64,000 nucleotides of DNA from Candidatus Omnitrophota bacterium (GTDB taxonomy: Bacteria > Omnitrophota > Gorgyraeia > Zapsychrales > Zapsychraceae), in assembly GCA_015233115.1 (NCBI GenBank), contig JADFYJ010000013.1:9670-73669 (forward strand), written 5' to 3'. The position numbers and the translations under genes are program-made. The number at the start of each line of letters is the position of its first letter. Positions within the stretch are counted from its first letter, which is position 1. The notes under the pieces were generated by a model, which was not told where the DNA came from, ran no database searches, and saw nothing but the letters and a program-made list of their open reading frames with translations. Of this stretch, positions 1-64,000 are shown one piece after another.

Positions 1-1249
1 CAGGCTGAGGCATAGGATCATGATCCGGAATCCCCGCTTTCTCAAGTTTGGGATCAATCATATAAAAAATTTTTTCCCGTGAACAACTCGCGTGCTGCAT
101 ATCTAACAGCATCGAAGATTGGCATCCTCCTTTAATTCCTGAATAAACGGCACGGGCAAAAATAAATAAATCTAAAAAACTCAAAACACATCTAGGAGAA
201 TAACGTTCCGCAAACCTGCGGTGCGCCAAAGAAATCAATTCTTCCCGGGGAATGGTCCAGTCTAAAAAACCTTCCCTCAAATATTTTTTAAATAACGGAT
301 AAAAATCCAACCCATCCACTTTAAACACCCTGTGGAATTCTTTTAATTTTTCATATCCCGCAAAAACCTGTCCATATTTAAAATTACAAAACATGTGGAT
401 GATATCCCAGGGTGTTAAGAATATTTGCGCAATGCAAAACCGGGCATCGCCCTGTAATGTGCCCACAGAATCGGCAATAGTCCGGCGTGATTTTAATACC
501 CCCGCGGCTTGTTCAAACCACACTAACCAAAACGGGCTCAATGACCGCTTCATTAATTCGTCAGGGAGTGACTTGTAATACCGGTCCGACACTTGACCAT
601 TTTTGTCTTTACTAACACTGACCTCCCATAAACCAGATAAAACAACATTCCCGATTTTTTGCGGCGGCTTCAACAACTGCTTTAAATATAATGTTTCCAG
701 AATCATCGCTAATGCAAATTTGGCACGCTTAAGCAATACTATCAGACAAGATGGCCCCGAGGCTTTAACTTGCAGACAGCTTTCCTCAATAAAAAATTTT
801 TCTTTTAAAACTAATTCTATGGCCCCCGGACATCCAAACAATGATAACCGGGATGCTTCATCTTGAGACGCTAATTCCGCAATTGCTAAAACTTGAATGA
901 TCTGGTCAAAAACCGGCTGAGTTTCACAATCTTTTTCAGAAACTTTATGAAACCACCACACGCTCTCCCCGTATTTATTTTTTAAAGCTTCCCGGAAAGT
1001 TTTACCCGAAAGATTTTTTACGACACCGATTTGAGCGGTAATCTGTATATAAATTTGACGGGCGCGTTCTTTAAAATTCCGGCAAAATATCCGGCCGCGG
1101 ATTATTTCACATTGTGGATTCGCCTGAATAAAATCTTCTTCATCCTTGGGCCATAAAAAACTTAATACTTTGACCCCAGCCTCAGGAGGATGTTCAGGAA
1201 CATCCCAACATATCCAAATTTTAGAAGTATTTTCTAAAGACTGTCTCAC
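1..1249 (-). CDS. Hypothetical polysaccharide-locus protein, 3' end beyond window; probable GTG start overlapping the upstream stop (GTGA)
   Basis: Manual translation of the minus strand gives an uninterrupted frame of over 410 codons from about 1249 to position 1 (..VRQSLENTSKIWICWDVPEHPPEAG..MLLDMQHASCSREKIFYMIDPKLEKAG..). It is absent from the ORF track, presumably because it has no stop inside the window. It is in the same orientation as the operon with a 4-nt overlap to the upstream gene. No confident family match by eye. Confidence 0.45.
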   Translation of the reverse strand, partial: MRQSLENTSKIWICWDVPEHPPEAGVKVLSFLWPKDEEDFIQANPQCEIIRGRIFCRNFKERARQIYIQITAQIGVVKNLSGKTFREALKNKYGESVWWFHKVSEKDCETQPVFDQIIQVLAIAELASQDEASRLSLFGCPGAIELVLKEKFFIEESCLQVKASGPSCLIVLLKRAKFALAMILETLYLKQLLKPPQKIGNVVLSGLWEVSVSKDKNGQVSDRYYKSLPDELMKRSLSPFWLVWFEQAAGVLKSRRTIADSVGTLQGDARFCIAQIFLTPWDIIHMFCNFKYGQVFAGYEKLKEFHRVFKVDGLDFYPLFKKYLREGFLDWTIPREELISLAHRRFAERYSPRCVLSFLDLFIFARAVYSGIKGGCQSSMLLDMQHASCSREKIFYMIDPKLEKAGIPDHDPMPQP

Positions 1250-2124
1250 TTTTTCAAACTTTCTGAAATTTGTTGAAAACAACCTAATAATCCCTGCCCA
1301 ATATCCGTGTAGCAATTCGACGTAATTTTCTGACCAATTTTAGGAATATACGAATATGGCGTCATAGTGTAATGATCTGGATTGGTTCCTGGATGACAAT
1401 CAATGGTAATCTTCTGCCCCATCATTTCTTCAATGGTCGCGATCAGTTGTTTTAACTTAATAGGATGATGGCCAGTAATGATAAGATGTTTATTTTGGTA
1501 TTGTTGAGCCAAAATATCCACGCTCAATTGAGCCGCGTCTTTCACATGAACATATTCTCTGATCTCTTCTCCATCGCCAGCAATAGTCACTCTCTTTTTC
1601 TCTAGAGCCTGCTTAACATAACGATAAACACTGTTTGTTTCACTCGCCCGCGGACCATATAATGTTCCGTAACGCAAAATCGTGAAATCTATGCCATATT
1701 TCCGTTGAAATTCTTCAATGTATGTTTCAGCCGCTTGTTTGCTGCAGCGATAGAATCCGCCTTTTTCGCTGTAAACATAAATGGAGCTGGCAAAAATAAA
1801 CCGTTTCACCTTTTCTAAACGGCAGGCTTCCAAAATATTCAAAGTCCCTTCTACGTTCAAACGCAGTGTATCTATGGGACGCGTAAGCGAAGAGTCTAAA
1901 TCCGCCAACCCGGAAAAATTGTAAACCACATCCTTCCCTTTAATCGCGGTTAACACTTTTTCTGTGTCCAAGATATCAGCGACCTGCATTTTTTGTCCTG
2001 CATTGAGATAAGGCGAATGATGAACATCATAAATAGTCACCTCATGCCCCTGCTCCGTAAGACTATCCGCGACATGACTCCCCAAAAATCCTGAACCACC
2101 GAATACAATCACTTTTAACGGCAT
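1246..2124 (-). CDS. NAD-dependent epimerase/dehydratase (extended SDR)
   Basis: N-terminal Rossmann motif VIVFGGSGFLGSHV and YxxxK motif (YRCSK). The internal ATG at 2124 is preceded by GAGGAG; the track start at 2190 is a TTG inside a repeat array. Confidence 0.75.
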   Translation of the reverse strand: MPLKVIVFGGSGFLGSHVADSLTEQGHEVTIYDVHHSPYLNAGQKMQVADILDTEKVLTAIKGKDVVYNFSGLADLDSSLTRPIDTLRLNVEGTLNILEACRLEKVKRFIFASSIYVYSEKGGFYRCSKQAAETYIEEFQRKYGIDFTILRYGTLYGPRASETNSVYRYVKQALEKKRVTIAGDGEEIREYVHVKDAAQLSVDILAQQYQNKHLIITGHHPIKLKQLIATIEEMMGQKITIDCHPGTNPDHYTMTPYSYIPKIGQKITSNCYTDIGQGLLGCFQQISESLKK

Positions 2125-2142
2125 ATGTACTCCTCTTTTGAA

Positions 2143-2293
2143 AGTAACCGAGTAACCGAGTAACCGATTAACAAAGTAAAAACTAACCAAACCGCGTGCC
2201 CCATGCTAACTTCAAATATTTCTCGTAATCATTAAGTAACAAAGTAACCGAGTAACAGAGTAACAAAGTAAAAACTACGCAAACCGCGTGCCC
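2143..2293. repeat. Two roughly 60-bp direct-repeat blocks (2143-2202 and 2235-2293), each made of five 8-bp-phased GTAAC-containing units and ending in AAACCGCGTGCCC
   Basis: Direct reading: agtaaccg agtaaccg agtaaccg attaacaa agtaaaaa ctaaccaaaccgcgtgcccc, and 92 bp later aagtaacaaagtaaccgagtaacagagtaacaaagtaaaaactacgcaaaccgcgtgccc. Two short hairpins follow (2294-2312 aaacacaa/ttgtgttt; 2335-2353 cagctcc/ggagctg). Confidence 0.6.
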
Positions 2294-2406
2294 AAACACA
2301 AGGTTTGTGTTTAAACCGAATCACCGAGCGAGTTCAGCTCCGCTTAGGAGCTGCTGTTTGAGCGAATGATTTGGTTTAAATGCAAACCGCCCAACCGCGC
2401 GCTTTA

Positions 2407-3048
2407 CTATAACAACCGCAATTTACTTTCTAATGCTTCTAAATCGTTTATCATGTCGGATACCAGGGGTATGACATGCTGATTTTCCTTAGTTACCCGG
2501 AAAATAAATTTTACGCCTGTGGCTTGTGCCGCTTTTAAATCAGACTCCCCATCGCCAATAAAAACCACTTCATTCAAGCCATAATGAAAATCCGCCATGA
2601 TAGACCGGATGATTTTATCTTTAGTCGCCGGAGCGCCATGTATTCTTTCGAAATAATTGCTCAACCCTTTTTGCCGGACAATCAATTGCAATTCCGAATC
2701 CGGTGTTCCGGACGCGATAAAAAACTTATATTGGCTTTTATGTTGTTTTAAAAATTCTTCCGCGCCCTTGACGAGAGGAGCAGACACAACCTGCTCAAAC
2801 ACGATCTGCTCAAATTTTGACGAAAGTTCTTTTTCAATATCTGCCGTATAAGTTTCTTTCAAAATATGCTCATAAAAATAACGGAATTTCACAAAACGCG
2901 TGATGCCGGTGTTCTTCAGATGATGCGCGACACCTTGTTCAGCTAATTGAGACGGCCAAGCTGAAAATAACTGCCGAAATGCCGCAGTTTTAATATGCGC
3001 GGATTCGACAATGACGCCGTCAAAATCAAAAATCACTGCTTTGATCAT
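2407..3048 (-). CDS. HAD-superfamily hydrolase (beta-phosphoglucomutase-like sugar-phosphate phosphatase)
   Basis: HAD motif I AVIFDFDGVIVES, plus the IGDG..D motif near the C-terminus. Confidence 0.75.
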   Translation of the reverse strand: MIKAVIFDFDGVIVESAHIKTAAFRQLFSAWPSQLAEQGVAHHLKNTGITRFVKFRYFYEHILKETYTADIEKELSSKFEQIVFEQVVSAPLVKGAEEFLKQHKSQYKFFIASGTPDSELQLIVRQKGLSNYFERIHGAPATKDKIIRSIMADFHYGLNEVVFIGDGESDLKAAQATGVKFIFRVTKENQHVIPLVSDMINDLEALESKLRLL

Positions 3049-3962
3049 TTTTTACTTTCTAAAACATCTAATAAATTTTGAACAGATTCTATTTCCATAC
3101 GGATCCGGGCTTCCTGGGCATAGGATCCGATATGCGCAGTCAACACCACATTATTGAATTGGCACAATGGACCGGTATAAGGCTCTTGCTCAAACACATC
3201 CAGAGCCGCGCCTTTGATCTTTCCATCCTTCAAATATTCTATGAGCGCGTTTTCATCAACCACTCCGCCGCGGGACGTATTAACCAGCCAGCCTTTCGGT
3301 CCCAAAAGCTCCAGTTCATTTTTCGATATCAAGTGATCAGCTGAGTTGATATGTACCGTAATAATATCCGCCCAGCGCAACAGCTCTGGCATTTCCATTC
3401 TGGGGATATTTAGAAAATCACTTTGATGATACGTATCAAAATACGCCAGCTCACAGCCGAAAGCCTTTAATAATTCCGCCACTTTTTTTCCGATTCGGCC
3501 ATAACCAATGATCCCGACTTTTTTCTCAAATAACAAATGCCCCATTCGCTTATGCCATTGTCCGCCGCGCAGTTCCCTATCCATCATGCTGATCTTACGC
3601 ATCAAATCCAAAATTAAACCGACTGTCAATTCAGCCACAGCTAAGGTCGGCGCGTTAGGAGTGCTTTTTAATATCATGCCTTTTTGATTCATCGCGGGCT
3701 GATCCACATTATCAATTCCGGCGCCGCAGCGTGATATCACTTTTAAACCAGTTAATTGATGGATAACATCAGCAGTCAATTTTTCTGTCCCTGCCACCAA
3801 CCCAATAGAACCTGATACGAGCTTAATAATTTCATCAGCTTTCATGGTGCGGCCATGCGGATTCAACTGGTATTCATAACCAGCCTCTCTGAGTAATTTT
3901 AAAGGCTGATCACTGTATTCAGCGAATGAACTGGTAGAAATAAAAATTTTACCCTTAGCCAT
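3045..3962 (-). CDS. D-isomer-specific 2-hydroxyacid dehydrogenase (phosphoglycerate/glycerate dehydrogenase-like)
   Basis: NAD-binding motif GIIGYGRIGKKVAELL, the catalytic-domain arrangement typical of the SerA/GyaR family, and a 4-nt overlap with neighbouring genes. Confidence 0.75.
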   Translation of the reverse strand: MAKGKIFISTSSFAEYSDQPLKLLREAGYEYQLNPHGRTMKADEIIKLVSGSIGLVAGTEKLTADVIHQLTGLKVISRCGAGIDNVDQPAMNQKGMILKSTPNAPTLAVAELTVGLILDLMRKISMMDRELRGGQWHKRMGHLLFEKKVGIIGYGRIGKKVAELLKAFGCELAYFDTYHQSDFLNIPRMEMPELLRWADIITVHINSADHLISKNELELLGPKGWLVNTSRGGVVDENALIEYLKDGKIKGAALDVFEQEPYTGPLCQFNNVVLTAHIGSYAQEARIRMEIESVQNLLDVLESKK

Positions 3963-3964
3963 AT

Positions 3965-4738
3965 TTATCCCTTCACATATTGTTTTGCTAATTTATCAGA
4001 ACGCATCAAGTCTTCCACCAAACGAAAATCTTCCGGTGTATCGACACTGTACGTTTCGTGCTGGGTCATCACCATTTTTACTTTATAACCGTGTTCTAAA
4101 ACGCGCAGCATATCCACGGATTCAACCTTTTCTAATTCGGTTGGTTCTAATTCATTAAACTTCAACAAAAAATCCCGCTGAAAAGGAATAATACAAATTT
4201 GTTTTAACATGCGGAAATTTTTTCCGCCTTTTTTCCAGGACGGAATCGCTTCACGGGAAAAGTACAAGGCAAAATCATTCCGGTCTACTACGACCTTAAC
4301 TTCATTGGGGTCTTCCTGTTCTTCACGCGAATCCATAAGCGACATCAAATTGGAAACTAAAATATTTTTATCATCAATTAAAGGTTTGACAGCTTCATCT
4401 ATCATGTTGGGGAACAACATCGGCTCATCGCCCTGCACCATGACAATCAAATCCGCTTTTCGGCCCCGCTCTTTTTCAATTTTTAATAGCGCTTCCGCGA
4501 CACGGTCTGAACATCTTTCATGGGTATCTTTGGTCATAACCGCTTTTCCGCCGATAGACTCAATATAATCTTTGATCACTTGATCACAGGTCGCGACATA
4601 AACCTCGCTTACTAACGTCGACATTTTGGTCCGGAAATACACATGGCCAATCATCGGCGTACCATTAATTTTAACCATAGGTTTGCCCGGAAAACGCGTA
4701 GATGCCATGCGTCCGGGAATAATTGCGATAATATCCAT
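3965..4738 (-). CDS. KdsB-family CMP-ulosonic acid cytidylyltransferase (CMP-Kdo synthetase-like)
   Basis: IIPGRMASTRFPGKPM, VQGDEPM, ALYFSREAIP and VDTPEDF match the conserved KdsB blocks almost residue for residue; length 257 aa. Confidence 0.8.
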   Translation of the reverse strand: MDIIAIIPGRMASTRFPGKPMVKINGTPMIGHVYFRTKMSTLVSEVYVATCDQVIKDYIESIGGKAVMTKDTHERCSDRVAEALLKIEKERGRKADLIVMVQGDEPMLFPNMIDEAVKPLIDDKNILVSNLMSLMDSREEQEDPNEVKVVVDRNDFALYFSREAIPSWKKGGKNFRMLKQICIIPFQRDFLLKFNELEPTELEKVESVDMLRVLEHGYKVKMVMTQHETYSVDTPEDFRLVEDLMRSDKLAKQYVKG

Positions 4739-4749
4739 AAAAACTCCTC

Positions 4750-5574
4750 CTAAATTTTTCGTCTGAACAAATAATTAAAAACCTGTTTGTCCTGTCCCTG
4801 TCTAATCTTTTCGCCGTCTTGCTTATGAATCAACATTAATCCGCTGTCTTCAATTTTTTTAATTAATGCCTGATGCCCGGCTAAACTTTCATTGATTTCT
4901 ACTAAAAGAGATTTTAGCCTGGTATTTTTTAGTACTTGAGCCGCGCCTTGAATAATATCTTCCTCGATTCCATCCACATCAATTTTTATGTGGTCAGGTG
5001 TTAGCTGGTACCGGTTTACAAAATTATCTAAAGTCATAGAAATCATGCCTTGCTTATAAACCGGGCTAAACGTTTTCCCCTGCTCGTCTATTTGTTGATT
5101 AAATTGATTCAAAGCCGCGCCCGCTTCAAATGACGGCATATATAAATAGCCCAAGGTTTCTTCCCTGGCCAGCGCTATGTTTAAAGCGGTCACTGAATCT
5201 GCGCATTGATTAAGAAAAATATTCTTATTCAATAACGCGTAATTTTGCGATTCAGGCTCAAAAGCAATGACTTTTACACCCTGTTTAGCGGCGTAAATCG
5301 AATATAATCCTATATTGGCGCCGATATTAAAAAAAACTTCTCCGGGTTTCATTGAATCCAGCCATTCAATTGTCGCTGGTTCTTTGCTGAAATAAGTATC
5401 CATCCTCCACCTGGTTGTGCTATTCGGGCAGGAAAAAACAAACGTTTGCTGATTACGCGTAATTTTATATATCGGCTGTATTTCTTCCGCCACACTGCAG
5501 GATGTTACGCTGGCTTTGTCCAATCCCATAATATGGATCAGTGATTTAAGTATTGTTCTTTTCCAATGTTTCAT
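4750..5574 (-). CDS. FkbM-family SAM-dependent methyltransferase
   Basis: FkbM (Methyltransf_21) signature FNIGANIGLYS..IAFEP. Confidence 0.7.
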   Translation of the reverse strand: MKHWKRTILKSLIHIMGLDKASVTSCSVAEEIQPIYKITRNQQTFVFSCPNSTTRWRMDTYFSKEPATIEWLDSMKPGEVFFNIGANIGLYSIYAAKQGVKVIAFEPESQNYALLNKNIFLNQCADSVTALNIALAREETLGYLYMPSFEAGAALNQFNQQIDEQGKTFSPVYKQGMISMTLDNFVNRYQLTPDHIKIDVDGIEEDIIQGAAQVLKNTRLKSLLVEINESLAGHQALIKKIEDSGLMLIHKQDGEKIRQGQDKQVFNYLFRRKI

Positions 5575-5588
5575 AAACGTTTTCCTTA

Positions 5589-6353
5589 TTATTTTTTAAT
5601 CTGTTTCAATTGATCCGCAACCATAGTTGCCAAGAAATAAGAATCCAGACTAAAGCCCAGGAAAGTAAATCCCTGCTGTTGTTTTTGTTTTAACAAATTG
5701 ACATCTGGAGGAACTGAATGCGCCCCTGCGGTTTTATTTAATTTGCGGCACACTTCTAAATATCGTGCTTCTGCCTGCTTAACTTCGTCTCTATGAAATT
5801 CTCCGGGGAAGCCCATGGATGCGGAAAGATCATATGGACCAATAATACTGCCATCCACTCCCTCGACTGACAATATTTCTTCTAAATGCTTAACAGCATC
5901 CACATGCTCAATCTGCACAATGACCACAGCGTTATCTTTCAACCATTGTTTATAAGCCTCAAAATCCATGCCGAATTTCTGTGCACGCGCCAGCCCGACT
6001 CCACGTTTTCCCTTCATAGGATAATAAACTGATTCGACCGCCCGAATCGCGTCTGCTTTAGAATTCACCATAGGTACAATAACTCCATACGCACCAGCAT
6101 CCATAACCCGTTTGATAATCAAAGGGTCATTCGCGCCTACACGCACTAAAGGAATCGTACCGCAAAGCTCCGCGATGCGGATGAGTTCCTGAGCCTGGCC
6201 AAACGTAATCGCCGAATGTTCCATATCAACCGCCAGCCAGTCAAATCCGGATGAGGCCATGATTTCCATGGTATTTCCGTCAGATAAAGTAATCCAAGAA
6301 CCAATCGTCAATTGATTTTGCTTCAACTGCTCTTTTAATAAATTTTTTTTCAT
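5589..6353 (-). CDS. HpcH/HpaI-family class II pyruvate aldolase
   Basis: GFDWLAVDMEHSA matches the HpaI block GFDWLLIDGEHAP. The size of 254 aa and TIM-barrel aldolase composition fit. Confidence 0.7.
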   Translation of the reverse strand: MKKNLLKEQLKQNQLTIGSWITLSDGNTMEIMASSGFDWLAVDMEHSAITFGQAQELIRIAELCGTIPLVRVGANDPLIIKRVMDAGAYGVIVPMVNSKADAIRAVESVYYPMKGKRGVGLARAQKFGMDFEAYKQWLKDNAVVIVQIEHVDAVKHLEEILSVEGVDGSIIGPYDLSASMGFPGEFHRDEVKQAEARYLEVCRKLNKTAGAHSVPPDVNLLKQKQQQGFTFLGFSLDSYFLATMVADQLKQIKK

Positions 6354-6356
6354 AGG

Positions 6357-7883
6357 TTATCCTTTTGAAATCAATAAATTTTTCATAGAATTTATTTTGT
6401 CATAAACCAATAAAACAATTTCCTGAAAACGCTGGTTAAATTTAAAACTTAATATCACCAAGATCAGTCCATAAATAAAAACAATCCCCAATTTTATGAC
6501 GAGCCATATCATGGACACGGTTGAATATTGATTTAAAAATAAAAATAACGCCGCGATTAAAATAAAAACCGAAAAATTCCTGATTAAATAATACCTGCTC
6601 CGGTGCAAATGTTGAGACAAATAATACGTGACTAAAAAAGTCAAAAAATTAGAAAGCATGGACGCGAAGGACGCGCCGATAAAATCAAAACGGGACACAA
6701 AGATGTAATTTAAAACAATACTGCAAAAAATACCGAAAAAAGTCACAAAAGAATAAAAAATAGTCCGGTTTTTGAATATAAATTTCAAATTAAGGATTCC
6801 GCTGAGCTCTTGGAATAAATATGTCGACATCATCATCGGAATAATAATAAAAACATTACCGTACTGGGCACTCGCGAACACCTTAACGAGTTCACGGGCA
6901 AACAACGAGACTGTAAAAACAACAAACACGGAAAACTGGAAAAACAAGGCGAAAATTTCCGTAAGATCTTTTTGAATATTTGCGTCTTTACCGTCAAGCC
7001 TTTTGGATATCTCCGGTTTGACTGTGGTGACCACTGGGCGGGAAAACATGGAAAATACATTGCTGAATTTATCACCCAAATCAAACAAACCCACGGATTT
7101 CGCGGATTGCATCCGTGATAAAAATATTTTTTCAAGATAGCCCTGCACCCAAGAGACAAAATTTAAGGGCAATAGCGGCAAAGAATATTTCATAGCCATG
7201 GAGAAAATTTTCATCCGCCGCCATGAAAATCCGATATTTTTTCTCAACAAAAATAAACCAAAACCCGCGCCCAATATCCGGGCCGCTAATTGCAAAACCA
7301 CCACATCCACCCAGGTAAATTTCCAAAAAACTAAACCAATTATTTGGAGCGGGACAATCAACAAAAATTCAAAGATCTCAGAGAATATAAGATATTTATT
7401 ATTTTGCAAAGATATAAACGCTTCCATAAAAAAAGCGAAAAAATTAGAAAAAAACGCGTAAATAACCGGCACCAGGTATAACCAAGGTTGCTGCGCTGAC
7501 GCGTCTTTAATAAAAAACAAAAAAAGCATTTTCGAAAAAGGAATACATACAGCCAAAACACTTAAGGACACTAGCAATTTTATGACAATGATAACTCCCA
7601 AATATTGACGGCACAACCGCGGGCACCGCCGATCATATTTCAAAATTAATCTGGATCCAAAATTACTTAATCCCAGATCAAAGAAACCCTGCAGCATAGC
7701 GGCTTGCACTAAAAATAAAGCAATGATGCCGTAGGCTTCCGGCTTAAGATATGCCGTCGTGACAGGCAATATCAATAAAGAAACCATCCGGACTGTCATC
7801 CGTCCAATAAAAAGCCATGAGACATTCTTAAAAAGAAATTTATGGCGTTGTCCCTGAGCAATACGATGTCTTGACATTCTCAT
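6357..7883 (-). CDS. Polysaccharide/O-antigen flippase, Wzx-like (MOP superfamily)
   Basis: About 12 predicted TM helices, 500 aa, composition typical of Wzx, embedded in the glycan locus. Confidence 0.65.
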   Translation of the reverse strand: MRMSRHRIAQGQRHKFLFKNVSWLFIGRMTVRMVSLLILPVTTAYLKPEAYGIIALFLVQAAMLQGFFDLGLSNFGSRLILKYDRRCPRLCRQYLGVIIVIKLLVSLSVLAVCIPFSKMLFLFFIKDASAQQPWLYLVPVIYAFFSNFFAFFMEAFISLQNNKYLIFSEIFEFLLIVPLQIIGLVFWKFTWVDVVVLQLAARILGAGFGLFLLRKNIGFSWRRMKIFSMAMKYSLPLLPLNFVSWVQGYLEKIFLSRMQSAKSVGLFDLGDKFSNVFSMFSRPVVTTVKPEISKRLDGKDANIQKDLTEIFALFFQFSVFVVFTVSLFARELVKVFASAQYGNVFIIIPMMMSTYLFQELSGILNLKFIFKNRTIFYSFVTFFGIFCSIVLNYIFVSRFDFIGASFASMLSNFLTFLVTYYLSQHLHRSRYYLIRNFSVFILIAALFLFLNQYSTVSMIWLVIKLGIVFIYGLILVILSFKFNQRFQEIVLLVYDKINSMKNLLISKG

Positions 7884-7918
7884 CTATTCCGTAGGTTTTA
7901 AAAAGCGTTGTCCGATTC

Positions 7919-8707
7919 TTACCAACAAGACAATCCGCCATCTACCATCAACACTTGCCCGGTCATATACGAAGACAATTCCGAGCTTAAAAAATACACC
8001 GCGTTCGCAACTTCATCCGCCCGCGCCATTCTTTTCATGGGAATGCATTTTTTATATCTTTCAATAAATTGTTCCGGTTGATGATCAAAAACTCCGGCTG
8101 GGCATACCACATTGGCTCGAACATTGTAATCCGCCAAATACGTGGCTAAATACCGGGTCAAATTCACAATTCCGCCTTTAATCATGGAATACGCGGCCGG
8201 CATAGTCATTTCTGTGCCTTCGTAAACAGAAAAATTTGGGGCTAAGACTCCATACTGCGAACCCAAATTAACAATCACTCCCGCTTTTTGCTTCTTAAAA
8301 ACTTCCGCGATGGCCTGGCAACAAAAGAAATATCCATTCAAATGCTTTTCCATATTCCATTTCAATGAATCAGGTTGAATATCTTCAAACTTATTGCCCC
8401 AATCCTTTGACCGGGGATAAGCATTGTTCACCCAAATATCAATTTTCCCTTCTTGAGAACAAATTTGCTTGATGGCAGCATTAATCGACATTGGATCGGA
8501 AATATCAATGAGCTGAAAACTGACGGCAAGACCTTCCCCTTTGAGTTCCTTCAAAACACTTTCAGTCTTTTTTTCATCTATGTCCGCGATCACGACACGC
8601 GCGCCGCCTTGTGCTAAAACACGGACGATGGCTTGACCAATTAAACCAGAACCTCCGGTGACAACCGCAATCTTTCCATTTAACAAAAACGCGTTAGATA
8701 GGGCCAT
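7919..8707 (-). CDS. Short-chain dehydrogenase/reductase, PtmA-like
   Basis: TGGSGLIGQAI glycine-rich motif and the classical SDR YxxxK region. Last gene of a ptmE-F-B-A-like quartet. Confidence 0.7.
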   Translation of the reverse strand: MALSNAFLLNGKIAVVTGGSGLIGQAIVRVLAQGGARVVIADIDEKKTESVLKELKGEGLAVSFQLIDISDPMSINAAIKQICSQEGKIDIWVNNAYPRSKDWGNKFEDIQPDSLKWNMEKHLNGYFFCCQAIAEVFKKQKAGVIVNLGSQYGVLAPNFSVYEGTEMTMPAAYSMIKGGIVNLTRYLATYLADYNVRANVVCPAGVFDHQPEQFIERYKKCIPMKRMARADEVANAVYFLSSELSSYMTGQVLMVDGGLSCW

Positions 8708-9401
8708 GGGACACTTTTTCCTTTAATAAAAGTTCGACAATTTTAAAATCCACTAAGGAATCAATATCAATACTCCGGTCCTGAGGCATTTCATATAATT
8801 TGACTTTTCCGGAGATAATCGACTTTTGGTTCAGCAAAACCTCGGTTTTCCAAACATAAATCGACGCGTTCATGGCGTAAACAATAGGCGCGCTTTGCCG
8901 TCCTAAAATCACGGATCCGGCGTTTTTACTGACCTCGGCAAACCCTGCCTCATTAATTTCCACCATATTAAAATAAGGATTTTTATTGGAACGATAACCG
9001 GTTATAACGGAATCGCAATTTCCTTTTTGGATTAAAGCGATACACCCGGCAATGTCTTCCAGCAGTCTCAATGGAGAAGTAGGGTCTAGATCAACCACAT
9101 ATTCCGGATTTAATTTCATTTCCTTGATAGCATATTGCACGGCGTGTTGAAGCGCTGGAAGCTTCCCTGCCGCGTCAGTGGCTAATTCCGCAGGCCGTAA
9201 AAACGGGACTTTGGCGCCAAAGGATTTTGCGGTCTCCGCAATTTCAACTGAATCTGTGGTCACGATCACCTCATTAATCAACGGGCATTGCAAGGCTTGT
9301 TCAATTGTATAACCGATCAATGGTTTGCCCATTAATGGTCGGATATTTTTTTGCGGGACACCTTTAGATCCGCCTCTAGCCGCGATGGTCGCGAGAATCA
9401 T
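8694..9401 (-). CDS. Acylneuraminate cytidylyltransferase family (CMP-NulO synthetase, LegF/PtmB/NeuA-like)
   Basis: N-terminus ILATIAARGGSKGVPQKNIRPLMGKPLIGYTI is the NeuA/CMP-sialate synthetase signature. Confidence 0.8.
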   Translation of the reverse strand: MILATIAARGGSKGVPQKNIRPLMGKPLIGYTIEQALQCPLINEVIVTTDSVEIAETAKSFGAKVPFLRPAELATDAAGKLPALQHAVQYAIKEMKLNPEYVVDLDPTSPLRLLEDIAGCIALIQKGNCDSVITGYRSNKNPYFNMVEINEAGFAEVSKNAGSVILGRQSAPIVYAMNASIYVWKTEVLLNQKSIISGKVKLYEMPQDRSIDIDSLVDFKIVELLLKEKVSHGPI

Positions 9402-10336
9402 AAACTTTGTCCCTCTTTAAAATGAATGAGTTGACGGAATAATTGTGCCGCTTCTGAAATATTATTCATCATGGTTTTCCGCTCTGTCACATGCGACAAA
9501 AAATATTTTAACTGTTCCACAAACATATCGTCCCGCTCAAACGGAAACACGCGGGATTCTTTATGGCCGCGTTGAAAAAAATCAATCCGCGCCGCCATTA
9601 AATCCGCCACCAAAGACTGATCCGGTAAATCAATCCGTATTTTCCTTTCCGGCGAAAAACTCATAAAATCCAAATGCACATTCACTCGAGTTTTTTCTGT
9701 AACCACCACAGCATCACAACAGTCTTCCGCGTCAACCGTTACTTCTGATAGGCGCTTGAGAGAACCATGTATCTGCGCGATTTTTCCAAATAGATATTCA
9801 ATATAATCAAATTCATGCGACAATTCCAAAACCACGCCGCCGCCTTTATCTTTAAACGCTGAATAAGACTGCAAATGATCCTGATTGGGCCGCCAATCTG
9901 GCAGATACGAACTCGCGTTCACGCTGACTTGCAAAATTTTTTTATCTTTCAGATATTCTTTCAAAAATACGATTGCCGGATGAAACCGGAGCACATAGCC
10001 GACATACGATAGAACTTTTTTTGTTTGAATGGTTTGTTCCAACACATCCAAGCCATCCAGCGAAGAACCCAAAGGCTTTTCTAAAAAAACCGGAACACCC
10101 ACATTCACGCACTCTTGAGCGGTTGAAACATGCAAAAACGTTGGGTTCGCAATCAAAGCCGCCTCTGGCAAATTTTGCCGAAACTCATCCCAAGACTGGA
10201 ACATGGGACCAGACCAATCCGTCGGTTCCTGGCCTTTAAAACTGCGAAAAGCCCAGAGTTCATGCCCACCTAACTGACGCAATAAACGCGTATGACGCTG
10301 TCCGATTGAACCTAAACCAAACACACATATCTTCAT
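9398..10336 (-). CDS. Gfo/Idh/MocA-family oxidoreductase, PtmF-like
   Basis: N-terminal MKICVFGLGSIGQRH Rossmann and EKP motif typical of Gfo/Idh/MocA. Confidence 0.7.
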   Translation of the reverse strand: MKICVFGLGSIGQRHTRLLRQLGGHELWAFRSFKGQEPTDWSGPMFQSWDEFRQNLPEAALIANPTFLHVSTAQECVNVGVPVFLEKPLGSSLDGLDVLEQTIQTKKVLSYVGYVLRFHPAIVFLKEYLKDKKILQVSVNASSYLPDWRPNQDHLQSYSAFKDKGGGVVLELSHEFDYIEYLFGKIAQIHGSLKRLSEVTVDAEDCCDAVVVTEKTRVNVHLDFMSFSPERKIRIDLPDQSLVADLMAARIDFFQRGHKESRVFPFERDDMFVEQLKYFLSHVTERKTMMNNISEAAQLFRQLIHFKEGQSL

Positions 10337-11394
10337 AACTTATATTCCAGCCGATCAATGGTTTTATGGTATTCTTCCCATTGCCCCACATCCATATACG
10401 ACTTCTCCGAAACAGGATAGACACTAATGTTCTCTCCTTTTTTCAACAATACCGCGATCAAATCCGGCATATCAAACGGTTTGCCTTTAGGGATATATTT
10501 CAAAGCTTTCTTGGATAAAATGTAAACACCTGTATTGACGGTAAAATCAATCTCAGGTTTTTCTTCGATATTTTGAATTTTTCCGTGTTCCTTAAAATGG
10601 ATCACTCCGTAGGGAATTTTATGATGCTGAATAGTTCCGACTACCGTTAATAAATTCTGGTATTTACGGTGAAAACTCAACAAATCCGCGTAATCCGCGT
10701 TGACGATCACATCGCAGTTAGACACAATAAAATTCTCCGCAATATCCGCTGGCAGCATTTTCAAACTTCCGGCTGTTCCTAAAAATTCTTTTTCCCACAA
10801 ATAATGAATTTTATATTTATGGTCGATATAGTCAAAATACACTTTGATCATTTCGCCTTTATAATTCATGGTTAAGAAAAATTCCGGCGCCCCTATAGCC
10901 GTAAACCGGTCAATGATCACTTCAATAATGGGTTTATCATTGACGGGGATCAACGCTTTAGGCAGGATCCGCGTAAACGGCCCCAAACGCTGGCCTTTTC
11001 CTCCGGCCATAATCACGACGGGAACATCAATTTTATTACGGGGAAACGTTGATTCAGACACCAAATCCATCCAGAAAAACACATTCACAATTTTTTTAAA
11101 TTCATCCACCACCGGCAAAGCTTCAATTTTTTCCCGCACCATTAATTCTTTGATAATATCCTGATCCGTACCCTTTAAAACACTCCGGGGTTTAGCATTA
11201 TAAACTTTCTCAATGGTGCCGTGCAAATTCCCCTGTCCCAACAAATAACGGCGGATATCACCGTCAGTCAGAACACCGCATAAAGCGTCATGCTTATCAA
11301 CGACAAATAAAATTTTTTCGCCGCCCTCGTCCATACGCCTTAAAGCTTCACGAACCGTTATTTTTTTGGTAATGATCAGTTGCTGGATATCCAT
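10333..11394 (-). CDS. Tandem-CBS-domain sugar-phosphate nucleotidyltransferase, PtmE-like
   Basis: N-terminal CBS pair (..GVLTDGDIRRYLL..) followed by the NTP-transferase motif VVIMAGGKGQRLGPFTRILPKALIPV. Confidence 0.75.
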   Translation of the reverse strand: MDIQQLIITKKITVREALRRMDEGGEKILFVVDKHDALCGVLTDGDIRRYLLGQGNLHGTIEKVYNAKPRSVLKGTDQDIIKELMVREKIEALPVVDEFKKIVNVFFWMDLVSESTFPRNKIDVPVVIMAGGKGQRLGPFTRILPKALIPVNDKPIIEVIIDRFTAIGAPEFFLTMNYKGEMIKVYFDYIDHKYKIHYLWEKEFLGTAGSLKMLPADIAENFIVSNCDVIVNADYADLLSFHRKYQNLLTVVGTIQHHKIPYGVIHFKEHGKIQNIEEKPEIDFTVNTGVYILSKKALKYIPKGKPFDMPDLIAVLLKKGENISVYPVSEKSYMDVGQWEEYHKTIDRLEYKL

Positions 11395-12606
11395 TTAGCT
11401 CACCTGTTGACGTAATTGCCATTTTTGATTAACTTGTTTCCACAAATGCGGCGGACGGGCCCGGTCTATTATTTCATAAAATTTCTGCTCTGTGACCCCC
11501 ATGTATTCCAAATTATCCCGGAAATATTGTTTGGGGAATTCACCGTCAAAACGCTTGACCAGCCTGACCCCTTCATCGCGGGTAATATGCCCGTTACGGA
11601 CTTCCTGCGCCGCATCGTAAGTCGCGCGGCCAATGCCGAATTTAATAAAATAAGTATAAAAGTGAAACCAGTCAATTTTGTCGTCAAGACTATTGTATTT
11701 GCTATAACTGCCTTCCGTTCTTTGGTCATTGGGATAAAAATCCGTATTTTCCACTGAATAATAATAGGCCCATTGCGGATCCCATCGTAAATAATAACCT
11801 AAATAATGGACTTCCATTTTTAAACTTTCCGCGGCTTCCGGCGCAATCGGCATATAAGGCTCAATATCCGCACGGGTGAGGCCGTAATCTGTAATAAGCT
11901 TTTTCGCGTTCACACCGCCTAAATAAATTTCTTCCAATCGCTGTTCATAGGTAAAAAATTTCGTACTGCGCGTAGCTTTGTCATTATCTTTAATCGGATT
12001 GCCGTATTCCGCCTCGTTTTCTCCATAAACCACTAAAGGAATTTTATAAAGCGACGCAACTTTCGGCGCCACATTTTTCTGCCCGATGATAAACGGCTGA
12101 AACGGGTGGACTAAATTTTCAAATGCCAATTTCGTGATCAAACGGTGCACTTTCTGGTTCGGCGTATACGTGATATTATCAAAGCCCGCGTTAACCCACG
12201 CCTCAAAATTTCTCCGGCCCGGAATTGTATAAAGGTGCGGCGCCCAGGTTACTAATAAAGGATTCATGTTGTATTTGTAACGCAGGACATGCGCGGCCAC
12301 AATGCTGTCTTTTCCGCCGCTCCCGGGAACTATACAATCATAATTTCCGTCCGGACTGCGGAATCGCGCCAGCATTTTATGCAATTCTTCTTCGCGTTCC
12401 TGCCAATTGATTGATTTTTTATTTTCCGCGTAACGGCAAGCCTCACACACTCCTTCATTATCAAAACCAATGGTGCGTTTTTTACTGCTTTCCGTATTCT
12501 TAAACTCAACCACTGAAGAAGGCCGTTGATTAGAAATGACACATTTTTTACAATATTTAACATCAACAGGCAATCCATACATGCCGAATTCCGCTTTTTG
12601 TTCCAT
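11395..12606 (-). CDS. N-acetyl sugar amidotransferase (PP-loop ATPase; PseA/WbuX-like)
   Basis: PP-loop VPGSGGKDSIVAAH and N-terminal Cys cluster (CKKCVISNQRP..CEAC); lies directly upstream of HisH/HisF paralogs. Confidence 0.75.
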   Translation of the reverse strand: MEQKAEFGMYGLPVDVKYCKKCVISNQRPSSVVEFKNTESSKKRTIGFDNEGVCEACRYAENKKSINWQEREEELHKMLARFRSPDGNYDCIVPGSGGKDSIVAAHVLRYKYNMNPLLVTWAPHLYTIPGRRNFEAWVNAGFDNITYTPNQKVHRLITKLAFENLVHPFQPFIIGQKNVAPKVASLYKIPLVVYGENEAEYGNPIKDNDKATRSTKFFTYEQRLEEIYLGGVNAKKLITDYGLTRADIEPYMPIAPEAAESLKMEVHYLGYYLRWDPQWAYYYSVENTDFYPNDQRTEGSYSKYNSLDDKIDWFHFYTYFIKFGIGRATYDAAQEVRNGHITRDEGVRLVKRFDGEFPKQYFRDNLEYMGVTEQKFYEIIDRARPPHLWKQVNQKWQLRQQVS

Positions 12607-12616
12607 AACTGTCCCT

Positions 12617-13222
12617 TTATATGCTTAAAAAATTATCAATAATTTTTAATCCATGCGTCCGGCTTTTTTCCGGGTGAAACTGCACGCCAAAAACCTGATC
12701 CCGCTCAACCACAGATACAAAACTATGATCTATGTAATTTGATAACCCTGCCACATCTTTATAATTAATAAACTCATAAGAATGCATAAAATAAAAAACA
12801 TCTTCAGCGGTCACTCCTTTTAAAATTTTAGATGGACGGATCACCTCCACATTCGCCCAGCCAATATGCGGGACCGGATGCTTGACCGGCATAAGCCTGA
12901 CTGCGCCTTCAAAATATTTCAATCCCGGGGTTTCGCCAAATTCATAACCAATCTCGGATAGAATCTGCATTCCCAAACAAATGCCTAACGTAGGTACTTT
13001 TAAAATTTTATCACGCAATTCCTGGTAAAACGGGGCAATGGATTCCATGGCGCCTTTGTATGTTCCTACGCCGGGAATAACAATTTTATCAACAGATTTC
13101 AAATCCTGACCGGATTTGACTACCACGATTTTGACCTCTTTTTTCGCCAGCTCAAACACTTTGCGGATATTAAAGATGTTTCCGGCTTGTCCGTAATCTA
13201 TCACTCCAATCACTTGGCTCAT
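12617..13222 (-). CDS. Glutamine amidotransferase, HisH paralog (WbuY-like)
   Basis: Class I GATase nucleophile motif GICLGMQ and FHPEKS. Confidence 0.8.
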   Translation of the reverse strand: MSQVIGVIDYGQAGNIFNIRKVFELAKKEVKIVVVKSGQDLKSVDKIVIPGVGTYKGAMESIAPFYQELRDKILKVPTLGICLGMQILSEIGYEFGETPGLKYFEGAVRLMPVKHPVPHIGWANVEVIRPSKILKGVTAEDVFYFMHSYEFINYKDVAGLSNYIDHSFVSVVERDQVFGVQFHPEKSRTHGLKIIDNFLSI

Positions 13223-13974
13223 AACGTCACCTCGATTTCCTGACTTAACAAATACTCTTTGATTTCGCGAATCGTGATGCGGTCATAGTGCAGCATGGAC
13301 GCGATACAAACCGCATTGACATTGCCATCTTTAATAACATCCCGGATGTGTTCCAATTGGCCGGCTCCGCCTGCGGCCACCACAGGCACTGACGCGATAG
13401 TAGAAATACCCGCCATGAGTTCCACATCAAAACCTTTTTGTCGTCCTTCAGTATCCACAGACGTTACTAATAATTCTCCAGCGCCTAAATCCTGGACTTC
13501 TTTCACCCAATCCATAACATCTTTCCCTGAAGGGATGCGGCCATAATCCGTGTAACATTCCCAACCGTCGCCTTTACGTTTGGCTTCAATAGAAACGGTC
13601 ACGCATTGGCTTCCAAAAATATGCGCGCAATCCCGGATCAACTGCGGGTTAGCAATAGCCGCGGTATTTATAACCACTTTATCTGCCCCGCAATGCAGTA
13701 ACCGAGCCACATCATCCGTCGTGCGAATTCCTCCGCCCACGCAAAAAGGCGCGACAATGCTTTTGGCCGTCTGCTCAATATACTCAAACAAAATCTCTCT
13801 TTGGTATAAACTGGCTACCGCGTCAATATAAAAAATTTCATCCGCGCCCTGCCAATAATACTTCTCAGCCAGAGCTTCAGGCTGACCCATTTTCCGCAGT
13901 CCTTCGAAATGAACTCCTTTGATCACATAGGGAGGTTTCACATCCAGGCGAGCGATCACACGTATTTTAGACAT
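13219..13974 (-). CDS. Imidazole glycerol phosphate synthase cyclase-subunit paralog, HisF-like (WbuZ-like)
   Basis: (beta/alpha)8 HisF signature regions RVIARLDVK..GADEIF..VGGGIR..AAGGAG. Confidence 0.8.
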   Translation of the reverse strand: MSKIRVIARLDVKPPYVIKGVHFEGLRKMGQPEALAEKYYWQGADEIFYIDAVASLYQREILFEYIEQTAKSIVAPFCVGGGIRTTDDVARLLHCGADKVVINTAAIANPQLIRDCAHIFGSQCVTVSIEAKRKGDGWECYTDYGRIPSGKDVMDWVKEVQDLGAGELLVTSVDTEGRQKGFDVELMAGISTIASVPVVAAGGAGQLEHIRDVIKDGNVNAVCIASMLHYDRITIREIKEYLLSQEIEVTL

Positions 13975-15148
13975 TCACTAACTCCTTGTTCAAATCATAG
14001 AATTCTTTTTTTAAAATTCCTTCTAAAGAAATTTTTTTTAATATTTTAACAATTTTAACAGCAGTCCCGCCTTTGCCATAAATATTCTTCACCAATTTTA
14101 ACTGACTCTGAAATGACGGAGAATACAAACGCTGTAAAGCCTTTTGGATCGATACGGTTTGCGGGCCGCAATCAATGATACTAGATGAACGCAGACGTCC
14201 AGCCTGACGGTCACCGATATTGACTGTCCCAATCTTGAAACTCGGCGCTTCCACAATTCCGCTCGAAGAATTTCCCACCACCCCATCCACATATTGCATC
14301 ATGGACAAATAATTCAACTGACCCAATGAAGTAAAAACTCTGGTATGACCTGGATGCCCCTCAACATACTTTTCAATGAGTTGGTTAATAACTTGACCAT
14401 CTGTATCCGCGTTAGCTTTGGTAAAAAACACCATGGTCTCTTTTAGTCCATTCAAAGCCTGCAAAAGGTTCTGGCATTGTTCAGGGGCCGTATTATTTTC
14501 CAGAGTCACCGGATGAAACGTCACCAGCAAATTATGTGGTGCAAATTTTAATTTCAAATTTCTCTCTAATTCATCCTTGGACAACAATTTCAATAATTTC
14601 AAATTATCTAAACCCAAAGCCCCCACATTAAAAACACGTTGAGGATTTTCTCCTAATTGAATAATTCTCCGCCGATAAACATCCGTGGCCGCGAAATGCA
14701 CGCTCGCCATCTTGGTGATGGAATGACGGATTGGTTCATCAATCAGTCCAAACGTTGATTCTCCGCCGGAAATATGCGCGATAGGGATCCGGCTGACCAT
14801 CGCGGCTGTAGCCGCTGCCAAAGCTTCAAATCTGTCGCCTAAAATAACCAACATATCCGGATTCAATTTTTTCAAAGCTTGCGCGTATCCTTCCACCCCT
14901 CTGGCCATTGAGCGGCAAATGCCCACCGGAGAATCATCTCCCAAATGGAGGTCAACTTTCGCGTCAATCGAAAATCCATCTTGAACAATCTGCTGATACG
15001 TCATTCCAAATTTCTTGGATAAATGCGTGCCTGAGACCAATAACTGTAAATCAAAAGCAGAATCTTTGCTTAATTCCTTAAGAAGAGGGAATAGCAAACC
15101 ATATTCCGCCCGCGTCGCGGTAAACACGCAGATTGTCCGCTTTCTCAT
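13967..15148 (-). CDS. Hydrolysing NDP-N-acetylglucosamine 2-epimerase (NeuC/LegG family)
   Basis: N-terminus ICVFTATRAEYGLL and overall NeuC-like length of 393 aa. Confidence 0.8.
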   Translation of the reverse strand: MRKRTICVFTATRAEYGLLFPLLKELSKDSAFDLQLLVSGTHLSKKFGMTYQQIVQDGFSIDAKVDLHLGDDSPVGICRSMARGVEGYAQALKKLNPDMLVILGDRFEALAAATAAMVSRIPIAHISGGESTFGLIDEPIRHSITKMASVHFAATDVYRRRIIQLGENPQRVFNVGALGLDNLKLLKLLSKDELERNLKLKFAPHNLLVTFHPVTLENNTAPEQCQNLLQALNGLKETMVFFTKANADTDGQVINQLIEKYVEGHPGHTRVFTSLGQLNYLSMMQYVDGVVGNSSSGIVEAPSFKIGTVNIGDRQAGRLRSSSIIDCGPQTVSIQKALQRLYSPSFQSQLKLVKNIYGKGGTAVKIVKILKKISLEGILKKEFYDLNKELVNV

Positions 15149-15864
15149 AATTTATCCTTTTTGCGGATTTCCAAAATAGTGGCGTCATAAATTAACCCCA
15201 TCCCATTGATAAATTTACGGCCTTCCGGAGTTATCATAGTCCAGCTGCGGATCGGATCTTCCTGCGGAACCAGATCAAAAGGCAAATGGAATTTATCGAT
15301 GTGAGAAATTTTCATATTCATCTCATCCAATACTTTTTTAACCGTCTCCAATGAATGATTATTATACCCATATTCAAAATTTTGATTATATTTATTGTTG
15401 CGGTATATGGTCCGCACATCCACATCAAACGTGTTAAATAATCCTAAAATAAAAATGACACCGTTATTTTCTAAATGATTCCGTAAATTTAAAAGCGGCT
15501 GATGGATATCATCAAAAAAAGATAAAACACCGGACATGGTGATCACATCAAATTTCTGGTTGAGCTGAAAATTCTCCGCTTTCCCGCATTGAAAGGCCAC
15601 CCCTTTTAATCCGGCGAATCGTTGCGCTGAATCAATCAATCCCTGACTATAATCAACTCCGGCTATATGTTTTATCTTTAATCCGGATAAATGTTTCAAA
15701 TAATATAAAAACTCCCCCCGGGCACAACCCACATCCAAGACTGAAAATTCATGGTTTGGGTATACCCCGCGGATTTTTTCACCCATGCATTTAAACATTT
15801 CTTTAGGTTTTGAATAATAATCTTCATTCAAATAGATGTATTGACTTTGATAATTGTCCGCCAT
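15145..15864 (-). CDS. Class I SAM-dependent methyltransferase
   Basis: Motif I VLDVGCARGEF. Confidence 0.6.
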   Translation of the reverse strand: MADNYQSQYIYLNEDYYSKPKEMFKCMGEKIRGVYPNHEFSVLDVGCARGEFLYYLKHLSGLKIKHIAGVDYSQGLIDSAQRFAGLKGVAFQCGKAENFQLNQKFDVITMSGVLSFFDDIHQPLLNLRNHLENNGVIFILGLFNTFDVDVRTIYRNNKYNQNFEYGYNNHSLETVKKVLDEMNMKISHIDKFHLPFDLVPQEDPIRSWTMITPEGRKFINGMGLIYDATILEIRKKDKL

Positions 15865-15866
15865 GT

Positions 15867-16541
15867 CTACCGCCAGATTTGTTTAATCATCATAAAAGAT
15901 TCTGCTGCCTTGCATCCTGCTGTCGCTCCTCTGAACGTGGCGAGCGCGCGAATATTTTCTTCACTGCGGGGAAATGGACTCTCTCCGATTTCTCCTGAAT
16001 ATATCTTCATAATTCTGACCTTATCCTCAATAAAACCATCCATATTGACAAAATAATTCGGCACAAAAGTCTTTCCTTCATGCGCCGGAGCAAACTCTGT
16101 TTCGCTGAGAGTTTCCATCATATACAGCGTCTTTATAAACGGATAGCGAAATATTTTAGTACAACTATAGATCTGGTCAAACGCCATGCGATGATCGCTA
16201 TGCACATCATACATAAAAGGCAAATAAATAATTTCCGGTTTAATCTGCTGAAAAACTTCTTGCACCTTTTCAATGAACAGATGCGGCGAAACAGTATCTA
16301 ACTTACGGGTAGGAAAATTCAGTTGAAAGGTTTGAGACATGCCAAACTCTGAGGCAACCTGTTCAATTTCTTTGTTCCGCGCCGCGATTTGCTCGGCCTT
16401 ATACCCTTCCTCTTGGCGCATAGCCGTCACAATCAGCCAATACACCTGATCGCCAGCTTGGCGGTGTTTTAATATGGTTCCTCCGCACCCTAAGGTTTCA
16501 TCATCCGGATGAACCGCGACGACTAAAACATTCTGACTCAT
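15867..16541 (-). CDS. PIG-L/LmbE-family de-N-acetylase
   Basis: VVAVHPDDETLGCGGT zinc-binding signature. Confidence 0.75.
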   Translation of the reverse strand: MSQNVLVVAVHPDDETLGCGGTILKHRQAGDQVYWLIVTAMRQEEGYKAEQIAARNKEIEQVASEFGMSQTFQLNFPTRKLDTVSPHLFIEKVQEVFQQIKPEIIYLPFMYDVHSDHRMAFDQIYSCTKIFRYPFIKTLYMMETLSETEFAPAHEGKTFVPNYFVNMDGFIEDKVRIMKIYSGEIGESPFPRSEENIRALATFRGATAGCKAAESFMMIKQIWR

Positions 16542-17419
16542 AAATAATCCCCTTTTTTTGGAAGGATTTTAAATTCATGCTCAACCAAACATATAGCGCC
16601 TTCACAACAACGCACGGTGATCTGCCCATTATCGACATTCAATATTTTCCCGAATTCATCATTTCCTGAACCCATTTCAATTTCCCGGACCCGCCAAATT
16701 TTAATTTCTTGCCCCTGATATAACAAATGCGCTCCCACGTAAGGCTTGGTTAAGGCTCGGACTAAATTATAAATCGCTCGGCTGTTCATGCAGAAATGAA
16801 TCTGTCCATCCCAGGCTGCGCGCTTACGCCAAACATTGGTTTGGTCCCGGTCTTGTTTTATTCGAGGACAGTTCCCCTGCTTTATAAGTGGAATAAACTG
16901 TTCCATCTGGCTGATCGCGGTTTGAGTGACCTTATCATACAAGGTCCTCGCGTCATCTTCATAACAAATCGGAATCTTAACTTGATTAATGATATCTCCG
17001 GTATCCGCGCCCTCATCCATAAAAAAGAACGTCGAGCCAGTTTCTTTCAAACCCAAGGCCAAAGCCCATATCAGGGGATGACGTCCCCGGTTTTGCGGAA
17101 GCAAAGCCGGATGAAATCCTATAACACCCTGCGGAGCTATTGACAAAAATGTTTTTTTTAACATCTGCGAATTCCCCAAACTCATCACGATATCTGGACT
17201 CAAGGATCTCATCCAATCCAACGCGGCCGCATCATTAAAATTCTCAGTTACCAAACAAGGGATATTCTGTTCCCGGCAAAATACCGTTAAATCACAAAAA
17301 TCCGCGTTAAAAGCAGACGATGGGCAAGTGACCACGCCCACCACCTCGGCTTTTAAAGCTACCAATTTGGCCAAAGCCTTTAAACTAAACTCCACATATC
17401 CGGCAAAAATAATCCTCAC
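16538..17419 (-). CDS. Formyltransferase (Fmt/ArnA-like sugar N-formyltransferase candidate)
   Basis: N-terminal Rossmann MRIIFAG, catalytic HPALLPQNRG motif, and a C-terminal Fmt-like domain. Confidence 0.75.
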   Translation of the reverse strand: MRIIFAGYVEFSLKALAKLVALKAEVVGVVTCPSSAFNADFCDLTVFCREQNIPCLVTENFNDAAALDWMRSLSPDIVMSLGNSQMLKKTFLSIAPQGVIGFHPALLPQNRGRHPLIWALALGLKETGSTFFFMDEGADTGDIINQVKIPICYEDDARTLYDKVTQTAISQMEQFIPLIKQGNCPRIKQDRDQTNVWRKRAAWDGQIHFCMNSRAIYNLVRALTKPYVGAHLLYQGQEIKIWRVREIEMGSGNDEFGKILNVDNGQITVRCCEGAICLVEHEFKILPKKGDYL

Positions 17420-18447
17420 GATTTGATCACCTCATCCGCTTTAAAATCCTGCTGTGCTTTCCGTCCCATAATACGATCCCATAACATCGGATTTAATCCT
17501 GTACCAGGGCGTTTAACAGTTAAATTCTCCGGAGAAAAAATTTCACCTTTACGGATATTCACCCGGGCCACAATACTTTTCCGGATAATTAATTTATTCT
17601 TTTCTTCCGTTAAAGAGGGCTTTTTAACTCCATTCCCCATCGCTTCTTCCACATGCCGGATCGCCTTCACTAATTGTTGTAATTCCTGCGGATTCAAAGA
17701 CGCTTGATGATCCGGGCCATCCATAGTTTTGTCCAGGGTAAAATGTTTTTCGATCACTTGTGCCCCTAAAGCCACAGCCGCTAAAGCCACTTCGATACCT
17801 TCCGTATGATCTGAATATCCAACTTTCACGCCTAAGGATTGACCGATCGTAACCATAGCGCGTAAATTCACATCTTTAAATACAGCCGGGTATTCCGTAC
17901 AACAATGCAGTACGGTAATATTTTTCTTCACTGTTCCGGCTTGGACTAAAATTTCAACAGCCGTTTTGATTTCTTTTAAAACTGCCATACCTGTCGATAT
18001 AATAATCTTTTTCTTTAGCTTTCCCATTTTCCGCAAATACGGCAGATTGGTAATTTCTCCTGACGGAATTTTAAGAATTTTTAATTTCAAACGATTTAAT
18101 AAATCAATACTGGGCAAATCAAAAGGCGATGAAATAAACTCAACTCCTTTGTTCTGTGCATAACGCAAAAGGTCCTCATGCTGTTGTTCATTCAATTGAA
18201 ACCTACGCACCATATCCAAAAAACTTTCTTGCTGATCCGTATGACGCAATTGGTAGGACGCTTTAGGAGTGGACTGACACATCACTTCTTCCGGCCTAAA
18301 GGTCTGAAATTTCACAGCATCAACACCGGCGATAGCCGCCTGATCAATCAGGTTTTTCGCCAATTCGATCTGACCATTATGATTAACACCGATCTCAGCG
18401 ATAATAAACACCCGTTTATCATTCAATTTATGCTTTAGCATTTTCAA
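17416..18447 (-). CDS. NeuB-family nonulosonic acid synthase (copy 1, LegI-like by context)
   Basis: FIIAEIGVNHNG, the TIM-barrel block and a C-terminal antifreeze-like domain. Confidence 0.8.
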   Translation of the reverse strand: MKMLKHKLNDKRVFIIAEIGVNHNGQIELAKNLIDQAAIAGVDAVKFQTFRPEEVMCQSTPKASYQLRHTDQQESFLDMVRRFQLNEQQHEDLLRYAQNKGVEFISSPFDLPSIDLLNRLKLKILKIPSGEITNLPYLRKMGKLKKKIIISTGMAVLKEIKTAVEILVQAGTVKKNITVLHCCTEYPAVFKDVNLRAMVTIGQSLGVKVGYSDHTEGIEVALAAVALGAQVIEKHFTLDKTMDGPDHQASLNPQELQQLVKAIRHVEEAMGNGVKKPSLTEEKNKLIIRKSIVARVNIRKGEIFSPENLTVKRPGTGLNPMLWDRIMGRKAQQDFKADEVIKS

Positions 18448-19318
18448 TCACTTTCAATTTGTCTAATTTAAACGGAATATTCTTGATATTCCATTCTTTC
18501 TTCAATTTCGCGGAAACGATTTTTTGCTGACAACGCAGTCCGTCTTTGCGTAAAACCAATTTCGTAGCCTTATTCCCGTACTGCTTAACCATGTAACCCG
18601 CTATTTCCCCCAAAGTATACTGTTCATCGCTTCCCAAATTAAAAATACCTGAAACCGGCTGTTTTAAAATTTTCTTCAACACGGCGACGACTTCATCCGT
18701 AAAGATAAAATTAATCACTCTGTGTCCGTTACCGAATACCGTAATCTGATTGCCGTCACGCAATTCTTTGAAAAAAACCGGCAAAATGCGGTCAGGCCGC
18801 ATGCCCTTGCCAATAATTTGCGCGAGCCTAAGTTGAGTCACAGTCATTTTGTCACTCAGCATACGTTCAAATAAAACTTCCGCGTTAAATTTTGCTAACC
18901 CATAAAACACGTCATTGTTCTCAACCATATCAACCGCACTCGACTCAGTATAAAAACCATCTTTATTCGGATAAACCGCGACACTGGAAAAATTAATAAA
19001 AAATTGAGGTTTGATCAATTCTGCCAGACGTGCCGTATTCACCGCGACTTGTAAATTATTTTTTAAAAGGTTACTATCTTTTTTTGCCATAGGATCGGCC
19101 ATAGCCGCCGCTAAATGAATGATCCCGTCAATTTTCCCCGCCTTATATTTCCGGCCAAATGCTTCGATTTGTTTATCATCCAGCAAATTCAAATACAAAA
19201 TTTCCGCGGAAACCAACGTTTTGTCATCTGTCAAACCCAAAATGTGATGATGTTCTTTAAGGCTGGCTTGAAGATGCTGTCCAATAAATCCAGTGGCTCC
19301 GGTTATAATTACATTCAT
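18428..19318 (-). CDS. NAD-dependent epimerase/dehydratase
   Basis: VIITGATGFIGQHL; the ATG at 19318 is preceded by AGGA. The 52-codon upstream extension in the track is encoded by the inverted-repeat element and is rejected. Confidence 0.7.
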   Translation of the reverse strand: MNVIITGATGFIGQHLQASLKEHHHILGLTDDKTLVSAEILYLNLLDDKQIEAFGRKYKAGKIDGIIHLAAAMADPMAKKDSNLLKNNLQVAVNTARLAELIKPQFFINFSSVAVYPNKDGFYTESSAVDMVENNDVFYGLAKFNAEVLFERMLSDKMTVTQLRLAQIIGKGMRPDRILPVFFKELRDGNQITVFGNGHRVINFIFTDEVVAVLKKILKQPVSGIFNLGSDEQYTLGEIAGYMVKQYGNKATKLVLRKDGLRCQQKIVSAKLKKEWNIKNIPFKLDKLKVIENAKA

Positions 19319-19352
19319 ATTTCTTATCCTAATATATTTTACATTTTTTGTA

Positions 19353-19467
19353 GTAGGGGCGATCTCCCGATCGCCCGTATCCATTCGCTTTTCAATTAAC
19401 AATATGCTTTTAAGAATCATTAAAAAAACGATAATTTTGTAACGGGCGATCAGGAGATCGCCCCTAC
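19353..19467. repeat. 26-bp GC-rich inverted repeats (one mismatch) flanking a 63-bp AT-rich spacer; each arm is itself a hairpin (GGGCGATC..GATCGCCC)
   Basis: Left arm 19353-19378 gtaggggcgatctcccgatcgcccgt; right arm 19442-19467 is its reverse complement with C/T at one position. Intergenic between two operon genes. Confidence 0.7.
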
Positions 19468-19475
19468 AACACATA

Positions 19476-20477
19476 CTAACTTAATTCAGAATTAGAGCGA
19501 TAGCAATCTAAAGGAACAAATAACTCATCAAAAAAACGCAATACAGCGCCAAGCTGCGGAACAGGCATCGGTCGTCTTTTTCCCTCTAACACACTCTCTA
19601 ATAATATCACAACTTCATTCACACCCAGCAAGGTTCTCATATAAGTCGTTCCGGAGAAACGCGGGTTAATTTCAAATATAAACGGCCCTTGTTCGGTCAA
19701 ACGCAGTTGATAATTCGCCGGACCAAATAAATTCAGGACTTTGGCTGCTTGAACAATATAGCGGTTTACGTCTTCGCATGTGTCATCACAAATCGCGCGG
19801 AAAGTGTTTCCATCTTTTAAATCCCTGCGCAAGCTAATGACACTTTTCACCTCGCCGTCCAATATCAATGACCCGCAGGTATATTCTTTTTCTATGGTGC
19901 CCATTTCTTTTTGGATCACCGGATTGGGGCATACCAAAAGGGCGTGATCTAACTCGGTTTCATTCTTCACGAAAAACACATTCCGAGACCTAAAACCTCT
20001 CCGCGGTTTGACAACGTAAGGAAAAGCATTTTGACTGATAAAAGGCTTAATGCTTTCCGGCAAACACGACGGAGCGTAATTCAGTCCCCGTTCCCTCAAA
20101 CATTCCGCAGTCAGCCATTTGTCCTGGCAAATACGAATGCTGGCTTCATCCCCTACAATAATTTTCGCTTTGGTTTCTTGCTCTAACCGTTGTTTATATC
20201 GCGAAAAAATATCCAGTTCGAAATCCAAACCAATCAAAACCACATCAATGTTTTCGTGAATCAAAATTTTCTTAACCGCGCTGATCCATTCTTCTTCCGT
20301 GACTTCCTTTTTAAGAATATCCGGCAAAAGATACTGACTATCCGCCCAATACAAACCCACGGCGTGAGAAAAATAATCTGCGGCTATAATCCGGCATTTC
20401 AAAGAACTTTTGCGGATTGATTTAATGAGCGCCTGTCCAATAACTGAGCCAGCGCCAGTCACTAACACATTACTCAT
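19476..20477 (-). CDS. ATP-grasp family ligase (N-terminal Rossmann-like plus ATP-grasp fold)
   Basis: LVTGAGSVIGQ N-terminus and an ATP-grasp core (..YVVKPRRGFRSRNVFFV..E.NPRFSG). The ATG at 20477 makes an ATGA overlap with the upstream stop. Confidence 0.6.
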   Translation of the reverse strand: MSNVLVTGAGSVIGQALIKSIRKSSLKCRIIAADYFSHAVGLYWADSQYLLPDILKKEVTEEEWISAVKKILIHENIDVVLIGLDFELDIFSRYKQRLEQETKAKIIVGDEASIRICQDKWLTAECLRERGLNYAPSCLPESIKPFISQNAFPYVVKPRRGFRSRNVFFVKNETELDHALLVCPNPVIQKEMGTIEKEYTCGSLILDGEVKSVISLRRDLKDGNTFRAICDDTCEDVNRYIVQAAKVLNLFGPANYQLRLTEQGPFIFEINPRFSGTTYMRTLLGVNEVVILLESVLEGKRRPMPVPQLGAVLRFFDELFVPLDCYRSNSELS

Positions 20478-21178
20478 AAGATGCCTTTCATCAGCTCGAA
20501 ACATCGGCCTAATTCTTCTACGCGGTGAACATCAGATCCGCACGAAACATAAGGATTATATTTTTTACATAACCGCGTCATAAGTGGAATGATGCTGGGC
20601 AGTAAATATTTTGAATTCCATTCTAACGCCATGGGTGTTTTCGCAATTTCCCTCACAATGCTCTCCATATATTCTTCCGGAAACTCGCCATGTGTGGCCA
20701 GTGACATCCCTGCCGGATGAGCCAGTACCTGAATCTTCTGACCTTTAATCATAGCAAAAGTTAAATCCCTTTCACGGCAAAACAAATCTTTCTTTTCCAT
20801 AATAACTATGGAAACAAATGAATCTTCCCTGGGAATACTATGCACACTGCCTAATACCAATTCCGCTTTATTCTTCACTTCATCACTCATATCCACATCA
20901 CCGTCTAAATTTAAAACTTTTGTTTCAACTCCGATTATAATTTCAATAGCCGGATATTTGGTCCGCAATTGAACAATCTCCTCGTAAAAATGGGGATAAT
21001 AATCACTATCCCGACGCACATGTTCCGTAAACGCGATCTGTTTTAAACCTTTTTTAACCGCCATTTGAATAATCGCTTCCGCCCCGCACGCACCATCCGT
21101 CCATGAGGTATGGATATGGCAGTCCACTTTAATTCGTTCCGCGTTTAATTCATTAAAGCGATAAAATTTCATGTCCAT
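20474..21178 (-). CDS. PHP-domain metal-dependent phosphoesterase
   Basis: DCHIHTSWTDG and later His/Asp ladder typical of PHP (histidinol-phosphatase/CpsB-like) enzymes. Confidence 0.65.
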   Translation of the reverse strand: MDMKFYRFNELNAERIKVDCHIHTSWTDGACGAEAIIQMAVKKGLKQIAFTEHVRRDSDYYPHFYEEIVQLRTKYPAIEIIIGVETKVLNLDGDVDMSDEVKNKAELVLGSVHSIPREDSFVSIVIMEKKDLFCRERDLTFAMIKGQKIQVLAHPAGMSLATHGEFPEEYMESIVREIAKTPMALEWNSKYLLPSIIPLMTRLCKKYNPYVSCGSDVHRVEELGRCFELMKGIL

Positions 21179-22296
21179 TATCTAACTCCAACAATATTTC
21201 CTTTAAAACCTCTCGATAGATAATCTTCGCGGATAACTGGATAAAACGTTTCCGGGACGATAAAGATTTGTTCAAAGTTGCCGGAAAACACATTTTCAGA
21301 TTTTAAGACTTTTTTACCGAAATAAATTTGCCCCTGCTTGCTGGTGTCATTATCAACCAGCATAAAATCAAAATTTATATCACACCATTCCAAAATATTC
21401 TTGAGCGTATTGCTCGCTCCGTGGACAGCGCCATGTTTTATTTTCAATAAAGCGCTGATACGTTCCAGCGTCAGGCTTAATTTGTTTTCATAATTGCTAT
21501 AATCTCTTTTGGACGCGACATTAACAGACTGCCCCTGAAACTCAGCCAAAGCGTGATATTCATCCTGATATTTCACTAAATTTTTCAAAACAAAACCATT
21601 CCGCTCAAAAAATAATTTTAAGGACGCATCCGTAAAATATTGAATATGCTGGTGCATAAACAGCGCCGGAGATCCCGTCTCTAAATAATAATCCGCGTTA
21701 TTCACGGAAATAAAGACTTGGCCTTGCGGCGCTAAATGACGACGAATAAAATCCATAAATCCTTCCAGGTCTTCCACATGATCCAACACATCAAACGCGT
21801 AAATAAAATCAAATTTCCGGGACAGATTCAAGTTCCGATCCGCAAAAGCTTTGACAAAATTTATGCCATCGGCAATGCCCGCTGTTTTCAAAGACGGTTC
21901 AATTCCGGTCACATCCTGAATTCCCTGCGACTTTAAGAACCGCAATATATAACCCTTATCACAGCCGATTTCTAAAGCAGACTGAAATGCCGTAATATCC
22001 ACCAGCCGGTTAAAATGCTTAAGGATTTTTTCGCCCCGTTCTTTGCCCCAATTCCCTTCTCCCATGGATACAGACAACTGCGCGGCACAAGACGTATAAA
22101 TATCCGCGAGCGCTGAACGCAATTCTGGAGTCACCTTCTCATAGACGTGGCCGCAGGCTAAACATTGAAATAATTGACACGGAAATTTACCAGCAGATGA
22201 GTTATGGTCATCCGGCGTATTCGTCGCAATCGAAGCCGCAGGCTGGTCTAATATCATTTGAGCTTCCCGGTTTCCACACGCATAACAACGCATCAA
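21178..22296 (-). CDS. SAM-dependent methyltransferase with N-terminal Zn-ribbon (NDP-sugar C-methyltransferase-like architecture)
   Basis: N-terminal CxxC..CxxC pairs, a class I MT core (LEIGCDKGYIL) and a C-terminal extra domain, as in TylC3/NovU-type C-methyltransferases. Confidence 0.55.
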   Translation of the reverse strand: MMRCYACGNREAQMILDQPAASIATNTPDDHNSSAGKFPCQLFQCLACGHVYEKVTPELRSALADIYTSCAAQLSVSMGEGNWGKERGEKILKHFNRLVDITAFQSALEIGCDKGYILRFLKSQGIQDVTGIEPSLKTAGIADGINFVKAFADRNLNLSRKFDFIYAFDVLDHVEDLEGFMDFIRRHLAPQGQVFISVNNADYYLETGSPALFMHQHIQYFTDASLKLFFERNGFVLKNLVKYQDEYHALAEFQGQSVNVASKRDYSNYENKLSLTLERISALLKIKHGAVHGASNTLKNILEWCDINFDFMLVDNDTSKQGQIYFGKKVLKSENVFSGNFEQIFIVPETFYPVIREDYLSRGFKGNIVGVR

Positions 22297-23399
22297 TTTC
22301 TCCGGTCTAAAATTTTAATCAATTGACGGGCAATGTTCACAACATCTTCTTCCTGATTCAAAGTTGAAGACGGCAAGCATAACCCTTTTTCAAATACCTG
22401 ATACGTGTTGGGAAAGCCCGACCGGCCGTTTTCTGAAAACATCGGAAATTCCGTGACTGGCATAAAGAATCTTCGGGTAGGAATCCCCTGTTCTTTTAAC
22501 TGATTTTGAACACTGGCCAAATCTTTATGATCAGGAATGAGCACACTATTGAGCCACCAGGTACTTTGCGCTTTTGGTACTTCTCTTTGAAAAATAATAT
22601 TTTTAAAACCACTCAGCTCATCCTGATAAATCTCATGATATCTTTTTTTCTTTTGTAAAAATTCCTTTAAACGGTCCATTTGCGCGAGGCCTAATGCCGC
22701 TTCCAGATTTGTCATCCGATAATTAAACCCCATTTCCGGGTGAAAATAACCGCGGCTTTCATCCCGGCCTTGGTTCACTAAAAACCGGATATGGCTGATG
22801 CTGTCTTTATCTTTTCCTAAAATCATCCCGCCACCGCCTGTGGTCATGATTTTATTACCATTAAAACTAAAACAACCCAAATCACCCAATGTCCCAGTCA
22901 TGCGGCCGTCAAAACTTGCCCCTAAACTTTCCGTCGCGTCTTCAATAACAAACAGCTTGTGACGTTGTGCTATTTCCAGAATCTCCTTCATGGCGCAGGG
23001 ATTACCAAATAAATGCACAGGAATGACAGCTTTAGTTTTAGGCGTAATGACTTGTTCCATTTTTTTAGGGTCAATATTCCACGTCATTAAATCAATATCT
23101 GCCAACACTGGCGTCGCCCCCACATAAAGAATTGGATTTATTGACGCCACAAACGTCAAGGCCGGAACAATCACTTCATCCCCAGGCCCAATCCCGAGTT
23201 GATAGAGCGCCATATGCAGTGAAGCGGTTCCGCTTTGCGTCGCGACCGCCCACGGAGAGCCCATCCATTCCGCGAAACGTTGTTCAAATTGCGGGATAAA
23301 CGGACCGACTGTTGAAACATAGCCAGAATCAATGGCTTCGCACAAATAGCGTTTTTCCAGGTCACCTAAATTGGGGGCATCTAAAAATATTTCAGACAT
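22293..23399 (-). CDS. DegT/DnrJ/EryC1-family PLP-dependent sugar aminotransferase (LegC/PseC-like)
   Basis: Fold-type I aminotransferase blocks and PLP lysine motif SFNGNK. Confidence 0.8.
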   Translation of the reverse strand: MSEIFLDAPNLGDLEKRYLCEAIDSGYVSTVGPFIPQFEQRFAEWMGSPWAVATQSGTASLHMALYQLGIGPGDEVIVPALTFVASINPILYVGATPVLADIDLMTWNIDPKKMEQVITPKTKAVIPVHLFGNPCAMKEILEIAQRHKLFVIEDATESLGASFDGRMTGTLGDLGCFSFNGNKIMTTGGGGMILGKDKDSISHIRFLVNQGRDESRGYFHPEMGFNYRMTNLEAALGLAQMDRLKEFLQKKKRYHEIYQDELSGFKNIIFQREVPKAQSTWWLNSVLIPDHKDLASVQNQLKEQGIPTRRFFMPVTEFPMFSENGRSGFPNTYQVFEKGLCLPSSTLNQEEDVVNIARQLIKILDRRN

Positions 23400-24390
23400 T
23401 GTAAATTCCTGATTTGTATCCCTGGATGTTTTTCGACTGACGAAACCATGCTATGGTTTCATTGAGACCGTCTTGTAAAGCGCAAGCAGGACTCCATCCG
23501 GTTATTTGTTTTAATTTAGCATGGCTGCCATATAAGCGTTCAACTTCGCTTAATTTAGGACGAAGCCGGTCTTGGTCTTCTTCAATCCGGGCTGATGATC
23601 CCATTAATGTAATAATATTCTGCGCCAAATCTCTAATCGAAATTTCCGATTGAGTGGCAATATTTATATCCTGGCCTATGGCCTGATCTGCTTTGGCGAT
23701 TTCTATGAAACCTTGAACAGTATCTTTCACATAAACAAAATCTCTGGTCGGATGAACTGCTCCTAATTTAATCTGTTTAACTCCCGAAAGCAATTGACAA
23801 ATGACCGTAGGTATAACCGCGCGCGCAGACTGTCGTGGCCCATAAGTATTAAAAGGGCGCACCATGGTCACTGGCAAATCAAAGCTGCGGAAAAATGACT
23901 CAGCTAAACAATCCGCGGCAATCTTGGTCGCGGAATAAGGCGACTGCGGCTGACGTTTATGATTTTCATCAATCGGAACATATTGCGCGGTACCGTACAC
24001 TTCCGACGTTGAAGTCACTAAAACCCGCTTCACTTTAAGATCTTTAGCCGTCTGGAGAATGTTTAACGTGCCTTTAACATTGGTATCAATATAACTATCC
24101 GGAGAATGATAACTAAAAGGAATACCGATCAAGGCAGCCAAATGAAACACGATATCCACGCCTTGCATGGCTTGACGCACGCCATTCGGGTCGCGGATAT
24201 CGCCCGCGAAAATCTCAATCTCCTTGAGCTGTTCCGGAGCTAAAGTATCGAGCCATCCCCAGCTATTAAAGGAATTATAATAAACAAACGCCCGGACCTG
24301 ACAGCCTTGTTTTAAAAGCGCTTCAGTCAAATGAGACCCAATAAAGCCATCCGCTCCGGTCACTAAAACTTTTTTATGCGCAAGATCCAT
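23392..24390 (-). CDS. NAD-dependent NDP-sugar 4,6-dehydratase (LegB-like extended SDR)
   Basis: VLVTGADGFIGSHL, YSATK catalytic motif, directly upstream of the aminotransferase. Confidence 0.75.
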   Translation of the reverse strand: MDLAHKKVLVTGADGFIGSHLTEALLKQGCQVRAFVYYNSFNSWGWLDTLAPEQLKEIEIFAGDIRDPNGVRQAMQGVDIVFHLAALIGIPFSYHSPDSYIDTNVKGTLNILQTAKDLKVKRVLVTSTSEVYGTAQYVPIDENHKRQPQSPYSATKIAADCLAESFFRSFDLPVTMVRPFNTYGPRQSARAVIPTVICQLLSGVKQIKLGAVHPTRDFVYVKDTVQGFIEIAKADQAIGQDINIATQSEISIRDLAQNIITLMGSSARIEEDQDRLRPKLSEVERLYGSHAKLKQITGWSPACALQDGLNETIAWFRQSKNIQGYKSGIYNV

Positions 24391-24399
24391 AATGTCCTT

Positions 24400-26250
24400 T
24401 CAATTTATCCCCGCTAATTGATATATATAATCCTTCATACGGTCAATGGCTTTGTCATCATCATACGCGTCAAAACTGCGAATATCTTGTTTAGAAATAA
24501 TATCCTTACAACGAACTTTACCTGCTAAAACCGCGTCGATCTGAGCAAATAGTTTATCTTTATCATCAAACACAATTTGATTGAAATATTTGTTAGCTAA
24601 CAAATGTTGACAGTTGCCAGTCTGGTCATAATAAAATGCGTCATATCCACAAATTAACGCGATGGTTGCCGGAGTATTGATCGACATGTTGATAGACACA
24701 TCTGACAGACCTAAAATATTCTCAAAAGGATAAAGGGTGTCAACGACTACAAAATTTTTTAAAAGTTTTAATGCATCGGTAATTTTATTTAACCGCGGCA
24801 TATCCGCAGATAAAACCATATCCCATGGCTTGCAACTTTTAGGTTTTAAAACAATAACATCCTCTGGGTGTTTTTGGGCGTATTCCAGTATCACGCTGAG
24901 ATAATTGATATAAATCTCTTCAGGAATATTGGAATCATTACTAAAAGACGTGTCAAAAAAAGTGATGATTTTCCCTTGAAATGAATGACCTGTGATGTTT
25001 CCGCGCAATTGCTGCCTTTCTTCAGGAGAAAACCGGCAACCTGCCTTATAAACACACCCAATCTTCACTTTTTCATCCACGTAAAAAGTGTGTCCGTAAA
25101 CATTAAAAGTGTTATCCCCCCAGGACATATAAACATTATGCGCAGCGAATGATAAAACCGGATCTTGATAAGCCGTCAAATCACTCCAATTCACAATAAC
25201 ATTTTTTGTGCCATATTTATTCAAAACTATCGTCAAAATCACATCGTCATGATCGGAATGCGAAAGATGAACCTTTCCATCAAAATGGTTCATAAAATTC
25301 TCAAAATAAAACGCCCGATTATGAAATAACAAGGTGTCACTCAACATAAAAGTTTTATTTTTTAACGCATAACCTAAAAAAGTCACGGCCGGAGTCAAAA
25401 AATAACGCGAAACAATCTTTAAAAAATTTTGATTAATATTAATTTTTAACATTCTCAACCGCGCGGTTTGATAACCTTTTTCCTGAGCGTTTCGTAAAGC
25501 CAAATTACGTCCTTCGCTCTGATCTTCGAGCGCGTAAAACAAAACATCTTCTTTTTTAATCTTAGAGCTTTCCACAAAAAAATCATCATTCAAATATTTT
25601 CGTTCAAACCCAGTAACGCTTTCTTTGATAAACAAGAATTTTTTCCGTTGCTGGTTTAAAACAAAACCCCTGCGGACAAAATTCAGGATCATCTTGCCAT
25701 AGTACATTCCTAGCAATAAAAATGAGGCATGGGAATTTATAAACTCAATTCTCACCTTTAAACCATAATGCTCCATGAAATATTGGGTTACAAAATCATT
25801 GAGCGGCGTCCGCACCATAACCAAGGTTGGTTCTTCTAAAAAATCCCTTTTCAATAAGTGCAAATGTTTTAATACCGCAAAAATTTGGCGAGACATCTGT
25901 TTTTTGACAAACGCCTCTACTTTGTTCGTCTGATAAATACGGTTATACCGTGTAATAAAATAATCATAATCCGGGCTGTGCTGCTTATAATATAAATCCA
26001 AAACACGCATAGTTTCTTCAGACAAATCATACCACAACCCTATGGTCTTAGCCCCCACCGATGGCAAGATCGAAACAGATTGCTCAAAATATTTTTTACC
26101 CCCAGGCAATTTCCGGAAAAATGATCCAAGCTTAGACGGGATCCCGGGATAAAAAACCGAAACTTTGTATCCTTTTCTCCACGCCCGAAACATGACTTGG
26201 GCATTTTCAACCAAATCGTTTCCTAAAATTAATATGTAATTGTTTGGCAT
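24400..26250 (-). CDS. Large uncharacterised protein, putative ulosonic-acid/capsule transferase (possible KpsC/KpsS-like fold)
   Basis: 616 aa with no recognisable GT-A/GT-B motifs; C-terminal region resembles capsule-synthesis (KpsS/KpsC) proteins only weakly. Confidence 0.35.
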   Translation of the reverse strand: MPNNYILILGNDLVENAQVMFRAWRKGYKVSVFYPGIPSKLGSFFRKLPGGKKYFEQSVSILPSVGAKTIGLWYDLSEETMRVLDLYYKQHSPDYDYFITRYNRIYQTNKVEAFVKKQMSRQIFAVLKHLHLLKRDFLEEPTLVMVRTPLNDFVTQYFMEHYGLKVRIEFINSHASFLLLGMYYGKMILNFVRRGFVLNQQRKKFLFIKESVTGFERKYLNDDFFVESSKIKKEDVLFYALEDQSEGRNLALRNAQEKGYQTARLRMLKININQNFLKIVSRYFLTPAVTFLGYALKNKTFMLSDTLLFHNRAFYFENFMNHFDGKVHLSHSDHDDVILTIVLNKYGTKNVIVNWSDLTAYQDPVLSFAAHNVYMSWGDNTFNVYGHTFYVDEKVKIGCVYKAGCRFSPEERQQLRGNITGHSFQGKIITFFDTSFSNDSNIPEEIYINYLSVILEYAQKHPEDVIVLKPKSCKPWDMVLSADMPRLNKITDALKLLKNFVVVDTLYPFENILGLSDVSINMSINTPATIALICGYDAFYYDQTGNCQHLLANKYFNQIVFDDKDKLFAQIDAVLAGKVRCKDIISKQDIRSFDAYDDDKAIDRMKDYIYQLAGIN

Positions 26251-26255
26251 AATAT

Positions 26256-27296
26256 TTACCTAAAAATCGTATTGAGATACGGCTTAAAAATTTTCTCTGT
26301 CACTTCGCCTTTGGCGTGCATCCCATCAAAAAAATCTTTTTCTTTTAAAGCAAACTTTGCCGGGTCATACGATCCGATGACAGGTATCCCGTTCCTCAAA
26401 GCGTTATCACGCAACATCTCTTCCATAGTTACAATATTCTTTTCCCAATTCGTCTCTTTATATGTCACATAAGCAAAGGGGTCATAGGGCGGCAAAAAAA
26501 ACACAATCTTAACTTTATCGTGCTGCATCATCGCAATGAAATGGTTCCAACGATCAAAAATTTTTGGATCAACCGTAAAATTATTCATAGACGTTTTCGC
26601 GTAAATAACCTGTTTCCTGGACCGGTCAACACAGGTCTTAGCGATATTTTCTCTATAATTGATGGACCCATCACTCAAAATCCGGTGCCAAGGCAAATGC
26701 TGATCCTCTCCTCTATAAAATTTTTCAAAAACATACCGATAAACTGCTTTTTGAAATTTGTTAAAAGAAAAAAGAGCAAAAAACGCGTTCTCTTTTTTCC
26801 CCTGAGGCTGATCGTTGGTCCACGGCATATTGATAAATTTTGATACTTCCTCTTATTCTTGAGCCAGATCTTTATACCGGTTTTGTTCATTTTTCGCGTT
26901 AAAAATCCAAGGATCAATGCCTAATATCACCACGGAAGGGATCAAACCTTTTTTTCGATACATCCAATAATAGATCAAATAATCTTCCAGGCTCGCGCCA
27001 GCCACACCGCAATTAAAAAAAGTATGCTCAGGAAAAAAGGATCCCCTCACTTCCATAGCGCGGCTGGACCCAAGGACAATAATGTCATCTTTATACGTCA
27101 ATCCCTCGATATAATATTTTTTAACAAACCGGTCGCGGACAGACAATAAATCTCCGTCTAATACGGCACTTTTCCCCTCCAACAGGGTTTGCGCGATTTT
27201 TTGTTCTTGGTCTCCGGAATTCATTAACCGGTTAAAGAAACCCACGGCTAATAAAATGGGAAATAAAAATAATAATTTAATAAAAAATTTTTTCAT
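26256..27296 (-). pseudogene. DltD-like SGNH acyl-transfer protein interrupted by an in-frame TAA (track ORFs 26853-27296 and 26256-26828)
   Basis: The N-terminal ORF has a signal/TM segment plus VLGSSR (Ser block). The C-terminal ORF has FFDGMHA (Asp-x-x-His block). Both ORFs are in the same frame (27296-26828=468), separated by TAA at 26853-26855 and 8 codons. Confidence 0.6.
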
Positions 27297-27299
27297 TGC

Positions 27300-27356
27300 C
27301 TATTCCGGGGACAAGTACTTAATTGTTAAAATTTATCGCAATTAAGAACATGTCCC
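27300..27356. other. Imperfect 19-bp-stem hairpin (ggggacaagtacttaattg / caattaagaacatgtcccc) between the MBOAT and DltD-like genes
   Basis: Direct reading; 17 of 19 positions pair, with a 13-nt loop. Confidence 0.5.
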
Positions 27357-27360
27357 CGCA

Positions 27361-28803
27361 TTAAAATTGAAAATATAAAAATTTAATCTTTTCAAACACC
27401 CCAAACAACAAAATCCAGGAAACACAACCGTAATACACAGACCATCTGATTTTTAATGACTGGCGTGAAATAAAATCAATAATATCTTCTTTGCGCTCAA
27501 TCACATGCGTGACTCCTAAACAAAAAATCGCCAGAAACAATAATAAACCCGATGAAAGCTGGTGAAGATTGATTTCCTCATAAACCCTTTGAAACCCATG
27601 AGGGCTGAAAATTTTATCTAACCCGACGAATAAATGGGTCACGATATAGTATGCATCGTGCCGCGACTGAGCCCGGAAAAATATCCAGGCAAAACAAACC
27701 AAGCCAAAAGTCATAAAAATCCGCAGCCCCTTATGCAGGTAAACCATTCTGTCTAAACCAATCAACTGAACAAATTTCGCGCGTATATTTTTGGTAAAAG
27801 ATCCAAAAAGCAGATAAAAGCCATGTAACACGCCCCAAATCATAAACGTAACCCCATGTCCGCCTCCCACTGAACTGCCGTGCCATATCCCGCTCAATAA
27901 AAAGGTCACCATCACGCTCATCACAAAGACCCATTTCGTTCCCCTGCTCCCACCTAACGGGATATACACATAGTCCCTGAACCAGGTTGATAATGAAATA
28001 TGCCAGCGCCTCCAAAATTCCCGAATAGAGTCTGCCACATACGGACGGTCAAAGTTCTTCATTAATTTAAATCCCATCACCCTCGCAGCTCCGATGGCAA
28101 TATCTGAATATCCGGAAAAATCACAGTAAATTTGAAACGCGAATAACACAGTCGCGATGATCAAAGACCAGCCCGTATAATCATGCGGGCTATAATAAAT
28201 CGGATTAACAATATAAGCGGCCCGGTCAGCAATCACTACTTTCTTAAACATCCCCCAGGTCATTAATTTCAGTCCATAGGTCACATCTTGATAGTTAAAT
28301 TTATGTTTTTCATGAAATTGATGCAGTAAATTGTACGGCCGTTCAATAGGCCCAGCCACTAATTGCGGATAAAACATGACGTATAGCGCGTAAATAAAAA
28401 AGTTTTTCTCCGCTTTTTGTCTGCCGCGGTAAACTTCGATCGTGTAGCTCATGGATTGAAACGTATGAAACGACAGCCCTATCGGCAATATGATCTGCGG
28501 AAAAATTCCTTTAACCATGCCGGTAAAATATTTAAAAAATACTAAAATTCCCACATTCGCAATGAGACTTAAAATCAAAAAAGTTTTACGTTTTGACCCC
28601 TGCGCGTTTTCAATATAAATCCCGGCGAAATAATCAATAACAATTAAAGCGAAAAGGATCAAAATATATTTAGGAATGAAGAACATGTAAAAATAACAGC
28701 TCGCGGCCAGCAGAAATAAAATCCGTCCCCTATGAGGAAAAAGAAAATATAAAAGGGTAACCATAGGGAAAAATATTAAAAATTCGACAGAATTAAAAAT
28801 CAT
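27361..28803 (-). CDS. MBOAT-family membrane O-acyltransferase (AlgI/DltB-like)
   Basis: Multi-TM protein with conserved MBOAT His region (..WRRWHISLSTWFRDYVYIPLGGSR..). Confidence 0.8.
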   Translation of the reverse strand: MIFNSVEFLIFFPMVTLLYFLFPHRGRILFLLAASCYFYMFFIPKYILILFALIVIDYFAGIYIENAQGSKRKTFLILSLIANVGILVFFKYFTGMVKGIFPQIILPIGLSFHTFQSMSYTIEVYRGRQKAEKNFFIYALYVMFYPQLVAGPIERPYNLLHQFHEKHKFNYQDVTYGLKLMTWGMFKKVVIADRAAYIVNPIYYSPHDYTGWSLIIATVLFAFQIYCDFSGYSDIAIGAARVMGFKLMKNFDRPYVADSIREFWRRWHISLSTWFRDYVYIPLGGSRGTKWVFVMSVMVTFLLSGIWHGSSVGGGHGVTFMIWGVLHGFYLLFGSFTKNIRAKFVQLIGLDRMVYLHKGLRIFMTFGLVCFAWIFFRAQSRHDAYYIVTHLFVGLDKIFSPHGFQRVYEEINLHQLSSGLLLFLAIFCLGVTHVIERKEDIIDFISRQSLKIRWSVYYGCVSWILLFGVFEKIKFLYFQF

Positions 28804-28826
28804 TGCTCAATCCTAATGTTACTCGA

Positions 28827-30311
28827 TTATTGCCCCGGTCTATTTTTAAACGACTGAATCATGTCTCCAAAACTGGCGAATTGCCCTAAAGAACCATAAT
28901 AAGCGAGATATAAAAATAATATACTTCTCAGTTTTCCCCATATGGCCCCATAGCGTTTGCTCCGTAAAAGTTTTTTGATTTCCAACCCATGTAATCCGCG
29001 GTAAACAAAATTTCTTAAATACGCGGCAGACCTGAACTCCGAAAGATTTACCAGATACTTATCCTGGCTGGTGACTTTAAGCAGATAATCCCGTTCATCT
29101 TTAATCAAACCTTCGGCAATCGCTTGATCATACATCGGCGATCCTGGATAAGCTGTCGCAAACCACACCTGAAATTGATCCTCGGTCATGCCATACTGTT
29201 CCTGCAAATCATAAAGATATTCCAGGAATTTAAATGTTTCTCTTACCGTAGCCTTATTCTCGCCAAAATGGCCAAAAAGAATATTCGTCCGGCTAATCAT
29301 CCCATGTTTAAGCGTAAGCTCTAAAGCGCGCTTATTATCTTCTAAAGTCACTTCTTTTTTCATCAGTTTCAACATCTTAGGGCTTCCAGATTCCGTCCCA
29401 TATCCGATACGTTTAAAATCCGCTTTTTTCATAGCTATAATCACATCTTCCGTTACCAAACTTGGTTTGCCGCCGCCGCAAGAAAAAGTTAAGCCCAACC
29501 CGGAAGTGCTGAGCGCTTCACACAGAGCAATAAACCATGTTCTATCAACAAAAACCAGTTCATCGTACAAGGACACACCCGTAATATGAAACTGCTCTTT
29601 CAAATATTTTAAATGCCGTAAAATATATTCAATGGAATGATGCCGCCATTTCCGGATCAGCCGAAAACAAAACGTGCAGGAAAAAGGGCAGCCCCGGGTA
29701 AAAATCATAGTGATGATGCGGGGAGACACTTTCCCATCAGCCATCTCTTGCCTGAAAATTTTTGTGGCGTATTGAATATAAAATTCCATGTCTACCAAGT
29801 CATAGGCTGGAAATGAAATCGTGTCGATATTTTCGATATACGCGGACTGTTGTTGAGACGCCTTAAAAACTTTTCCCTGCCGATAGTAAATATTAGGAAC
29901 CAGTTCCCAATTTTTATTCCCGCGCATTTCTTTGAGGAGCTTAATAACTGTTTCTTCCCCTTCTCCCGCGCAAATAAAATCAATCGGCGTATAAGCTTGA
30001 ATAATTTTTAACGCGGAAACCCCTACGGAGCCGCCTAATAACAAGGGAATTTCCGGAAAATTATTTTTAAGAATTTTACTCAAGCGTTCCACTTGATAAT
30101 ACGCGGTGATGATCCCGCTAAAGGTGATTAAATCCGGCTGAAAATTTTTGATTATTTCTAAAAGATTGATTTCACTTTCTGAATAGCGAACTAAATCAAT
30201 CAATTTAATTTCATGCCCGGCATCCCTGAGTGCGGCAGCAATGTACAAAACTCCCAAATTTAAAAAAGCATGGTCATTTTTCGTTTTTAAATTAATCAAA
30301 ATAATTTTCAT
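28827..30311 (-). CDS. Cobalamin-binding radical SAM enzyme (class B rSAM methyltransferase-like)
   Basis: N-terminal B12-binding-like domain followed by the radical SAM cluster motif FTRGCPFSCTFC. Confidence 0.7.
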   Translation of the reverse strand: MKIILINLKTKNDHAFLNLGVLYIAAALRDAGHEIKLIDLVRYSESEINLLEIIKNFQPDLITFSGIITAYYQVERLSKILKNNFPEIPLLLGGSVGVSALKIIQAYTPIDFICAGEGEETVIKLLKEMRGNKNWELVPNIYYRQGKVFKASQQQSAYIENIDTISFPAYDLVDMEFYIQYATKIFRQEMADGKVSPRIITMIFTRGCPFSCTFCFRLIRKWRHHSIEYILRHLKYLKEQFHITGVSLYDELVFVDRTWFIALCEALSTSGLGLTFSCGGGKPSLVTEDVIIAMKKADFKRIGYGTESGSPKMLKLMKKEVTLEDNKRALELTLKHGMISRTNILFGHFGENKATVRETFKFLEYLYDLQEQYGMTEDQFQVWFATAYPGSPMYDQAIAEGLIKDERDYLLKVTSQDKYLVNLSEFRSAAYLRNFVYRGLHGLEIKKLLRSKRYGAIWGKLRSILFLYLAYYGSLGQFASFGDMIQSFKNRPGQ

Positions 30312-30372
30312 TTTTCATCCTTTTTACTGGTCGGAATTCCACCGAGAGTGATCACTTCATACCTGACCCCTT

Positions 30373-32124
30373 TTATCGACATAACGCTTTGACAGTATTT
30401 TTCCAATCTATGAGCCAGTCATTTTTTACTAAAGCAAAACGATCACAAAATTCTTTCCTGGCCATTTGCACTTTTTCTGTGAGCCACCATTGTTTAGGAT
30501 CATGAAAAACTTCCTGAATTTTAAGCGCTGCTGACAAGGGATCTTTGAACAATATACCGGCTGTTCTTAATTTTTCATAATAGGGTTCGGACTCGGGTCT
30601 CATGAGAAACACATTATGATCCCAAAACAAAATACACGGCACATTCATGACCAATGCTTCCAAATATGACGTCGACGGATGATCAATAAATACCATTTTG
30701 CATTTTGATAGTCTATCCGTCAATAAGCCCTCGCGAATAAATTTGATTGGCGGGCACATGTCTTTGATTTTTTCCTCTTCACCCCAGCCCCAGTCAACAC
30801 TGTAACATCTATAGGATAAATTATTTTTAATTTCATCAGGGAGATGGCTGATAAATTGTTGCTTATTGATAAAATATTCTGGCACATCATCCGCGGATAA
30901 CTCAGCATCAAAGCGAAGATAATAACGGGCAGCACCCGTTCCTACCATGATACATTCATCGGATTGCTGTTTATGGATGTCTTTCAGACGGCATAAATAA
31001 GGATTTGTTAAAGATTTAGTATTCGATTGTTTTTTATCCCATCCCCAAGTAAAAAAAATATCTTTTTGTAAAGCAAATTGTTCAAAAAAACAACTATGGG
31101 ACCCGCCAAATCCCCCCCCATGCTGGAATTCCATTAATTGAGCGCCGTTTCGCATTGCTTCAGCCGCAAAAAATTTAAACGGCTCATTATATCCCCACCC
31201 AAACGCTGAACCGACAGCTTTGATATGAGAACCGTTCCTATTTTTTAAAACACATTCCCTATTTGAGCTATAACCCTCTAAATAAACTTTAGGTAAGGCT
31301 TTAGGTATTAATCCAGTAAAATATTGTTCAAAACCACTTGGACGGACAAAATTGATCGAAAAATCTCTCAAGGCCTTATTATAAAGAGATGGGGAAAATG
31401 CTTTTGGGAATATGTTCCTAAAACTTAAAGCCGTTAAACCGGTTTGAATTTTTAACCTTAATTTATCTTTAAAACTCAAATGTTGGGTTTGATTCAACAC
31501 AATTTTTCCCGGAAAAACCTGATCAATACCTCTTAAAATAAAATTACTTAAGTTTAATTTCGAAGACTTTTGCTCTAAATTTTTTTTTGTATTCCATGGC
31601 ACGTCTAAAAGTTTTTTTAATTTATGGGGGAAAAAATGCTGACAAATATCAGTATACAAATTCGCGTTGAAACAATCATCATTATTTAAAAAATAAACAA
31701 AATGAATCGTATCATTTATTTGTAAAAAATCATCTGAAACAGCAACCCCATTAATGAAACCGTCCGGATATTGCGCAAAAGCATTATCCAGTCTTTTATA
31801 TCGATCATAAACAACATGAATAAAAGATAATAACCATGGCCCCAATAAAATCTGCCAATAACGATCAGAAAAATTTACCTGATGAATCTGGTTGAGTTCT
31901 CCCGCTAAAAGCGGCAGAATTTGTTGATAGACCTCATAACAATAATCGGCCGCCTCTTTGATTCTGGTTGTGGGCCTCCAGGGTGTGGGAATAATTTGAC
32001 CATGATGTTCTTCATAATATTTTTTACACGCCGGATCCGTTAAACACCACAAACCTAAAACCAATAGTTTTTGTTGTTTTTCCCACGTAGACAAATGCGG
32101 CGTTATGGCTATAAACGATGACAT
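30373..32124 (-). CDS. Large uncharacterised putative transferase (resembles the LIC12162-type family found beside NulO genes)
   Basis: 583 aa with no GT-A/GT-B motifs. Family resemblance is from memory of that family's typical context and not verifiable here. Confidence 0.35.
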   Translation of the reverse strand: MSSFIAITPHLSTWEKQQKLLVLGLWCLTDPACKKYYEEHHGQIIPTPWRPTTRIKEAADYCYEVYQQILPLLAGELNQIHQVNFSDRYWQILLGPWLLSFIHVVYDRYKRLDNAFAQYPDGFINGVAVSDDFLQINDTIHFVYFLNNDDCFNANLYTDICQHFFPHKLKKLLDVPWNTKKNLEQKSSKLNLSNFILRGIDQVFPGKIVLNQTQHLSFKDKLRLKIQTGLTALSFRNIFPKAFSPSLYNKALRDFSINFVRPSGFEQYFTGLIPKALPKVYLEGYSSNRECVLKNRNGSHIKAVGSAFGWGYNEPFKFFAAEAMRNGAQLMEFQHGGGFGGSHSCFFEQFALQKDIFFTWGWDKKQSNTKSLTNPYLCRLKDIHKQQSDECIMVGTGAARYYLRFDAELSADDVPEYFINKQQFISHLPDEIKNNLSYRCYSVDWGWGEEEKIKDMCPPIKFIREGLLTDRLSKCKMVFIDHPSTSYLEALVMNVPCILFWDHNVFLMRPESEPYYEKLRTAGILFKDPLSAALKIQEVFHDPKQWWLTEKVQMARKEFCDRFALVKNDWLIDWKNTVKALCR

Positions 32125-32136
32125 AATAATCCTTAT

Positions 32137-33075
32137 CTATTTCTGGCTTTTGGCCTGAAAATATATTTCGTTCTGAATATAATAAACCACTTGCTCAACC
32201 TCCGCGGGTGACATTCTGTTCATGCCACGAAAAATCTCCAGGTACTGTTGAAGCTGTTCAATTCGGGAAGCCGCTGGAATCACACTATTAATGGCCGGAT
32301 TCGATAATATGAAATTTAAAGAGAACGGCAATACCTCTTGGGCGGTTAAACCAAAATGCGTCTTAATTTTCTCTAAGTTCTCCAATCGTTCGCGAAATAG
32401 CTCACCTTTAAAAAATTGACTCCGCGCATCCATGGGTTGAAATTTTGTTTCTAAAGTATACCGGCCGGATAATATACCGCTGTTAAGCGGAGACCGGATA
32501 ATGACCATTTTTCCCTGTTCCCGGCTTTTTTTCAAAAATTCATGACACCCCACAAAAAGTAAATTATAAAAAATTTGTAGCGACGTGATGTGTTGATCTT
32601 CCAGGTAATAGCTGTCTTCATCAATAATAGAAATACCAAAATGACGAATTTTCCCTTCCTTCTTCATTTGTTCAGCAAAACTCAAAATTGAGTCATTCAC
32701 GTCTTCCACTTGAGGCTTGGCCAATTGAAAAATATCAATATAATCTGTTCTCATGCGTTTAAGTGATTTTTCCAAACAACCTCGCACATAAGAAATAGAA
32801 AAATCCCGTTTCCCCAAATCAGTGATACCGCATTTAGTGGCCAGGCATATTTTATGCCTGTCCGTCGCAAACGCCACGCCGATAAAATCTTCCGCTAACC
32901 CATATTTATCCGATGTATCAAAAAAGTTAACCCCCTGATCAAACGCGTAACGCAATATACGCACCGCGTCATCTTGCGCCACAGGTTTAGCGCCAGTCCA
33001 TTGCCCATCAATTAAAGTAGGGCCTCCGATCTGTGACGTACCAAAACCTAATTTGTTTATCTGGGCGATTTCCAT
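32137..33075 (-). CDS. Aldo/keto reductase
   Basis: AKR (alpha/beta)8 blocks (..FDTSDKYG.., ..IRHFGIS..). Confidence 0.7.
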   Translation of the reverse strand: MEIAQINKLGFGTSQIGGPTLIDGQWTGAKPVAQDDAVRILRYAFDQGVNFFDTSDKYGLAEDFIGVAFATDRHKICLATKCGITDLGKRDFSISYVRGCLEKSLKRMRTDYIDIFQLAKPQVEDVNDSILSFAEQMKKEGKIRHFGISIIDEDSYYLEDQHITSLQIFYNLLFVGCHEFLKKSREQGKMVIIRSPLNSGILSGRYTLETKFQPMDARSQFFKGELFRERLENLEKIKTHFGLTAQEVLPFSLNFILSNPAINSVIPAASRIEQLQQYLEIFRGMNRMSPAEVEQVVYYIQNEIYFQAKSQK

Positions 33076-33077
33076 GA

Positions 33078-34094
33078 TTACTTAGCGCTATTTTTGTACC
33101 CTAAATTGCAATCCCGGCAAAAAGGGATTTTGTCATGCTGCTTTTGCAGATGGCATTCACGGATATGTTTTGATATTTTTGAATTCCAGCACTCCTCAAT
33201 CGTCGTGTTTTTTAAATTCCCCAAATCGTATTCCTCTTTTTTGTAATGGCGAAAAGTCATACCGCAAGGTATCACATCCCCGTTATAGCGGACGATTAAT
33301 AATTGGAATGCTCTAAAGCAAATAAATTTTTTTAAATCATCTGCGCTTAATTCTTCCTGACTGTTGACGAAATGTTTAAAATCAACCATAGACTGGATAG
33401 AAATCAAATTCACCTTATCCTTCCATAAATTAATAAACGCCTCCCGTTCATGTCCATTGTCCTTTTGAAGAACAAAGCTCACCCGGGTACGAATATAATC
33501 TTTTTTCATTTTCTTTTTTAACTCTAAAAATTTCATCACATTTTTCACCACGAGAGGATAATTGCCCCCTATGCGAATTTTGTCATAAGTTTGTTCGGTG
33601 GCCGCGTCAATAGAAAAATTCATCTTGGTAATGCCATTTTTAATAAGAGCCTCAGAAAGCTCTTCGGTGAGTAAATTGGCATTCGTATGCAGCCAAATAT
33701 CAAACAATCCAGCATCCTGCGCTTCCTTCACCATGTCCGCAATGCGCGGATTGGTCAAAGGTTCACCTTCATGATCCATCATAATGGCCGACATTTGGTG
33801 TTGGCTGGCCTCTTTTAGCAATTTTGTATATATTTCTGGCTCTAAAAAACCTTTTTCATCAAACGTGCCAATCACTTCGCGGGCACACATAGGACATCGT
33901 AAGTTGCAATAATATGAGGATTCCACTTCCACGCAAAGGGGAAAAGGAAAAATATGTCCTTCAGAGGCCATTTTCCAATTTCTCCGGTATTCTTCGTATC
34001 GGGGAAACTGTCGATTCATGATTTTTTCCCAAGAAGGATCAACCGGATATTCACATATTTTATATGATTCATCAAATTGACTGTCTATGCCCAA
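33078..34094 (-). CDS. Radical SAM protein with C-terminal Cys-rich SPASM/twitch-like domain
   Basis: CNLRCPMC cluster motif; the C-terminus has CWNS..C..C..CRDC cysteines. Confidence 0.7.
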   Translation of the reverse strand: MGIDSQFDESYKICEYPVDPSWEKIMNRQFPRYEEYRRNWKMASEGHIFPFPLCVEVESSYYCNLRCPMCAREVIGTFDEKGFLEPEIYTKLLKEASQHQMSAIMMDHEGEPLTNPRIADMVKEAQDAGLFDIWLHTNANLLTEELSEALIKNGITKMNFSIDAATEQTYDKIRIGGNYPLVVKNVMKFLELKKKMKKDYIRTRVSFVLQKDNGHEREAFINLWKDKVNLISIQSMVDFKHFVNSQEELSADDLKKFICFRAFQLLIVRYNGDVIPCGMTFRHYKKEEYDLGNLKNTTIEECWNSKISKHIRECHLQKQHDKIPFCRDCNLGYKNSAK

Positions 34095-34135
34095 GGTGAC
34101 CCCTTTCTGTATATCGTTCCCATTAAATACCCTAA

Positions 34136-35083
34136 TTATAATTTCACGATTTCAAAAGCACTATAACAGGATTTACGTTCCAAACCGATGATGCGATTAG
34201 AAAATAATATATAAAAAATAAATATGACCGGATACCAACACACCATCCAAAAAAACTTCAAAATAGTTCTAACCCCCCTGGGCCATAAATTAAAAAACCG
34301 GATGAGACCCTTTAATAAAGGACGGGTTTGTATATCGTAAATGTTCCACGCTAAAGGGCTTAATCCCCGCTCTTCGCGCAATATCCGCAGTCCCATCCCG
34401 GCAAATAATGCTATCCATTCTTTTTCAGAACGCGCCATTGAACTAATCTCATCATGGCGTCCATTATCCAATTTTTTAAAATATTCAGCCCAAAATCTTG
34501 ATTTCATTTTCCGGCTTAAAACATAACACACAAAAGCCGTTTTCACATACTCACTATAACGGAGTATGAGCATCCGCCCTCCGGGCTTAAGAATCCGGCT
34601 AGCCTCTCTTAACGCGGCATCATGATCTTGCAGCCCATGCGGAGTGTAATAAAAAATTTTTTCCACAGAATGATCGGCTATGGGCAATTGCTCATAAGCT
34701 GCAACCTGCGCCTCTTCCGCAAAACCGATTTCTTTGATCTTCTGAACATGGGACTCTTTGGCATCCACCGCAAGACGGATACGAGGATAATTTAATTTCC
34801 GCTCCGGCCGCACCACATCCGCTTTATGCGTATCAAAAATATCTTTATTTCCCATATCAACCATTAAATACCGGTCAAACCATAAAGGAAAACTTCCCCC
34901 ATGCATAATGTATGTAAACTCGCCATCTCCTGAGCCTAACTCAACAACATCGCCATCCCAATTAAAACTCGTCAACAGACTCGCCGTGAGCGTATCATTG
35001 ACCGCATCAAAAGGTTTTAGATAATAAAGATTCAAATACTGCCACAATCTTTTCATCACAAAAGAATAATTCACTGCACCCAT
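34136..35083 (-). CDS. Class I SAM-dependent methyltransferase with C-terminal hydrophobic segment
   Basis: VVELGSGDGEF motif I and LKPGGRMLI motif. Confidence 0.6.
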   Translation of the reverse strand: MGAVNYSFVMKRLWQYLNLYYLKPFDAVNDTLTASLLTSFNWDGDVVELGSGDGEFTYIMHGGSFPLWFDRYLMVDMGNKDIFDTHKADVVRPERKLNYPRIRLAVDAKESHVQKIKEIGFAEEAQVAAYEQLPIADHSVEKIFYYTPHGLQDHDAALREASRILKPGGRMLILRYSEYVKTAFVCYVLSRKMKSRFWAEYFKKLDNGRHDEISSMARSEKEWIALFAGMGLRILREERGLSPLAWNIYDIQTRPLLKGLIRFFNLWPRGVRTILKFFWMVCWYPVIFIFYILFSNRIIGLERKSCYSAFEIVKL

Positions 35084-35126
35084 ACAAAAATCCTATCGAT
35101 TTCTTATGAAACAAAAATTTAACCAC

Positions 35127-36926
35127 CTATACCTTTTTTAAAATCAAAAAATGATTAAGCCATAACCCTTCCAATCCGCTATTTTCCAAAACATAAATAG
35201 CGTCTTCAGGTGTATTCACGATAGGAAACCCGTGTAAATTAAAACTCGTATTCAATAACGCTCCCCGGCCCGTAATCTTTTCAAACGCTTCCAAAAGAGC
35301 ATACACATCAGGGTTGACTTCCCGGTTTAATATTTGCGGGCGGGCAGACCTATCTGCCGGATGACAAGCAGCCGGCATAGCCGCATGCCCCTCATCAGTC
35401 GTCGCAAAACCAATGGTCATATGCGGACATTTCAATTTTTTGGGATTGAGCAAATAACGATCCGCGCATTTGTCCATAACCACGGGGGCGAAAGGCATCC
35501 AAAAATCACGGCTTTTGATCGCGGCATTTATTTTTTCTTTAGCCTCTAAACGGCTAGGATCAGCAAAAATGGAGCGATTGCCTAACGCCCTCTGCCCAAA
35601 CTCCATACGTCCGGCAGAACGCGCAATAATTTTTCCATCCGCCAATAACTGGGCGATACTTTCCACATCAACACCTTTGCGAACTTCAAAATGGCGTTGA
35701 TCTAGTTTTTTAACGGCCTGCTCTTCGCTTGCAAAATCCGCGTCCGGCCCCAAATAAAGATGCGGCAAATCAGCAACTTGTTTCGCGTCCCATTTTTGGC
35801 CTTTTTCTTGGGCTAGGTCTTCCGCTAAACAAATACCGCTGCTAATGGCCATGGATTCATCGCTTCCTGAGCCGCCAATAAACATTTTTTTGACTTCAGG
35901 TAATTCGGCAATTTTTCCCATTGCTTTAATATTCATCGCGACACCACCAGAGAGCACCACGGTCGAAATACCAAAATCTTTTACCGCATTTTGCACCCAA
36001 GCGGTCAGAAGTTCTTCGACCCAAATTTGCAAGGCCCACGCGATATTGTCAAACCGGACTCCTTCTAATCTGTCTCTAAACCAAAAATAACTATCTGTTG
36101 GTTTGATCTTCCATTTAAATTCATGGCCTTCGACATAAAGCGTTTCACGAAAACAATCTAAAGCCCTTTTAGCATATTTTTCTTTTCCATAAGGCGCCAA
36201 GCCCATTACTTTAAATTCATGCTCATTGGGTTTCATACCTAGTACGAGGGTAATATACCGATAAATGCGTCCTATATTACATTCCGCCGTTTCATAAACC
36301 CGCCGATAGGTTGCTTTATTATCAAAAATTCCAATCGTCGCGTTTAATCCATCACCCATTCCATCAATCGTGAATGCCAAAACCTCCTTATCGCGAAACG
36401 GTGACGAATAATAAGCATAAGCCGCATGGCACCGGTGATGTTCAATTAAATGTACTTTTTCCTCGGGAATAGCCAAATAATCCGCCACAAGTTTAGTGCG
36501 ATCACGGTAAAATTGTTCCATCCGATCTGGTTTTTCAAAATTGGCTTTAAAATATTCACTCGGAAACTGGTCAAAATCGATTTTTTCCGGAAACGTTTCT
36601 ATCAAAGACTTTAATTTTTTTTCTCCCTGGATCAAATAAGGTTTCCATCGGAAACGTTGTTCGTGTAAATAATCTTCGGTAGACCAGGTACTGCGCTTGA
36701 CCAGAATATCATCCAGAGGACTTACATAACTGGCCAGGGCAACACCATCCAAATCCTGGGCGCCGTTTTTCAAATCTTTCAGACAATACTGAATAGCCTT
36801 CTCCGGAAAAGCATCTTCATTTTTCTTACGGGTAAAACGCTCTTCATGAACGGCCTTAGCGACCACCCCGTCAACGAGCAAAGACGCGCTGGAACACAAC
36901 CCCCAATACAAAGACAATATTTTCAT
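35127..36926 (-). CDS. NodU/CmcH-family carbamoyltransferase
   Basis: EHHRCHAAYAYY and GQRALGNRSIFADPS conserved blocks, about 600 aa. Confidence 0.75.
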   Translation of the reverse strand: MKILSLYWGLCSSASLLVDGVVAKAVHEERFTRKKNEDAFPEKAIQYCLKDLKNGAQDLDGVALASYVSPLDDILVKRSTWSTEDYLHEQRFRWKPYLIQGEKKLKSLIETFPEKIDFDQFPSEYFKANFEKPDRMEQFYRDRTKLVADYLAIPEEKVHLIEHHRCHAAYAYYSSPFRDKEVLAFTIDGMGDGLNATIGIFDNKATYRRVYETAECNIGRIYRYITLVLGMKPNEHEFKVMGLAPYGKEKYAKRALDCFRETLYVEGHEFKWKIKPTDSYFWFRDRLEGVRFDNIAWALQIWVEELLTAWVQNAVKDFGISTVVLSGGVAMNIKAMGKIAELPEVKKMFIGGSGSDESMAISSGICLAEDLAQEKGQKWDAKQVADLPHLYLGPDADFASEEQAVKKLDQRHFEVRKGVDVESIAQLLADGKIIARSAGRMEFGQRALGNRSIFADPSRLEAKEKINAAIKSRDFWMPFAPVVMDKCADRYLLNPKKLKCPHMTIGFATTDEGHAAMPAACHPADRSARPQILNREVNPDVYALLEAFEKITGRGALLNTSFNLHGFPIVNTPEDAIYVLENSGLEGLWLNHFLILKKV

Positions 36927-36928
36927 AT

Positions 36929-38008
36929 TTACTCGCCTATTTTCTGTTTCCGATTAATATAATTTTGAATCTGAACCGTGCGGCCATTAACCTCCGCGGT
37001 TTCGTTAATTTCCATTTTTCGCGGATAAAAACATTTTCGGCACGGATCGACGCGCATGAAACCATCTTTTTGAAAATGCATCTGCCTGGTTTCATTGAGT
37101 TTTTCGCCATGCCATATGTCATATATCGATTGAATTTTGGCATCCCCAACAGGCCATTCCACAAAATCATCACTACTACACATACTGGCCCGCCCATCCG
37201 ACGCGACCACGACACGTTGATATAATTGTGGACAATAAAAATTTTCTTCATAAACCACGTCATGATCCTTATGCAAATAATCAATCAAAGGATTAAACGC
37301 TATAAAATCAACATAAGGCGCCAAAGTATTATAAAATTCCGACGGATTAGGCCGGATGGCAGGCCAAACCCCCTGAATTTTTATAACTGGCTTCGTCAAA
37401 CCATTTTCATCCTTATATTGTTTTATTTGTTTCAAGTGCTCCAAGGTGTCAGCAAATTTTAAAGGCTTTCTCACGGCCTCATATTCTGCTCCTACACCAT
37501 CAACCGAAAGCGTCATCCAGTCTAATCCCGCTTCTGTTAACTTTTTAAAATATGCCAGATCAAGGCGAGAACCATTGGTTAAAAAACAAACCTCTTGAAT
37601 ACCTTTAGATTTAGCATAGCGAATAATATCTAACAAATCCGGGTGCAAGGTTGATTCCCCTATCCAGCTGAGCCGCAGTGAAAAAATATGACCTGAAACC
37701 TCGTCGATAATCTTTTTAGCCAAGGAAGTTTCCATAAACTTTTTATTACGTTTCTTCTGAAAATCTTCCGTGCGGGTCGGACACATGGGACACAACAAAT
37801 TACATATGCTGGATAATTCCAAATCCACCAAAAGCGGCCAGTCCCTTACCTCTCCCTTTTGCGGTAACTCATCCCATAAACGCCGATATTCGTGATAATC
37901 AACTTCCCAACCCTTGGACATTTTCACGCGAAACGATTCAATCCTTTCCGTCGTCTCCAGCTCAAAATGTCCTTTGTTTACCGGAACATTTTTTTCTTTC
38001 GTACTCAT
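36929..38008 (-). CDS. Radical SAM protein with C-terminal SPASM-like domain (second copy)
   Basis: CNLLCPMC cluster motif and C-terminal Cys-rich region (..CSSDD..C..C..). Confidence 0.7.
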   Translation of the reverse strand: MSTKEKNVPVNKGHFELETTERIESFRVKMSKGWEVDYHEYRRLWDELPQKGEVRDWPLLVDLELSSICNLLCPMCPTRTEDFQKKRNKKFMETSLAKKIIDEVSGHIFSLRLSWIGESTLHPDLLDIIRYAKSKGIQEVCFLTNGSRLDLAYFKKLTEAGLDWMTLSVDGVGAEYEAVRKPLKFADTLEHLKQIKQYKDENGLTKPVIKIQGVWPAIRPNPSEFYNTLAPYVDFIAFNPLIDYLHKDHDVVYEENFYCPQLYQRVVVASDGRASMCSSDDFVEWPVGDAKIQSIYDIWHGEKLNETRQMHFQKDGFMRVDPCRKCFYPRKMEINETAEVNGRTVQIQNYINRKQKIGE

Positions 38009-38046
38009 TCTGCCTCCCCCAATATCTTAAAAAATTTCATGGTTGG

Positions 38047-39060
38047 TTAGCCTATTGATTGATTAAGCTGCATCTTTTTTACAATTTCAAAATAAGGACG
38101 AAGATCTCCGCCAAAGCTCAACTTAAACCACCCCCGCTGAGGACTATTCACGCCTTCTAAATCAACTTCATGGATCCCCTGTTGACTCATGACAGAAAAA
38201 GCATCCCAAAGAACGGCAGTCCCCGTATGCTCATCGCGTAAAGCCGGATCATTGGCACCAAAAATATAATACGCTCGTTTCGGGTCTATCCCGAAATACG
38301 CCATACTCCCTGGTTCGCCATCTTGTGTATAAGAAATAAACATTTTTCCTAAATCTGCGGCATAGGTGTTTACTAACAAATCCTTCATCTCAGTTAAAAC
38401 ATCATCAGCAACTTTAATATCCTGACGATTCATGGTGCGGGCGTAGAAATCCACAAACCGAGCGGCATCGAATTCTTCGACGGTTTTTACTTTCTTTTGA
38501 ATGGCGTAGCGTATTTCTTGACGTCTGGACTTTGAGGCTTTTAAATAAATGCTGATATCTTCCAATTTTTGAGCTTGCGCAAAATCATGGATATCCACAT
38601 AACTGGTATACCGGACATTTACAGAAAATTTAGGTAATTCTGTACCAAAGTTCACCCATAAAAAAGGACGCACATCAATGATAGTGGGATGTAAAGACAA
38701 CTCAATTTTGTTATAGCGCTTCATGAGTTCATCCGCGGCATAAGTGGCGATCAAAAAACGTTCCGATAATATCTGATCGTGATTCTGCCGATGCATAGGA
38801 GCGCCAAATAAAATTCCGGTATAGATCACATAATCATGCGAACAAAACTCCTGGCCATCCGGTGTCGTCACACACAAAAGCGCGGCCCTAAGTTCGGCCC
38901 GATGATAAATATAATAAGGCTTAAAATTCCCACGCAAAGAACGCAAAAAATCAGAGTATAAAAACATTGTCCCGTTTTCTGAAGCAGCGACAAATATATC
39001 CCACTCTCGATCTAATTGAGTTTCAACCAAACGATATTCGTTAACTTGTTCTCTTTGCAT
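38047..39060 (-). CDS. FemAB-like/GNAT-fold acyl- or aminoacyl-transferase (Acetyltransf_6-like)
   Basis: Size and composition resemble FemAB-family transferases; weak motif support only. Confidence 0.4.
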   Translation of the reverse strand: MQREQVNEYRLVETQLDREWDIFVAASENGTMFLYSDFLRSLRGNFKPYYIYHRAELRAALLCVTTPDGQEFCSHDYVIYTGILFGAPMHRQNHDQILSERFLIATYAADELMKRYNKIELSLHPTIIDVRPFLWVNFGTELPKFSVNVRYTSYVDIHDFAQAQKLEDISIYLKASKSRRQEIRYAIQKKVKTVEEFDAARFVDFYARTMNRQDIKVADDVLTEMKDLLVNTYAADLGKMFISYTQDGEPGSMAYFGIDPKRAYYIFGANDPALRDEHTGTAVLWDAFSVMSQQGIHEVDLEGVNSPQRGWFKLSFGGDLRPYFEIVKKMQLNQSIG

Positions 39061-40132
39061 TTAACATCCCGATAATTTCTCCGGAAATGCGATGAATATA
39101 AGCATCATCAATCTCCTGGTTAACCCATAAATTTAAAATATTAGCGCCGATCCACTCACTCACTATCTGCGGCCCGGAAATTTTTCCGCTCATAAAAAAA
39201 CTAGCTGATGGCTGCCAACTGCTAATTTTAAAATTTTGTTTAAGCAAATGGCGGAATACCCGATTACGCTCATCTGAAATAAAAAAGTTAAACCGCCAGT
39301 CTACAGATCCCTCCGGAGGATTAAAAAACTCAACGCCCGACAGCTGGGCTCGATCAAAAATCTGCGTAAATTTCTCCCTATTGGAACGGCGGGCAGCAAT
39401 ATTCGCCTCAATGTTTTCCAATTCTGCGGTTAATTTATCCGCATAATCCAATGAAAATTTGTGCATAAAATTATTTTTAACTAAATGCATTTCATCCTCA
39501 AAACAGAGACATTCGTCCACTCGCCCTTCCAAAAAATATTGATTATAGATCTGCGTATGCCGACGGCTTAATTGATTAATTTTATCTTCAGCCTCTGAGG
39601 AAAATTTCCTAAATCCATTTTGAATAAAAACCATTTCCTCATAAAGTTTCTTATCATTAGTCAAGACCGCACCGCCATGTCCGATATCAATAATTTTTCC
39701 AGCGCCAAAACTCACGACCGAAATATCCCCAAAACTTCCCGCGGGCCGGTGATGAATAGTAGCCCCTTCTGCAAGAGCAAAATCTTCAATCAACGGGATA
39801 TTATTTTCTAAACAAACCTTGGAAATCTCTTCAATATCACAAACCGCTCCATACGCATGAACAGCTATCACCGCGTCAATGTCCCTCACGTTTCTCTTAA
39901 TCTCATCCAGCGAAATTCCCAAATTTCTTTTCGTGACATCCAAATACACCGGCAAATTATTAGAAAGCCTCACCCCAATCGGAACGTTCACACACACATT
40001 ATTCGGGATGGCAATCCGCTTACTCTTTAACCCCAATGCCGTTAAAGCTAGCATAATTCCAGCCGTAGCATTCCCGGTCAAAAGCACATATTCCCGTTGA
40101 TGTAATTTTGACAAAAGCTGTTCAGACTTCAT
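39041..40132 (-). CDS. DegT/DnrJ/EryC1-family aminotransferase (second copy)
   Basis: PLP lysine motif SFGAGKII and fold-type I blocks. Confidence 0.7.
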   Translation of the reverse strand: MKSEQLLSKLHQREYVLLTGNATAGIMLALTALGLKSKRIAIPNNVCVNVPIGVRLSNNLPVYLDVTKRNLGISLDEIKRNVRDIDAVIAVHAYGAVCDIEEISKVCLENNIPLIEDFALAEGATIHHRPAGSFGDISVVSFGAGKIIDIGHGGAVLTNDKKLYEEMVFIQNGFRKFSSEAEDKINQLSRRHTQIYNQYFLEGRVDECLCFEDEMHLVKNNFMHKFSLDYADKLTAELENIEANIAARRSNREKFTQIFDRAQLSGVEFFNPPEGSVDWRFNFFISDERNRVFRHLLKQNFKISSWQPSASFFMSGKISGPQIVSEWIGANILNLWVNQEIDDAYIHRISGEIIGMLNAKRTS

Positions 40133-41427
40133 GTTTTCTCAATCACTCCACATTTTTCTAATTTATGAATCACGGACGACACCAGCTTTTCTTCTATCCC
40201 TAAGCGATAGACCATGTCCGTGACACTCATAGAGCCGTCCATCACAAATAAAACCTTCAAAATCACATCCAATTCCGTCATTCGCATGTTACCAGGAATC
40301 TGTGCTCCGCCGCTTTCCGGATAAAGACCATGCCGGCTTAGCATCACTTCTCCGTGCGGTTCAACCCGGCGGTAAACTTCCCGATTTTCGATTTTATCAA
40401 TAACCTTTAAATAAATCTTTAACGTTTGCTCAATATTCTCCGCAGATACAAAATTTAAATCATCTTGTGAGGTATGATATTGCGGATAATCATAATATTT
40501 ATCTTTGGTCACACTCACAGTATTGATCCGAAAGCCAGGTGAAGAATACTGACGTTCATCACTCCCATGACCGTCAAAAGGGTAAATTTTATATTGTCCT
40601 GCTCCGTATTCGTCGGACAACACCTCAGCAACAATTTGGTTCAAATAATGATCAGCATCCCAACTTTGTTTATATCCCATCATTCCCGGACCGCCGGCCG
40701 TCGTGACAACAAAACCAGCCGCGATTTTTTTCATGATAGTTTCATTATGCGCCAAATACGCAACCGCGCCAATCGTTTCCGGAATCCAAATAAACCGGTA
40801 GCTGTAATTACATTTTTTTTTCGACAATTCGTCCGCTAAAAAGGCGGTTAAAACCAGACCGCTCAGATTATCATTCGCTAATGATGGATGGCAGATATAA
40901 GTTGAGATTAAAATTTCTTGCGGCTTTTTCCCCTTAATAAGCCATTCCCCATAGGTCAAACCGCCGTTTTTAAATTCAGCCTCGATACAAACCTCATACT
41001 CTTCATCCGCATCAATAAATTTTTTATAATCCGCGAAACTTAAACAAAAACCCCAATCTTTTTTGTAATAACTTGTCCGGTAAGGAATCGCTTGCGGATA
41101 ATTTTCTAAATAATGTAAGTGCTTTGCCAGTTCTACGCCTTTTATTTTTTTACATACCGGTTCACTGTAACTAACCACATGCAAATTTGTTTTCTTAAAA
41201 TCAATAATTTTTTCGCCTTGCGCGTTCTTGATCCAAGCATCCTGAATATTCCATTCTTGCGGAACTATCCAATCAAAAACTTTCTGACCCGACGGATATT
41301 CTCCGATTTTGAGCGGGATTAATTCTGATAAAATCCGCAATGTTTCCCTATTCCCTTCGCCCGTAATACTGCGGCAAATCGGAAAAAGCTGTTGCAAATA
41401 GTTTTCTATGTTTTGAACGCGATCCAT
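40129..41427 (-). CDS. Aminopeptidase-like-domain protein with C-terminal winged helix (COG4310-like), polysaccharide-locus associated
   Basis: 432 aa with an M28-like metal-ligand pattern (H..D..E..H); architecture recalled from glycan loci. Confidence 0.4.
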   Translation of the reverse strand: MDRVQNIENYLQQLFPICRSITGEGNRETLRILSELIPLKIGEYPSGQKVFDWIVPQEWNIQDAWIKNAQGEKIIDFKKTNLHVVSYSEPVCKKIKGVELAKHLHYLENYPQAIPYRTSYYKKDWGFCLSFADYKKFIDADEEYEVCIEAEFKNGGLTYGEWLIKGKKPQEILISTYICHPSLANDNLSGLVLTAFLADELSKKKCNYSYRFIWIPETIGAVAYLAHNETIMKKIAAGFVVTTAGGPGMMGYKQSWDADHYLNQIVAEVLSDEYGAGQYKIYPFDGHGSDERQYSSPGFRINTVSVTKDKYYDYPQYHTSQDDLNFVSAENIEQTLKIYLKVIDKIENREVYRRVEPHGEVMLSRHGLYPESGGAQIPGNMRMTELDVILKVLFVMDGSMSVTDMVYRLGIEEKLVSSVIHKLEKCGVIEKT

Positions 41428-42488
41428 TACTCTAACATTTCTTTCAATAATGCTGAATCCTCAGCAATCACCACTTTGGTTCTCCGGCCAATCACCTCAT
41501 CAATCTCCCGGGGAGAAATACCGCACGCCGGACGTTTCCAAGTGAGATCTTCTTTTTCGATCACTTTTCCTTGAGGAATAGTCCTCGCTGCTACTAAACT
41601 CCGCCGCGCATTTTGCCGCGCCGGCTGTTCCGTGGGCCACGATACCACTTCAAAACTCCCGACTAATTCCAAAACCCGCGCCATATTTCTGCGGAACAAT
41701 TTTAAATCATGTTTATCCATCGCGTGATAATGGTCATTTCCCGGGAGAGACTTGTCATGGGTAAAATGTTTTTCCAAAATCCTCGAGCCCAGCACCACCG
41801 CCGTTTCCATAGCCCGCATATCCCACGGCAGGGTGTGATCTGAATAACCAATGATCCTGTCCGGAAACGCCTGCTTCAAACCCAGGATCATGCCCAAATT
41901 GGCATTCCGGTTTTCGGTCGGATAATTAAGGATACAATGCAACAGCGCCAGGGGATTACCAAATGGTTCCACCCACCCCACCGCTTCTTTAACTTCCTCC
42001 AAATTCGACGCCCCAGTTGAAAGGATAATCGGTTTACCAAAGTTACACATCAATTGGATAAAAGGTTTATTAGTCAAATCAGATGATGATATTTTGTAAA
42101 CGCGCATCAAGTTATTCAAAAACGTGGCAGACTCGACATCAAACGGCGTGCTCATGAATTCGATCCCTGCTTGATCACAATACTTTTTTAGTTCTTCAAA
42201 TTCATTTTTCCAAAATTTATCGTGTTTTTTAAAAAGCTCATATTGGCTCCGCGTCGGCTCTTTCGTGGTATCCCAATAAGACGGAGAATTTTTCATGGCT
42301 AGGGTCTGGGCCTTGTAGGACTGAAATTTAACCGCGTCGGCTCCGCCCTCTTTGGCCTCATTGATTAAAAGCTTTGCCAAATCCATGGATCCTTCATGAT
42401 TCACTCCAATTTCCGCGATCACATAAGGATCAGTCACCGGTCTTTCCTGAATCCATTGTTTATTTTTGAATATTTCCAAAATATCCAT
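41427..42488 (-). CDS. NeuB-family nonulosonic acid synthase (copy 2, PseI-like by context)
   Basis: YVIAEIGVNHEGSMDLAK and a C-terminal SAF/antifreeze-like domain. Confidence 0.8.
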   Translation of the reverse strand: MDILEIFKNKQWIQERPVTDPYVIAEIGVNHEGSMDLAKLLINEAKEGGADAVKFQSYKAQTLAMKNSPSYWDTTKEPTRSQYELFKKHDKFWKNEFEELKKYCDQAGIEFMSTPFDVESATFLNNLMRVYKISSSDLTNKPFIQLMCNFGKPIILSTGASNLEEVKEAVGWVEPFGNPLALLHCILNYPTENRNANLGMILGLKQAFPDRIIGYSDHTLPWDMRAMETAVVLGSRILEKHFTHDKSLPGNDHYHAMDKHDLKLFRRNMARVLELVGSFEVVSWPTEQPARQNARRSLVAARTIPQGKVIEKEDLTWKRPACGISPREIDEVIGRRTKVVIAEDSALLKEMLE

Positions 42489-42493
42489 AGCGG

Positions 42494-43198
42494 TTATTTT
42501 CCTTTTAAGATATTTTTAATGATCTGCTCCGCGTCCATATCCGGCGAGACATTCAACTTAGCTAATTTTCCCAGATCTTCGGCCGTGTCAATATCCAATT
42601 TAAGCTCCGGGTGCCACAAAAATTTATTCAAAGGATCAAAAGTTTTAATAGAAAACTTATCCGGATTATCCCAAATGTAATTAAAAACATGTTCCCGCTG
42701 AGCCGGCATTTTAGCTTCACTGTTGATGCGTTCCAAAACGGAACGTGCGACCATCTCCGCGCCTAAACCGTCTGGAAATTTATTATTTCTGGGAATATGG
42801 TTATAAACATAATCACACGGGTTATACATATAAAAATCAATGAGATCATCAATGCATTCCCACGCTATGAACGGATTATCCGCGCAAACCCGGACAATAT
42901 GTGTCGCGTTGACTTTCTGTGCCGCTTGAGCAAACCGGTCAACCACATCATTTTCACTTCCTAAAAAGACCGTACCCCCCTGTTTTCGCACATGATCCGC
43001 TAATACCTGATTGTCGGCTGTATCAGGAATAGCAACGACCACTTGATCAATTTTTGCGGCTTGACTTACCCGGCCTATCACCCAATCGATAAGCGGAGTG
43101 CCCCGCAGCGAAAGCAACATTTTATTGGGCAGTCTGGAAGCGCCCATTCTTGCCTGAATGATGGCTATGACATTATTCGCCATATAAACACCTTTCAA
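42494..43198 (-). CDS. PseF-like CMP-NulO cytidylyltransferase
   Basis: IAIIQARMGASRLPNK signature. The start may be the internal ATG at 43183. Confidence 0.75.
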   Translation of the reverse strand: MKGVYMANNVIAIIQARMGASRLPNKMLLSLRGTPLIDWVIGRVSQAAKIDQVVVAIPDTADNQVLADHVRKQGGTVFLGSENDVVDRFAQAAQKVNATHIVRVCADNPFIAWECIDDLIDFYMYNPCDYVYNHIPRNNKFPDGLGAEMVARSVLERINSEAKMPAQREHVFNYIWDNPDKFSIKTFDPLNKFLWHPELKLDIDTAEDLGKLAKLNVSPDMDAEQIIKNILKGK

Positions 43199-44795
43199 TT
43201 TCCCGCCAAACTTTGAGTTTATTAGTTAAAAAATGAAATGGGCGCATCCGTTCCCACAACTGTTTTCTTAAATGCCCATCAGCACAGAGCGAATGCAAAG
43301 ATTTTATAATTTTCTTTTCCGTCTTCCCTTTACTATAAAGGCCTAAAGCGATATAGCCGTTATCCTGGCAGGCAAATTTATGGGTTTGTTCCCTGTCGTG
43401 ATGGGCAATGATAATCGAAGGAATATTCATATGCGCCAATTCATAAACTGTCCGGCCGTTTGAAGAAATTGCCAGATCCACCCGTTCCATCACTTTCGAC
43501 ATTACTCCGGTTTGATTAGTAAATGATATCCCGGAAAAACTGTTTTGTTCTATAAAATTTCTGAGGACGTCCACATACTCATAACCCGGGCCCGCTACCA
43601 CATGCACCCGGATTTTTTGCTTTTGGCAAAAGGCATAAACCGTATTCAAAACAGTGAAAGTTAAATTACCGGGATCAGTCCCTCCAAAAGTTATTAAAAT
43701 ATCTTGCACCTTTTTCCTAAAAATATATTTTTTAGCTCCAATGAATTCATCCCGCAAAAAATAATATGAGTGGCCCCAGCGATATTGGGCGCCCGGCTTC
43801 AATGGCTCATCAAAGAGCTCATTAAAAACGAGATGGGCACTCTCGCCTCCCGGCCCTAAATCTTCAAAATTAACAACTTTGATCCCTGCTTTTGTCAAAC
43901 TCTTAATGTATTTCGCTTCCGTATTAAGAATGTCATTGATTACGAGATCGGGCTTAAGAGCAATAATACGTTTAATGATCTGCCCTTTGGCACACACCTC
44001 GATAGGATAGTCATGCCCCGCGATCTTCTGAACCGCGTCTGTGCTATCCTTCTCACAAACAAAGATAATTTCATCTTTGGAATTCTCATGCGCCAAGGTC
44101 AAAGCCCGGTAAACATGGCCCATCCCCATAGCATTATTTCCAATCACGCGAAAAATAATCCGTTTTCGTTGTAGCAGACGTTCACAGACCCACCAATCCT
44201 GATAATTTTTTATCTCTAACCAGTTTTCTTCCAATAAATACGGAAACCACTGCATGGGTTGTTTTTGAGCAACCCGGGCCGCTTTAAAAAGCATAAAAGC
44301 CTTAATCTCAACGAAAAAATTCTGGTCATCTTTTTCAGTTTTCAATCCACCTTTATCATTAAGGACAAACTCATGCCTCGTTCCCTTAACTGAAACGACT
44401 CCATCACAATCTTGATTTTTAAAAAAATCATAAGCGCGTCTGAATTCATTTACCGGCACTAAAGGCGCGTACGGCCAAAAAACTAAAACATTTTCCTTGG
44501 ACGCGTATTCCGCAAAAAATTTAGGCAGTTTCCCAATAAAATCATGATCATCGATTTTTAAAATTTTATCATAATAAAAAGCAATTTGGTTACGTTCGCA
44601 AATCAAAGAAATTTCCTCTGAATCCGTGATGACCAATATCTGCGCTAACGGAACCAGCTCTTTCGCCTTATCCATAATCCGCTGAATCAGCATGACCCCG
44701 TCTAATTTTTTAATCAGGTCATCCGCGAAAGCCACATTTTTTTTGACCGCCGGAATAATAATCTGGCAGTCTAAAATTTTATTTTCGTAACTCAT
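43173..44795 (-). CDS. Fusion protein: N-terminal cytidylyltransferase-like domain plus C-terminal PseG-like UDP-sugar hydrolase (GT-B)
   Basis: C-terminal half has the PseG motif GNNAMGMGHVYRALTLA; the N-terminal 200 aa resemble CMP-sugar synthetase folds (IIIPAVKKN..). Confidence 0.65.
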   Translation of the reverse strand: MSYENKILDCQIIIPAVKKNVAFADDLIKKLDGVMLIQRIMDKAKELVPLAQILVITDSEEISLICERNQIAFYYDKILKIDDHDFIGKLPKFFAEYASKENVLVFWPYAPLVPVNEFRRAYDFFKNQDCDGVVSVKGTRHEFVLNDKGGLKTEKDDQNFFVEIKAFMLFKAARVAQKQPMQWFPYLLEENWLEIKNYQDWWVCERLLQRKRIIFRVIGNNAMGMGHVYRALTLAHENSKDEIIFVCEKDSTDAVQKIAGHDYPIEVCAKGQIIKRIIALKPDLVINDILNTEAKYIKSLTKAGIKVVNFEDLGPGGESAHLVFNELFDEPLKPGAQYRWGHSYYFLRDEFIGAKKYIFRKKVQDILITFGGTDPGNLTFTVLNTVYAFCQKQKIRVHVVAGPGYEYVDVLRNFIEQNSFSGISFTNQTGVMSKVMERVDLAISSNGRTVYELAHMNIPSIIIAHHDREQTHKFACQDNGYIALGLYSKGKTEKKIIKSLHSLCADGHLRKQLWERMRPFHFLTNKLKVWREIERCLYGE

Positions 44796-45957
44796 TCAGC
44801 ACGTCCTTGATCGCCTCTTGCAAATATAAAAATTCCTGATCGGTTAACCGATGCTGAAACGGAAAAGAAACCATGTTATCAAAAAATAAATCCGTATTCG
44901 GACAATTTGCCTTATCCAGCTTCAATTTTTTATAAAAATCATATCGGTATAATGGATAATACTGAACCACGCATTGAACACTTTTTTCTGTCGCCATCTT
45001 GCGAATAAAATCATCCCGCTTGCCATGAGTGATCCGTCCGGCCAGTAAATGATAATTATGCCGCACACTATCTTCTCTATGGAATTCCAGTTCAGAGTAA
45101 GATTTTAACGCGTCGATTAAAGAAATAGCCCGTCTGCGCTTTTGGGCATTGATTGGGTCCAGCCGTTGTAATAATTTTGTTCCTAACGCGCATTCCACTT
45201 CACCTAAACAATAATTGTTCGGCCAAACCGGTTCCCCATTCAATTGCGGCATATCCACATTACCCATGGCCGGAATCCAGTAATCTTGGCGTTCAAATGA
45301 AAACGCGCAATGCCCGTTATGTCGAAGTTGGGGAATAATATTGACGAACTTTTCATTATTGACTGCTAATACGCCACCTTCGCCTAAGGTGGTGATATTT
45401 TTATGAGAATGCAAAGAAAATACCGCCAAGTCAGCAAAAGTTCCGGATTGCTTTCCGTTAATACTCCCGCCAATCGACTGCGCGGCGTCTTCAATCACCA
45501 GTAAATTATGTTTTTTAGCCAAAGCCATAATTGAAGGCATATCCGCCACATAGCCGTACAAATGCACCACAATAATCGCTTTGGTTTTAGGAGACAGACA
45601 CCGTTCGATCGTTTCTGCCGTCACTACTCGGGTTTTCAGATCAATGTCTGCCCATACCGGGGTGACGCCTTTTTTCACAAAAGGATACACCGACGAAGTA
45701 AAAGTATGAGCCGGAACGACCACTTCATCTCCGGGTTTAAACTGACCTAATTGAGCGCAGATTTCTAACGCAGCCGTCGCGTTGCACATAGCAAAACATT
45801 TAGGCGAACCAATATATTCAGCAAATTTCTGTTCAAATTCTTTTAGGTATTTACCCTGCGTCAATGGATCCGCTGTTTTCATGGCTGTCACCACAGTCTG
45901 GATCTCGTCTTCGGTATAATCAATCGCGCGCCCGCTAAAAGGAATTTTGTAGGTCAT
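44779..45957 (-). CDS. DegT/DnrJ/EryC1-family aminotransferase (third copy; PseC-like or KdnA-like)
   Basis: PLP lysine motif FSLHSHKNIT. Confidence 0.7.
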   Translation of the reverse strand: MTYKIPFSGRAIDYTEDEIQTVVTAMKTADPLTQGKYLKEFEQKFAEYIGSPKCFAMCNATAALEICAQLGQFKPGDEVVVPAHTFTSSVYPFVKKGVTPVWADIDLKTRVVTAETIERCLSPKTKAIIVVHLYGYVADMPSIMALAKKHNLLVIEDAAQSIGGSINGKQSGTFADLAVFSLHSHKNITTLGEGGVLAVNNEKFVNIIPQLRHNGHCAFSFERQDYWIPAMGNVDMPQLNGEPVWPNNYCLGEVECALGTKLLQRLDPINAQKRRRAISLIDALKSYSELEFHREDSVRHNYHLLAGRITHGKRDDFIRKMATEKSVQCVVQYYPLYRYDFYKKLKLDKANCPNTDLFFDNMVSFPFQHRLTDQEFLYLQEAIKDVLNELRK

Positions 45958-45959
45958 TG

Positions 45960-47030
45960 TTACATCCTTTTAAATAGTGAAATCATTTTTTCATCAGTCA
46001 GGATTTTTCGAAAGTCTTTACCTAACGCATTGGTCAAAGGTTTCTCGTGAATGACTGAAGAATTCAACAATTGCTGATATTTTTCATTGGATAAATTCGC
46101 GCCAATCCCTTTTGGTAATTTAACTTTTTGCTTAGTCATCATGGTCTGATATTCCGCGTATTCCGCCGGATAAAACTCTTCCAAAACATTCATCGCGTAA
46201 CAATTGGCAATACCATGATGCATTTTAAGCGCAATACTTAAACCAGCAGAAACCGGATGGATTACGCCTACATTTCCAGCCGCGCAACCGCCCAGATAAG
46301 AGGCGATCATCATTTTTTCCCGGTTTTCATCACTCATCATATCGGCTGACAAAAAAATCTGCCGGCACATCTCAACCGCTTTTTCCGACAATGCGTCGAC
46401 CACCACATTCCGGTAACTTCCCCGTAACGATTCCACACAATGAAAATATGTATCCATGCCTGTATAAAAATATTGATCCCTGGACACTGTCACCGAAAGA
46501 TCCGGATCCATGATCAGCTGATCAAACATGGTAAAATCACTATTCATACCCAATTTAATTCCCCGGGCTTCATCTGTTAAAACACAAGTCCTCGACGACT
46601 CTGAACCTGTTCCCGACAATGTTGGAATACCAATTTTATAAATTCCCTGACCTTTCACTAAATCCCAACCCTGATACTGCGCGGCTTGTCCGCCATTAGT
46701 CAAAAGGTTGGATAAAGCCTTGGCCACATCCATGGTAATTCCGCCGCCAATACCCACTACGCAATACGGCAATTCACTGCCCACTTGATCTCTCAAATAA
46801 TCAATATCGGTATTTTTAGGTTCGTCTTTAGTATCAATGTAAAAAATTATATCTTTTTTGCCCGTCGGTATTAAATTGATCAAATCCCTGCCTTTAAAAA
46901 AAGCATCAATACAAAATACGACCCGACCGTTTTCAGAATGAGGAACATTCTTCAACAAATCGCCTAAAGCCCGGATAGCTCCTTTACCAAATACATAATA
47001 AGGCACATTTTTAATATTGCGAAAATTCAT
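45960..47030 (-). CDS. Iron-containing (type III) alcohol dehydrogenase family oxidoreductase
   Basis: VVGIGGGITMDVAK glycine motif and metal-binding His residues in the C-terminal half. Confidence 0.7.
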   Translation of the reverse strand: MNFRNIKNVPYYVFGKGAIRALGDLLKNVPHSENGRVVFCIDAFFKGRDLINLIPTGKKDIIFYIDTKDEPKNTDIDYLRDQVGSELPYCVVGIGGGITMDVAKALSNLLTNGGQAAQYQGWDLVKGQGIYKIGIPTLSGTGSESSRTCVLTDEARGIKLGMNSDFTMFDQLIMDPDLSVTVSRDQYFYTGMDTYFHCVESLRGSYRNVVVDALSEKAVEMCRQIFLSADMMSDENREKMMIASYLGGCAAGNVGVIHPVSAGLSIALKMHHGIANCYAMNVLEEFYPAEYAEYQTMMTKQKVKLPKGIGANLSNEKYQQLLNSSVIHEKPLTNALGKDFRKILTDEKMISLFKRM

Positions 47031-47590
47031 GATATAATCTCCTCTCCGGCGATCTCCTTGATAACATAAACAATTTTATCTGCGGGAAGGGCTTCTAAAA
47101 CAACAGCTCTGATCTCTTTACAAATCAACAAATGGCTTCCATCCCCGTGTTCAGGTAAATCCTCCACCTTAGTCAGATGATACGGCCCTTTAAAATGCTG
47201 ACGAAAAGCTAATTCTAATAAATCTGCCAGATCATTAACTCCCACTACGACGAAGTTACTCTCGCCTTGAGTGTTAATTTGTTCAACCAGTTTTTTTAAT
47301 TTTTCGCGGATGGTGCCGATAGAATTGATGGTCTTCATGGTGTAATGAATAGACTTGTTCATTTTTTCAGAAAAGCCTTTAGGGGTCAAAAGATATTGAA
47401 CCTTTTGTTTGTTCAATTGCTGAACACGAACCATTCCTTTAGTTACTAATCTCCGGACAAGTAGATTAATCATGCCCAAAGAAATCCCCATACGTTCAGC
47501 CAAAACGCGTTGATTTACGCCTTCCCCACTGCCGACGATATTCACTAATTCAAATTCACGTTCATCTAGCATAACTTGCCCTCTGTTCAT
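47027..47590 (-). CDS. Winged-helix (MarR-like) transcriptional regulator with C-terminal uncharacterised domain; first gene of the operon
   Basis: wHTH segment VNQRVLAERMGISLGMINLLVRRLVTKGMVRV; RBS GAGGG before the ATG. Confidence 0.6.
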   Translation of the reverse strand: MNRGQVMLDEREFELVNIVGSGEGVNQRVLAERMGISLGMINLLVRRLVTKGMVRVQQLNKQKVQYLLTPKGFSEKMNKSIHYTMKTINSIGTIREKLKKLVEQINTQGESNFVVVGVNDLADLLELAFRQHFKGPYHLTKVEDLPEHGDGSHLLICKEIRAVVLEALPADKIVYVIKEIAGEEIIS

Positions 47591-47598
47591 TAATTGAA

Positions 47599-47626
47599 CA
47601 ACGACACTATTATATTAATTTAATAA
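47599..47626 (-). promoter_or_regulatory. Near-consensus sigma70 promoter: -35 TTGACA, 16-nt spacer, -10 TATAAT
   Basis: The reverse complement of 47599-47626 reads TTGACAtaagttattaaattaaTATAAT, about 30 nt upstream of the regulator start codon. Confidence 0.65.
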
Positions 47627-47660
47627 CTTATGTCAAACAAAAAAGAGACATAAAATAAAT

Positions 47661-47724
47661 AGAAATAAATAGGGACAGAAATAAATAGGGACAGAAATAA
47701 ATAGGGACAGAAATAAATAGGGAC
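47661..47724. repeat. Four perfect tandem copies of the 16-mer AGAAATAAATAGGGAC
   Basis: Direct reading; the array lies immediately upstream of the -35 element of the operon promoter. Confidence 0.9.
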
Positions 47725-47762
47725 AGACGCTATTTTTTTGATTAAAAAATAGCGTCTGTCCC
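47720..47762. terminator. Perfect 19-bp stem / 5-nt loop hairpin flanked by T-rich tracts (bidirectional intrinsic-terminator candidate downstream of the TonB-receptor gene)
   Basis: gggacagacgctatttttt tgatt aaaaaatagcgtctgtccc, followed by ctatttattttttattttatt. Confidence 0.65.
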
Positions 47763-47780
47763 TATTTATTTTTTATTTTA

Positions 47781-49769
47781 TTAAAATTTTAATTCTATAC
47801 CTGCCAACACGTTAAATCTCTCCGCCGGAAAATAATCACGAGTATTAGCAGTCTTTTTCACTTCATACGATGAGTATAATTTATCCAGCATATTGTTCAA
47901 AGACAAATATACCTCAAAGTTCTTAGTTGGCTTATAAGAAATTTTACTTCCCAAGACAAAATATGGCTTAGCTTTAGGCATGGTATTGCCTACATCATTG
48001 ATAATATATCGCTGGCCAACGTAATGACCGAGTAATGAAAAATCAATCTTATCAAAGATCTGCCCATTAAATCCCAGGGCCGCTTGACTCCGGGGAACCA
48101 TCGGGATATCTTTACCGTCAAATACCCCATTTATAAATTCCGGAATTTCATAAGTATAATTCATGAAATACTTCAATTTGCTTAACCACGAATAATTAAC
48201 AAATCTCATAAGATCAAATGTGACACCATTTTCCGCCCCAATTCTACGGGTACGGTCATAATTCTTATCCTGGAACGTATTAGGATCGAAAAATATTTCA
48301 TTTCGATTCTCAATCCAATACGGGGTGCAATCAAATTCGATCCAATCGTGATAATTATGTTTGACCCCTGCTTCAAATTGAATACCTTTCTGCTGATTTA
48401 AAGTTGTATCCAATCCACTCCAAGAACTGTACCATTCATCTGTCGCCAAAAAACGGAAAGTCTGCTGGACATTAAAATGCACATTCGATCCTGCCGCGTA
48501 TTCATACCTGGTTCCTCCCATCGACACCCAGGCATTGGCATCCCGTTTAGTATCCGCGGATCCATTACGCTGATTAAAAGTATAATTGGCCTTCTGATAA
48601 CGGGTACCGGCATTCGCGAATAAATGTTCCAATACCTCAAGTTCGCCGGAACCGTAATAGCCAATTTCATCTTTGGAGATAACTAAATTATCCGTATTAA
48701 ACCGACTGCCGACAATGATGCTTTGATTAGTATAAGTATCAATTCCGGTCACCCAATTGACCTGACGCCCAAAAACCTGGGAATCAAACATGTATTTTCC
48801 TAAAATACCATCCGTCGTCATATAACGATCCGTATTCCACGTCCCGCTGAAAAAAGAATCAAAAACCTCCCGATTCCGATGAGTGTAATCCAAAGCAATT
48901 TTGCCGCCCTTAATCTCCTCGGGCCAAGGATTAATACTCACTGTTGCCTTGTAAAACTCATCATGGGTATTAGAGTGATCTCCAATATCAGCAGAGCCTC
49001 GTCGTCCCAAAGAGACTAATTCATTTTCATCCAGTCCTCCCGGCAACTGGTAATTATCTTTATGAAGACCATATTCAAAATCCAAACCTAAATGATTTCC
49101 CAAATCATATCCCAAACGGGTATTAAAATCTCCACTCACCACGTCGCTATTGGTTCGATACCCACGGTCATCCGCATACTTCGAATGGAAATAATAAGAT
49201 AAACCTTTTTCCGATCCTGAGAGCTGTACATTTCCGCCCTTTTTGTCATAACTGCCATAATAGGATTCAACTTGGCCAGATAACTTTCCTTTGCCTTTTT
49301 TTGTAATAATATTGATCACCCCTCCGACGGCGTTATCCCCGTAAAGCACACTGCCTGCTCCGCGGATGATCTCAATCCGTTCCACGTCTTCCAACGGAAT
49401 CTGTAAAAGATCAGCACCAGAGATGTCAATGGAGTTTGTTTTACGGTCATTCACTAAAACCAACACATTGCTTTTGGCGGTATCACCAAACCCGCGCATA
49501 TCAATGGTCGTGGTCTTAACTGAACCCCGGTCATAAACATAAATCCCCTGAACCTGTTCCAAAATCTGCGGGACAGTTTTCGCCGTGGAATGCTCAATAT
49601 CAAACAGATCAATAACTGTCACATTGCTGGACAATTTATAATCACTCTGACCGATCCGTGAAGCTGTGACCACAATCGGCGCCAAATGATTTTCTTCTGC
49701 GCTAACCCATTCTGCATTCACCAATACTGCTAATAAACATACCAACACCAACAAAAATTTATTTTTCAT
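47781..49769 (-). CDS. TonB-dependent outer-membrane receptor (BtuB-like by context)
   Basis: Signal peptide MKNKFLLVLVCLLAVLVNA, a plug and beta-barrel, and a C-terminal ..ELKF. The ATG at 49769 is preceded by AGGAA; the 15-codon extension in the track overlaps the riboswitch terminator and is rejected. Confidence 0.8.
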   Translation of the reverse strand: MKNKFLLVLVCLLAVLVNAEWVSAEENHLAPIVVTASRIGQSDYKLSSNVTVIDLFDIEHSTAKTVPQILEQVQGIYVYDRGSVKTTTIDMRGFGDTAKSNVLVLVNDRKTNSIDISGADLLQIPLEDVERIEIIRGAGSVLYGDNAVGGVINIITKKGKGKLSGQVESYYGSYDKKGGNVQLSGSEKGLSYYFHSKYADDRGYRTNSDVVSGDFNTRLGYDLGNHLGLDFEYGLHKDNYQLPGGLDENELVSLGRRGSADIGDHSNTHDEFYKATVSINPWPEEIKGGKIALDYTHRNREVFDSFFSGTWNTDRYMTTDGILGKYMFDSQVFGRQVNWVTGIDTYTNQSIIVGSRFNTDNLVISKDEIGYYGSGELEVLEHLFANAGTRYQKANYTFNQRNGSADTKRDANAWVSMGGTRYEYAAGSNVHFNVQQTFRFLATDEWYSSWSGLDTTLNQQKGIQFEAGVKHNYHDWIEFDCTPYWIENRNEIFFDPNTFQDKNYDRTRRIGAENGVTFDLMRFVNYSWLSKLKYFMNYTYEIPEFINGVFDGKDIPMVPRSQAALGFNGQIFDKIDFSLLGHYVGQRYIINDVGNTMPKAKPYFVLGSKISYKPTKNFEVYLSLNNMLDKLYSSYEVKKTANTRDYFPAERFNVLAGIELKF

Positions 49770-49780
49770 GTTTTCCTTTT

Positions 49781-50015
49781 TTTTACAATAAAAAATCCTC
49801 ATCGAGATATTCAATGAGGATCAGTTAACCTTATCTATTTTTCCGGTGGATATGTCTCGCGCACTCCAAAGGATAAATACTTCGGTTGGTACTCTGACTC
49901 GTAATCGGGAGACACGAAACTTAATTTTAAAACCAAATTAAGTATCATGTCCCCCCCTACTTACAGTAGCGGGACTGTTCGTGATTTGCACACGATTCCC
50001 CAAACCGAAATAATT
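49781..50015 (-). ncRNA. Cobalamin riboswitch-like leader with terminator-type expression platform
   Basis: The minus-strand reading contains GGGGAAUCGUGUGCAAAUCACGAACAGUCCCGCUACUGUAAG, matching the conserved GGGAA..GGUG.AAAUCC..GUCCCGC.ACUGUAA B12-box region. At the 3' end is the hairpin AUCCUCAU-11nt-AUGAGGAU plus a U-tract (49781-49821) just before the RBS. Confidence 0.6.
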
Positions 50016-50162
50016 AAAATATGGACGTAATATTTATATATCAGTTTTTAGTTGTTGGTTATTGGCTGTTGGTTAAAAAAAATCGCTTTTAACAAAAACC
50101 AAAAACTATCAACCATCAACATTAAAACCAAATTAAATATTATGTCCCTCTTTAAAGAACAA

Positions 50163-50651
50163 TTAAATTTTTACTGTCTGTACTTTCACTAAACTCATTT
50201 GCACAACTTTATGTAAAACCAACGCGTACACGACAGTGCTGACTAAAGACCATCGGAAGAATGGCACGGCCATGGCGTAACAATCTACCAAACCTCTCGC
50301 ATCCATAGGATACATCCCAGAGGTCAACCAAACGCCTAAATTTGTAAACACATAAAACAAGGTTGCTGACAATAAACTGCTCATCACAACATTCCCTGTG
50401 GTTTTGCGATCGCGCAGATAAAAATTAAACCAGGCGATTAAACCGATACTGCCCCAGGTATACAGCACAGTCGCATGCCATCCCAAAATCATATCTGTTA
50501 CTGCCATAAGAACAACCGGAAGCCATACCGCGTATTTTTTATCAACATACATCCCGCTAAACAGCGCAATTGCTATAACCGGCGAAAAATTCGGGACGTG
50601 AACAAACAAGCGTGAAGCAATACCTAAAATTAATAATCCGTAAACCAACAT
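50163..50651 (-). CDS. Small polytopic membrane protein of unknown function
   Basis: Five or six hydrophobic helices; the ATG at 50651 is preceded by GAGGAG. The extension to 50711 in the track is encoded by AGTAAAA tandem repeats and is rejected. Confidence 0.5.
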   Translation of the reverse strand: MLVYGLLILGIASRLFVHVPNFSPVIAIALFSGMYVDKKYAVWLPVVLMAVTDMILGWHATVLYTWGSIGLIAWFNFYLRDRKTTGNVVMSSLLSATLFYVFTNLGVWLTSGMYPMDARGLVDCYAMAVPFFRWSLVSTVVYALVLHKVVQMSLVKVQTVKI

Positions 50652-50838
50652 ACATTTCTCCTCTTTAAAGTAAAAAGTTAGAAGTAAAAAGTAAAAGTAA
50701 AAACGAAACAAAAAGCTAAAATATAATCAAAAACAAGTAAATCCTTTTTACCACAACTATCTCGCATATACAATTAGATTTTTTGGAAATAATAATAAAT
50801 TATTTGCGAAATAAAAATTTCCGTATAATATACTTTCA

Positions 50839-51717
50839 ATGAAAAAAATACCTGACATTTTTAAAGAAAAAGCCCAGACCCTTTCTTTTGAATTTTTTCC
50901 TCCTAAGACGGAGCAAGGTTTTACAAATCTCAAAGAAACCGTCAAAGAATTAGCAGAGCTCAAACCGGATTTTATTTCCTGCACTTACGGCGCGGGCGGA
51001 GGCAATCGAGATAAGACCTTAGATATCGCGCAAATGATTCAAGATCAACACCATATCCCTGCTCTCGCGCATTTGACCTGCGTCTTAAATACCCGAGAGC
51101 AAATCCGTCAAATTGTGGAAGATATTAAAAAACGCGGCATTTGCAACATATTAGCCTTACGCGGAGATCCGCCTCAAGATCAGCCCAATTGGGAACCTGG
51201 GCCGGAAAATTTTTATTTCGCCAAAGATCTGTGCTATTTTATCCGGGATAACTGGGATGAATATTTTGGCATCGGCGTAGCGGGATTTCCTGAAGGACAT
51301 CCGCGATGTCCTGATCTTGACCTTGATGCCAGTTATTTGAAACGAAAAATTTTGGCAGGCGCAGATTTTGTTATTACCCAGCTTTTTTTAGATAATCAGG
51401 ATTATTTCGCTTATTTAAAACGACTAAAATCTGTTCGCACCACGGCACGCGTGTTGCCAGGAATCCTGCCCATCACCAATTACGAGAGCTTAATTAAATT
51501 TTGTGCGAAAGATAAGATCCGAGTTCCTGAAAAAGTAAAAAATATTTTTGAACCGATCAAAAATAATGCGGAAGCAACGCTTAAAGCAGGCATCCAATTC
51601 GCTGTTGAACAATGCCAGGAACTCCTAAATCAAGGCGCTCCAGGCATTCACCTCTACACCCTCAATAAAGTTCATCCCGCCAAAGAAATTGTAGAGCAGT
51701 TAAAATTTACTTCTTAA
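50839..51717 (+). CDS. metF: 5,10-methylenetetrahydrofolate reductase
   Basis: SFEFFPPKT N-terminus and MetF TIM-barrel blocks; the only plus-strand gene in the window. Confidence 0.85.
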   Translation: MKKIPDIFKEKAQTLSFEFFPPKTEQGFTNLKETVKELAELKPDFISCTYGAGGGNRDKTLDIAQMIQDQHHIPALAHLTCVLNTREQIRQIVEDIKKRGICNILALRGDPPQDQPNWEPGPENFYFAKDLCYFIRDNWDEYFGIGVAGFPEGHPRCPDLDLDASYLKRKILAGADFVITQLFLDNQDYFAYLKRLKSVRTTARVLPGILPITNYESLIKFCAKDKIRVPEKVKNIFEPIKNNAEATLKAGIQFAVEQCQELLNQGAPGIHLYTLNKVHPAKEIVEQLKFTS

Positions 51718-52213
51718 AAATTTCATCCAGATTATCCGGCAATTCATGGCCGGCTTCTTTGACCACGCCATTTTCATCAATAAAAACAAAAGTGGGAATG
51801 CCGACCACCTCATAAGCATCCGCGACTTTGTTATCCTGGTCTAAAGCTGAATCCGCGTTAAGATGGACTTTGGTTAAATATTCCTTAACCATATCCCCTT
51901 TTTCTCCCAAATCGACCAAAACCAATTGGATATTATTTTTTTCTAATTCCCCTAACCGGCCTTGTAAATTTTTAAGAGCGTCCTGGCAATGCGGACACCA
52001 GGTGGTCCAAAAGAATACAACAGTTTTTTTCCCTTTGCGGAAAGATTCATTAAAATTCAGAGTCGAGCCTTTATACGTAGGAAGAGAAAAATCTTTCGCC
52101 TTCTCACCGGCCATAGTCGGCGCTTCAAAAGGAGAAAATTGGGCAGAGACAATTTTAATGCCAGCGAAAAAAAACATTAAACTAACAAACATAATAACGC
52201 GTATTTTATTCAT
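51707..52213 (-). CDS. Secreted thioredoxin-fold thiol-disulfide oxidoreductase (TlpA/ResA-like)
   Basis: Signal peptide plus WCPHC active site. Confidence 0.7.
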   Translation of the reverse strand: MNKIRVIMFVSLMFFFAGIKIVSAQFSPFEAPTMAGEKAKDFSLPTYKGSTLNFNESFRKGKKTVVFFWTTWCPHCQDALKNLQGRLGELEKNNIQLVLVDLGEKGDMVKEYLTKVHLNADSALDQDNKVADAYEVVGIPTFVFIDENGVVKEAGHELPDNLDEIFKK

Positions 52214-52399
52214 TTTAAATTTCCTTTATTATGAGTGCCTGACTTATGGAGCGATTTATCGCGAACATCAAGTCAGCCGCACGAATTTATCCCGCGAAGC
52301 TGAACAACGTGAAGCTTGCCGGTCAGGCAAGGCCGCGACCTAGCGGCCGTAGCGGGATTCAATATCTTTATTATAAAACATATTTCATAGAAAACAAGA

Positions 52400-53413
52400 T
52401 TATTGGCGATCAGCGTTTAATAAAACCCCGAAATCTTTAGGAGCAGCAGGATCAGGAACGGAAAAGACCTTTTTTAAAATCATATCCCCTACTTTTGGCA
52501 AAAAATGCGAAGTATCATAATATAACCAATCATTAGTGGTGATCGCGTTCAATCCGGAAAAATCCCAAACCTGGCCGCAAATATTCACGACGGATTTTAA
52601 CCAATAGCTATATTCTTCTTTCGTAAATGATTTAAACGCGTATTGAGAGTAAGGATTAATAATCACAATGCGGGGAATTTTTTCCTGGTCGATAAAATTC
52701 ATCAAACGTTTTAACCGTTCCAAATTAACCGCGACCCGGTCCAATTTACCTCTCACATACGGAATTTCCATTTTAAACCGTTCTTTGAAATATTTGGCAT
52801 GATCCTTAACGATCGCCTGATCACGGTCAACATAATACCAATGCCCCGTAGTTTGATCAAATTGATAAGACGCGGGTTTATGACGGAGAATAACGTCACG
52901 AAAGGCTTTACGCCAATTATTAAAATCAAAATTTAAGGCAAACGGCGGATAAAAACTAAACCAGCTCTCTCCGCTCACCAAGGGATGTTCTTTAGCCTCG
53001 ATAGCATTTTTAGGAAAATCATCCACCAAAAACATAAAATCATAATCCAGGCCTAAAATCACTTGTTTTATTTTTATGTTGCGTTTTTTTAACCAAACTA
53101 ATTCATTCAAAATCAGATCCAATTTTTCCGCAGCCGCGGAAAAACTGTAATAATGAAGACCGGATAATTGAGAAGCGAGTTTCGCGGCATAAAAATTTGT
53201 CCGGGAAGATCCCACGATAAAAGCATCATAGTCATCCGGATGGGCATTTAAAAATTTCACTTTCAAATAGCGAAAATTCGCGCTGACATTTGTATTATTA
53301 AAATGAGAAATACCAAAAATACGATATATATCCCACAGCACGTTCATGGAAATCACGAAACTGATCGCGAGCGTTACAATGGTAATAAAAATTAGATTAT
53401 ATTTTTTTTCCAT
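52400..53413 (-). CDS. DltD-like SGNH-fold membrane-anchored protein (second copy)
   Basis: N-terminal TM, IVGSSR Ser block, and later D-x-x-H (DTSHF). The ATG at 53413 is used; the GTG extension in the track lies in the palindrome. Confidence 0.5.
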   Translation of the reverse strand: MEKKYNLIFITIVTLAISFVISMNVLWDIYRIFGISHFNNTNVSANFRYLKVKFLNAHPDDYDAFIVGSSRTNFYAAKLASQLSGLHYYSFSAAAEKLDLILNELVWLKKRNIKIKQVILGLDYDFMFLVDDFPKNAIEAKEHPLVSGESWFSFYPPFALNFDFNNWRKAFRDVILRHKPASYQFDQTTGHWYYVDRDQAIVKDHAKYFKERFKMEIPYVRGKLDRVAVNLERLKRLMNFIDQEKIPRIVIINPYSQYAFKSFTKEEYSYWLKSVVNICGQVWDFSGLNAITTNDWLYYDTSHFLPKVGDMILKKVFSVPDPAAPKDFGVLLNADRQ

Positions 53414-53420
53414 AGACCAT

Positions 53421-53465
53421 GGGACCACCGCGTAGGTGGACCATTGGTCCACCTACGCGGTGGTC
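53421..53465. repeat. 45-bp perfect GC-rich palindrome (22-bp arms)
   Basis: ggaccaccgcgtaggtggacca t tggtccacctacgcggtggtcc, intergenic between the CcdA-like and DltD-like genes. Confidence 0.85.
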
Positions 53466-53471
53466 CAGCGG

Positions 53472-54143
53472 TTAAATTGTTCGTATAAATTTAATAATAA
53501 AAAATACTGCGGCTAACAGGATAACCCCGGCGCAAACATGTTTAACAGTATGCATCCATTTTCCTGATTTTGGTAAATGTTCCAAAAGTCCGCTAAAAGT
53601 GCCGGCTAGAATCAGGGAAAACCCCACTCCATATGAAAAAACAAATAATAAACTCACAGCGTGCAGGATATTGTGCTTAGAGCCGGCATAAACCAAAAGC
53701 GTTCCTAATACCGGCGATGTGCACGGCCCTACCATTAAACCAGCCACAATCCCGAATACCACGACTGACCAGACATGTTTTTTATTAATATGATGATGAA
53801 AGGTAATTTGCAAAAATGGAATACGCACCCACTCCATCATGACTGAACCAAAAAAGGCTAATAATATTCCGATTGCCAAATACACCGCAGGCTGATTTTG
53901 CCACTGTCCAAAAATCTTCCCAGTTAAAACCGCGATCACAGCCAACGAGCAATAAGTTACAGCAATGCCTAACACATACAACAGGGACAAAAAGAAGCCC
54001 GTCATTTTATCGCCTTCATCATTAATCCCGGAAATATAACTGACAGTGACAGGCAAAATCGGATAAATGCAAGGCGTAAAACTGACAAACACTCCCGCGG
54101 AAAAAACCACCAAATAATCTGACCAACCGCCGGTTAGGTGCAT
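53472..54143 (-). CDS. Cytochrome c-type biogenesis / thiol-disulfide transfer membrane protein, CcdA/DsbD-core-like
   Basis: Six TM helices with the two conserved Cys (TPCIYP and GPCTSP). Confidence 0.7.
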   Translation of the reverse strand: MHLTGGWSDYLVVFSAGVFVSFTPCIYPILPVTVSYISGINDEGDKMTGFFLSLLYVLGIAVTYCSLAVIAVLTGKIFGQWQNQPAVYLAIGILLAFFGSVMMEWVRIPFLQITFHHHINKKHVWSVVVFGIVAGLMVGPCTSPVLGTLLVYAGSKHNILHAVSLLFVFSYGVGFSLILAGTFSGLLEHLPKSGKWMHTVKHVCAGVILLAAVFFIIKFIRTI

Positions 54144-54168
54144 AAAAAAACTCCATGAAAATTACAAA

Positions 54169-57100
54169 TTATCGGGAGGGTCTTAGACCCTCCCCTACAG
54201 AAAAATATTTACTTTCCGGATGACTGAAATAAAAACCGCATACGGATGCTTCGGGGACCATCATGGCTGAATCTGTCAATTTGACGCCGATATTTTTTGG
54301 TCCATCCAGTAAATTAAAAATGATCCGTTTATCTTCGTGATCAGGGCAGGCAGGATATCCCGGCGCAGGGCGTATGCCGCGGTACTTTCCGGAAAATAGG
54401 TCAGCTTTAGTTAAATTTTCATACGGAGCATAAGCCCACCATTTTTTTCGCACATCTTCATGCATTTTTTCAGTCAAAGCTTCGGCTAAACGATTCGCTA
54501 AAATTTTGACCATGATCGCGCCATAATCATCGCCGGATTTTTTATATTTTTCCACTAATTTATCCGCTCCAAGCCCGGCTGTGGCCGCAAAACAGCCGAT
54601 ATAATCCGTCATTCCCTTATCCTTCGGAGCCACAAAATCCGCCAAGGCATAGGTTTCTTTCTGACCCTGAGGAATGCTTTGCTGACGCAGAGTTGGAATC
54701 TCAGCCAAGACCTGAACTCCATGCTCATCTGTATAAACTTCTATCAACTCGCCGACTGAATTAGCTGGATAAAGTCCAAATACGCCATTAGCTATAAACG
54801 ACTTATCCTGAATAATCTGATCCAGCATCACCTGCGCATCAGCGTACAATTTTTTCGCCTCTTCGCCTTTTTCAGGATCATTCAAAATTTCCGGATATTT
54901 CCTTTTCATGCCCCATTCAATAAAAAAGAACGTCCAATCTATGTAATCCCGCAAAATGTTTAAATCATAATCCGCGTAAATTTTCACGCCCAGCATTTGC
55001 GGTTTAACGATTGATTTTGAAAAATCCAATTTGATGGCTTTGCCGCGGGCTTCGTCGATAGAAATGGATTCCGTGGAGTGTTGCGAAGAATTAAAATTTT
55101 CTTTCGCCCTCGCGTATTCATCGTTAAGATTCTTTATGAATCCTTCTTTAGTCTTCGGATTCATCAATTGCTGACACACAGTGACCCCGCGGGACGCGTC
55201 TTTACAATGCACGACCACGCCCTTATATTCAGGAGCAATCTTGACCGCCGTATGAATGATTGACGTTGTGGCTCCGCCTAAAACAATGGGGATATTCAAT
55301 CCCCTGCGCTGCATTTCTTTCGCCACATGCACCATTTCTTCCAAGGACGGTGTGATCAAACCGCTTAAACCGATAATATCCGCTTTTTCTTTTACTGCCG
55401 CGTCTATAATCTGTTCTGCCGGCACCATAACTCCTAAATCAATGACTTCAAAATTATTGCATGCCAAAACCACGCCCACAATATTTTTGCCAATATCATG
55501 CACATCGCCTTTAACTGTCGCCATTAAAATTTTTCCCGCCTTTTTCGCCCCTTCGCCCTGGCTCTCTTCTTCAATAAACGGCTGTAAATATTCCACAGCC
55601 TTTTTCATGACCCGAGCGCTTTTAACCACCTGAGGCAAAAACATTTTTCCAGCCCCGAACATGACGCCCACAGCATCCATACCGCCCATGAGCGGTCCTT
55701 CAATAATATCTAAAGACCAGATATTTCTTTGACGGATTTCATCTAAATCTGCCTCAATAAAATCCGTCACCCCTTTAATCATCGCATGCTTTAACCGCTC
55801 CTCAACAGGCGCGTGGCGCCATTCCTGCAGAGTCTCAGCTTTCTTTTCTGTTCCCTGAACGCTTTGCGCGAAACTGATCAAACGTTCTGTCGCATCCATC
55901 CTGCGGTTTAGCAAAACATCTTCCACTCTATCGAGCAAATCCGCAGGGATATCATCATAGACGGCAATCATCCCCGCGTTCACAATCCCCATATCCATGC
56001 CCGCTTTAATAGCATGATACAAAAACGCGGAATGCATGGCTTCCCTGACTGGATCATTACCGCGAAAAGAAAATGAAACGTTACTCACCCCGCCGCTGAT
56101 CAAGCAATGGGGCAAAGTGTCTTTAATCGTTTGCGTGGCTTTTATAAAATCCAAAGCATAATTATTATGCTCATCCATGCCTGTCGCAACAGCAAAAATA
56201 TTGGGATCAAAAATAATATCTTCCGGCGGCAGGCCGACTTGATCGACTAAAAGACGATACGCGCGCGTACAAATATTTACTTTGCGGTCATATGAATCTG
56301 CCTGGCCTTTTTCATCAAACGCCATAACGACTGCTGCAGCGCCGTATTTTTTAACCAAAGCCGCGTGCTGGATAAATTTATCTTCACCCTCTTTTAAGCT
56401 GATCGAGTTGACTATAGATTTTCCCTGCACACACTTTAATCCGGCTTCTATTACTTCCCAATTGGAAGAATCAATCATCACCGGCACCCTGCTGATATCC
56501 GGTTCTGAGGCGAGCAGGTTCAAAAATTTAACCATCTCTGCCTTGGCATCCAGCATCCCTTCGTCCATATTCACGTCAATGATCTGCGCGCCGGCTTCTA
56601 CCTGCTGGCGGGCAATAGATAAGGCTTCCTCATATTTTTTCTCATTAATCAGTTTCAAAAATTTCTTTGACCCTGCCACATTAGTGCGTTCACCCACATT
56701 TATAAAATTGGTTTCTTTAGTGACGACCAAAGGTTCCAGCCCGCTGAACATACTGTGCACAGGAAGCGCGGGAATAACCCGGGGCAAAATTCCTCTCACC
56801 GCATTGGCAAAAGCCCGGATATGATCCGGTGACGTTCCACAGCATCCGCCGACAATATTGACTAAACCGCTTTGCGCGAAATCTTTAATGTGTTCCGCCA
56901 TCATGTCCGGAGTTTCATCATAACCGCCAAACGCGTTAGGCAATCCGGCATTCGGATACGCGCTCACAAAACAGGATGCCATATTGGATAAGGTCTCAAT
57001 ATGCGGACGCATATCTTTCGCGCCCAAAGCACAATTGAAACCCGCGCTTAACAGATTGGCATGTTTGATGGAAATATAAAACGCTTCAGCTGTTTGCCCG

Positions 57101-57774
57101 GATAAAGTGCGGCCGCTCGCGTCGGTGATTGTACCTGAAACCATGAGAGGAACAGCACGCCCTATTTTTTCACAATACGTTTGTGCCGCGAATAATGCCG
57201 CTTTGCAGTTTAACGTATCAAAGACTGTCTCAATTAACAAAAGATCAGCTCCGCCGTCAATCAAACCGCGCATCTGTTCCGTATAGGCGTCAACCAATTG
57301 ATCAAAATTAACCGCCCGATAACCAGGGTCTTTGACGTCAGGCGATATGGACGCGGTGCGGTTAGTCGGTCCAATAGATCCGGCCACAAATCGAGGTTTA
57401 TCAGGATTTAATTTGGTAAATTTATCCGCGGCTTTCCTGGCAATAGACGCAGACGCGACATTTAGACGGTAGACCAGCCCCTGCATATCATAATCCGCCA
57501 GGCTGATGGCATTCGCGTTAAACGTATTGGTCTCAATAATATCCGCGCCAGCTTCCAGATATTCAGAATGTATTTCTTCAATAATATCCGGACGGGTTAA
57601 AGATAAAAGATCATTATTGCCTTTAAGATTAATCACATGGCTGGTAAATTCTTTGCCGCGATAATCTTCTTCCCGCAAACCATACCGCTGGACCATCGTC
57701 CCCATAGCCCCGTCTAATACGAGGATACGGTCTTTGAGTAAACAGTAAATGGGATGTATATTTTTCATTTTCAT
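54169..57774 (-). CDS. metH: Cobalamin-dependent methionine synthase
   Basis: 1201 aa with Hcy-binding, pterin-binding, B12-binding ([11 protein letters not shown]) and AdoMet-reactivation domains. Confidence 0.9.
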
Positions 57775-57777
57775 TTT

Positions 57778-58233
57778 TTACTCCAAAAACGGCTCGACCC
57801 ATTTCCTAAAAAGCTTAAGGCCATCAGCAGGCACCACGATTGGAAAATCAACTAGTGATGAAATATGCGGCCCCATGAAATCACGTGTATTCCAGGTGAC
57901 AAACGCGGAAACTTTTGCCAGATGAGCGGAACACAAAATATTTGCGTCAGCCTTGGGTAATTTATCTAAAAATGGCTTAACTTGATTGTTCGTTGGATCC
58001 GGAGCAATTTCAGGAGCCAAATATTTCCAAAGCCTGCGGTTTTCCTGAATGAGTTCTGGAAATTTCACGGCCAAAACCCTATCGGCTTCAATAATAACTT
58101 CTTGAGAAACAACCATCCGAAGTATCCCGCCTTCAACCAAGCGAATCAATTCTCCAGCGGCTCCTTTGGGAGAAATCAAAGCCGCGATGTATGCGCTCGT
58201 ATCAAAAAAAATTCTGTATTGGGGGATAACCAT
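57778..58233 (-). CDS. PIN-domain ribonuclease (VapC-like toxin)
   Basis: FFDTSAYIA N-terminal acidic motif and PIN size. Confidence 0.65.
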   Translation of the reverse strand: MVIPQYRIFFDTSAYIAALISPKGAAGELIRLVEGGILRMVVSQEVIIEADRVLAVKFPELIQENRRLWKYLAPEIAPDPTNNQVKPFLDKLPKADANILCSAHLAKVSAFVTWNTRDFMGPHISSLVDFPIVVPADGLKLFRKWVEPFLE

Positions 58234-58475
58234 TAAGACTCTTGATGACGATTTTTTTTCAAATCTTTTAAAAGATTATCTAATGTTATTTCTTTAATTT
58301 TAGCCGCTTTAGAAAACTTTTCTGAAACAGATTCAAAAACCGAAGGCCTGGGGGTTAAAAGAATCCCGTCGCCTATCCTGGCTACTGACAATACCGAATT
58401 TCTGGATAAATGCAATGATTCCCGAATGTTAGCCGGAATCGTTATTTGTCCCTTTTCTCTCATTTTGGTAACCAT
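58233..58475 (-). CDS. AbrB/MazE/SpoVT-fold antitoxin (VapB-like)
   Basis: KGQITIPANIR swapped-hairpin motif; 1-nt overlap with the PIN gene. Confidence 0.65.
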   Translation of the reverse strand: MVTKMREKGQITIPANIRESLHLSRNSVLSVARIGDGILLTPRPSVFESVSEKFSKAAKIKEITLDNLLKDLKKNRHQES

Positions 58476-58556
58476 TAAATCCTCCCTCTAACAAATTTTC
58501 TTACCATTTCCTACTTTCTAACTAAGGATAACATAACCAGTAAGGATTGGCAATAA

Positions 58557-60434
58557 TTATTCAATCCTTTCTATTGTCTTAAATTGAGCCACCAAATTGC
58601 GAAAAGCCAAAGCTTGAGCAGCCATTTCTTCCGCGGATGCAGCCAGCTGTTTTGAAGACGATGAATTCGATTCTGTAATCGCCATATTTTGTTCCATAGC
58701 CGCTGACTGTTCTTGAGTCATTTCCGATATCGACTGCAGTTGATGCGCTATGGTCGTGATATTTTCAATAATCAACTTGGTGCTTTCTCCCGCGCGTTTG
58801 GAAATATCAACGCCATTGGCCACTTGAGTTAAATTATCTTTAATCAAAATTTGAATTTCTTTTGCGGAGACAGCGCTGCGTGCGGCTAATTTACGGACTT
58901 CATCAGCGACGACAGCGAAACCTTTTCCATGTTCTCCCGCGCGCGCCGCTTCAATCGCCGCGTTTAACGCCAATAAATTGGTCTGGTCCGCGATATCTGT
59001 GATCAAGGTAACAGCCTCAGCCATTTGCCGCGAACCTTTTTCAATGTCCGCCATCGCCTCCACAGTGCTATCCATGGCCAAACCAGTTTTTTTAGCTTCT
59101 TCCGCTACATTTTGGGCAATATGACTCGCTGACCTGACATTTTCCGAGTTGGTTTGTACTGAACTGGATAATTCTTCAAATGACGCGGACTGCTGCTGCG
59201 CTCCATCAGAAATTTGATGAGATCCTGAGGAAACTTCTTCTGTGGCCACAGATAATTGATCTGCTGCCGCGCGAATCCGGATAATAATATTGGATAATTT
59301 ATCAGAAAACCCATCCATGACCCTCGTCATAATCCCTATCTCATCACCACGAGACATCTTAAGACGGCTCGTCAAATCATAATCAGCCATTTTATTTAGC
59401 GCATTCATCGCCTGATCCAAAGGACGGGTCATCGAAATTGCGATCGGAAAAACCAGAAAAATTCCAATTAAAACAAAAACGATCACACAAATTATAATCA
59501 TCATGCGGATTCTGATAACCGGTTCCAAAAATTCTGATAAATAGCTCCCTACCACTAAATACCAATCAAGGGTCTCATTATAAGAATAAGCCGCAATTTT
59601 TTTCCGCCCCTCCCAAGAATAACTAAAAGTTCCATTTTTTTCAGCAAGAATATGTTTAACAAAATCATATTGGCCTACATTTGTCCCCTCCAGCTTCGGA
59701 TGCAGGAGCAAATCCCCTTTGCTATTAATGATATAAACATACCCCGTTGCCCCTATCTTAAGCGCTTTCCAAGCCGCATGATGACTTTCAAAAATGTCCA
59801 TCACTTTAACGCCTGTAAACAATATGGCTGTGACCTGACCATCCCGATTTTTCATGGGACGGTATCTTACAAAATAGTCTTCACCCAGAATCGGTGCACG
59901 CCCAATATAATCACCATGAGAAGACATCACCTTGGCAAAAACTACTGGATCCAACTTAGTCCCTACGGCTCGTTTACCTTCCTTATTTTTAACTGTGGTC
60001 AATAAACGAATCGCCTCTCCATTTTCAACTTTAAAAATAGTCATCACATAACCATGTCCCGCTGCCGCAGCGACATAATCAATAAAACCTTGATTTTCCA
60101 TGTTGAATATACGTTTCTGCCCATCAGCGGAAACGCAGGTTAGACCCTGACCATCATTCTCGATAAATCGTTGCCCAATAGCGTAACCACTAAATGCCTT
60201 AGCTTCAATCAAGTGCAAAGCTGTTTCTAAATTTCTATCAAGGCCTTTAAGCGTATGGCTAACTTCCTGACTAAATCCCATGACCTGACCTTGTAATTTG
60301 TCTTTGATCTGCTCGACTAAAGCGCTATTCACTAAATTGTAGGTTACAATCCCCATAGAGAAAAGCGGCACCACAATAAAAGCGGATAATATAACGTTCA
60401 ACTTAAGCTTCATTTTCCAGTTATCTAAAAACAT
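58557..60434 (-). CDS. Methyl-accepting chemotaxis protein with periplasmic dCache-like sensor
   Basis: N-terminal TM, about 270 aa periplasmic region, second TM, HAMP, and an MCP signalling domain with methylation heptads. Confidence 0.8.
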
Positions 60435-60482
60435 AACACCACGCTCCTTATGCCTGTGTCCTGTTGTGACTACATTACCAAA

Positions 60483-61226
60483 TCACGCTCCAAAGTCAAC
60501 TTCAATATCACTAAATATACGTCTTAACTTTGAAATCGCCAATTCTTGGTCTATAAAGTACGGGCTGGTGGCTATGGTGATAAAATCGCTGTTTTCAATG
60601 TATTGCTGAATAACATCGACCTTTAGATTTTCAGGAATATAATTCATTTCAGGCGCGAAAATATCCATATCCAAGTCTACGATATATTTACCCGGCCAAA
60701 CCGGCTTTTCAAAGGATTCTTTACTGTTAATCATGGCCAAATCGCTGAACAAACCCATATCCAATGCCGGCTTGATAAAATTTCCGACATTTAAAACTTT
60801 ATGACTGTAATCGAACGCGGCAGGAAGATCAATCTGGTCACAATTTCCGTCGAAAAACGATTGGGGATCGCGCAGATCTGTATGCTGATCTATATGGACT
60901 AAAAGATCAATGAGATCAATTTTCCGCTGGGCCAAACCCCATAACCAAATAAAAAAAGCGTGATTATGATTATCAAATATAAAAATATCCTTATGCCCCA
61001 GCCGCCAATGCACAAAATGCCTCAGTCCGCGGCAATTTTTCTCCAACCCATCGACCACCTCGCTGAAAACAACTTCCTCACCCGGCTTCACATCTTTCAA
61101 GCTTCCCTGAATAAATCCGGGCACAAAAATTTTCTTATTCACGCGCAGATCATAAGAAAACGCATTATTCCCTTCCGGCGTTTCAATATATAACCCTTTG
61201 TAAAAATCGCTTAATAAACTTTTCAT
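60483..61226 (-). CDS. Hypothetical protein (conserved DNHNH motif; possibly UPF0489-like)
   Basis: No confident family assignment by eye. Confidence 0.3.
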   Translation of the reverse strand: MKSLLSDFYKGLYIETPEGNNAFSYDLRVNKKIFVPGFIQGSLKDVKPGEEVVFSEVVDGLEKNCRGLRHFVHWRLGHKDIFIFDNHNHAFFIWLWGLAQRKIDLIDLLVHIDQHTDLRDPQSFFDGNCDQIDLPAAFDYSHKVLNVGNFIKPALDMGLFSDLAMINSKESFEKPVWPGKYIVDLDMDIFAPEMNYIPENLKVDVIQQYIENSDFITIATSPYFIDQELAISKLRRIFSDIEVDFGA

Positions 61227-61229
61227 TTC

Positions 61230-61907
61230 TTAAATTTCATATTTTTTCTTAATACTTTCAAACCATTTCACAACGTCCGGCGTTGGTGCGTGTTCTCTCA
61301 ACCTGCTATCCAATATGTTTTTATCATCAACGTTAAACAATTGCAATTTATAACGTTTCGCGCCTCTAATCATCTGCTTAATCGACACAATATCATTTTC
61401 ATTCATCATCGAAGGGATATAAGTAGTGCGGAATTCATAATCAACGTTGGACTTCTTTATAATCTCAATACTTTGCTTAACCTGATCCGTAAAACCATCA
61501 ACACCGCTTACGACCGGATATTGATCAAACGAAGCTTTCACGTCCATAGCCACGTAATCCACCAGGTTCTGTTCGATCATGCCGCGCAACACGTCCGGCC
61601 GGCCGCCATTGGTATCCAGCTTCAGAGCATAACCCATGGCCTTCAATTTCATAGAAAACGGGAGGAGATCCGGCTGTAACGTCGGTTCCCCTCCCGTGAT
61701 AACAACTCCCCCAAGCTGGCCTCGCCGCTTGCTGAGAAAATCTAAAACTTCTTGTTCATGAAGCACGGCTGAATAACTGGCAAGATTGACCAATTCCGGA
61801 TTATGACAAAATGGACATCTAAAATTGCAACCCTGCACAAAAATCACTGCCGCGACCCGGCCCGGAAAATCGATCAAAGAAAACTTGATGAGACCGCCGA
61901 TTTTCAT
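61230..61907 (-). CDS. nrdG: Anaerobic ribonucleoside-triphosphate reductase activating protein (radical SAM)
   Basis: CNFRCPFC cluster motif, small size, immediately downstream of nrdD. Confidence 0.8.
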   Translation of the reverse strand: MKIGGLIKFSLIDFPGRVAAVIFVQGCNFRCPFCHNPELVNLASYSAVLHEQEVLDFLSKRRGQLGGVVITGGEPTLQPDLLPFSMKLKAMGYALKLDTNGGRPDVLRGMIEQNLVDYVAMDVKASFDQYPVVSGVDGFTDQVKQSIEIIKKSNVDYEFRTTYIPSMMNENDIVSIKQMIRGAKRYKLQLFNVDDKNILDSRLREHAPTPDVVKWFESIKKKYEI

Positions 61908-61910
61908 GAT

Positions 61911-64000
61911 TTAGATCTTTGTCGTCGACGCCTCTGACTGTTCACCCGTCTTGACCGACTGCGCGTCAGGTGCAGCGACCTTGTTCAAAACATATGTCTT
62001 CCTACGGCTAAACTCTTCCTGTTTTCCCTTATTCCATTGATCCACCGGGCGCAAATATCCAACGACCCTGGAATACACTTCACAATGGCTCTCGCATTTA
62101 TTGCAAAATTTATGTTCTCCGGCAATATATCCGCAAGTCGGACAAACGCTAAACGTCGGCGTAACGGTAAAATAAGGCAAACGGTATTTGTAACAAATCG
62201 TTTTGATCAATTCACGTAACGCGCTGGGATCATTAATCTTTTCGCCGACGAAACCATGCAGAACTGTCCCGCCGGTATATTTGGTCTGTAAAGAATCCTG
62301 GTGATCCAATACTTCAAAAATATCATCAGAATGATCAACCGGCAAATGCGTCGAATTGGTATAGAATGGATTATCGGAATAATTATTTTTAAAACACGGC
62401 ATATCCGCGAAATTATCCTTATCCATCTGCGCCAGGCGGTAACACACCCCTTCAGCCGGAGTGGCTTCCAGATTGTAAATGCTGTCTGTCTCGTCCTGGA
62501 TTTTCATCATCTTATCGCGCATGAATATCAAAACCTTTTCGGAAAAGGCTTTGCCTTCCGGAGTCGCGATTCCCTTGTCCATCATATTGACGCACGCTTC
62601 ATTCATGCCGATCAGGCCGATGGTCGAGAAATGGTTCTTCCAATATTCATTGGTGCGTTTTTTGATATTACGCAGATAAAATTTCATGTATGGATAAAGA
62701 TTTCCGTCGGTAAACTGTTCAAGTATCTTCCGTTTAATTTCCAGACTTTCCTTGGCTAATTCCATCTTTTCTTCAATCAGTTTGAAGAAAGTAGCTTCGT
62801 CTTTTCCGGACAGATACGCCAAACGCGGCATATTAATCGTAACCACGCCGATAGAACCGGTTAACGGAGACGCTCCGAATAACCCGCCGCCTCTGCTTCT
62901 TAACTCGCGATTATCCAGACGCAAACGGCAGCACATACTGCGCGCGTCTTCAGGATCCATATCTGAGTTCACGAAATTTGAGAAATACGGAATGCCATAA
63001 CGCGCCGTCACTTCCCACAACGTATTCATATTCGGATTATCCCAATCAAAATCCTTGGTAATATTATAAGTCGGAATCGGGAAAGTGAATACCCGGCCCT
63101 TCGCGTCGCCTTCCATCATCACTTCCAGAAACGCGCGGTTGAGCATATCCATTTCAGTTTGAAATTCCCGATACGTCTTTTCTTTAATTTCTCCGCCGAT
63201 TACGACACCTTGTTCCGCGAAATGCTTGGGACAATGCAGATCCATCGTAATATTTGTAAACGGAGTTTGAAAACCAACGCGGGTCGGCACATTAATATTA
63301 AAAACAAATTCCTGTAAAGCCTGTTTAACTTCTTTATAACTCAAATTATCATAATGGATAAACGGAGCTAATAATGTATCAAAATTTGAAAACGCCTGAG
63401 CTCCGGCAGCCTCGCCTTGCAAAGTATAAAAGAAATTCACGATCTGCCCTAAAGCACTGCGGAAATGTTTAGCCGAAGCGGATTCCATTTTTCCCGGCGC
63501 GCCTTTAAAGCCGTTGGACAACAAATCATATAAATCCCATCCGACGCAATAAACACTGATCAAACCTAAATCATGGATATGAAAATCTCCATTATGATGC
63601 GCCACCTTCACCCGGGGAGGATAAATTTTATTCAGCCAATAAACCTTGCTTAATTCCGACGACAAATATTGATTCAAGCCCTGAAGGGAGAACGCCATGT
63701 TGCTATTTTCATTAACTTGCCAATCACTCTTGGACAAATATTGATCAACGAGATCCACATTGCTGCGGGAGGTGATTTCGCGGATCTGGGCGTGCTGATC
63801 GCGGTAAATGATATAACCTTTGGCGGTTTTGCGGTAGGGAGAGGTCAACAATACTTCTTCGACGATATCCTGAATCTCCTCAACCGTCGGAACTCTTTCG
63901 CCAAACATTTGCTGAGCAATATTTAATACGCGGAAGGTTAATTTTTGCGCTACATCTTCACCAAATTCTCCGCTGGCCTTTCCGGCTTTAACCAGCGCGT
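61911..64000 (-). CDS. nrdD: Anaerobic ribonucleoside-triphosphate reductase, 5' end beyond window
   Basis: C-terminal glycyl-radical motif RVVGYLRP and Zn-ribbon CPTCG..C..C. The frame stays open upstream of the track start at 63908 through position 64000 (..ALVKAGKASGEFGEDVAQKLTFRVLNIAQQMFGER..), which is consistent with an N-terminal ATP-cone. Confidence 0.85.
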   Translation of the reverse strand, partial: ALVKAGKASGEFGEDVAQKLTFRVLNIAQQMFGERVPTVEEIQDIVEEVLLTSPYRKTAKGYIIYRDQHAQIREITSRSNVDLVDQYLSKSDWQVNENSNMAFSLQGLNQYLSSELSKVYWLNKIYPPRVKVAHHNGDFHIHDLGLISVYCVGWDLYDLLSNGFKGAPGKMESASAKHFRSALGQIVNFFYTLQGEAAGAQAFSNFDTLLAPFIHYDNLSYKEVKQALQEFVFNINVPTRVGFQTPFTNITMDLHCPKHFAEQGVVIGGEIKEKTYREFQTEMDMLNRAFLEVMMEGDAKGRVFTFPIPTYNITKDFDWDNPNMNTLWEVTARYGIPYFSNFVNSDMDPEDARSMCCRLRLDNRELRSRGGGLFGASPLTGSIGVVTINMPRLAYLSGKDEATFFKLIEEKMELAKESLEIKRKILEQFTDGNLYPYMKFYLRNIKKRTNEYWKNHFSTIGLIGMNEACVNMMDKGIATPEGKAFSEKVLIFMRDKMMKIQDETDSIYNLEATPAEGVCYRLAQMDKDNFADMPCFKNNYSDNPFYTNSTHLPVDHSDDIFEVLDHQDSLQTKYTGGTVLHGFVGEKINDPSALRELIKTICYKYRLPYFTVTPTFSVCPTCGYIAGEHKFCNKCESHCEVYSRVVGYLRPVDQWNKGKQEEFSRRKTYVLNKVAAPDAQSVKTGEQSEASTTKI

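Follow-up and report, generated by a model that had tools for sequence, protein, structure and literature searches.

The locus lies in a contig of a Candidatus Omnitrophota MAG, of which a 64-kb stretch (the window) was analyzed as a whole. According to the list of open reading frames (ORFs) of the window, all of the relevant genes and features are on the minus strand, and along the direction of transcription they are arranged as a cobalamin riboswitch, a TonB-dependent receptor gene, a palindrome, a tandem array, a spacer, a promoter, an operator palindrome (putative), a regulator gene, and a sugar operon. The features are as follows, with no strand given for the repeats and palindromes.

49867 to 50024, minus strand: cobalamin riboswitch, in the leader of the receptor gene listed next (Rfam RF00174, E 2.5e-10; 49.1 bits, gathering score 31.5)
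47781 to 49814, minus strand: TonB-dependent receptor gene, with a Plug domain and a beta-barrel (ORF list; Pfam PF07715 and PF00593)
47711 to 47771: perfect 61-nt palindrome of the AAATAGGGACAGACGCTATTTTT arm family, with arms at 47711-47738 and 47744-47771 and a loop at 47739-47743
47661 to 47727: tandem array of 4.2 perfect copies of AGAAATAAATAGGGAC (CTGTCCCTATTTATTT on the transcribed strand), from TRF
47653 to 47662: 10-nt partial unit AAATAAATAG flanking the array, from TRF and a repeat search
47609 to 47636, minus strand: sigma-70-type promoter TTGACA-16-TATAAT, with the -35 hexamer at 47636-47631 and the -10 hexamer at 47614-47609
47584 to 47600: palindrome TGTTCA-N5-TGAACA, a putative operator at about +3 to +19, found in 6 of 6 lineages
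47027 to 47572, minus strand: wHTH regulator gene of 181 aa (Pfam HTH_24/MarR), with an ATG start codon at 47572 and a Shine-Dalgarno sequence, GAGGG, at 47583-47579
39041 to 47030, minus strand: nonulosonic-acid-type sugar operon of seven genes (ORFs; Pfam)

The receptor stop codon is at 47783-47781, and the true start of the gene is likely near 49769 (MKNKF...). The sugar operon codes for an Fe-ADH-like protein, a DegT aminotransferase, a 540-aa protein, a cytidylyltransferase, NeuB, a DUF4910 protein, and a second DegT protein. Cobalamin riboswitches are located at 3545-3720 in the related locus L001 and at 1419-1610 in L031, as well as at 49867-50024 (minus strand) in the window. There are also other repeats elsewhere in the window. 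The sole other long perfect palindrome is GC-rich and 45 bp long (53422-53466), with 22-nt arms and 1 nt between them (GGACCACCGCGTAGGTGGACCA / TGGTCCACCTACGCGGTGGTCC), and it closely precedes the likely start of a minus-strand ORF whose end is at 52400. Two 8-bp tandem-repeat arrays at 2141-2179 and 2234-2271 (AGTAACCG and AAGTAACA, with AAAAACTAnCnAAACCGCGTGCCC after each) represent an ∼95-bp duplicated segment upstream of the minus-strand ORF at 1246 to 2190. An (AAAGTAA)n / 13-bp tandem repeat is present at 50667-50703, at the 5' edge of a DUF6580 ORF and probably upstream of the real start of that gene.

The TTGACA-16-TATAAT promoter proposed in an earlier, sequence-only reading of this DNA is confirmed at 12 of 12 positions (minus strand, 47636 to 47609); the exact pattern has a single match in the window, with 0.08 expected, and this consensus promoter would drive the sugar operon. 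Over 181 aa the regulator shows 100% identity to P0001, an NCBI Omnitrophica protein, with the next-best homologue at 57%, and its match to TIGR04176 (EPS-associated MarR), at an E value of 3.4e-16, is below the cut-off of that model. A structure model (m9917980cf60a, pLDDT 85) shows a winged helix, a 39-residue helix, and a small alpha/beta C-terminal domain. A PDB fold search with the model gave no significant match; alignments to Lrp/AsnC and MarR proteins are confined to the wHTH domain. We note a weak resemblance of the alpha/beta C-terminal domain to phosphoribosyltransferase-like folds. Exact-protein look-ups with the regulator (from both possible starts), P0001, and the next gene found no contig.

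Loci carrying regulator homologues in five other lineages (L001, L029, L031, L032, and L040-47) were compared with the window. These homologues are 48 to 57% identical to the window regulator and are mostly at the head of, or within, sugar/polysaccharide clusters, and two of the loci (L001 and L031) are syntenic with the window, with MTHFR, the TonB receptor, and the regulator in this order. In all six lineages, the window included, TTGAC(A/C/T)-16-TATAAT precedes the regulator gene and is followed, within 0 to 7 nt of the -10 box, by TGTTCA-N5-TGAAC(A/G) (at position 5913 in L001, 3944 in L029, 3930 in L031, 2943 and 3022 in L032, and 1439 in L040). The promoter-plus-operator module occurs twice in tandem before the L032 homologue (2914-3040). 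TGTTCA-N5-TGAACA is absent away from the regulator promoters in the loci of the five relatives, and the tandem array is absent upstream of the regulator in all of them. A second perfect TGTTCA-N5-TGAACA is present in the window at 47410-47426, inside the regulator coding sequence where it encodes VQQLN, and there is no other. The operator is likely to be TGTTCA-N5-TGAACA over the transcription start, and not the array, with MarR-type autorepression predicted; the MarR_EPS-like protein would act on this palindrome and probably regulates its own expression, a pairing of operator and regulator that we infer from their joint conservation. The array is unnecessary to explain regulation.

No perfect short-range palindrome in the window is longer than the one after the receptor gene, which begins 9 nt past the receptor stop codon. 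The sequence-only reading had described a perfect hairpin with a 19-bp stem, and although there is indeed a hairpin, its arms are 28 nt long and perfectly complementary around a 5-nt loop, and the end given earlier (47762) cuts the right arm. The minus-strand hairpin RNA folds at -45.5 kcal/mol, compared with -13.8 +/- 2.8 kcal/mol in shuffles (z = -11). Both strands score as intrinsic terminators, with 20 counted pairs of which 8 are G-C, loops of 5 to 7 nt, and T-rich tails (TTTATTTCTG and TTTATTTTTT), so that a G-C stem-loop with a T-rich tract is available in either direction at the 3' end of a transcription unit. At the same position between receptor and regulator, the relatives L001 and L031 have ordinary terminator hairpins and no repeats. 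Because the terminator features are on both strands and the position is equivalent to that of the terminators in relatives, the palindrome is predicted to be a bidirectional intrinsic terminator, in line with the earlier reading. It would act at the 3' end of the receptor gene and insulate this B12-riboswitch-controlled gene from the sugar operon. Rfam searches with the hairpins of the window, L017, and L024 gave nothing at gathering score and no family match; sub-threshold matches to plastid 3' UTR hairpins and miRNA precursors were rejected as generic long AT-rich hairpins. A hairpin in the operon leader was rejected because the hairpin sits upstream of the promoter, and an invertible promoter was rejected because only 5 nt separate the inverted arms.

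Four perfect 16-bp tandem repeats had been reported at 47661-47724, and TRF bears this out, finding 4.2 copies at 100% matches across 47661-47727 (period 16), with a score of 134 that is the maximum in the window; the next score is 63. Repeats, hairpin, and promoter all exceed by far what chance would produce. The array had been placed about 35 bp upstream of the promoter, but the measured distance from its end to the -35 hexamer is 24 bp of AT-rich spacer, and, counted from the predicted transcription start, the array covers about -59 to -125. No ORF spans it, and the 16-mer has no match elsewhere in the window at up to 2 mismatches. On the plus strand the unit reads AAATAAATAGGGACAG and corresponds to the outermost 16 nt of the promoter-side (left) hairpin arm. 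Of the array copies, the one closest to the hairpin (47711-47727) forms the outer portion of this arm, and the right hairpin arm holds a complete fifth unit in inverted orientation. As read on the transcribed strand (CTGTCCCTATTTATTT), the unit has no dyad symmetry and only weakly resembles the operator half-site. The outermost unit and its left flank (47651-47679) are 83% complementary to the hairpin far flank (47755-47783), and in silico removal of three units gives one longer, near-continuous hairpin of equal stability. These relationships suggest a longer ancestral palindrome that gained three extra units (48 bp) through tandem duplication, presumably recently, because all copies are identical, although we note that selection or gene conversion would also give the same picture of four identical copies.

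Judged by sequence similarity, the window hairpin is a member of a low-copy dispersed family of paired and solo arms in Omnitrophota, Desulfobaccales, and other metagenomic contigs. The arm consensus, (A)AATAGGGACAGACGCTATTTTT, also written (g)aaAAATAGGGACAGACGCTATTTTT, is itself a small palindrome, AAAATAG-N9-CTATTTT, and the conserved arms are 21 to 28 nt long. The arm 19-mer TAGGGACAGACGCTATTTT was found in 13 stretches of a species-representative genome collection, 12 of them distinct (L003 duplicates L001), with a chance expectation of ∼4 by arithmetic estimate; these matches include three loci in the Omnitrophota MAG JADFYE01 and six in the 'Deltaproteobacteria' MAG JACQYN01. It is also present in 14 metagenome stretches. 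Viral contigs gave no matches for the 19-mer or for the paired-arm pattern, and plasmid and phage BLAST searches gave no match. Inverted arm pairs are present at 13 non-redundant loci (window included), with 5 to ∼140 nt between the arms, and these cannot be due to chance. Solo arms are present at about a dozen loci, several with the extended consensus, and the partner arm in L010 is degenerate; the solo 19-mer matches without flanking consensus (L005, L006/15, L016, L020-22, L026, and L027, the last inside a cyclophilin gene) may be chance occurrences. The per-genome maximum is six exact 19-mer loci, a count of exact matches only and in incomplete MAGs. The window has one copy, and a search of the window and roughly 250 kb of loci with an nhmmer arm profile turned up no additional diverged copies.

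The high-GC carriers are Desulfobaccales, as shown by the HisD encoded beside the L017 copy, which is 88 to 97% identical to Desulfobaccales or Thermodesulfobacteriota proteins, and the L023 copy is within a 67%-GC contig; the arm sequence is identical in phyla of 35% and 60% GC. The element is usually 1 to 25 nt past a stop codon, and its neighbor genes are functionally unrelated, including those for a methyltransferase, PIN, BrkB, HisD, SDR, GT2, and MazG, among others. Variant arms have no compensating change in the partner arm, and decaying mobile copies therefore fit better than a selected RNA structure. We note that a Desulfobaccales subgroup (L004, L010, L011, L012 [JACQYN01], and L025 [Ga0233425]) has a homologous internal segment of ∼35 nt (…CCTGAGC…CCTTTCAGTTTTT), and that L017 to L019 have the same arm spacing as this subgroup with unrelated internal sequence. 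Literature searches with the core 11-mer returned unrelated primers and aptamers only, and a search for Omnitrophota repeats found no paper.

The positions of the element vary among relatives. In Omnitrophota, it is downstream of the receptor in the window, where L001 and L031 have other terminators. In L001, the element is instead found ahead of the orthologous receptor gene, within the cobalamin riboswitch, in its variable P6-extension hairpin; the window riboswitch carries an unrelated hairpin at the P6-extension position. A structured RNA thus tolerates the element, since in L001 it forms the P6-extension hairpin. Within Desulfobaccales, the hisD-GCHY1 spacer of L017 contains the element, which is absent in seven close-relative contigs (L033-L039) with HisD proteins 90 to 95% identical. 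In L008 (JADFYE010000002.1, about 2004-2366), a solo arm is located exactly at the break-off of an AbiEii-like toxin ORF and adjoins out-of-order DUF2075-like fragments, and this site may be a rearrangement junction. No target-site duplication was found at the arm boundaries of L002, L004, L017, L018, and the window, and no transposase or RAYT is present among the scanned neighbors of the copies, the YhgA-like gene near L020 being unrelated. Solo arms have no partner arm within up to 14 kb. Because copy number is low and there are no target-site duplications or linked transposases, it is from the presence/absence comparisons that mobility of the element is argued.

Duplication of the outer arm was seen in 3 of ∼15 paired elements. 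L024 has two copies of an outer-arm duplication (AAATAGGGACACA adjoining AAATAGGGACAGA) before its left arm, and at the right arm of L010 there are about three short blocks of CCCCTATTT. Outer-arm amplification therefore recurs in the family, in a pattern consistent with slippage at a replication-blocking hairpin, and a function of the repeated motifs is less likely, although the frequency of these duplications means that the duplicated motif itself could be functional.

In architecture, the element is closest to REPINs, which are REP doublets that form hairpins and are mobilized by RAYT transposases (PMC3116915, PMC3337134, PMC2817692). As in REPs and REPINs, the sequences are short and extragenic, inverted arm pairs form a hairpin and solo arms resemble decayed remnants, there is no target-site duplication, tandem higher-order arrangements occur, and presence or absence varies between relatives. 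In contrast, there are at most six exact arms per genome, whereas REPs number in the hundreds (with >100 the typical criterion), the arm stem is rich in AT where that of REPs is rich in GC, the scanned neighbors include no RAYT, and the arm is common to several phyla, whereas REP families are normally lineage-specific. Further, it is part of one arm that is amplified here, rather than whole REPIN units.

MITEs that double as terminators, such as the Correia elements of Neisseria, are also similar in having terminal inverted repeats, an intergenic site, a hairpin RNA that may terminate transcription, and polymorphism in presence or absence. They differ in that the element described here lacks a target-site duplication and a known parent IS, its internal sequence is homologous in one Desulfobaccales subgroup only, and some members are essentially two abutting arms with a 5-nt loop. 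Bidirectional intrinsic terminators share the GC-containing stem, the flanking A-tract and T-tract, and the location right after a stop codon and between transcription units. However, ordinary terminators show neither sequence conservation between unrelated genes or phyla nor tandem copies of one shoulder, and this element has both. Membership in the REPINs or the MITEs is not established, and the element is filed as a small dispersed palindromic intergenic element in the general kind, the cross-phylum arm identity being its surprising trait.

The reading that we favor, with moderate confidence, is that this is a REPIN/MITE-like bidirectional terminator element, one arm of which has been amplified by slippage into an array with no dedicated regulatory role. 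The outer 16 bp of the promoter-side arm, together with the adjoining AT-rich flank, would have been amplified from one to four tandem copies, presumably when replication slipped or re-aligned wrongly at the hairpin base, leaving the array as a by-product in an untranscribed spacer between terminator and promoter. Such an arm-amplification history is indicated because the unit is the outer arm, a fifth copy is inverted in the opposite arm, and the far flanks are 83% complementary. The relatives without an array are distant, at 48 to 57% regulator identity, and it is possible that the array has a function specific to this lineage.

A different and unlikely account, in which the array is not a neutral accident, is that these elements are a new low-copy mobile palindromic family in Omnitrophota, Desulfobaccales, and at least one high-GC lineage, with a 21- to 24-nt arm kept identical by a horizontally shared trans-acting enzyme; the array would then be the footprint of this candidate enzyme or of hairpin-driven processing where GGGACAG meets ACGC. 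It is quite unlikely, in our view, that the machinery mobilizing the family left the array as its footprint or uses it as a working part, with the arm as the recognition site of a candidate trans-acting enzyme (an HUH/RAYT-like nuclease or transposase) and the outer-arm direct repeats as extra binding sites or as products of repeated nicking and re-joining. The identity of the arm across phyla of very different GC content is in keeping with such machinery, as are the small palindrome within each arm, the recurrent outer-arm duplications, and the position of the L008 solo arm exactly at a gene-truncation junction. The window and L024 also share the duplication end point, GGGACA(G/C) before an A, but this common breakpoint amounts to two cases, and the duplicated blocks in L010 are shorter. 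Moreover, neither a transposase nor a RAYT is beside any copy examined, there are no target-site duplications, and the copy number is low.

The sequence-only reading had proposed an iteron-like array bound by the adjacent wHTH regulator. In a broader form, the sites could bind the regulator, another activator, or a nucleoid protein and tune the promoter from upstream, and the array does occupy, at about -59 to -125, the typical upstream-activator zone with perfectly identical copies. There is also a parallel in the Neisseria nadA promoter, where the MarR-family protein NadR acts beside an upstream TAAA tract. In both cases, a tract upstream of the -35 box is found with a MarR-type regulator and a surface-structure operon, although the unit here is 16 bp, is derived from a palindromic element, and there is a conserved operator elsewhere. 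Protein-binding repeats are nevertheless distinctly improbable. None of the other five lineages has an array before the regulator; what all six conserve is another palindrome, at +1. The unit is the outer arm of a dispersed palindromic element that is also located beside unrelated genes. The unit lacks a dyad and has little likeness to the operator half-site, and a 16-bp period would place successive sites on opposite faces of the helix. The iteron claim is thus not upheld.

It is very unlikely that the array is a phase-variable contingency locus, the alternative offered in the sequence-only reading, in which gain or loss of 16-bp units would alter expression of the surface-sugar operon. Although perfect tandem repeats slip readily and surface nonulosonic-acid-type sugars are classic phase-variation targets, a 16-bp unit in four copies slips much less often than units of 1 to 8 bp. 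The array is outside both the -35/-10 spacer and the coding sequence, and its copy number leaves the core promoter unchanged; the best other regulator homologue is 57% identical, and the exact-protein look-ups found nothing. An assembly artefact in array copy number is highly improbable, since, although assembly of a MAG contig can mis-collapse or mis-expand tandem repeats, a 67-bp array should be shorter than typical reads and the largest assembly k-mers, and comparable duplications of part of an arm occur in assemblies made independently.

The array itself is probably a mutational by-product, and its annotation as a binding site, tempting as that is, is corrected here, as the repeats are probably not the sites of the regulator. 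The two useful products of this locus are the conserved operator of an Omnitrophota regulator family and a cross-phylum palindromic element. TGTTCA-N5-TGAACA is a concrete candidate operator for a family of regulators found at the head of surface-sugar gene clusters throughout Omnitrophota, an uncultured phylum. For REP-like repeats, an arm identical between phyla of 35% and 60% GC is unusual, and may point to groundwater and sediment bacteria that occur together having exchanged it horizontally or having a recognition factor in common. As a portable bidirectional terminator, should it prove to be one, the element would also offer a compact natural part for transcriptional insulation.
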